A DNA stretch of 26,267 bases. Origin: Candidatus Bathyarchaeota archaeon (GTDB taxonomy: Archaea > Thermoproteota > Bathyarchaeia > Bathyarchaeales > Bathycorpusculaceae). Location: positions 1 to 26,267 of the forward strand of contig JACUTN010000001.1 of the NCBI GenBank assembly GCA_014859805.1. Reading direction: 5' to 3'. Below the pieces are notes generated by a model. The model saw only the letters and a program-made list of their open reading frames with translations, made no database searches and was not told where the DNA came from. This document shows, one piece after another, positions 1-26,267 of the stretch; position 1 is the first letter of the stretch; every line of letters starts with the position of its first letter. The position numbers were made by a program, and so were the translations under genes.

Positions 1-205
1 TAAGGATGTGCACGCTATAGTAGTATGTTGGGTTTTCCATGTTTTGAAATGTGCCGGGTGTTGATTCCGGTTTGTCTTCACGAACACTAGAAGTTCATTA
101 TTTAATGTTCAATTGTTTGTTGATAATCATTCAAAGATTTCTTTATAGTTATTAAAGCAAAACATATTACATTCCTAACGAATATCAAGAGTTGGTAGAT
201 ACTGT

Positions 206-2869
206 TTGGCTGTTCCATACATTGACAAGAAGATTGCGAAAGAAGAAATTGGAAGGCTTGTTGAGAAATATAACAAAGTTTTGAGAGAAAACAGAGTCAG
301 CAAATACAATGAAGAGATGACTAAGAAGGATTTCATTCTCCCTTTGTTTCGTGCTTTAGGCTGGAATATTGAAGATTCCACCGAGGTTACGGCGGAAGAG
401 AAAATATCTAAAAAGCGTGTTGATTATGGATTCAGGATTAATGGTATTCCTAAGTTCTTCTTGGAAGCAAAATCACTAAAAGTGGACTTGGATAAGCCAA
501 AATTCTTTGAACAAGCTGTAAACTATGCTTGGCATAAAGGCTGTACTTGGGCTGTTCTTACAGATTTTGAAGCTGTAAAAATACTTAATGCCGAGTGGAG
601 AGCTGCCAATTACTTACAGAGTCATTTTACAACAATTCGTTCTTATGAATTCTTGAAAAGGTTTGACGAATTATGGCTTTTATCGAAAGATAGTTTTGAA
701 CAAGGTTTACTGAACAAAGAAGCTGAAAAATGGGGCAAGAAAACCAAGAAAACCAGTATCGACAAACAACTTCTAGCAGATTTTACGAGATTTAGGGAGA
801 TGCTTTCAAGGAACATAACAAAACTTAACCAAAGCAAACATCTGACAGAAGAAGAATTGGACGAGTCTGTTCAACGAGTTTTGGACAGATTGATTTTTAT
901 CAGGAATTGTGAAGATAGGGAACTTGAAGCAAAAACTCTGATTTCTAGTATGAGGGAATGGGAAAGCAGAGGTAAAGGACAGTTAATAAAGAGCTTGAGA
1001 GAAGTATTCGCTTCTTTCGATAAAAAATACAACAGTAAGATATTTGCTAAACATCTATGCGATGATTTGGAAGTCGATAATGAAGTTCTGCAACAACTGA
1101 TAAGGGGGTTATATTACACTAAAGACAGGTTTTTCACGATTTCCTATGATTTTTCAGCAATAGATGCTGACGTTCTAGGCAACATCTACGAGCAATATTT
1201 GAGCCACATTCTGAGAAAGACTGAAAAAAGAGCGAAACTTACTGAAAGCCGTGTCCATAGAAAAAAGCAAGGGATTTACTATACACCTACGTACATAGTT
1301 GATTATATAGTGAGGAATACTCTGGGAGAGCTACTGAAAGACGAACAGGTTAATGTTGAAAAGATAAGAGTTTTGGATCCTGCTTGTGGTTCTGGCAGTT
1401 TCTTGATTAAAGCCTTTGATGTACTTAATGAGTATTACCTGAAAAATGATAAGGATTATGCTCAAAGTCAATTAGATTTGAAAACAGGGGCGATATTTAC
1501 AAAAAAAGTAAAGATTCTGCAAAACAACATCTTTGGTGTTGATTTAGACAAGCAAGCAGTAGAGATTGCACAGCTCAACCTTTTGCTCAAAATTGCGGAA
1601 AAAGGGCATAGGTTACCTTTATTGGAGCAAAATATCAAATGTGGAAATTCTTTGATTGATGATGAAAAAATAACTGGTAACAAAGCGTTCAAATGGGAAA
1701 AGGAGTTTCAAGAGATCATGAAAGAAGGCGGCTTTGATGTTGTGATAGGGAATCCGCCTTATGGTGCAAAATTATCTGATAAAGAAAAAGGTTTCAAAAA
1801 ACTAAGGTATAAAGACGATAAAACAGGGAATACAGCATCTCTTTTTATCTTAAAGGGGTTAGAATTGGTAAAAGAAGGCGGCTATTTGGCATACATAGTT
1901 CCTAAGCAATTAACCTACATATCATCTTGGGAAAGCATCAGGAAAATATTACTTAAACTAGACGTGGTCTGCATCATTGATGTTTCAGAAGCATTTGAAG
2001 ATGTAGAACTAGAACAAGTTATATTTATTATCAAGAAAGAAAAACGTACCTCAAAAAAACTTGTAGTTGGATTCTCTAATAGGAACAAAATTGAAAAAAC
2101 CTATTCTAATATCAGATACTTTTCTAATGAAAGATTTCCATTATGGATAAACGAAAATAACTATAGCATCTTTGATAAGGTTCTAAAGGATTCGGTGCCT
2201 CTAGGAAAACTAGCTCGAGTAAATTGGGGTGGACCAGTTGCCAAATATTTGTCAAAAACCAGATCCACAGACTCTATCATCTGTTTACGAGGGAGAGAAA
2301 TAAGACGTTATAATATGTTACCAGAGCACTTTATAGAAGAAAAAAACATTGTTCCTTCGTATGTTGTGAAGGGTGAAAAATTATTTGTTCAAAGAATTGT
2401 ATCAAGACGAGGAAAGAAAATTATAGCCAATTATAGAGATGCTAGATTCGTGGCGACGTATTGTAGTCAAGATTATTACGCTGATAAGACTGTGACTATG
2501 GTTTGGGATTCAGAAATCAATGTTAAGTATTTGCTAGGTATCATTAATTCTAAACTAATAAGCTGGTTTGCTCACAGATATTTGTACAACAGGTCGCAAC
2601 TTACGATGGAATTTATGTACAGTTATGCAAGAAATTTCCCTGTACGTAACAGTTTTACTAAGGATCAAGAAATCAAAATTATTAACCTTGTTGACAAAAT
2701 GCTCTCTCTCAACAAACGCCTCAATGAAATCGGTGATAAGCTGACAGATGAAAGAGCAAAGATAGAAGAGGAAATAAGGAAAACTGATGCTGAAATTGAC
2801 GAGTTGGTCTATAAAATCTATGGAATAAGCGAAGCTGAAAAGAAAATCATTGAGAATAGTTTAAAGTAA
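206..2869 (+). CDS. Type IIG restriction-modification enzyme (endonuclease + N6-adenine methyltransferase + target recognition domain in one polypeptide)
   Basis: 887-aa ORF with TTG start. N-terminal HsdR_N-like PD-(D/E)XK region (RVDYGF...FFLEAK), MTase motif I VLDPACGSGSFL, motif IV VIGNPPY (1751-1762), TaqI_C-like YLLGIINSKLISWF, and the typical C-terminal helical tail (DAEIDELVYKIYG). Confidence 0.92.
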   Translation: MAVPYIDKKIAKEEIGRLVEKYNKVLRENRVSKYNEEMTKKDFILPLFRALGWNIEDSTEVTAEEKISKKRVDYGFRINGIPKFFLEAKSLKVDLDKPKFFEQAVNYAWHKGCTWAVLTDFEAVKILNAEWRAANYLQSHFTTIRSYEFLKRFDELWLLSKDSFEQGLLNKEAEKWGKKTKKTSIDKQLLADFTRFREMLSRNITKLNQSKHLTEEELDESVQRVLDRLIFIRNCEDRELEAKTLISSMREWESRGKGQLIKSLREVFASFDKKYNSKIFAKHLCDDLEVDNEVLQQLIRGLYYTKDRFFTISYDFSAIDADVLGNIYEQYLSHILRKTEKRAKLTESRVHRKKQGIYYTPTYIVDYIVRNTLGELLKDEQVNVEKIRVLDPACGSGSFLIKAFDVLNEYYLKNDKDYAQSQLDLKTGAIFTKKVKILQNNIFGVDLDKQAVEIAQLNLLLKIAEKGHRLPLLEQNIKCGNSLIDDEKITGNKAFKWEKEFQEIMKEGGFDVVIGNPPYGAKLSDKEKGFKKLRYKDDKTGNTASLFILKGLELVKEGGYLAYIVPKQLTYISSWESIRKILLKLDVVCIIDVSEAFEDVELEQVIFIIKKEKRTSKKLVVGFSNRNKIEKTYSNIRYFSNERFPLWINENNYSIFDKVLKDSVPLGKLARVNWGGPVAKYLSKTRSTDSIICLRGREIRRYNMLPEHFIEEKNIVPSYVVKGEKLFVQRIVSRRGKKIIANYRDARFVATYCSQDYYADKTVTMVWDSEINVKYLLGIINSKLISWFAHRYLYNRSQLTMEFMYSYARNFPVRNSFTKDQEIKIINLVDKMLSLNKRLNEIGDKLTDERAKIEEEIRKTDAEIDELVYKIYGISEAEKKIIENSLK

Positions 2870-2956
2870 ATGAAAGAGCTTCTCGAACGCATAGCTGATC
2901 CAAACATAGTAAAGTCAAGAGTGAGATTCTATTCATTCAAAGGGTTCCCCGGTTGA
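2870..2956 (+). other. 28-codon ORF (MKELLERIADPNIVKSRVRFYSFKGFPG), possibly a gene remnant
   Basis: ATG directly follows the R-M stop codon (TAAATG); own translation. No recognisable domain. Confidence 0.25.
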
Positions 2957-2962
2957 AAACCA

Positions 2963-3544
2963 ATGAAAAAGATGTTGCGAATGAAGTGTTCTAGTTGTGG
3001 TCACTGGAATCGTGTTCCAGCAAACAAGATTTTCATTGAACAACCTAGTTCAGAGCCTAAAGTCAAGGCTTATATTTCAACGTCAGTACACATAGAAATC
3101 GGGAGATACGAGTTGTCTGCCTTGATTGACGAAGTGGAGAACTTGATTAACAATGAAGCAGATTACAGGAATCGCTATTATGAATTCTTTGTAGACCAAG
3201 AAAAATATTGGGTCAAGTTCTTCAAAAGATGGGATGAAGTTAAACAAGGATACTTACTAACAAAGGCATTCATTCGAAGGGTTCATCTTGCTTATGAATC
3301 GGAATTCCTTTTAAAACGTAGAATCGAACGTGGATCTCAGAGGTCAGTAAGTGCTGACATAGAAAACATCTTTGGGCAGATGCTTAGAGCATTTCTGAAA
3401 GCGAGAAACCTACAAAATCTTGAGGTGAGAATTAATAAGAAATGGTATTCGAAACCTAAAAACCTTCAACCAGATATTCTGGTTTTGTCTGGAATTGCAA
3501 ATTCGGTATGTCGCACACTTCAACTCCGTCGCAGAAAGGTTTAA
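2963..3544 (+). pseudogene. Probable chimeric remnant: half zinc-ribbon N-terminus joined to a truncated PD-(D/E)XK nuclease-like region
   Basis: The N-terminus MKKMLRMKCSSCGHWNRVP has only one CxxC pair. The later QPDILVL resembles a nuclease PD motif, but no (D/E)xK follows before the stop. Confidence 0.5.
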
Positions 3545-3546
3545 AA
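3534..3546 (+). promoter_or_regulatory. BRE + TATA box of mgsA
   Basis: GAAAGG-TTTAAAA about 40 nt upstream of the TTG start; GGTGA Shine-Dalgarno-like motif at 3577-3581. Confidence 0.55.
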
Positions 3547-3585
3547 CTTTTAGAACATATCGGTTTAATTTGAATTGGTGAGATT

Positions 3586-4005
3586 TTGATTCTGAAAAGA
3601 AACATCGCCTTGGTGGCGCATGACAATAAGAAAGATGATTTGGTGGAGTGGGCTGATTTCAATAAAGAAACATTGGCTCTTCACAACTTGTACGCAACTG
3701 GAGACACCGGGAAAAGAATTATCGAGAAAACTGACCTAAGGATTACTTTACTCAAAGGTGGATCTTATGGTGGAGACATGGAGCTTGGCGCTTTGATTGC
3801 TAACGAGAAATTGGATTATTTGATTTTCTTCTGGGATCCTTTGCAATCTCTTCCTCACGATGTCGACGTTAAGGCGCTTCTCAGGATAGCCGTCTTGTAT
3901 AATGTGCCGACTGCTTGTAATAGGGCGACAGCGGATCTAATAATTTCCAGTCCATTGTTTCACAGTCAAGAATACAAGCCGAAAAAGGAACGAGCCAAAA
4001 AGTGA
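3586..4005 (+). CDS. mgsA: Methylglyoxal synthase
   Basis: Motifs IALVAHDNKK, YATG.TG, GGD, LIFFWDPL, PHDVDVKALLR and NVPTACNRATAD match the MgsA family. Confidence 0.92.
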   Translation: MILKRNIALVAHDNKKDDLVEWADFNKETLALHNLYATGDTGKRIIEKTDLRITLLKGGSYGGDMELGALIANEKLDYLIFFWDPLQSLPHDVDVKALLRIAVLYNVPTACNRATADLIISSPLFHSQEYKPKKERAKK

Positions 4006-4078
4006 TTTCTTGTGTGTGGCACATCTCTAGTCCAGATTTTATTTGGCTCCAAATATGCTTGGCACTTTCTCGCGCGCT

Positions 4079-4108
4079 AAGGCTTTTAAGAATTGAACCC
4101 TTTGAATA
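4079..4108 (+). promoter_or_regulatory. Promoter block shared by the two CBS genes (copy 1)
   Basis: AAGGCTTTTAAGAATTGAACCCTTTGAATA, 29/30 identical to 14267-14296; contains a purine-rich BRE-like segment and a TTTTAAG TATA-like box. Confidence 0.7.
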
Positions 4109-4490
4109 TCTTGGGAAGGTCAAGGTTTTGTGGAAGGTAAAAGATGTAATGGTTACAAATGTAGTAACCGTTGACGCTGGTGTGAATCTGAGGAAGGCGG
4201 TTGAACGAATGAATACCCATGAGATAGGTTGCTTGGTCGTGCTGGAGAAAGGAAGTTTCGTGGGAATGTTAACTGAGCGTGACGTTCTGAAGAGAGTCGT
4301 AGTCAAAGCTCGAAATCCCGATGAGACACTCGTAGGAGATGTTATGTCTAAACCTTTGGTAGTTGTGGAACCTGAGGCAAGTTTGGAAGAAGCAGCTAAG
4401 TTAATGTTTGAAAGAAGAATTAAGAAATTGCCAGTGGTAAAGAATAAAAAGCTTGTAGGTCTTGTCACAATGACAGACATAGCACGCATC
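4079..4490 (+). repeat. Dispersed duplication of promoter + CBS pair (copy 1; copy 2 at 14267-14675)
   Basis: Manual alignment gives 95/121 identical residues, plus the conserved upstream 30-mer. Confidence 0.9.
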
Positions 4491-4583
4491 CATCCGCAAA
4501 TGATCGAGTATATTAAGAGCCTTGCCACGAAATATGATCTGCCCAAACGAATGGAAAAAGTTATTCACTACTATGTAGTGTAA
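4128..4583 (+). CDS. CBS-pair (Bateman domain) protein
   Basis: Two CBS repeats (VKDVM...IGCLVV...VGMLTERD; VGDVMS...IKKLPVV...LVGLVTMTD). Start moved from the ORF-track 4002 to TTG 4128 by alignment with the paralog and because the promoter lies at 4079-4108. Confidence 0.9.
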   Translation: MWKVKDVMVTNVVTVDAGVNLRKAVERMNTHEIGCLVVLEKGSFVGMLTERDVLKRVVVKARNPDETLVGDVMSKPLVVVEPEASLEEAAKLMFERRIKKLPVVKNKKLVGLVTMTDIARIHPQMIEYIKSLATKYDLPKRMEKVIHYYVV

Positions 4584-4735
4584 CGTGCATAGTATCTATA
4601 ACCGTTAATCTACTTCTATAACGTTGCATAAGGCAGAAATACTTCGCCACAGTTTCTGCACGCGCTGAAAAGTTATGTTTGTCTAAGTGACCATTGTCTT
4701 TTAGTTTTGCAAATTCGACATACAAGAATCAAGTT

Positions 4736-4778
4736 AGAAGTTGTTGTTTTTTTCCTACGAGAAGAAAAAACAACTTCT
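4736..4778. terminator. Candidate bidirectional terminator (inverted repeat with T-tracts on both strands)
   Basis: AGAAGTTGTTGTTTTTTT-CCTACGAGAAG-AAAAAACAACTTCT, lying between the convergent CBS (+) and macrodomain (-) genes. Confidence 0.45.
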
Positions 4779-4868
4779 GAAGGCTCGATAATTATGGTGA
4801 CTTGCAACACAAGAACGGTTCAATCACTCAAACTAGATAAGTTACAGCCAACTCGTCAAAGTCCAATA

Positions 4869-5444
4869 CTATATGATTTCTTTTGCTGCTTTTTTGTAGA
4901 TTTCCAGGTCATGCCTCGTGAACAAGACAAAGACTACCTTGTCGAGTTTGTCTTCCTTCTCCAGAAACTCTTTCACCGTTGTTAGGGCTATTCTGCTTGC
5001 TTTCTCGATGGGATATCTGTATGCACCTGTGCTTATTGATGGAAACGCTATAGTTTTTAGTCCATTCGAGACTGCTAGTCTTAGTGAGTTGAGGTAGGCT
5101 TCTGCCAAAAGTTCTGGTTCGCCATGGATGCCTCCACGCCAAACCGGCCCAACAGTGTGGATAACGTGTTTAGCCTTTAAATTGCCTCCTGAAGTGATGA
5201 TGGCTCTTCCTGTTGGGAGGCCGTCGGGCCATTCTGTGGCTCTCATGCGTTTGCATTCTTCAAGGATTTTTGGTCCGCCTTTGCGGTGGATTGCTCCGTC
5301 TACGCCGCCGCCTCCCATGAGAGTTGAATTAGCTGCATTCACTATAGCATCGGTACCTTGCTCAGTTATGTCTCCTTTAGCCAAAAGAATTTTCGCTTTA
5401 CTAACTTGAAATTCGTTACCAGCCATCTTTTCCCCAACTATCAT
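4869..5444 (-). CDS. Macrodomain protein (O-acetyl-ADP-ribose deacetylase / ADP-ribosylhydrolase, YmdB/MacroD type)
   Basis: GDIT, AIVNAAN, GGGVDGAIH, VIHTVGP, AFPSISTGAY. ATG at 5444 overlaps the tsr3 stop (ATGA); alternative ATG at 5426. Confidence 0.93.
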   Translation of the reverse strand: MIVGEKMAGNEFQVSKAKILLAKGDITEQGTDAIVNAANSTLMGGGGVDGAIHRKGGPKILEECKRMRATEWPDGLPTGRAIITSGGNLKAKHVIHTVGPVWRGGIHGEPELLAEAYLNSLRLAVSNGLKTIAFPSISTGAYRYPIEKASRIALTTVKEFLEKEDKLDKVVFVLFTRHDLEIYKKAAKEII

Positions 5445-5971
5445 TGCGTTTTCATATTTTCGATAAAGCGTGTTTGCAGTTTTATTATTTCTGTGCTGTC
5501 TTTCGCTTTTGCATAGCTCTCCAGTCTTTCTTGGTTTATTTCAATAAATGTGTGTCCCCATCCAAAGATGGAAAGTAATTGGTTGGCTTCTTCTCTAAAT
5601 CCAGCAATGAACAAGGCTGCAACCAAAGCCTCCACTGTAGTTAGTTTTGTTGGTTTACCAAAGTTAACTGGATTGCCTGCGACTAGAATTGGTAGGCAAC
5701 GGGATGTTCCCCGCACACTTTTTAGCATGACATTTTCTGCGTGTTCCCAACTGCAGTCTAAGGCGGCTAACCCGAATTTTTCAATACGTTGCCCGTCAGC
5801 TGGGGAAAATGCGGTTTTTGAGAATGGGTTAAGAACAACGGCTCTTTTTGGTAAAAACCTTATTTGAGTTACTAAGCGAACTAGCCCGTGACGTTTAAGC
5901 TTTAGGGCTGTGCATTTTTTGGGGTCGCATTGCCCAGCGTGGTAAACAATGATCCTAACTGGTTTTTGCAC
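5441..5971 (-). CDS. tsr3: 16S rRNA aminocarboxypropyltransferase (DUF367/Tsr3)
   Basis: QCDPKKCT, LNPF, LDCSW, LPILVAGNPVNFGKPTKLTTVEAL, FGWGHTF. Confidence 0.93.
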   Translation of the reverse strand: MQKPVRIIVYHAGQCDPKKCTALKLKRHGLVRLVTQIRFLPKRAVVLNPFSKTAFSPADGQRIEKFGLAALDCSWEHAENVMLKSVRGTSRCLPILVAGNPVNFGKPTKLTTVEALVAALFIAGFREEANQLLSIFGWGHTFIEINQERLESYAKAKDSTEIIKLQTRFIENMKTQ

Positions 5972-7505
5972 TCGTTTTTCGCACCTTTAAGTGACTCATG
6001 GGATCGTTTAAAACATGTGGAATCCACTCCAGCAAATCCGTTGAAACCATGTGGTAACCTTTCTCTTCAAAAACAAAGTCTCCAGCAGCACCATTAACAA
6101 AGGCTCCAGCAACAGCAGCCTCAAAAGGATCTATTTGCTGGGCTAGAAAAGCACCAACAACTCCCGAAAGCACGTCTCCGGTTCCACCAACAGTCATTCC
6201 CGCATTACCAGTGAAATTCAGTTTGAAACTTTTTCCGTCAGAGATTATGTCTACCGGCCCCTTCAACAATATCACTGCAGCCAGCTCTGCCGCAGTTCTC
6301 TGCACCACTGCAATTCTTTCATCAAAATTCTCTGGTAGTTTTTCACCAGTTAGTACGGCGTATTCCCCAGCGTGAGGCGTCAACACCAAAGGCACGTTCA
6401 AAGGTCTCTTGAACTCTGCAAAGGCTTTCAAACCGTCTGCATCCAAGAGCAGTGGTTTTCCAGAGCCTTCAACAACCTCAACAATAGCCCTAACAAACTC
6501 TCTTGTTTCAGTATGCAAACCAAGACCAGGCCCCAAAACAACTGCATTGGCTATTTCTATATACCTTCTTAAGCCAGATACGTTACTCGGGTTGAGGTGT
6601 TCACCATCAAGTTTTATGGTGATTAGATTTGGCGACATGGAAGATATGGCGTATGCTGTTTTTGCTGGGGCTGCAACATAAGTTAGGTCAACACCAGCTC
6701 GTAAAGCAGCTAGAGCCACCAGAGCTGGGGCTCCAGAAAAAGTTTCGCTTCCTCCAATGACTAGTAGGCGTCCAAAATCTCCCTTATGTGATTTCGATGG
6801 ACGTGGTTTTGTAACGAATAGTACGTCTCCAGGACCTGCGAACTTGGCAAATTCTTTGGGTAAGCCTATGTCTTTCACAACTAGCTCCCCAACGTAGTCT
6901 TTTGCATTTTCAAGTCCTTTTTTCGTTTTGTGAAATGTTATTGTCAAGTTGGCATTCACAGCTTGACCCAAGACTTCGCCAGTGTCAGCATCTATTCCGG
7001 TTGGTACATCAACTGCCACTCGGAAAGCATTAGTAGCGTTAATTTTTTCGACCAACTGTAGGATTGGCGGTCTTAACTTTCCTTTTGTGCCAGTTCCAAG
7101 CAATGCATCGATGACTATCTCAGCGTTTACTTCTGGTATGAGTGAGCTATCGTACACTTCGTGAATGGGAATGATTTCTTTCAGGAACTGTAGGGCTTTC
7201 CAGTTTTCTAAGGCTTCCTTATGAGCGATTTGCCTAGCCTCCCCCGCGAGGATTACTTTAACTTCGAAACCTTTTGAAGAAAGATGTCTTGCTGCAACGA
7301 AGCCGTCGCCACCGTTTCCTCCTAAACCGCAAAAAATCGCAACTGATTTGTCTGGTTTAAATCTTGAAGCGATTTCTAATGCCACGTTATGTCCGGCATT
7401 TTCCATGAGTTGAAGTCTGGAAACCCCGAAATATTCAGCGTTCAATTCCAAAGCACGCATTTCCGTGCTTGTAATAGAATCTTTTGTGTCGCTTTCTTGC
7501 AACAT
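5955..7505 (-). CDS. nnr: Bifunctional NAD(P)H-hydrate epimerase / ADP-dependent NAD(P)HX dehydratase
   Basis: YjeF_N (LMENAG, GNGGDG, DALLGTG, VDVPTG) plus YjeF_C (KGDFG, GPGLG, LLLDAD, LTPHAGE, GGTGDVLSG). ATG 7505 preferred over TTG 7517. Confidence 0.95.
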   Translation of the reverse strand: MLQESDTKDSITSTEMRALELNAEYFGVSRLQLMENAGHNVALEIASRFKPDKSVAIFCGLGGNGGDGFVAARHLSSKGFEVKVILAGEARQIAHKEALENWKALQFLKEIIPIHEVYDSSLIPEVNAEIVIDALLGTGTKGKLRPPILQLVEKINATNAFRVAVDVPTGIDADTGEVLGQAVNANLTITFHKTKKGLENAKDYVGELVVKDIGLPKEFAKFAGPGDVLFVTKPRPSKSHKGDFGRLLVIGGSETFSGAPALVALAALRAGVDLTYVAAPAKTAYAISSMSPNLITIKLDGEHLNPSNVSGLRRYIEIANAVVLGPGLGLHTETREFVRAIVEVVEGSGKPLLLDADGLKAFAEFKRPLNVPLVLTPHAGEYAVLTGEKLPENFDERIAVVQRTAAELAAVILLKGPVDIISDGKSFKLNFTGNAGMTVGGTGDVLSGVVGAFLAQQIDPFEAAVAGAFVNGAAGDFVFEEKGYHMVSTDLLEWIPHVLNDPMSHLKVRKTSAKTS

Positions 7506-7653
7506 GGTTAAACCCAATAGCTAATATGATTACACACATTTACCTTTTGTGTGCTCGCAAAGAGAAACCCTAAAAAGTTTTCATACAATAGATTTAAAAA
7601 AAGCAATAACAATCACTCTTGTGAAAGCTATCAAGCAAAGAGGAGGTATCGAA

Positions 7654-8208
7654 TTGAAAGTTTTGGTCGCTTACTACAGTGAAACTGGAAACACAGAGAA
7701 GATCGCCAAGGCAATTCACGAAGAGGTTTCAAAAGAACATGAAGCACATTTGAAGGAAATCAAGGAGGTTACAGCAGACACTCTGAATAGTTATGATCTA
7801 GTTTTTCTAGGTTCTGCTTGTCATTCGGCGGACTTGGCGGCTCCGGTCAAGAGAATCCTAGAAGCTCTTCCCAAATCACCTAGATTCAAGCTTGCAGGAT
7901 TCTTCACTCACTCGGTTCCATGTCCTGAAGGGAGCGCCAGTGCACGCAATTTGTTCAATCGATGGGCAGGTAAATGCATAGTATCCTTTGAAAAGGTGAA
8001 CAAAGAAAAACAACTTGACTTCAAGGGGTATTTCAATTGTGAAGGTGTGCCTTCTTCTCCAATCCAAGAATTCATAAAGAACGAGGTAATCGTGTCTGCC
8101 GATGAGTGGGAAGCGTACATGAAAGAATTGATAAAACATCCAAGCGCTGAGGATTTGCAGAAGGCTAAGGAATTCGCTCGCGAAGTACTGTCGCACACGA
8201 AATTCTAA
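7654..8208 (+). CDS. Flavodoxin-family protein
   Basis: FMN phosphate loop YYSETGNTEKIA and DLVFLGS. GAGGAGGT Shine-Dalgarno at 7640-7647 places the start at TTG 7654 rather than 7549. Confidence 0.85.
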   Translation: MKVLVAYYSETGNTEKIAKAIHEEVSKEHEAHLKEIKEVTADTLNSYDLVFLGSACHSADLAAPVKRILEALPKSPRFKLAGFFTHSVPCPEGSASARNLFNRWAGKCIVSFEKVNKEKQLDFKGYFNCEGVPSSPIQEFIKNEVIVSADEWEAYMKELIKHPSAEDLQKAKEFAREVLSHTKF

Positions 8209-8382
8209 CTGTTTCTAACAGAAGGAAAAACAGCTTTTTTCAAAGCCATGTTTATTATTTGCTCTAGAGCCGCACCTGTTGCTTTACTCTATTAACGTAT
8301 TGTCTTTCAAAGAAGAAGTGGAGGATAGAAGATCTTCGGGGAAAACGAATGCTTTTTTAACTAGGGCACATACTTTTTGGTC

Positions 8383-8682
8383 ATGGATATAGTCTTTGAG
8401 TTCGATCAAAACTGGTATGTTTTGTTCTTCGCTTTCTTGTTATCATGGCTAATTATATCGATTAGTAGAAAAAATCATAGAGGTAAAAAGGAAGCTAAAG
8501 AACAGCTTTGTTTGGCTTTAGGTGGTCTAATTACCCTATTACTTATGGAAGTCTTTGCTACCTCTACGAACCTATGGCATTACATGCCTGGAAATTGGCC
8601 AATAATTTTGTGGCCAACATATTTCGTAGCAATATTATTTGGATATCAATTGTTAAGGTTCGTCGAAGGACTCTTCTCATAA
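8383..8682 (+). CDS. Small integral membrane protein (about 3 hydrophobic segments), unknown function
   Basis: Hydrophobic stretches WYVLFFAFLLSWLIISI, LCLALGGLITLLLMEVF, IILWPTYFVAILFGY. Confidence 0.7.
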   Translation: MDIVFEFDQNWYVLFFAFLLSWLIISISRKNHRGKKEAKEQLCLALGGLITLLLMEVFATSTNLWHYMPGNWPIILWPTYFVAILFGYQLLRFVEGLFS

Positions 8683-8926
8683 CCGTCTTCGAGTTTACAC
8701 GATTGTGTTCACCCTAAGCAAAAATTTGCATAGATTTGCAGAAAGTTAAGAAAGAAGGAAGTTTTGTGAGAAACACATTGTTTGCCTTAGGATTCAAAAA
8801 AAGATAAGAATATCCAATGTGTTGCTTGAAATCTATTCAGGACTTCAGTTTATTGGTTGTAAACGGTAGAGAGACGTAGTAAAATATTTTAGTGCAGACG
8901 GGAAACATTACAGCGAGGAAATTTAA

Positions 8927-9166
8927 ATGCCAACAGCATTTGTGCTAATAAACACTGAGATAGGTTCAGAAGCAGATGTGCTAGGGACATTGAAGAAAGT
9001 TGAGGGAGTTGATGAAGCCTTCGCTGTTTACGGAGTCTACGACATAATTGCCAGGGTTAAAGCAGACACTATGGATAAGCTTAAGGAAATCGTAACTTGG
9101 CGTATCCGAAGGCTTGACAAGGTTAGGTCAACATTGACAATGATAGTGGTAGAAGCGTCAAAATAG
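8927..9166 (+). CDS. Stand-alone Lrp/AsnC ligand-binding (RAM) domain protein
   Basis: AFVLI...VYGVYDIIARV...VRSTLTMIV; 79 aa with no HTH. Confidence 0.9.
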   Translation: MPTAFVLINTEIGSEADVLGTLKKVEGVDEAFAVYGVYDIIARVKADTMDKLKEIVTWRIRRLDKVRSTLTMIVVEASK

Positions 9167-9252
9167 CACAAAATCCCTCTTTTTATTTTTGCAAGTAACC
9201 TTTTAACATTCCAATTTAATCTTCTAACTCAAAAGGGGACGTGTTGCCATAA

Positions 9253-10593
9253 ATGACCATAAAAACAATGCATATTGGATTGGATGACACTGATTCGCCG
9301 AGAAAGGGATGCACCACATATGTTGCTGCTCTTCTCGTGGAAAAACTGCAAAAAATGGGAGCCGAATTCATTGACTACCCAAACTTGGTTAGGTTGAACC
9401 CGAACGTGCCGTGGAAAACTAGGGGGAACGGGGCACTATGCTTACGAATAAAATACAACGAAAACGACGAAGATGAAATCAAAGAAACCGTCATAGGCAC
9501 GGTGGAAGAACATGCAGATTTCGATTATGAAGGCACAGACCCAGGTATAGTATTCTTTGAAGGAACCGGAATTCCGAAGGAAATCAAAACGTTCTCAAAA
9601 AACGCAATCACCGGAATTGTGAATCTTGATGATGCTTTGAAGCTCTTGAAGAGGGTCAAGGCTGAGGCTGTTGGTTTTAAAAAATGTCGAGGAATCATAG
9701 GCGCTTTGGCAGCTGTCGGCGAAACTTTTGAAGGCGACTACACTTTTGAAATTCTTGCCTATCGCGTTCCAGAGAATTATGGTTTGAAAAGAAGAGTTGA
9801 CGAATCTTCAATTGTTGAGATGGATAAGGCGACAGCACCCTACACGTTCAACAATGTTGACGAAGAAAAAGAAAGGGTTATCATAACACCGAGAGGTCCA
9901 GACCCTATTTTTCTCGGTATCAGAGGCGAAACTTCGGAAATTGTGAAGAAGGCATATGAAACGGTGGAACCTCTTGAACCCGTTGAAAGATGGGTTATTT
10001 TTCGCACTAATCAGGGAACAGACGCTCATCTGAAACGAGTTAAGCAGTTGAGTCAAATAAAACCATATAACCCAGTGATTGCCAGAGGAACCGTGGCAGA
10101 AAACCCGAAGATAATCCCGAGAAGACACGTTATTTTCTCAATTAAAGACGAAAGCGCACAGGTTGATTGTGCAGCTTATGAACCGACAGGTGTTCTCCGC
10201 AAGGCTGCAAGAAAGCTGATTGTGAGAGATCACGTGGAAGTCTACGGGGGTGTTCGTGCTCCTTCGGAAAGTTATCCGCTAACTATAAACCTTGAAAAAA
10301 TCAGGGTTCTAAAGCTTGCACCAAGAATCGTTTATTACAATCCGGTTTGTCCAAAGTGTGGAAAGCGGCTTAAATCTATGGGAAGGAATAAGGGCTTCAG
10401 ATGTGAAAAATGTGGTTCAAGATACGCTGATGTTGGCAAAATTGAGGTTAAAATGGAGCGTGAAATAAAGGAAAGCCTGTACATGACTTCGACTCGGTCT
10501 CAGAGGCATCTGACTAAGCCGTTTAGGCGTTACGGACTGGAGAAAAGTCACGCAATATTTAAAGGGTTAATTGAGGATTGGCATTTTCCTTGA
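9253..10593 (+). CDS. tiaS: tRNA(Ile2) 2-agmatinylcytidine synthetase
   Basis: IGLDDTDS, RLNPNVPWKTRGNGA, TPRGPDP, FRTNQGTD, OB fold with YEPTG, C-terminal zinc ribbon CPKC/CEKC. Confidence 0.96.
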   Translation: MTIKTMHIGLDDTDSPRKGCTTYVAALLVEKLQKMGAEFIDYPNLVRLNPNVPWKTRGNGALCLRIKYNENDEDEIKETVIGTVEEHADFDYEGTDPGIVFFEGTGIPKEIKTFSKNAITGIVNLDDALKLLKRVKAEAVGFKKCRGIIGALAAVGETFEGDYTFEILAYRVPENYGLKRRVDESSIVEMDKATAPYTFNNVDEEKERVIITPRGPDPIFLGIRGETSEIVKKAYETVEPLEPVERWVIFRTNQGTDAHLKRVKQLSQIKPYNPVIARGTVAENPKIIPRRHVIFSIKDESAQVDCAAYEPTGVLRKAARKLIVRDHVEVYGGVRAPSESYPLTINLEKIRVLKLAPRIVYYNPVCPKCGKRLKSMGRNKGFRCEKCGSRYADVGKIEVKMEREIKESLYMTSTRSQRHLTKPFRRYGLEKSHAIFKGLIEDWHFP

Positions 10594-10596
10594 TTC

Positions 10597-10836
10597 TTAT
10601 TCTTTATTCACTTTGAAGATTTCGCAAAGCAGTTGATACAGCTCGTCTCCACCTTCCACTTTTGAGAACATGCCTCTTTCAGTTTTAAGTATGCGTCCAA
10701 CAGCATGATATGTTTGTCTCCATTCCAGTTCCTTCCACATCATGCGGTAATTTTTCAGTTCAATCCACGCTCTGAAGATTAAAACAACGAACATGCCTAG
10801 GGTGAGTGAAAGGTTCAGCAGATATATCCACAGCAC
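10597..10836 (-). CDS. Hypothetical small protein with an N-terminal transmembrane segment
   Basis: 79-aa ORF filling the gap between tiaS and FUN14; strong AGGAGGTGA SD at 10860-10852; exact start uncertain. Confidence 0.6.
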   Translation of the reverse strand: MLWIYLLNLSLTLGMFVVLIFRAWIELKNYRMMWKELEWRQTYHAVGRILKTERGMFSKVEGGDELYQLLCEIFKVNKE

Positions 10837-10937
10837 ATCATCCGTGGCTTTTCACCTCCTTCTTGTCATATGCCTTGTATTTTATGAGCAATATGCATTT
10901 AAATCAAACTTGTGTTGCATATTTAGAGAGGGTTTCG

Positions 10938-11246
10938 ATGAGCGCTGTTTTACCCTCAGTAGTTTACCAGTTAGGCGTGGGAGGAATAGGCGGCTTCATA
11001 GTTGGATATGCAATGAAGAAAATAAGCAAGTTAATAGTTGTTTTAATAGGTTTATTCATAACTTTCCTTCTTTACTTAGGCACACGTGGGATAATCAGCA
11101 TAAACTATGGAGAACTTTGGGGGGCATTAGATGATTTACTCGGTTTTGCTAGTCAAGCAGCAACATGGCTTATCAGCTTTATATCTCTTTTGCCTTTCAT
11201 GGGAAGCTTCTTGGCTGGCTTCTTGCTTGGCTTTAAACTCGGATAG
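10938..11246 (+). CDS. FUN14-family membrane protein
   Basis: QLGVGGIGGFIVGYAMKKISK...GIISINY...GFLAGFLLGFK. Start moved to ATG 10938. Confidence 0.85.
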   Translation: MSAVLPSVVYQLGVGGIGGFIVGYAMKKISKLIVVLIGLFITFLLYLGTRGIISINYGELWGALDDLLGFASQAATWLISFISLLPFMGSFLAGFLLGFKLG

Positions 11247-11318
11247 TGAAATGGTTAAATGTTTGATTCTCGATAATCCTTTGGAAAAGCTGATTTCAGC
11301 ACGTCGAGGGTCTCAACA

Positions 11319-14111
11319 TTGAAAAAGTTTCCAAAAGAGGAATACAGCATACCGTTCTTTAAAGAAGAAGGTTACGTAAGGAAATTATGTCCCAAATGCA
11401 AAGAATATTTTTGGACGCAAAATCCAGACCAAGAAACTTGTGGGGAAGCAACCCCTGAAGGTTGCACATTCTACACGTTCATAAACAATCCGCCGACAAG
11501 GAAAAGTTACAGTTTACGTGAGATGCGTGAGGCTTTTCTGTCGTTTTTTGAAAAACATGGACACACCCGTATAAAGCCTTATCCAGTAGTGGCAAGATGG
11601 AGAGACGACATTTACCTAACACACGCGAGCATAATAGACTTTCAGCCATACGTAACCGACGGAATTGCTCCACCACCAGCAAATCCTCTTGTGATTGTTC
11701 AACCATGCATCCGCTTGGTGGACATAGCCAATACTGGTCCGACTTTCGGCAGACACTTAACAATTTTTGAAATGGGCGGGCATCACGCATTTAACTATCC
11801 GGACAAGGAGGTTTACTGGAAAGACCAGACTGTAAGATATCATCATGAGTTTATCACAAAAGAGTTGGGAGTGAAATCTGAAGAAGTCATCTACAAGGAA
11901 GACGTCTGGGTTGGCGGTGGAAACGCTGGTCCAGACGTTGAATGCATTGTTCGAGGTTTAGAAGTTGACACGCTCGTTTTCATGCAATACAAGGTCATCA
12001 ACAATGAATTCGTCAAGTTGCCCATAAGGACTGTTGACACTGGTTATGGAATAGACCGTTACGCATGGCTTTCTCAAGGTGTGCCGAGTTGTTTTCATGC
12101 AGTTTACGGCGGCTTGCTTGACAAGATCTTTGAGATGGCTGAAGTAGGCGGAATAGATAACGATCTACTGATGAAGGTAGCTGAGGTTTCCGGCTTAGTA
12201 AGCTTGGATAAAACAGCGAGTAGACTTGAAGCTAGAAGAAAAATAGCGGAAATTGTTGGAATGAAAGTGAAAGAGTTAGACGAGTTATTGCTTCCCATCG
12301 AAAACGTGTTCACAGTTGCAGACCACACCAAATGCTTAGGCTTCATACTTTCTGAAGGCATCGTTCCATCAAACATTCAAGAAGGATACTTAGCAAGACT
12401 TCTATTCCGCAGAGCCTACAGACTTTTGAAAATGTTGGACATAACAGACAAGCTTTACGATATTATGAACATGCAAATCGAATTCTGGTCCAAGGATTAC
12501 CCACATCTTAAGGAAATGCAAAACGAGATAATGGAAATCCTTTCAGTTGAAGAAGAAAAGTTTAAAGAAACCATAAAAAGAGGCGGAGGCCTAGTAAAGC
12601 GGATCGCAGGAGAGCTAAAGACAAAGAACATTCCAGAAATCCCAGTGGAAACCTTGACTGAACTGTATGATTCACATGGGCTTCCACCCGAAATTGTTAA
12701 GCAGTTCGCCGAAAAAGAAGGGTTAGAGGCAGAGGTCCCGGAAAACTTCTATGCTTTAATCGCAGAAAGACACATGCAAGCACCCAGAAAAGTGGAAGAG
12801 GCGAAACTGGAAGAAAAGCTGGAAACAACGGTTTCGAATCTTGCAGAAACCGAGCACTTGTACTATCAAGACCAATACATGAAGGAGTCTGACGCAAAAG
12901 TCGTCAAAGTAATAGACAGCGAATATGTTGTTCTTGACAAAACATGCTTCTATCCAGAAGGCGGAGGACAACCAGCAGACACTGGCTACCTAGTTTTTGA
13001 AGGAAACAAAGTTGAGGTTGTTGATGTTCAAAAAGTCGGCAAGGTAATTATCCACAAAGTGAAGGGCACAGTTCCAAAAGAGAATAGCCTTGTCAGCGGA
13101 GTCATTGACTGGGAAAAAAGATACAGTCTCATGAAGAATCACACCGCCACACACATAGTTAACGGTGCTGCAAGACGCGTTCTGGGGCAACATGTTTGGC
13201 AGTTTGGAACACAAAAAGGCGTCAATCGGTCTAGACTGGACATTTCACATTATCGCAGACTAACACTGAAGGAAGTACATGAAATAGAAAAATTGGCAAA
13301 CGAAGTGATTTCACAAAATATTTCTGTGGAAACTTCTCGGATGCCTCGAAGCGAAGCGGAAAAACTTTACGGCTTCAGACTTTACCAAGGCGGAGCTATT
13401 CCAGGAAAAGAAATACGTGTTGTAAAAATTGGAGACTGGGATGTTGAAGCATGTGCCGGGACTCACCTAAAAAACACGGGTGAAATCGGATTCATCAAGA
13501 TAATTCATTCGGAAAGGGTTCAGGACGGCGTGGAAAGACTTGTCTATTCCGTTGGAATTTCAGCACTTAAGGCAGTGCAAGAAAAAGAGGAAAAACTCTG
13601 GAAACTTTCGGAAATTTTGAATGCACCTCTTGATAAACTTGATAAAACAGCAGAAAAAATTGTCAAAGAATTAAAAGAAGCAAACACAGAAAAAAGAAAA
13701 CTCATCAAAGAAATAGCGGAGCGAGAAAGCACGGTTCTAGGCGGTAGACCAGAAGGCGAAGAAATCAAAGAAATAGAAGGCATTAAAATTGTGATGCGTG
13801 ACTTTAAAGAGGCAATTGATGTTGATCGCATGGTTCAAACAGCAAATCAGCTAATCAAAAGAGACGAAGCAATCGTCACAATATTTTATGGAACAGATGG
13901 AAAAAACGCGTGGATAACAGTTATGGTTGGAAAAAACGCCTTAGAAAAGGGCGCAAATGCCGGTGAAATAATTAGAGAAGCCTCAGCAATCATAGGCGGC
14001 GGAGGCGGCGGAAAACCTAGCTTCGCTCAAGGCGGCGGAACAGCCGTCAAAAAACTGCAGGAAGCTGTCAAAAAAGCCGAAGAAACTCTGAAGAAACAAC
14101 TGAAACCTTAG
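11319..14111 (+). CDS. alaS: Alanyl-tRNA synthetase (archaeal type)
   Basis: N-terminal CxxC zinc region, QPCIR, HLTIFEMGGHHAF, VDTGYG, DHTK, PSN, LYDSHG, editing HTATH and CAGTH, C-Ala GGGGGK. Confidence 0.97.
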   Translation: MKKFPKEEYSIPFFKEEGYVRKLCPKCKEYFWTQNPDQETCGEATPEGCTFYTFINNPPTRKSYSLREMREAFLSFFEKHGHTRIKPYPVVARWRDDIYLTHASIIDFQPYVTDGIAPPPANPLVIVQPCIRLVDIANTGPTFGRHLTIFEMGGHHAFNYPDKEVYWKDQTVRYHHEFITKELGVKSEEVIYKEDVWVGGGNAGPDVECIVRGLEVDTLVFMQYKVINNEFVKLPIRTVDTGYGIDRYAWLSQGVPSCFHAVYGGLLDKIFEMAEVGGIDNDLLMKVAEVSGLVSLDKTASRLEARRKIAEIVGMKVKELDELLLPIENVFTVADHTKCLGFILSEGIVPSNIQEGYLARLLFRRAYRLLKMLDITDKLYDIMNMQIEFWSKDYPHLKEMQNEIMEILSVEEEKFKETIKRGGGLVKRIAGELKTKNIPEIPVETLTELYDSHGLPPEIVKQFAEKEGLEAEVPENFYALIAERHMQAPRKVEEAKLEEKLETTVSNLAETEHLYYQDQYMKESDAKVVKVIDSEYVVLDKTCFYPEGGGQPADTGYLVFEGNKVEVVDVQKVGKVIIHKVKGTVPKENSLVSGVIDWEKRYSLMKNHTATHIVNGAARRVLGQHVWQFGTQKGVNRSRLDISHYRRLTLKEVHEIEKLANEVISQNISVETSRMPRSEAEKLYGFRLYQGGAIPGKEIRVVKIGDWDVEACAGTHLKNTGEIGFIKIIHSERVQDGVERLVYSVGISALKAVQEKEEKLWKLSEILNAPLDKLDKTAEKIVKELKEANTEKRKLIKEIAERESTVLGGRPEGEEIKEIEGIKIVMRDFKEAIDVDRMVQTANQLIKRDEAIVTIFYGTDGKNAWITVMVGKNALEKGANAGEIIREASAIIGGGGGGKPSFAQGGGTAVKKLQEAVKKAEETLKKQLKP

Positions 14112-14266
14112 CACGTGCGCATGGGTTTAGTGTAACAATAGTTATCGAGAGGAAGAGAAACAGTGACCTGAAATCCGCTTAATCTCCTGATGTTGAACTG
14201 GAACAGAGATTTTTTTTCTATAATCAACTTCAGAGTATGTAGCTCGGTCATATGGGGATGGTTATA

Positions 14267-14296
14267 AAGGCTTTTAAGAATTGAATCCTTTGAATA
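14267..14296 (+). promoter_or_regulatory. Promoter block shared by the two CBS genes (copy 2)
   Basis: AAGGCTTTTAAGAATTGAATCCTTTGAATA; one mismatch to 4079-4108. Confidence 0.7.
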
Positions 14297-14675
14297 CTTG
14301 TTGGGATTTGTTTTGCTGAAGGTCAAAGATGTAATGGCTACAACAGTTGTAACTGCGGATGCCGAATTGAACGTGAGAAAGGCAGTTAAGCGGATGAATA
14401 AACATGAAATAGGCTGTTTAGTTGTGATGAAAAAAGGAAGCTTTGTTGGAATATTAACCGAGCGTGACGTTCTGAAGAGAGTTGTAGCCGACGCTCGGAA
14501 CCCAGATGAGACGCTTGTGAGAGATGTTATGTCCAAGTCTTTGACAGTTGTAGGGCCAGAGGCAAGCTTAGAAGAAGCAACTTTCTTAATGCTTGAAAAA
14601 AGAGTTAAAAAACTCCCAGTCGTGAAAGGCAAAAAACTTGTAGGTATTGTCACACTTACTGACATAGCACGTATC
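14267..14675 (+). repeat. Dispersed duplication of promoter + CBS pair (copy 2)
   Basis: Aligns to 4079-4490. Confidence 0.9.
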
Positions 14676-15779
14676 GCACGAGCGAAAGGCCTGGAAAGAC
14701 TTGAACATGCAAACATCAAAGCAAACTTGATAGCTCACATGCAGAAGGTCAAAATCGGCGAAGATGTCAGACTAGAAATTGAGCTTATAAATGCAGGAAA
14801 AGGACCAGCGCTGCTGATGAGGGTTGAAGAGATCGTTCCAGAAGGTTTCAAGGTCATAAAAAAACCTAGAATCTCCCGCATAGAAAACCGCAACCTCAAC
14901 ATGAAAGGAAAAAGACTTGCACCACTAAAAACGGAAGAAATCAGGCTCATCCTAAGACCCACAACCAAAGGAACTTTCATTCTCAAGCCAAGAATAATAT
15001 GTCTAGACGAAACTGGGAAATACAAATCTTATGAACCTGAACCCGTAAAGATTGATGTGTCTGAGGTTGTTCTTCCACACCGGATTGCTACGGGATATGA
15101 GGATCTTGACAATTTATTGTTCGGTGGCATACCTGAACGCTATGCAGTCATCTTAACCTCGCCTTCGTGTGATGAAAAAGATTTGCTGATCAAAAGATTT
15201 CTGGAAGCAGGAGCAAACAAGGGTCAAATCACGTTTTACATCACCACAAGGGTGAGCGAGCTAGGGGCTTTAGTTGAAGATTTTCAATCAAACTTTTACC
15301 TTCTCATCTGCAACCCTCAAGCAGACTCGATGATCAAAAGCCTGCCAAACGTGTTCAAATTAAAAGGTGTAGAAAATCTAACTGATATCAGTATTGCTTT
15401 AGCCTTAGCTTTTCGTAAATTAGACAAGCCGCTAAAAGGTCCAAGAAGGGCTTGCGTCGAAATTATTCCAGACGTTTTGCTGCAGCATCATGCAGTTGAT
15501 TCCAGAAGATGGTTGAATGGAGTTATTCCAGAACTAAGGTTACAGGGTTTCACTACTTTGGCAGTGATGGATCCCGAAATGCATTCTGCACGCGAAGTTC
15601 GTGCTATCCTGAGTCTTTTCGAAGGAGAGATCAACATCTATGAGAAAGAAACAGAAAAAGGTCTAAGAAAGTTCCTTCGGATCAAGAGAATGTACAATCA
15701 GAAATATTTAGAGAGTGAACTATATCTGAAAAAAGAAAACTTGGAACATGAAAGAAGTAGAAAGTCTAAACAAAAGTGA
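14313..15779 (+). CDS. Fusion: CBS pair + beta-sandwich (Ig-like) domain + degenerate KaiC/RAD55-like ATPase domain
   Basis: CBS pair to 14675; beta-rich segment (VRLEIELINAGKGPA...FILKPRIICLDETG); RIATGYEDLDNLLFGGIP typical of KaiC/RAD55 N-termini, with TSPSCDEK in the Walker A position. Start TTG 14313 by paralog alignment (14298 also possible). Confidence 0.8.
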   Translation: MLKVKDVMATTVVTADAELNVRKAVKRMNKHEIGCLVVMKKGSFVGILTERDVLKRVVADARNPDETLVRDVMSKSLTVVGPEASLEEATFLMLEKRVKKLPVVKGKKLVGIVTLTDIARIARAKGLERLEHANIKANLIAHMQKVKIGEDVRLEIELINAGKGPALLMRVEEIVPEGFKVIKKPRISRIENRNLNMKGKRLAPLKTEEIRLILRPTTKGTFILKPRIICLDETGKYKSYEPEPVKIDVSEVVLPHRIATGYEDLDNLLFGGIPERYAVILTSPSCDEKDLLIKRFLEAGANKGQITFYITTRVSELGALVEDFQSNFYLLICNPQADSMIKSLPNVFKLKGVENLTDISIALALAFRKLDKPLKGPRRACVEIIPDVLLQHHAVDSRRWLNGVIPELRLQGFTTLAVMDPEMHSAREVRAILSLFEGEINIYEKETEKGLRKFLRIKRMYNQKYLESELYLKKENLEHERSRKSKQK

Positions 15780-15890
15780 ACAGAATTATAGTTTTATCAT
15801 GCACTGAAATCGGAGTAAAGAATTAAAGCAAGTTCTGCGCAATTACTTTACGGTGTCAAACTTGAGGGATAGCGTTCTCAACCAATAAAG

Positions 15891-15905
15891 ACAAAACATT
15901 TAATA
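15891..15905 (+). promoter_or_regulatory. BRE/TATA of leuS, probably leaderless transcript
   Basis: ACAAAAC-ATTTAATA ends 26 nt before the ATG; no SD is visible. Confidence 0.5.
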
Positions 15906-15931
15906 GCCCTCAAACCAGTTCAGAAACTTTC

Positions 15932-18814
15932 ATGGAGTTTTTAAGAAAGATCGAGGAAAAATGGCAAAAAAAGTGGGAAAAAGCAAAGATTTTCGAGGTA
16001 GACCCAGACCCGAATAAGAAAAAGCTCTTTGTCACTTTTCCATACCCATACATCAACGGACCACTCACCGTCGGTCATGCCTTCACGGCCTCACGAATCG
16101 ACTCGTACGCACGATTTAAGCGGATGCAAGGCTATAACGTCTTGTTTCCGTGGGCGTGGCACTGGACAGGTCAGCCGTTGTTGGGAGCAAGCCAACGGAT
16201 TGCAAAGGGCGATAAGGAATTTATAAGAGTTTTGAGGGAAGTTGATGGCGTTCCAGAAGAGGAACTTGAAAAGTTCGTTGACCCGATTTATATGGCAACA
16301 TACTACACAAAGGAAAGCAGAATTGCCGCAAAGCGAGCAGGCTTCTCAGTTGATTGGAGAAGAGAATTCCACACCATGATGCCAACCTTCCAGAAATTTA
16401 TCGAATGGCAATATGAAAGCCTAAGAGCCAAAGGCTACGTTACAAAGGGAACACATCCAGTCGTGTGGTGCCCAAAGGATCAAAGCCCAACAGGAGACCA
16501 CGACCGACAAGAAGGCGAAGGTGTTAGACCAGAAGAATATACGCTTATAAAATTCAAACTGGACGAGGAAACTTATCTGCCAGCCGCCACATTCAGACCG
16601 GAAACAATCTACGGAGTAACAAACATCTGGATTCATCCAGACGCAACTTATGTGGAAGCAAGGGTGGACAACGAAAAATGGATAATAAGCGAAAAGGCAG
16701 CTGAAAAACTGAAACAACAAGCAAGAAAAGTAGAAGTAAAACGGAAACTGAAAGGCAGAGAACTCGTAGGAAAAAACTTTGAAAATCCCATTACTAAAGA
16801 AAAATTGCCGATTTTGCCCGGATGGTTCGTTGACCCAGCACAAGCCACAGGCGTAGTTTACAGCGTTCCAGCCCACGCACCCTACGACTGGCTAGCATTA
16901 AAAGACTTGCAGGAAAAACCTGAAACCCTACGAGAGTTCAACATAAACCCAGAAACTGTGAGGAACATAAAGCCAATTTCCATGATTGAAGTCGAGGGCT
17001 TCGGCGAATACCCCGCCATCGAAATCGTGGAACAATTAGGTGTGAAAGACCAACATGACCCAAAGGCTGAAGAAGCAACTCAAATCGTTTACAAAAAGGA
17101 GTTCCACAGCGGAGTCTTAAAAGAAATCTGCATGGAATACGCTGGAAAAAAGGTTCGAGAGGTTAAAGAAACCCTACAGCAAGATTTTAGGAAACGCGGA
17201 ATCGCCGACTCCATGTATGACTTAACACAACCAGTTATTTGCCGATGCCTAACACCATGTATAGTTAAAGTTCTGCAAGACCAATGGTTCCTAAAATATT
17301 CAGACCCGGAATGGAAGGAAAAAGTGAAAGAAGCACTAAACAAGATGAAAATTTACCCGGAAACAGCAACCCCATGGTTCTTAACGGTGATTGACTGGCT
17401 GAAAGAATGGGCATGTGCAAGAAGAACAGGGCTTGGGACACCCCTACCATGGGGTCCAGGCTGGATAATTGAAACCTTAAGCGACTCCACAATTTACATG
17501 GCATTCTACACAATAAACAAACACATAAAACAACATGACATAAAGCCTGAAATGCTAACAAAAGAAGTTTTCAACTACATTTTCCATGGAAAAGGAAACA
17601 TAAAAGAAATAGTTTCACGGTCGGGAACAAGCACCGAAATACTGGAGGAAATGCGAAAAGAATTCTTGTACTGGTATCCAGTTGACCTAAGAGTGTCAGC
17701 CAAAGAACTTGTTCCCAACCACTTGACATTTTTCATATTCCACCATGTGGCGCTTTTTTCACAGAAACACTGGCCAAAAGCAATTGGAGTAAATGGCATG
17801 CTGATGATTGAAGGAAAACAAATGCACAAGTCAAAGGGAAACTTCGTAACAACGAAAAACTCCATTGAGGAATATGGGGCAGACGCCACGAGATGCGCGT
17901 TAATGTTGGGCGCAGAAGGCATGGACGACCCAGATTGGAGAAGCGAAAACGTCAAGGATATGAGAAACAAGCTTGAATCCTTCTACAACTTCGCAAAAAA
18001 CATAATCAAAAATGCAGAAAGCAGTGAATATGGACATTTAGAAAAATGGTTGATGAGCACACTGCAGCATCGCATATCTGAGGTAACAGAAAATTTTGAA
18101 GAAATGAAAACAAGAACATCCCTAGAACTAGCCCTGTTTGAAATCTGGAATGACTTCCGCTGGTACATACACAGAAAAGGAGAAGCAAAAACAAGAATCC
18201 TGAAAGAAGCATTGAAAATATGGCTAAAGCTACTCGCGCCATTTGCACCACACATATGCGAAGAACTATGGAGAGAAATGAAAGAGGAACACTTCATCTC
18301 ACTTGCAAAATGGCCACAAGCAAAAGAAGAACTCGTAAATGACCAAGCAGAGGAAAAGGAAAATCTGATAAACGAAATTATTGAAGACACACTAAACATC
18401 CTGAAAGCAACAAAAGTAACCCCACAAAAAATATGCTACTACACGGCTTCCCCATGGAAATGGACAGTCTACCTGAGAGTATTGGAGAAATCAAAGCACG
18501 GAGAAGTAAAGCTAAACGAAATTATGAGAGAATTCGCCGCAGAAGATGATTTAAAGGAGAAACTGAAGGAAGTCGCAAAATTCGCTGCAAAAGTAGTGCA
18601 AGAAATGAGCAAGATATCTGAAAAGAGAAAGGCAAATCTGTTAAAAATCGGCACGTTAAAGGAAAAAAAGGTAATCGAGGAAGCAAAAGACTTTCTGGCA
18701 GACAGGTTTAGGGCACGCATTATAATTTACAGTGAAGATGAAAAGGACCGCTATGACCCCAAACTAAGAGCTATGCTATCTATGCCATGTCGACCAGCAA
18801 TTTACATCGAGTAA
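15932..18814 (+). CDS. leuS: Leucyl-tRNA synthetase (archaeal/eukaryal type) with variant signature motifs
   Basis: FPYPYING, PWAWHWTG, DWRREF, CP1 ATFRPET and SVPAHAPYD, WACARRTGLGT, IETLSDST, YWYPVDLR, YGADATR, C-terminal PCRPAIYIE. Confidence 0.96.
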   Translation: MEFLRKIEEKWQKKWEKAKIFEVDPDPNKKKLFVTFPYPYINGPLTVGHAFTASRIDSYARFKRMQGYNVLFPWAWHWTGQPLLGASQRIAKGDKEFIRVLREVDGVPEEELEKFVDPIYMATYYTKESRIAAKRAGFSVDWRREFHTMMPTFQKFIEWQYESLRAKGYVTKGTHPVVWCPKDQSPTGDHDRQEGEGVRPEEYTLIKFKLDEETYLPAATFRPETIYGVTNIWIHPDATYVEARVDNEKWIISEKAAEKLKQQARKVEVKRKLKGRELVGKNFENPITKEKLPILPGWFVDPAQATGVVYSVPAHAPYDWLALKDLQEKPETLREFNINPETVRNIKPISMIEVEGFGEYPAIEIVEQLGVKDQHDPKAEEATQIVYKKEFHSGVLKEICMEYAGKKVREVKETLQQDFRKRGIADSMYDLTQPVICRCLTPCIVKVLQDQWFLKYSDPEWKEKVKEALNKMKIYPETATPWFLTVIDWLKEWACARRTGLGTPLPWGPGWIIETLSDSTIYMAFYTINKHIKQHDIKPEMLTKEVFNYIFHGKGNIKEIVSRSGTSTEILEEMRKEFLYWYPVDLRVSAKELVPNHLTFFIFHHVALFSQKHWPKAIGVNGMLMIEGKQMHKSKGNFVTTKNSIEEYGADATRCALMLGAEGMDDPDWRSENVKDMRNKLESFYNFAKNIIKNAESSEYGHLEKWLMSTLQHRISEVTENFEEMKTRTSLELALFEIWNDFRWYIHRKGEAKTRILKEALKIWLKLLAPFAPHICEELWREMKEEHFISLAKWPQAKEELVNDQAEEKENLINEIIEDTLNILKATKVTPQKICYYTASPWKWTVYLRVLEKSKHGEVKLNEIMREFAAEDDLKEKLKEVAKFAAKVVQEMSKISEKRKANLLKIGTLKEKKVIEEAKDFLADRFRARIIIYSEDEKDRYDPKLRAMLSMPCRPAIYIE

Positions 18815-18821
18815 GACTGCG

Positions 18822-19199
18822 TCAAATAAACCTATGTAGTGAACTTAATGTATGAGTATTAACCTTAACATGATAGTTTCTTCGACCACGACTGGTTGTT
18901 GTAATGTAGAAATCATCTTCTTCACGAAGTTCACTTCCATAAAAGAGAGCTAGAACTGTACGGCAAATATTTATGGTGGTCAATTTTTCACTTTCAACTT
19001 TCTTTTCTATTTCGTCTTGCAAAACTCTGGGATTAATTGTATAGACGGTCTCAGAACCGCGTCCGGTTCTTTCATAATGCATTTCCATCTCTTTCAGAAT
19101 GTGTTGAACAATATCGTAATAAGGTGTCTTGTGATATTTTATGAGATGTATGTAGTTCGCCAGAGGGATAGGAATATCACTAATGTGAACTTCAGACAT
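18822..19199 (-). CDS. Hypothetical protein (possibly winged-helix-like)
   Basis: 125-aa ORF, ATG preceded by GGAGAGGG SD-like sequence, converging on the leuS 3' end. Confidence 0.75.
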   Translation of the reverse strand: MSEVHISDIPIPLANYIHLIKYHKTPYYDIVQHILKEMEMHYERTGRGSETVYTINPRVLQDEIEKKVESEKLTTINICRTVLALFYGSELREEDDFYITTTSRGRRNYHVKVNTHTLSSLHRFI

Positions 19200-19339
19200 G
19201 TGAAGCCCTCTCCTTATAGTAGGTAATCAATTACCGTCTTAAAAAGTTTAAGGAAAAACATTCCATACGAATGTTCCAAAATTCATAACCTAACATGAAT
19301 AGATAAAACTATATTCAACAATTATATATGAAAATTCGT

Positions 19340-19432
19340 GGGTCCGTGGCGCAGCTTGGATAGCATTGTCCCAGAAAGCGCGTCGGCCTTCTAAGCCGAA
19401 GATCCTGGGTTCAAATCCCAGCGGACCCGCCA
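19340..19432 (+). tRNA. tRNA-Arg (anticodon TCT) with a 15-nt D-loop intron; CCA encoded
   Basis: Acceptor GGGTCCG/CGGACCC, D-stem GCGC/GCGC after intron removal, anticodon stem TCGGC/GCCGA with loop CTTCTAA (TCT at 19390-19392), T-arm CTGGG-TTCAAAT-CCCAG, G discriminator, CCA. Confidence 0.95.
19362..19376 (+). other. Non-canonical tRNA intron at position 20a/21
   Basis: AGCATTGTCCCAGAA; bulge-helix-bulge with central helix TTGG(19356-59)/CCAG(19371-74) and bulges AT|A and AA|A. Confidence 0.85.
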
Positions 19433-19525
19433 CTCGTGTTCGATTTCCGAACAGAAATTATAAATCAGTAATGCAATAATAAAGGGTAAATACTTCAGTC
19501 TTTAACTTATCGATGTATAAGGGGG

Positions 19526-20266
19526 ATGGGTATGAGCACACATGCAGAAGAGCTTAAACTTCGTTTAATGACCATTGAGTTGCTTAGAACTGCAAAGTAT
19601 AAGAGGAATATTACCTATCGTGAGTTGTCGTCTAAGACTGGCTTGCCAGTGACTGTTTTAAGTAGGTACGCGAAAGGGCATGTTTTGCCCAATACTGCGA
19701 GGGCGAAGCAACTTTGGAAAGTGTTGACGAAACTTGTTGGTTTGGAGAGGGAGCTTCGAAGCAGAATAAAATTTAATGAAGAAGGATACTTTGATAACAC
19801 TGAGATTATAGGTGACTTTAACATCCTTCAGCAGGCAGCCAATCATGCGCTCGCAAATTTTGCTGGAAAACGTGTCACAAAGGTTTTAACAGCGGCTGTG
19901 GATGGAATTCCGTTGGCTAGTATGGTTGCTAGCGCCCTTGGAGTTAACCTAGTAATAGCGAAGAGAAACAAGGAAGTTGGGGTTAAGGCTTTTCTTGAAG
20001 AAACTTATGCGCTAAGGGATTCAGGGGTAACCATGACGCTCTATGTTCCGAAGGATGCCATTAAGAGGAGGGACAGCGTCCTGATCGTGGATGACATGAT
20101 TAAGACTGGTGAAACTCAAGCTGCATTAGTAAATTTAGTTCGGAAAGCGAAGGCTGAAATTTCAGGAATTTTCTCCCTCATAGCTGTTGGAGATAAGTGG
20201 AATAAGAAGCTGAAGCTTCGTGAAGGATGTCCAGTAGAAGTCATAACTTATGTTAAGGCGCCTTAG
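19526..20266 (+). CDS. HTH (XRE-like) + phosphoribosyltransferase domain protein (PurR/Apt-like regulator)
   Basis: ITYRELSSKTGLPVTVLSRYAKGHVLP HTH; VLTAAVDGIPLA, IAKR, PRPP-binding VLIVDDMIKTGET. Candidate BRE/TATA CAGAAATTATAAA at 19452-19464. Confidence 0.88.
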   Translation: MGMSTHAEELKLRLMTIELLRTAKYKRNITYRELSSKTGLPVTVLSRYAKGHVLPNTARAKQLWKVLTKLVGLERELRSRIKFNEEGYFDNTEIIGDFNILQQAANHALANFAGKRVTKVLTAAVDGIPLASMVASALGVNLVIAKRNKEVGVKAFLEETYALRDSGVTMTLYVPKDAIKRRDSVLIVDDMIKTGETQAALVNLVRKAKAEISGIFSLIAVGDKWNKKLKLREGCPVEVITYVKAP

Positions 20267-20960
20267 GATTTAAGCAGTCTCTTTTAACTGGACAAGAAGA
20301 GCATTTTCCTTTTCTACAGAAATTTTTGCCGAGTCTAAGCAAGGCTGTTTCAAAGTTAACAAAGGATTTTCCAGCTATCTCGTTTTTAGCCCAGAAATCT
20401 TCTAGTTGTTTTAGAGCATTTTCAGCAGTTTCGTTCTTTACTATCCCAAGGTTTTTAGCAGCGGAGACTACCAAGCTCGTTGGATTTGGTTTGGCTTTTT
20501 CCCAGACCTCTCGTAATTCTCTTAGGAAGATGCTTACAGTCACGTCGCCTATGCCCTTTCCTAAATCCTTTAATCCATTTTCCAAGTCTTTTGCATTGGA
20601 AGCATTGAAATGAAGAAGATTGAGGCTTCCCTTGTACTTTTCCATGAGGTTTTGCATAACTTCCAAAAGTTTGTCCGCAGTTTTGAAATCGTAGCGTGTG
20701 TAACTTCCTTCATCAAGGATTCTAACTAGGCCCTCCCATCCAGTTTCAAGGATTCTTTCAGGCGTTAGAACCTCATATTTTTGAAAGCATTTGTAAGTTT
20801 TGATGACTGAAGTTTCAGTTATGGGTGCACCAAACAGTACAGAGGCCAAGAACCATTTGAAAATCTCCTCATCCTTTCCACTGTTGAGACTTATACCTAA
20901 AACTTCCGAATATCTTTTTCCAGATCTTTCAAGAAGAGCTTCTACGGTTTTCCGTTTCAT
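20253..20960 (-). CDS. HhH-GPD superfamily (endonuclease III-like) protein with a C-terminal four-Cys cluster
   Basis: FKWFLASVLFGAPI, GSYTRYDFKTA, HhH-like LGKGIGDVT, CRKGKCSSCPVKRDC. Confidence 0.75.
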   Translation of the reverse strand: MKRKTVEALLERSGKRYSEVLGISLNSGKDEEIFKWFLASVLFGAPITETSVIKTYKCFQKYEVLTPERILETGWEGLVRILDEGSYTRYDFKTADKLLEVMQNLMEKYKGSLNLLHFNASNAKDLENGLKDLGKGIGDVTVSIFLRELREVWEKAKPNPTSLVVSAAKNLGIVKNETAENALKQLEDFWAKNEIAGKSFVNFETALLRLGKNFCRKGKCSSCPVKRDCLNPKAP

Positions 20961-21026
20961 AGTGTCTTCACTTTCTCACAATTTTTATACTGTTTACGTC
21001 ATAAAACGGTTTACTGAGGCATTAAT

Positions 21027-22043
21027 ATGAGGACGATAGAGTGGCGTCATGGAACAGTTGTAACGATAGATCAGACGAAACTTCCGCAGGAAACCGTGTT
21101 TTTGGAAATGAAAAATGTTACTGAAGTGGCTGATGCCATAAAAACTATGAAAATAAGGGGGGCACCGCTTTTGGGTGCGGCTGCAGCCTTTGCATTGGCT
21201 TTGGTGGCTTATTATTCAAAAGCTGAAAAGGCAGAACTAGTTAACGAGTTGGAGAAAGCAGCAGAGACTTTGAAGGAAACTAGGCCGACGGCTGTTAATC
21301 TTTTCTGGGCGATCGATAGGATTCTGACCAAGGCGAGAGTTTTCTCTGGAAACGCTAAAGGTTTAGCCGCATTTGTTGTTGAAGAGGCGCAGAAAATTGC
21401 TGATGAAGATGCAGCGGCGAACCGTTTGATTGGTAGGCACGGTGCTGAACTTATTCGTGACGGGGATGTTGTCTTAACGCATTGCAACGCTGGTGCTTTG
21501 GCAACGGTTGACTATGGCACCGCATTAGGCGTGATAAGAGCTGCTTGGGAGCAAGGGAAAAAGACTAGGGTTATTGCGACTGAGACAAGACCGAAACTGC
21601 AGGGAGCAAGGTTAACGACTTATGAGCTTAAACGCGATGATATACCGGTGACGTTGATTACTGATAGCATGGTTGGCTATGTCATGTATAAACGGCTGGT
21701 TGGCAAGGTCATAGTTGGAGCAGACAGAATAGTTAGAGACGCGGTGATCAACAAGATTGGAACATATACCGTAGCTGTTTTAGCCAAAGAGCATAACATT
21801 CCATTTTATGTTGCAGCTCCCAAATCTACCTTTGACTTGGCACACACCTCAGCAAATGTTATTATTGAGCAAAGACGGTCGGAAGAGGTTACACATATAG
21901 GTTCGCAGAGGATTGCTCCTGAGGGAGTGAATGTTTTGAATCCAGCCTTTGACATAACCCCACTAAAATATGTGACTGCTGTTATTTGCGAGGATGGCGT
22001 CTTAAGTAAGGAAGATCTCGTTAAGTTTGAATCCAATTTATAA
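21027..22043 (+). CDS. mtnA: S-methyl-5-thioribose-1-phosphate isomerase (eIF-2B alpha/beta/delta-like fold)
   Basis: IDQTKLP, IRGAP, RPTAVNL, LTHCNAGALAT, ETRPKLQGARLT, VGADRI, NKIGTY, NPAFDITP. Confidence 0.9.
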   Translation: MRTIEWRHGTVVTIDQTKLPQETVFLEMKNVTEVADAIKTMKIRGAPLLGAAAAFALALVAYYSKAEKAELVNELEKAAETLKETRPTAVNLFWAIDRILTKARVFSGNAKGLAAFVVEEAQKIADEDAAANRLIGRHGAELIRDGDVVLTHCNAGALATVDYGTALGVIRAAWEQGKKTRVIATETRPKLQGARLTTYELKRDDIPVTLITDSMVGYVMYKRLVGKVIVGADRIVRDAVINKIGTYTVAVLAKEHNIPFYVAAPKSTFDLAHTSANVIIEQRRSEEVTHIGSQRIAPEGVNVLNPAFDITPLKYVTAVICEDGVLSKEDLVKFESNL

Positions 22044-22078
22044 GTGAAAAGATGGTTTTATGCTGGTTGAGGGTTTGC

Positions 22079-22636
22079 ATGAACGAGAGTAAGGAAAAGA
22101 CCGCTGTCCATTCAGAACTTAAGGTTAGGGGTTTGCTTGTTGAAAACGGCGTCAAAGTCTCTGAAAAAGAGAGTGTGGATGAACTTTCTTCAAGAGGTTA
22201 CGGTGTAGCTGAGAACGATGAGTTTTTGCTTGCATTTTATGAGGCTCTGTATCTTTTGGATAAGGGAAACTTGGAGATCGAGAATGGAAAAGGTGAAACT
22301 GTGGCTTTTCAAAGGGTTCTGCAACACTATGAGGATGCTGATGAAAATGCTTGGGCTAAATATTTGGCATATCGTGATTTGAGAAGTCGCGGATACGTTG
22401 TTCGCGAAGGTTTCGGCTTAGGCGTTGACTTTCGAGTTTACGAACGTGGAGGATACGGTGAAAAAACGGCTAGATACTTGATTTTGAGCATGCAAGAGGG
22501 AAATCCAATGTCACTGGGGGATCTAACTCGTGTTCTGAAACAGTGTCAAAGTCTCAAGAAGGAACTAGTTTTGGCTGTTATGAACCGTAGAGGGGAAATA
22601 GTTTACTACTCGGTTTCACAGCTAACCCTAAAATAG
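22079..22636 (+). CDS. endA: tRNA-splicing endonuclease family subunit, probably the structural (non-catalytic) one
   Basis: GYG, EALYLL, YRDLRSRGYVV, DFRVYERG, GEIVYY; catalytic Tyr and His positions are substituted. ATG 22079 preferred (22052 also possible). Confidence 0.88.
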   Translation: MNESKEKTAVHSELKVRGLLVENGVKVSEKESVDELSSRGYGVAENDEFLLAFYEALYLLDKGNLEIENGKGETVAFQRVLQHYEDADENAWAKYLAYRDLRSRGYVVREGFGLGVDFRVYERGGYGEKTARYLILSMQEGNPMSLGDLTRVLKQCQSLKKELVLAVMNRRGEIVYYSVSQLTLK

Positions 22637-22640
22637 TGGA

Positions 22641-23945
22641 GTGTTCGAATTGCCAGTTTTCAGAAGAGTTCGTGGAATGAGAGATTTTCTGCCAGAAGAA
22701 GCCCAAATGATGAAGTACATTGAAGGTAAGGCTAGAAAATTTGCTCGGCTTTATGGATATGGGGAGATAATAACGCCTGTTTTGGAATCTTACGAGCTTT
22801 TAGCTGCGAAGGCTGGTGAAGAGATTCGCTCTAGAATGTACGCTTTTGAGGATTTGGGTGGACGCAAGGTTGCCTTAAGGCCAGAGTTCACGGCTTCTGT
22901 GGCGAGACTGGTTGCAACAACTTTAAGAAACGAGCCTAAGCCTTTACGAATGTTCTCCGTGGGAAGCCTATATCGGTATGATGAGCCGCAGCAAGGTCGT
23001 TTCAGAGAGTTTTGGCAGTCAAATTACGAATTGATGGGGTCAAGCAAGCCTGAAGCGGACGCTGAAATAATGATGTTGACGAACAGTTTGATGAAGGCTG
23101 TGGGATTGAAAAATTTTGTTTTTAAAGTTGGGCATGTTGGGGTTTTGAGGGGGATTTTAAGCCAAGAAAAGATTGAAGATGAAGTTCAAAACGGAATTAT
23201 GCAGTTAATGGACAAGAAAGAGTATGATGAAGCTATTGAGCTGGTTGAGGGGGCTGGTGCATCTGAAAAATGTTTGGAGACGCTTCGAAAACTCGTGAAG
23301 GCTAAGGGTGGCAAGTTCTCTGAAGTTCTGGATAATATGAGTAGACGTGTGGAGGGCTTTAGAAGTGCTGTTAACGCTGTGAGAAACCTTGAGGAGGTTC
23401 TTGAGCTTGTTTCTGAAAGTGGAGAGAAAATTAACATGGTTGTTGAGGCTGGTTTTGCTCGGGGACTTGAGTATTACACGGGAATGGTTTTCGAGGTTTA
23501 CGTTCCAGAGTTTAATATAGCGTTGGGTGGCGGTGGAAGATACGACAAGCTTATTGAAATGTTCGGAGGTGAGCCTACGCCTGCGGTTGGTGTTGCTCAC
23601 GGGTTGGATAGGATAATGCTGGCAATGCAGAAACAAAAAACTCCTCTAGAAACTGAGGAGGAAAAAACGGTTGTGGTGATTCCCGTTAATGAAGGGTTGA
23701 AGGGGGAAGCATTGAACATTTCGCGGATTCTGAGAGATGCGGGTATACCAGTTGAAGTTGAGGCTATGGGACGAAAAGTGGCTAAGGCTCTAGAGGACGC
23801 GGACAGAAGGAAAAAGGACTATGCAGTAATTGTGGGAGAAAGAGAACTGAAAGAAGGATCAGTTGTGATTCGGAACTTGAAGAGAAGAGAGCAAAAAACC
23901 GTGAAAATCAAAAGCATAATAGAAGCAATAAAAGGTCAAGCGTAA
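22641..23945 (+). CDS. hisS: Histidyl-tRNA synthetase
   Basis: RGMRDF, LRPEFTAS, YRYDEPQQGRFREF, RGLEYYTG, GGGRYD, C-terminal anticodon-binding domain. Confidence 0.97.
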   Translation: MFELPVFRRVRGMRDFLPEEAQMMKYIEGKARKFARLYGYGEIITPVLESYELLAAKAGEEIRSRMYAFEDLGGRKVALRPEFTASVARLVATTLRNEPKPLRMFSVGSLYRYDEPQQGRFREFWQSNYELMGSSKPEADAEIMMLTNSLMKAVGLKNFVFKVGHVGVLRGILSQEKIEDEVQNGIMQLMDKKEYDEAIELVEGAGASEKCLETLRKLVKAKGGKFSEVLDNMSRRVEGFRSAVNAVRNLEEVLELVSESGEKINMVVEAGFARGLEYYTGMVFEVYVPEFNIALGGGGRYDKLIEMFGGEPTPAVGVAHGLDRIMLAMQKQKTPLETEEEKTVVVIPVNEGLKGEALNISRILRDAGIPVEVEAMGRKVAKALEDADRRKKDYAVIVGERELKEGSVVIRNLKRREQKTVKIKSIIEAIKGQA

Positions 23946-23954
23946 TCTAAAATG

Positions 23955-24416
23955 TCATTTCTCCCTTCTTAAGAAGTCTCCTATGTCTGAGATATTTTCT
24001 ATGACAACTCCATCCTTTGCTTTGTCCAGATTGCGCAGTATTTTGCCAAAGCCTAGACATTCGCCATGTTGGTTTAGGATTAATGTGTAATCACCTTTCC
24101 TTTTTGAACCCATCACCTTCATTATTCCTTGTTTGAATATGTCCCTTCCACAGATGAAAAGCCATTCCGTCTTCTTGTCAACAATTACCTTGTTTGCCTT
24201 CTCCTCTGCGATCATTCTCAAGAGGTTGAAGCTTGGAAAGAATTTCCCCCTTTTAGCTTTCCCAAGATACGTTCCCGCATAAAAGAAGTCTTTTGAGATT
24301 AACCTTTTCAAACTATCGCTCAGAAGAAAGTATCTGTCTCGCCTTTTTACTATCAGATTCTTGTCTAAACTAATCCTTGTCTGAAATCGACTTACGAAGT
24401 CTTTTATCTGCTTCAT
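23955..24416 (-). CDS. NIP7-like PUA-domain ribosome biogenesis protein
   Basis: YAGTYLG, FFPSFNL, LFICGRDIF, CLGFG, DIGDFLRRE; ATG 24416 overlaps the stop of the upstream methyltransferase (ATGA). Confidence 0.88.
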   Translation of the reverse strand: MKQIKDFVSRFQTRISLDKNLIVKRRDRYFLLSDSLKRLISKDFFYAGTYLGKAKRGKFFPSFNLLRMIAEEKANKVIVDKKTEWLFICGRDIFKQGIMKVMGSKRKGDYTLILNQHGECLGFGKILRNLDKAKDGVVIENISDIGDFLRREK

Positions 24417-25303
24417 TGTGCACACCCACGTTTTTTGAGTTTACAGACGAAGAATCCTTGGGTTTGTCCAGGCCAAATTCTCCTGCAGTGCTCTATTGAA
24501 CTGTCCAGTTTTTTGCCGAAAACGTTTGTTAACGCTTTTTCTCCGTGACAGTTGATTTTTTCAACTTTGAGCTTTAGACTTCTTATTGCCCAGTCAATGT
24601 TTAGTTCGTTCTCTTCAGGCTCCAGCGAACATGTTGCGTAGACTATTTCACCGTCATTTTTCAGAACTTTGGCTGCTTCGGTTAGTATTTCCCTTTGGAG
24701 TCTTGCGTTTCTCTCCACGTCTTTGGTTGTTCTTTTTTTGAACCAGTTTTTGTCTGTTACGAAATTGCCTGAGCATGGAACGTCCAGAAGGATTCTGTCA
24801 AACTTCATTTTCAGCCTTGACACTCGTCTTGCATCCATGTAATAGGCTATTGCATTTCTTACACGACACCGTTCTAAATGGTTAGACAACGCAGTTAACC
24901 TTCGACTTTTAATGTCTAAAGCGATTATCGCGCCTGTGTTCCGCATTAAATCGGCTATTTGAACGGTTTTTCCTCCTGGAGCCGCACAAGCGTCCAGCAC
25001 TACTTTGTCTTTTGATTCTGTAAACAATGTTGCAGGTATTTGAGCGGCTGCCTCTTGAACTGAGTACAAGCCTAAAAGGTATTCTGATGTTGCTCCTACG
25101 GAAAATTTTGATTTTTGAATCCAATAGCCGTTTTTTAGGAAGGGAATCTTTTCAAGCTCTATTCCTAATGACCGCAGTCTCTTGGTGACAACTGCTTCTT
25201 TGGCGTTTATGGAGTTTATTCTAATGGCTTGTCTTGGCTTAACATCCTTGTATTCCCAACCCAGTTCCTCATAACGGGTTAAAAAAATTTTTTTGTCGGA
25301 CAT
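24413..25303 (-). CDS. RsmB/NOL1/NOP2-family RNA m5C methyltransferase
   Basis: YSVQEAAAQIP, VLDACAAPGGKT, ILLDVPCSG, YATCSLEPEENE, QGFFVCKL. Confidence 0.94.
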   Translation of the reverse strand: MSDKKIFLTRYEELGWEYKDVKPRQAIRINSINAKEAVVTKRLRSLGIELEKIPFLKNGYWIQKSKFSVGATSEYLLGLYSVQEAAAQIPATLFTESKDKVVLDACAAPGGKTVQIADLMRNTGAIIALDIKSRRLTALSNHLERCRVRNAIAYYMDARRVSRLKMKFDRILLDVPCSGNFVTDKNWFKKRTTKDVERNARLQREILTEAAKVLKNDGEIVYATCSLEPEENELNIDWAIRSLKLKVEKINCHGEKALTNVFGKKLDSSIEHCRRIWPGQTQGFFVCKLKKRGCAQ

Positions 25304-25445
25304 TAACGGTATGTAAGTTAGTTGTTCATAAAAACTTGGTGTTTCTCACATACTATACTGTATTGGCTCCGAATACATTTTCATGCAGAAAATTATAGGG
25401 GGCTATTTTCTTAGCTTGTTACAAAACATCTGTAGTTGCTCAAAA

Positions 25446-25523
25446 TGGTGCGGCCGCCGGGATTTGAACCCGGGTCGTCAGCGTGGCAGGCTGATGTCCT
25501 AAACCAAACTAGACTACGGCCGC
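25446..25523 (-). tRNA. tRNA-Gly (anticodon GCC), no intron, CCA encoded
   Basis: Minus strand: GCGGCCG-TA-GTCT-AGTTTGGTTTA-GGAC-A-TCAGC-CTGCCAC-GCTGA-CGAC-CCGGG-TTCAAAT-CCCGG-CGGCCGC-A-CCA. Confidence 0.96.
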
Positions 25524-25635
25524 TCCTACTTTCAGTAGAGCTTACGTTTTTTAAAAGATTTTGGTTATGTTTGCTTAGGTAATTGTCAGCCGTTACTCTC
25601 TTAACAAATTCTAAACTTTGCTGGTAGTATATGAT

Positions 25636-25971
25636 TCAGGTTTCTTTCCCTCGTTCATTCTTCTCCAGTTTACGTATGATTTCTAGCGCTTCGTCTATCA
25701 CCCTTATTTTGTTTGAGATTTTTCCAAAGTATTTTTGAAAGCTTAGGGCTCTCAGCACCGCTATGCCCTTTTCTGTAACAGCATACGGCGTTTTCTTTTC
25801 TGATTTCCTTTCTTCCACGAGACTGTTCTTTATCAGAAAGTCTAGATGTTGCCTAAGAATCGTGCACTCCATATTGATTTCATATGCTATGTGATCAAGG
25901 GTTAAAGGCTTATTCACAAGAGCTTCCAGAATATCGATGTACGACTCGAGCTTTGACTTTCGCATTTGCAT
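25636..25971 (-). CDS. Winged helix-turn-helix transcriptional regulator (HTH_45-like)
   Basis: RKSKLESYIDIL...TLDHIAYEINM...LDFLIKNSLV...YAVTEKGIAVL. Confidence 0.85.
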   Translation of the reverse strand: MQMRKSKLESYIDILEALVNKPLTLDHIAYEINMECTILRQHLDFLIKNSLVEERKSEKKTPYAVTEKGIAVLRALSFQKYFGKISNKIRVIDEALEIIRKLEKNERGKET

Positions 25972-26195
25972 GCACCTTCTTTAAGTTTTCATTTAAAGTG
26001 GATAAATCGCTTGTGAATTCTGAATCTTTAGCAGTCAAATCAATTAGAAACACGAGTAAAAGCACTCACATGAAGCGTATAGAATGTTTGTGAAGCGGAA
26101 TCAAAAATGGCTAAAGTTTGTTATTGTCACGTTATCAGACTGTCATCTCACGGACTGAACTTTTGCTTTTAAATTCTTGTTCTCTTTTCTGAAGA

Positions 26196-26267
26196 CTATG
26201 CATTATCAGCGGTGAAGTTTTTGATTCTCTCTGAGAGTTTCTCAATGTCGTAATCAGCTTTCATGTC
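26196..26267 (-). CDS. 3' end of a gene entering from beyond the window (DMKADYDIEKLSERIKNFTADNA*)
   Basis: Open frame from the window edge to TAG at 26198-26196; too short to assign. Confidence 0.45.
   Translation of the reverse strand, partial: DMKADYDIEKLSERIKNFTADNA

Follow-up and report, generated by a model that had tools for sequence, protein, structure and literature searches.

A methylglyoxal synthase gene with an altered phosphate pocket in an uncultured Bathyarchaeia archaeon

Methylglyoxal synthase (MGS, MgsA) is usually viewed as an overflow valve of bacteria that senses phosphate, and its phosphate pocket, TGTTG/SGP, as invariant. A 26,267-nt stretch of archaeal DNA (GenBank assembly GCA_014859805.1, contig JACUTN010000001.1; here called the window) carries an mgsA-like gene in which this pocket is altered, and the locus raises the question of whether the gene encodes a genuine MGS and what the altered residues would do in it. 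The archaeal origin of the window is seen from TiaS, Tsr3, and an archaeal-type gene set, and the named relatives are Candidatus Bathyarchaeia. The initial annotation had read the gene as an archaeal MgsA with its catalytic residues kept and its phosphate-binding residues replaced, and had proposed altered phosphate inhibition or a different substrate. The gene, its start region, and its active-site segments are as follows; residues are numbered by the phmmer alignment to 1b93, which has a constant offset of +7 (window residue + 7 = E. coli MGS).

3586..4005, + strand: mgsA, methylglyoxal synthase homologue (139 aa, TTG start, TGA stop), identified by HMMs, phmmer, and the AF2 model
3577..3582, + strand: GGTGAG, putative Shine-Dalgarno-like motif read from the sequence, 3 nt 5' of the TTG start
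3619..3633, + strand: HDNKK, codons 12–16; His12, Asp13, and Lys16 correspond to H19, D20, and K23 in the alignment to 1b93
3697..3711, + strand: TGDTG, codons 38–42, the phosphate loop (TGTTG in the family); Asp40 replaces E. coli T47
3757..3768, + strand: GGSY, codons 58–61 (GGT GGA TCT TAT), aligned with E. coli S65, G66, P67, and M68
3775..3777, + strand: Asp64, aligned with the catalytic base D71 of E. coli and invariant in all sets compared
3835..3867, + strand: DPLQSLPHDVD, codons 84–94; Asp84, His91, and Asp94 correspond to D91, H98, and D101 in the alignment to 1b93

The protein is clearly an MgsA, and not the MGS-like domain of a carbamoyl-phosphate synthetase or PurH. It scores 188.6 bits against NF003559 (NCBIfam equivalog cut-off 84) and, with a narrow pass, 154.9 bits against TIGR00160 (equivalog cut-off 146.9); it also matches Pfam MGS and 11 solved MGS sequences (phmmer E-values 1e-44 to 7.5e-25), among them the PDB entries 1vmd (1e-44) and E. 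coli MGS, 1b93 (1.5e-37). The AF2 model, built from a 69-sequence alignment (pLDDT 89.7, pTM 0.86), superposes on both 1b93_B and 1egh_A, the latter a complex with 2-phosphoglycolate, with rmsd 0.8 A over 124 residues, and its top 26 Foldseek matches are all MGS. The PF02142 MGS-like domains of carbamoyl-phosphate synthetase and PurH have the same fold (Foldseek E about 5e-4 to 4e-3, TM 0.5–0.65), but their identity in structural alignments is 12–19%, compared to 41–57% for solved MGS enzymes. Identity to E. coli MgsA (1B93, 1EGH, 1IK4) is about 51% over the 124 aligned residues, with the same fold at 0.8 A. The TTG start agrees with the lengths of many close homologues, which are also 139 aa and have 100% query coverage. 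The source genome (G000; 1.05 Mb, 84% complete) yielded a single MGS gene, as did each of three closed relatives, CP070749.1 (G301, 1.09 Mb, pocket D-G-S-H), OY970072.1 (G302, N-G-P-Y), and OY970176.1 (G303, G-D-S-Q), where the pocket is given as the residues at positions 47, 65, 67, and 68. Judged from its sequence, 3586–4005 is a real, selectively maintained MGS gene of an uncultured Bathyarchaeia archaeon.

The catalytic part of the active site is intact, as the initial annotation had stated. All six catalytic residues D71, H19, H98, D101, D91, and D20 are present (as D64, H12, H91, D94, D84, and D13, respectively), and so are the phosphate ligands K23, T45, T48, and, by its backbone, G66 (as K16, T38, T41, and G59); the whole of this set is shared with E. 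coli MgsA. In the E. coli enzyme, D71 acts as the catalytic base; K23 makes a salt bridge to the phosphate, a hydrogen bond to O3 being also assigned within the H19/D20/K23 set (PMC7843640). The differences lie in two short segments. Codon 40, at 3703–3705 within YATGDTG, is GAC (Asp), and codons 55–64 encode LLKGGSYGGD, so that D40, G58, S60, and Y61 stand for T47, S65, P67, and M68; compared to E. coli, the Ser hydroxyl of the second segment is gone, Pro is replaced by Ser, and Met/Leu by Tyr. The E. coli motifs that had been given for the comparison (YATGTTG and LSGPMGGD) match 1b93, and the codons together with the alignment bear out the replacement of T47 by Asp, S65 by Gly, and P67 by Ser. 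Beside the catalytic base, E. coli Q72 and Q73 are replaced by Met and Glu.

The phosphate-binding residues of MGS are K23, S65, and T45–G49, and the G66-P67 loop covers C1/C2 of dihydroxyacetone phosphate (DHAP); in five aligned MGSs, from E. coli, B. subtilis, C. difficile, Thermus sp. GH5, and O. profundus, the active-site residues, including T45–G49, K23, and S65, are highly conserved (PMC7843640). Unlike those five, the window protein does not keep all the phosphate-binding residues, and the full motif of TGTTG with S65-G66-P67 is replaced by TGDTG with GGS. Hence the same five enzymes answer in the negative the question of whether such substitutions are common in characterised MgsA. In our view the full TGTTG plus SGP motif is conserved without being required for catalysis; other lineages, too, vary at position 47.

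The protein also ends early compared to E. coli MgsA, its tail running about 13 residues beyond the core where that of E. coli has 19, and E. coli Arg150 is without an aligned counterpart. In E. coli MgsA, a hexamer, the C-terminal Arg150 pairs with D20. The short tail that had been pointed out is thus correctly described relative to E. coli, but is nothing unusual: the Thermus sp. GH5 and T. thermophilus (2XW6, 1WO8) and B. subtilis (6F2C) enzymes are likewise compact, with no long tail of the E. coli kind, the solved Thermus and B. subtilis enzymes being shorter still, and shorter C-termini are described in thermophile MGSs (PMC7843640).

To place the pocket substitutions within the family, the results of an exhaustive HMMER search were clustered at 50% identity and 150 cluster representatives were compared. 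The family strongly prefers Thr at position 47 (119/150), Ser at 65 (139/150), Pro at 67 (136/150), and Leu at 68 (110/150); position 47 varies in about 18% of these diverse representatives, with His, Ala, Asn, Ser, or Gly. The D/G/S/Y combination is seen in only one of the 150, a fragment bearing the window's own two motifs. The opposite holds for the 120 closest homologues (83–95% identity, nearly all metagenomic): position 47 is Asp in 99, Asn in 12, Gly in five, Glu in four, and Thr in none, with Gly at position 65 in 107 and Ser at position 67 in 106, whereas H19, D71, D91, H98, and D101 are invariant and D20 is Asp in 119 of the 120. Being uncommon among the representatives and near-fixed among the close homologues, the substitutions are not chance noise. 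The top two matches of the exhaustive search (P0122 and P0123; 287 and 275 aa) contain two MGS stretches each and are apparently tandem-duplicated or fused MgsA domains.

A survey of 301 genomes of the class and 60 species-level loci reveals two groups of Bathyarchaeia MgsA. Canonical proteins are about 145–150 aa long, carry TGTTG and SGPLGGD, and score 209–225 bits on NF003559; although they come from the same class and family as the second, "short" group, to which the window protein belongs, they form a separate clade nearer bacterial sequences. With the trait columns left out, two ML trees recover the short clade as monophyletic and apart from the canonical one (SH-aLRT 90–93); the nearest bacterial relatives of the short clade, Bacteroidales and others, show 61–66% identity. 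Four pocket sets occur in it: Thr or Ser at position 47 with S-P-Y, which is near-canonical; Asn or Glu at 47 with Gly or Ser at 65; Asp at 47 with Gly, Ala, or Ser at 65, the type of the window; and Gly, Gln, or His at 47 with Asp or Glu at 65. Other changes specific to the short clade are Q72M and Q73E (E. coli residues) beside the catalytic base and E80N, F85Y, and F125L elsewhere. Hence, the suggestion that TGDTG and GGSYGGD mark an archaeal clade is upheld in a richer form, the clade being the short Bathyarchaeia one with several pocket types, and on these alignments and trees the rebuilt phosphate corner is confined to one archaeal (Bathyarchaeia) clade.

The accompanying statement that MgsA is mainly bacterial is overstated, since an MGS above the cut-off is found in 40 of the 301 sampled genomes of the class and in Haloferax volcanii. 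MGS activity has been measured in haloarchaea (PMC7278568), and Mgs, GloA, and GloB are already annotated in biogas-reactor Bathyarchaeota MAGs (PMC6010159). In the literature searched, we found no mutagenesis of T47 or S65 and no report of the Bathyarchaeia pocket variant or of an acid swap between positions 47 and 65; archaeal MGS homologues as such, both by annotation and by haloarchaeal activity, are already known.

In several genomes the gene complement is more complex. Two (G160 and G229) contain a canonical and a short-clade copy each, the latter with the near-canonical pockets S-S-P-F and T-S-P-Y. Two MAGs have two short-clade mgsA genes, D-A-S-Y with G-D-S-Q in SPRUCE 440 (L045 and L075) and Q-D-S-R with S-H-P-M in MFD03726.bin.1.205 (L078 and L086); the paired copies could be genuine paralogues that differ in role, or the bins could be mixed. 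In one genome (G232, 92% complete), a T-S-P-Y short-clade mgsA (L041, G232:C21:70480-70859) is split by in-frame stops into ORFs of 74 and 83 aa, and no intact MGS was found there; this looks like gene loss in progress.

Per-column parsimony counts were made for 72 species-level rows of the short clade and 27 rows of canonical Bathyarchaeia. In the short clade, positions 47, 65, 67, and 68 change 12, 13, 7, and 15 times, respectively, against a column median of 1; in the canonical clade all four show no changes. No changes in either clade are seen at H19, D20, K23, T45, G46, T48, G49, G66, G69, G70, D71, D91, H98, and D99, and D101 changes just once, in the canonical clade; variation within the short-clade active site is thus limited to the four positions. 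The replacements there are polar or small, never hydrophobic. An acid is found at position 47 in 12/72 rows and at 65 in 34/72, at both in 0/72, and at neither in 26/72; the swap of the acid between the two positions involves only two to four independent transitions on the tree, too few for a test, so that this pattern is descriptive only. Within the Asp-type group dN/dS is 0.02–0.15, and kin pairs with dS about 2 still encode Asp47, by GAC or GAT; mgsA is under strong purifying selection. Since 47, 65, 67, and 68 turn over while the other pocket columns show about zero changes, one sub-site of the pocket has come under a different, lineage-variable constraint, with the catalytic core frozen.

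The direction of the change within the clade may be read in two ways. The T/S-S-P-Y group adjoins the G-D/E-A-H group in quick ML trees (121 columns), which are poorly resolved, and a single clade of all remodelled forms is not rejected by the AU test (p 0.175); given both results, a single origin and reversion are each compatible with the data.

Of the explanations considered, we favour, by a modest margin over even chances, a working enzyme converting DHAP to methylglyoxal (EC 4.2.3.3) with a re-tuned phosphate subsite. From the family, fold, catalytic residues, clade specificity, purifying selection, and turnover described above, we infer both the substrate and a kinetic consequence, the latter probably an altered affinity for phosphate or DHAP. 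The conversion of DHAP to methylglyoxal and phosphate is most likely retained, with Asp64 as the base, helped by His12, His91, and Asp94; all five genomes checked encode triose-phosphate isomerase, so DHAP is available. In the window sub-lineage, Asp and Gly take the place of the hydroxyl donors Thr47 and Ser65; sister lineages have Gly at 47 and the acid at 65, or carry Asn, Glu, or Gln at 47. A carboxylate beside the phosphoryl group should weaken the binding of dianionic phosphate, both of the substrate phosphoryl group and of inhibitory Pi; with two hydroxyl donors lost and a carboxylate gained, a lower affinity for dianionic phosphate is expected. Alternatively, the carboxylate may act as the acceptor in a hydrogen bond donated by a protonated phosphate oxygen, as carboxylates do in some phosphate-binding proteins. 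Kinetically, one would expect a shift in the Km for DHAP, and with it in the sensitivity to phosphate or the pH profile.

The main competitor, possible although we consider it rather unlikely, is an ordinary MGS in which the side chains at 47, 65, 67, and 68 are dispensable and drift near-neutrally with no meaningful kinetic effect, the backbone amides, K23, T45, and T48 being enough to hold the phosphate. It would account for the four columns changing as often as those of surface loops, and for the 18% variation at position 47 across the family; most of the observed neighbours of Asp (Asn, Gly, Glu) are single-nucleotide steps from GAY, and Asp, Glu, Asn, Gln, Gly, His, Ser, and Thr are all tolerated across 47, 65, and 68, which could equally mean that the side chains are irrelevant. 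However, drift does not readily explain why Asp is held across synonymous saturation in the Asp-type group, why only polar or small residues come in, with the acid never at both sites, or why the canonical sister clade, from the same class, shows no change at any of the four columns. The altered behaviour of the four columns points to a constraint that is shifted rather than simply lifted.

Less probable still is a neofunctionalised enzyme of the MGS fold, whose carboxylate or carboxamide in the former phosphate subsite would fit the pocket to a different leaving group or substrate, e.g., an unphosphorylated or differently esterified ketol, so that substrate and product would not be the DHAP/methylglyoxal pair; here the acid might protonate the leaving group by general-acid catalysis. 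The loss of two hydrogen-bond donors to phosphate with the gain of a negative charge fits this reading, as do the movement of the charge between two adjacent positions rather than its disappearance, the clade-specific Q72M and Q73E next to the catalytic base, and the co-occurrence of two short-clade pocket types in the single MAGs SPRUCE 440 and MFD03726.bin.1.205. Yet the remaining phosphate ligands (K23, T45, T48, and the G66 backbone) are invariant, both equivalog HMMs are still passed, the gene is the sole MGS homologue in the source genome and in the three closed ones, no neighbouring gene indicates a new pathway, and two types in one MAG could come from a binning mixture. We give similarly low credence to the more general proposal that the mobile carboxylate at 47/65 reflects changed chemistry, whether another leaving group or substrate, or the use of the carboxylate as a general acid or as a proton acceptor towards protonated phosphate; if true, it would make the enzyme a phosphate-insensitive or pH-gated methylglyoxal source in small-genome, amino-acid-scavenging Bathyarchaeia of peat and soil.

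It is very improbable that the enzyme is devoted to biosynthesis, providing the methylglyoxal for 6-deoxy-5-ketofructose-1-phosphate (DKFP) in the archaeal route to aromatic amino acids, as had also been suggested in the initial annotation. AroB' (PF01959) is common in the class (137/301 genomes), occurs in every sampled genome with a canonical Bathyarchaeia MgsA, and accompanies some short-clade forms, namely T-S-P-Y (G304) and G-E-A-H (G305), in both of which chorismate synthase is present as well, and those of G095 and G152. Many AroB' genomes, however, are without any MGS, and M. jannaschii runs the DKFP route without an MGS homologue (PMC7278568), which we count against this role. A search of the source genome for the pathway genes found no AroA' (TIGR01949), AroB', DAHP synthase, DHQ synthase, or chorismate synthase; as this genome is only 84% complete, the weight of the absence is borne by its closed relative CP070749.1. 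Neither AroB' nor chorismate synthase was found in the closed chromosomes CP070749.1, OY970072.1, and OY970176.1 (D, N, and G/D pockets), nor in four further genomes with a remodelled MGS (95–100% complete). Both genes being present in some short-clade genomes and missing in others, the pocket type does not track the AroB' pathway. Without AroB' and chorismate synthase, methylglyoxal would have no shikimate pathway to enter, and a DKFP role for the window mgsA is ruled out; from its gene content and that of its closed kin, the organism appears to have no shikimate route of any kind to aromatic amino acids. The same lack of chorismate synthase and AroB' is observed throughout G000, G184, G118, G124, G062, and G301–G303 (1.0–2.3 Mb; three are single-chromosome records), which implies aromatic amino acid auxotrophy in these lineages.

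The series of pockets gives the locus a wider interest: a large uncultured archaeal clade, abundant in peat, soil, and sediment metagenomes, has kept the machinery of catalysis and rebuilt the phosphate-reading part of the pocket in several ways. If the kinetics differ, T-S-P-Y, N-G-P-Y, D-G-S-Y, and G-D-S-H form a natural variant series for dissecting the coupling between phosphate binding and activity, and could supply a phosphate-insensitive MGS for 1,2-propanediol engineering; if the kinetics are unchanged, T47 and S65 are dispensable. Either way, the attractive link of the window MgsA to the archaeal DKFP aromatic pathway is removed.

ORFs within 4.5 kb of mgsA were clustered for 120 loci, and no gene partner common to the remodelled clade was found in this interval on either side; nothing in the neighbourhood backs a pathway role. 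Genes that recur near mgsA are of the housekeeping kind (ribosomal L35Ae, an Ssb-like OB protein, Alba, HTH regulators). A VOC gene adjoins mgsA in one species only among the 120 loci: in G184, a VOC/glyoxalase-superfamily gene (L033:1477-1884, - strand) lies divergently about 100–180 bp 5' of an N-G-P-Y mgsA, and no other neighbour seen in the clade looks metabolic. With respect to methylglyoxal detoxification, a VOC-family (PF00903) gene is present in 5/5 genomes checked; these VOC proteins cannot be assigned to glyoxalase I, as they score 23–27 bits against TIGR00068 (glyoxalase I), far below its cut-off of 120. Matches to DJ-1/PfpI (glyoxalase III) are weak, except in G062, and a complete methylglyoxal bypass, of MGS with glyoxalase I/II or III, is at most a possibility.

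In the window itself, mgsA is preceded by a type IIG restriction-modification gene and a zinc-ribbon ORF and followed by a CBS-pair gene with its own 30-nt upstream block. This block, AAGGCTTTTAAGAATTGAAYCCTTTGAATA, occurs at 4079–4108 and 14267–14296, 5' of two CBS-domain genes; the copies are identical at 29/30 positions while their flanks diverge, and the block is probably a shared promoter or operator. The position of the first copy, just past the mgsA stop, suggests that mgsA is transcribed alone, and the gene looks monocistronic. The restriction-modification gene (206–2869, + strand), directly upstream of the mgsA region, encodes an 887-aa single-chain type IIG enzyme with an HSDR_N nuclease-like N-terminus, an Eco57I/MmeI-type N6 methylase, and a TaqI-like specificity domain; GC in the first 4 kb of the window is 0.36 vs. 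about 0.42. Further along, a tRNA-Gly(CCC) is called at 19340–19432 (+ strand); at 93 nt it is above the standard tRNA length and may carry an archaeal intron.

Follow-up and report, generated by a model that had tools for sequence, protein, structure and literature searches.

The leuS gene in the window (the whole stretch of DNA analysed here, 26,267 nucleotides of contig sequence from a Candidatus Bathyarchaeota archaeon) raises the question of what becomes of a leucyl-tRNA synthetase (LeuRS) when both of its class I signature motifs depart from the canonical form, and whether the two departures belong together. A preliminary description of this DNA had noted the altered motifs in an otherwise intact gene, and had suggested that the His lost from HIGH and the His gained in KMSKS form a compensatory swap. 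The features on which the argument rests are the following:

15932..18814, + strand: leuS, archaeal-type leucyl-tRNA synthetase, 960 aa (protein P0001; TIGR00395, Pfam, alignment to 1wz2)
16067..16078, + strand: HIGH signature, T46-V-G-H49 (ACC GTC GGT CAT), core of the T haplotype
16583..16624, + strand: Thr-rich peptide of the CP1 editing domain, residues 218-231 (conserved relative to 1wz2; PF13603 match)
16844..16888, + strand: block of the CP1 editing domain ending in Asp319, residues 305-319 (conserved relative to 1wz2)
17819..17833, + strand: KMSKS signature, Q630-M-H-K-S634 (CAA ATG CAC AAG TCA), read here as a lineage-wide derived form

The leuS open reading frame runs through 960 codons without an internal stop. 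It lies on contig C163 of a Bathyarchaeia MAG (G000) of 1.05 Mb, assembled in 175 contigs and 84% complete; the database homologues of P0001 are labelled Bathyarchaeia or Bathyarchaeota. The protein scores 1112.4 bits against TIGR00395 (leuS_arch), above the curated threshold of 648.5, and 1251.7 bits against NF008957, for which the cut-off is 677. Pfam detects tRNA-synt_1 (the class I core), the LeuRS editing domain (PF13603) and Anticodon_1 (PF08264), the anticodon-binding domain spanning residues 704-828. The alignment to Pyrococcus horikoshii LeuRS (1wz2, E 1.8e-270) covers the full length and reaches the last residue, showing that the C-terminal tRNA-binding region is present, and the domain order of the P. 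horikoshii enzyme (PDB 1WZ2/1WKB), namely Rossmann core, CP1 editing domain, anticodon-binding domain and C-terminal domain, is also that of P0001. Neither the editing nor the catalytic domain is degenerate: the editing blocks are kept, and residue 46 is the only position at which P0001 differs consistently from the His alleles described below. The full-length gene with a normal CP1 editing domain that had been recognised at the outset is thus borne out by the length, the PF13603 match and the conservation of the Thr-rich and Asp blocks.

The same alignment places T46-V-G-H49 at the HIGH motif, which reads HVGH in P. horikoshii, and Q630-M-H-K-S634 at its KMSKS, so that both altered motifs are confirmed exactly at the positions listed above. 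The canonical H-x-G-H pattern is broken by the replacement of the first His, while Gly48 and the fourth-position His49 are kept. In QMHKS, Gln and His stand in for the first Lys and the middle Ser, while the Met, the second (catalytic) Lys and the last Ser are kept. Beside HIGH, P0001 further differs from the P. horikoshii enzyme in having GPL for GHL and AF for AR. These two changes are not particular to P0001 but common to the whole Bathyarchaeia type-A lineage.

The change at the first position of HIGH is rare. We surveyed 150 cluster representatives of archaeal and eukaryotic LeuRS at 50% identity, about 125 of which have a readable N-terminal motif. The first His is missing from only two of these, namely P0001 and one degenerate sequence, and Thr at this position is unique to P0001. 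The fourth position is more variable (T, Q, L, G, F or N). A literature search returned no description of QMHKS, only irrelevant matches for TVGH together with synthetase, and nothing relevant for Bathyarchaeota together with LeuRS. Judged from these sequences and the literature searched, the Thr46 LeuRS appears to be a previously undescribed natural variant of a known enzyme, as had been proposed, and it is probably active.

Thr46 is a real allele. It is encoded by ACC in the window and five further assemblies (P0002, P0003, P0006, P0007 and P0078), and by ACT in one more (JGI24422J19971_10008180; L034), where the neighbouring synonymous sites are different as well. In total, Thr is carried by at least seven independently assembled proteins from JGI and ENA. 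Furthermore, positions 15932-16331 are spanned by Logan contigs of three independent studies, on marine sediment and on sediment metagenomes; at depths of ~12 to 300, these carry SNPs elsewhere but none at 16067-16069, and they show no indels.

Taken together with the results below, the best explanation is that the gene would encode a working housekeeping LeuRS of the source organism, in which Thr46 is an old, common allele that recombines with His46, the two alleles segregating in a small complex of recombining Bathyarchaeia populations from sediment, where they are about equally frequent. We assign this reading as a whole a probability of about 0.6. The alternatives differ in how they relate Thr46 to the KMSKS loop, to selection and to the rest of the genome, and they are considered along with the evidence that bears on each.

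In order to determine how the two motifs are associated, we aligned the closest homologues, 120 database proteins at least 70% identical to P0001, using MAFFT with fast settings. About 110 of the 120 combine QMHKS with HVGH, HAGH or HIGH, a few read QMHRH or QLHKH in place of QMHKS, and all but seven have His at the first position of HIGH. A similar picture emerges from 80 species-level genomes, where ~60 have QMHKS, four have QMHRH and three have EMHKS; every one with a readable N-terminal motif has the first His of HIGH, among them ~50 QMHKS genomes in which both motifs are readable. In ~60 species, QMHKS is the only LeuRS motif present. In some genomes of the lineage, QMHRH is the motif of the sole LeuRS. 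In the 150-representative survey, related loops occur elsewhere as TMHKS, PMHKS and GMHKS, with the looser forms ELHKS and MMHSS, and the first His is always present in the xMHKS representatives whose N-terminal motif is readable. QMHKS extends down to 63% identity to P0001, but Thr46 does not reach beyond a clade of sequences at least 88% identical to it. Other families of the same order likewise have the GPLH[VI]GH context but a canonical KMSKS. This distribution identifies QMHKS as an old derived form of KMSKS that is fixed at about the family level in Bathyarchaeia, and Thr46 as a separate and much younger change. Annotators should not mistake QMHKS for a defect, as it is the normal state in a large group of Bathyarchaeia.

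The compensatory swap is not supported, because QMHKS is found independently of TVGH in close relatives, and is in fact common and widespread among them with the first His intact. The covariation between Thr and His that it predicts is also not seen: no residue other than 46 was found to be fixed between the T-alleles and the close H-alleles. A milder version of this idea is that the older His632, or another lineage-wide active-site change such as those beside HIGH (GPL for GHL, AF for AR), already shares the transition-state role of His46 and so makes it dispensable in this lineage only. It is consistent with the fact that the sole natural Thr at this position, among the ~125 representatives and the 80 species genomes, arose inside an xMHKS lineage, and with the tolerance of QMHRH in a sole LeuRS, which suggests a remodelled ATP site. 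In addition, ATP binding and the transition state are influenced by both motifs (PMC10485003, PMC5059758). Against this, a single origin in a single lineage yields no statistical covariation, the ~60 QMHKS species keep the first His wherever the motif can be read, and Thr alleles have not displaced the His alleles, which share their QMHKS background. We consider such permissive epistasis rather unlikely overall; at most, the older His632 may have acted permissively in one direction.

Alleles were counted among the distinct proteins of five 90%-identity clusters around P0001, together with three further cluster representatives; 12 of these proteins carry Thr and 13 carry His. Both alleles are found on contigs of one metagenome (Ga0209986_10008076 has Thr, Ga0209986_10007922 has His). 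In a quick tree, from which the motif columns were left out for the analysis of allele states, Thr occupies the basal lineages, the crown is a mixture of Thr and His, and at least four state changes are needed. A pattern of single origin for Thr was tried and rejected on account of this interleaving. Two old recombining alleles are far more likely than recurrent mutation as the cause of the interleaving, because every change between Thr and His takes substitutions at two neighbouring bases (CA to AC or back). The T-alleles are separated from one another by dS values of 0.3-0.5 (maximum 0.49), with dN/dS of 0.12-0.19, the same as in comparisons of T with H, and are therefore under ordinary purifying selection.

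Differentiation between the alleles is concentrated at the motif itself. Over the whole gene, Dxy between crown T and H sequences is 0.073, scarcely above the diversity within the two groups (0.061 and 0.062). Only six of 2883 nucleotides are fixed between T and close H sequences, and five of the six fall at nt 136-147 (codons 46-49), where the T haplotype reads ACC GTC GGT CAT and the close His alleles read CAC GTA GGC CAC. Among 96 windows of net divergence, the maximum (0.147; mean 0.011, SD 0.023) belongs to the 30-nt window that contains codon 46. The peak suggests something more than neutral drift, for example balancing selection or an imported tract.

One form of balancing selection would be resistance. 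At the price of some catalytic efficiency, Thr46 might make a natural inhibitor bind less well to the ATP/adenylate site, shielding the sole LeuRS of these archaea in anoxic sediments, with QMHKS making the cost bearable and the polymorphism maintained by selection. The similar frequencies of the alleles, their presence in the same sample, the age of the T-alleles and the sharp peak at codons 46-49 in an otherwise undifferentiated gene would all fit. There are precedents in the altered HIGH motif of IleRS2, which leads to mupirocin hyper-resistance (PMC10485003), and in the TM84-immune AgnB2, which has a KQSKS loop and shifts near HIGH (PMC5059758). However, neither an inhibitor nor a producer nor a biosynthetic cluster is known or was observed, and a short imported recombination tract explains the divergence peak equally well. 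Unlike in IleRS2, no His has been relocated within the motif and there is no pair of sensitive and resistant paralogues. We regard a resistance polymorphism as improbable; if true, it would parallel in LeuRS the hyper-resistance that the G/AXHH motif gives to IleRS2, observed here at a stage of polymorphism.

The preliminary description had proposed a check for a second, canonical leuS. Profile searches of the source genome with TIGR00395 and TIGR00396 recovered this leuS, a MetRS (C97) and an N-terminal ValRS fragment (C135); no second LeuRS, bacterial-type included, was found in the 84%-complete MAG. The fragment on C135 was considered as the N-terminus of a second LeuRS and rejected, since its best score is to ValRS. 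The genus is represented by six other genomes, of which five have a single leuS and one has none; a second copy occurs in none of them, and a 100%-complete genome is among those with one. Two adjacent LeuRS matches in G007, of the same genus, represent one split gene. Two truly different LeuRS genes are present in only one of 40 relatives, G038, which belongs to another family of the same order. Finally, the stretch 14932-19809 matches two genomes with the His allele, L120 (= G001) and L036, colinearly at ~94%, so the Thr and His forms are alleles and not paralogues. The check for a second copy thus comes out negative for the MAG itself, whose completeness of 84% keeps this short of a strict exclusion.

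It should be noted that the same incompleteness provides an argument for a different view of the protein, namely that it is crippled or has a non-translational function while a canonical LeuRS is encoded in the unassembled 16% of the genome. IleRS was not detected in this MAG and ValRS is present as a fragment only, and duplications of archaeal LeuRS do exist, such as the two types in G038. This view is very improbable, given that none of the other genomes of the genus has a second leuS and that the T allele occupies the same locus as the sole leuS of the 100%-complete congener (94% colinear). Moreover, T and H proteins belong to a single gene pool in everything but residue 46, the dN/dS of the T-alleles is as low as that of the H alleles, and the editing and tRNA-binding parts are intact. 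As for the paired C-run indels that were initially feared to have turned CAC into ACC in sequencing or assembly, CTC-CAC and CTC-ACC do differ by nothing but a swap of two adjacent bases, but such an error is ruled out at the contig level by the indel-free contigs of three independent studies, the ACT codon on a different synonymous background and the separately assembled proteins described above, and its probability is close to nil.

If the gene indeed encodes a working LeuRS with an old Thr46 allele, His46 would be replaceable by Thr and the enzyme would still activate leucine and charge tRNALeu, as its sole copy and the purifying selection on it suggest. The Thr hydroxyl may partly stand in for the His imidazole at the ATP phosphates, in the manner of the TIGN Thr of bacterial TrpRS; alternatively, this LeuRS lineage may depend less on the first His. 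Full activity is not to be assumed, because the first His of HIGH stabilises the transition state of activation and its mutation slows the reaction ~1000-fold in several class I synthetases (PMC10485003). A loss of rate, if there is any, could be tolerable in slow-growing subsurface archaea.

The coexisting Thr and His alleles of a sole LeuRS amount to matched enzymes, in that residue 46 alone consistently separates the two groups. They would allow a direct test of how essential the first His is, of whether the xMHKS loop, even in its QMHRH form, has re-partitioned the stabilisation of the transition state, and of whether signature variants in uncultured archaea reflect inhibitor pressure.

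Several known systems resemble the Thr46 LeuRS in part. Sulfolobaceae reportedly carry two LeuRS, LeuRS-F and LeuRS-I, a finding attributed to Weitzel et al. in 2020. Duplicated or non-canonical LeuRS paralogues of this kind, for example Sulfolobaceae LeuRS-I and the pseudo-synthetases, differ from the present case in that a second canonical LeuRS was not found here. The IleRS2 enzymes with the G/AXHH motif (Brkic et al. 2023, PMC10485003) are closer, as natural class I synthetases without the first His that are functional. In these, the first His was lost naturally and a His at position 3 takes over its role, resulting in mupirocin hyper-resistance, and both the change and its reversal took place more than once (PMC10485003). 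P0001 keeps Gly48 at position 3, so no His has moved within its motif; in addition, the IleRS2 state is fixed in clades, whereas Thr46 is polymorphic within a species complex.

In bacterial TrpRS, an active class I enzyme, the TIGN motif also puts Thr where the first His of HIGH would stand (PMC10201369). There, the Thr is accompanied by Asn at position 4, by fixation throughout the family and by a co-adapted active site, whereas P0001 keeps His at position 4 and its Thr46 is a recent allele of a LeuRS. Finally, the TM84-immune AgnB2 of Agrobacterium radiobacter K84 shares with P0001 a non-canonical KMSKS loop (KQSKS), accompanied by a subtle shift near HIGH (PMC5059758). AgnB2 is the plasmid-borne, second, bacterial-type LeuRS of an antibiotic producer and its HIGH motif is canonical (PMC5059758), whereas P0001 appears to be the chromosomal, sole, archaeal-type LeuRS of its organism.

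Both alleles of leuS at HIGH position 1 were assembled from a single JGI metagenome (3300024433), namely: Thr46, as found in the window (L117, Ga0209986_10008076), and His46 (L038, Ga0209986_10007922). Thus, the two alleles coexist within one community. The gene neighbourhood also varies among close relatives, several of which are missing the following ORF of the window:

14298-15779: 493-aa ORF directly upstream of leuS

At the relative's locus L035, about 160 nt occupy the place of window segment 14106-15811, and the His46 locus L038 is also without this segment, while L114, L115 and L119 carry an AroM-family gene upstream of leuS in place of the ORF. Given its absence or replacement in these relatives, the ORF region is a recent insertion or deletion adjoining leuS.

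Some close relatives (76-81% identical) have QMHRH followed by LGN at the site of KMSKS-KGN, so that the catalytic second Lys, too, is replaced by Arg. The carriers include the species-level Bathyarchaeia genomes L123, L126, L172 and L180, in all four of which the QMHRH gene is the sole LeuRS above the family cut-off. The loop-variant proteins are P0015, P0016, P0023, P0035 and P0050; a further protein, P0030, has QLHKH at the KMSKS position. QMHRH occurs at no fewer than three separate tree positions, and this scatter hints at another recombining loop haplotype.

Among cluster representatives of archaeal/eukaryotic-type LeuRS, HIGH position 4 is far less constrained than position 1, with the variants HIGT, HIGL, HLGG, HLGF, HIGN and HIGQ (representatives P0126, P0171, P0123, P0129, P0142, P0174, P0185 and P0216). 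P0126 combines HIGT with PMHKS in the same LeuRS.

Class I synthetase searches of the MAG (G000) detected no IleRS, probably because the assembly is incomplete. ValRS, whose HIGH motif reads HMGN, is represented by an N-terminal fragment only:

L003, 3-356, (-) strand: ValRS N-terminal fragment, at one end of contig C135

On a broader scale, two kinds of LeuRS are spread among the genomes of one GTDB order (relatives' leuS loci L005-L033): ‘type A’, with NGPLHVGH..FT, and ‘type B’, with NSPQHIGH.RTY and KMSKSFGN. Both types are found even inside a single family. Genome G038 (L200, L201) has a type A gene together with a third LeuRS type of 876 aa with KMSKHLGN. Types A and B are only ~47% identical and nearly every genome of the order has one type alone, a distribution that suggests replacement or differential loss of LeuRS.
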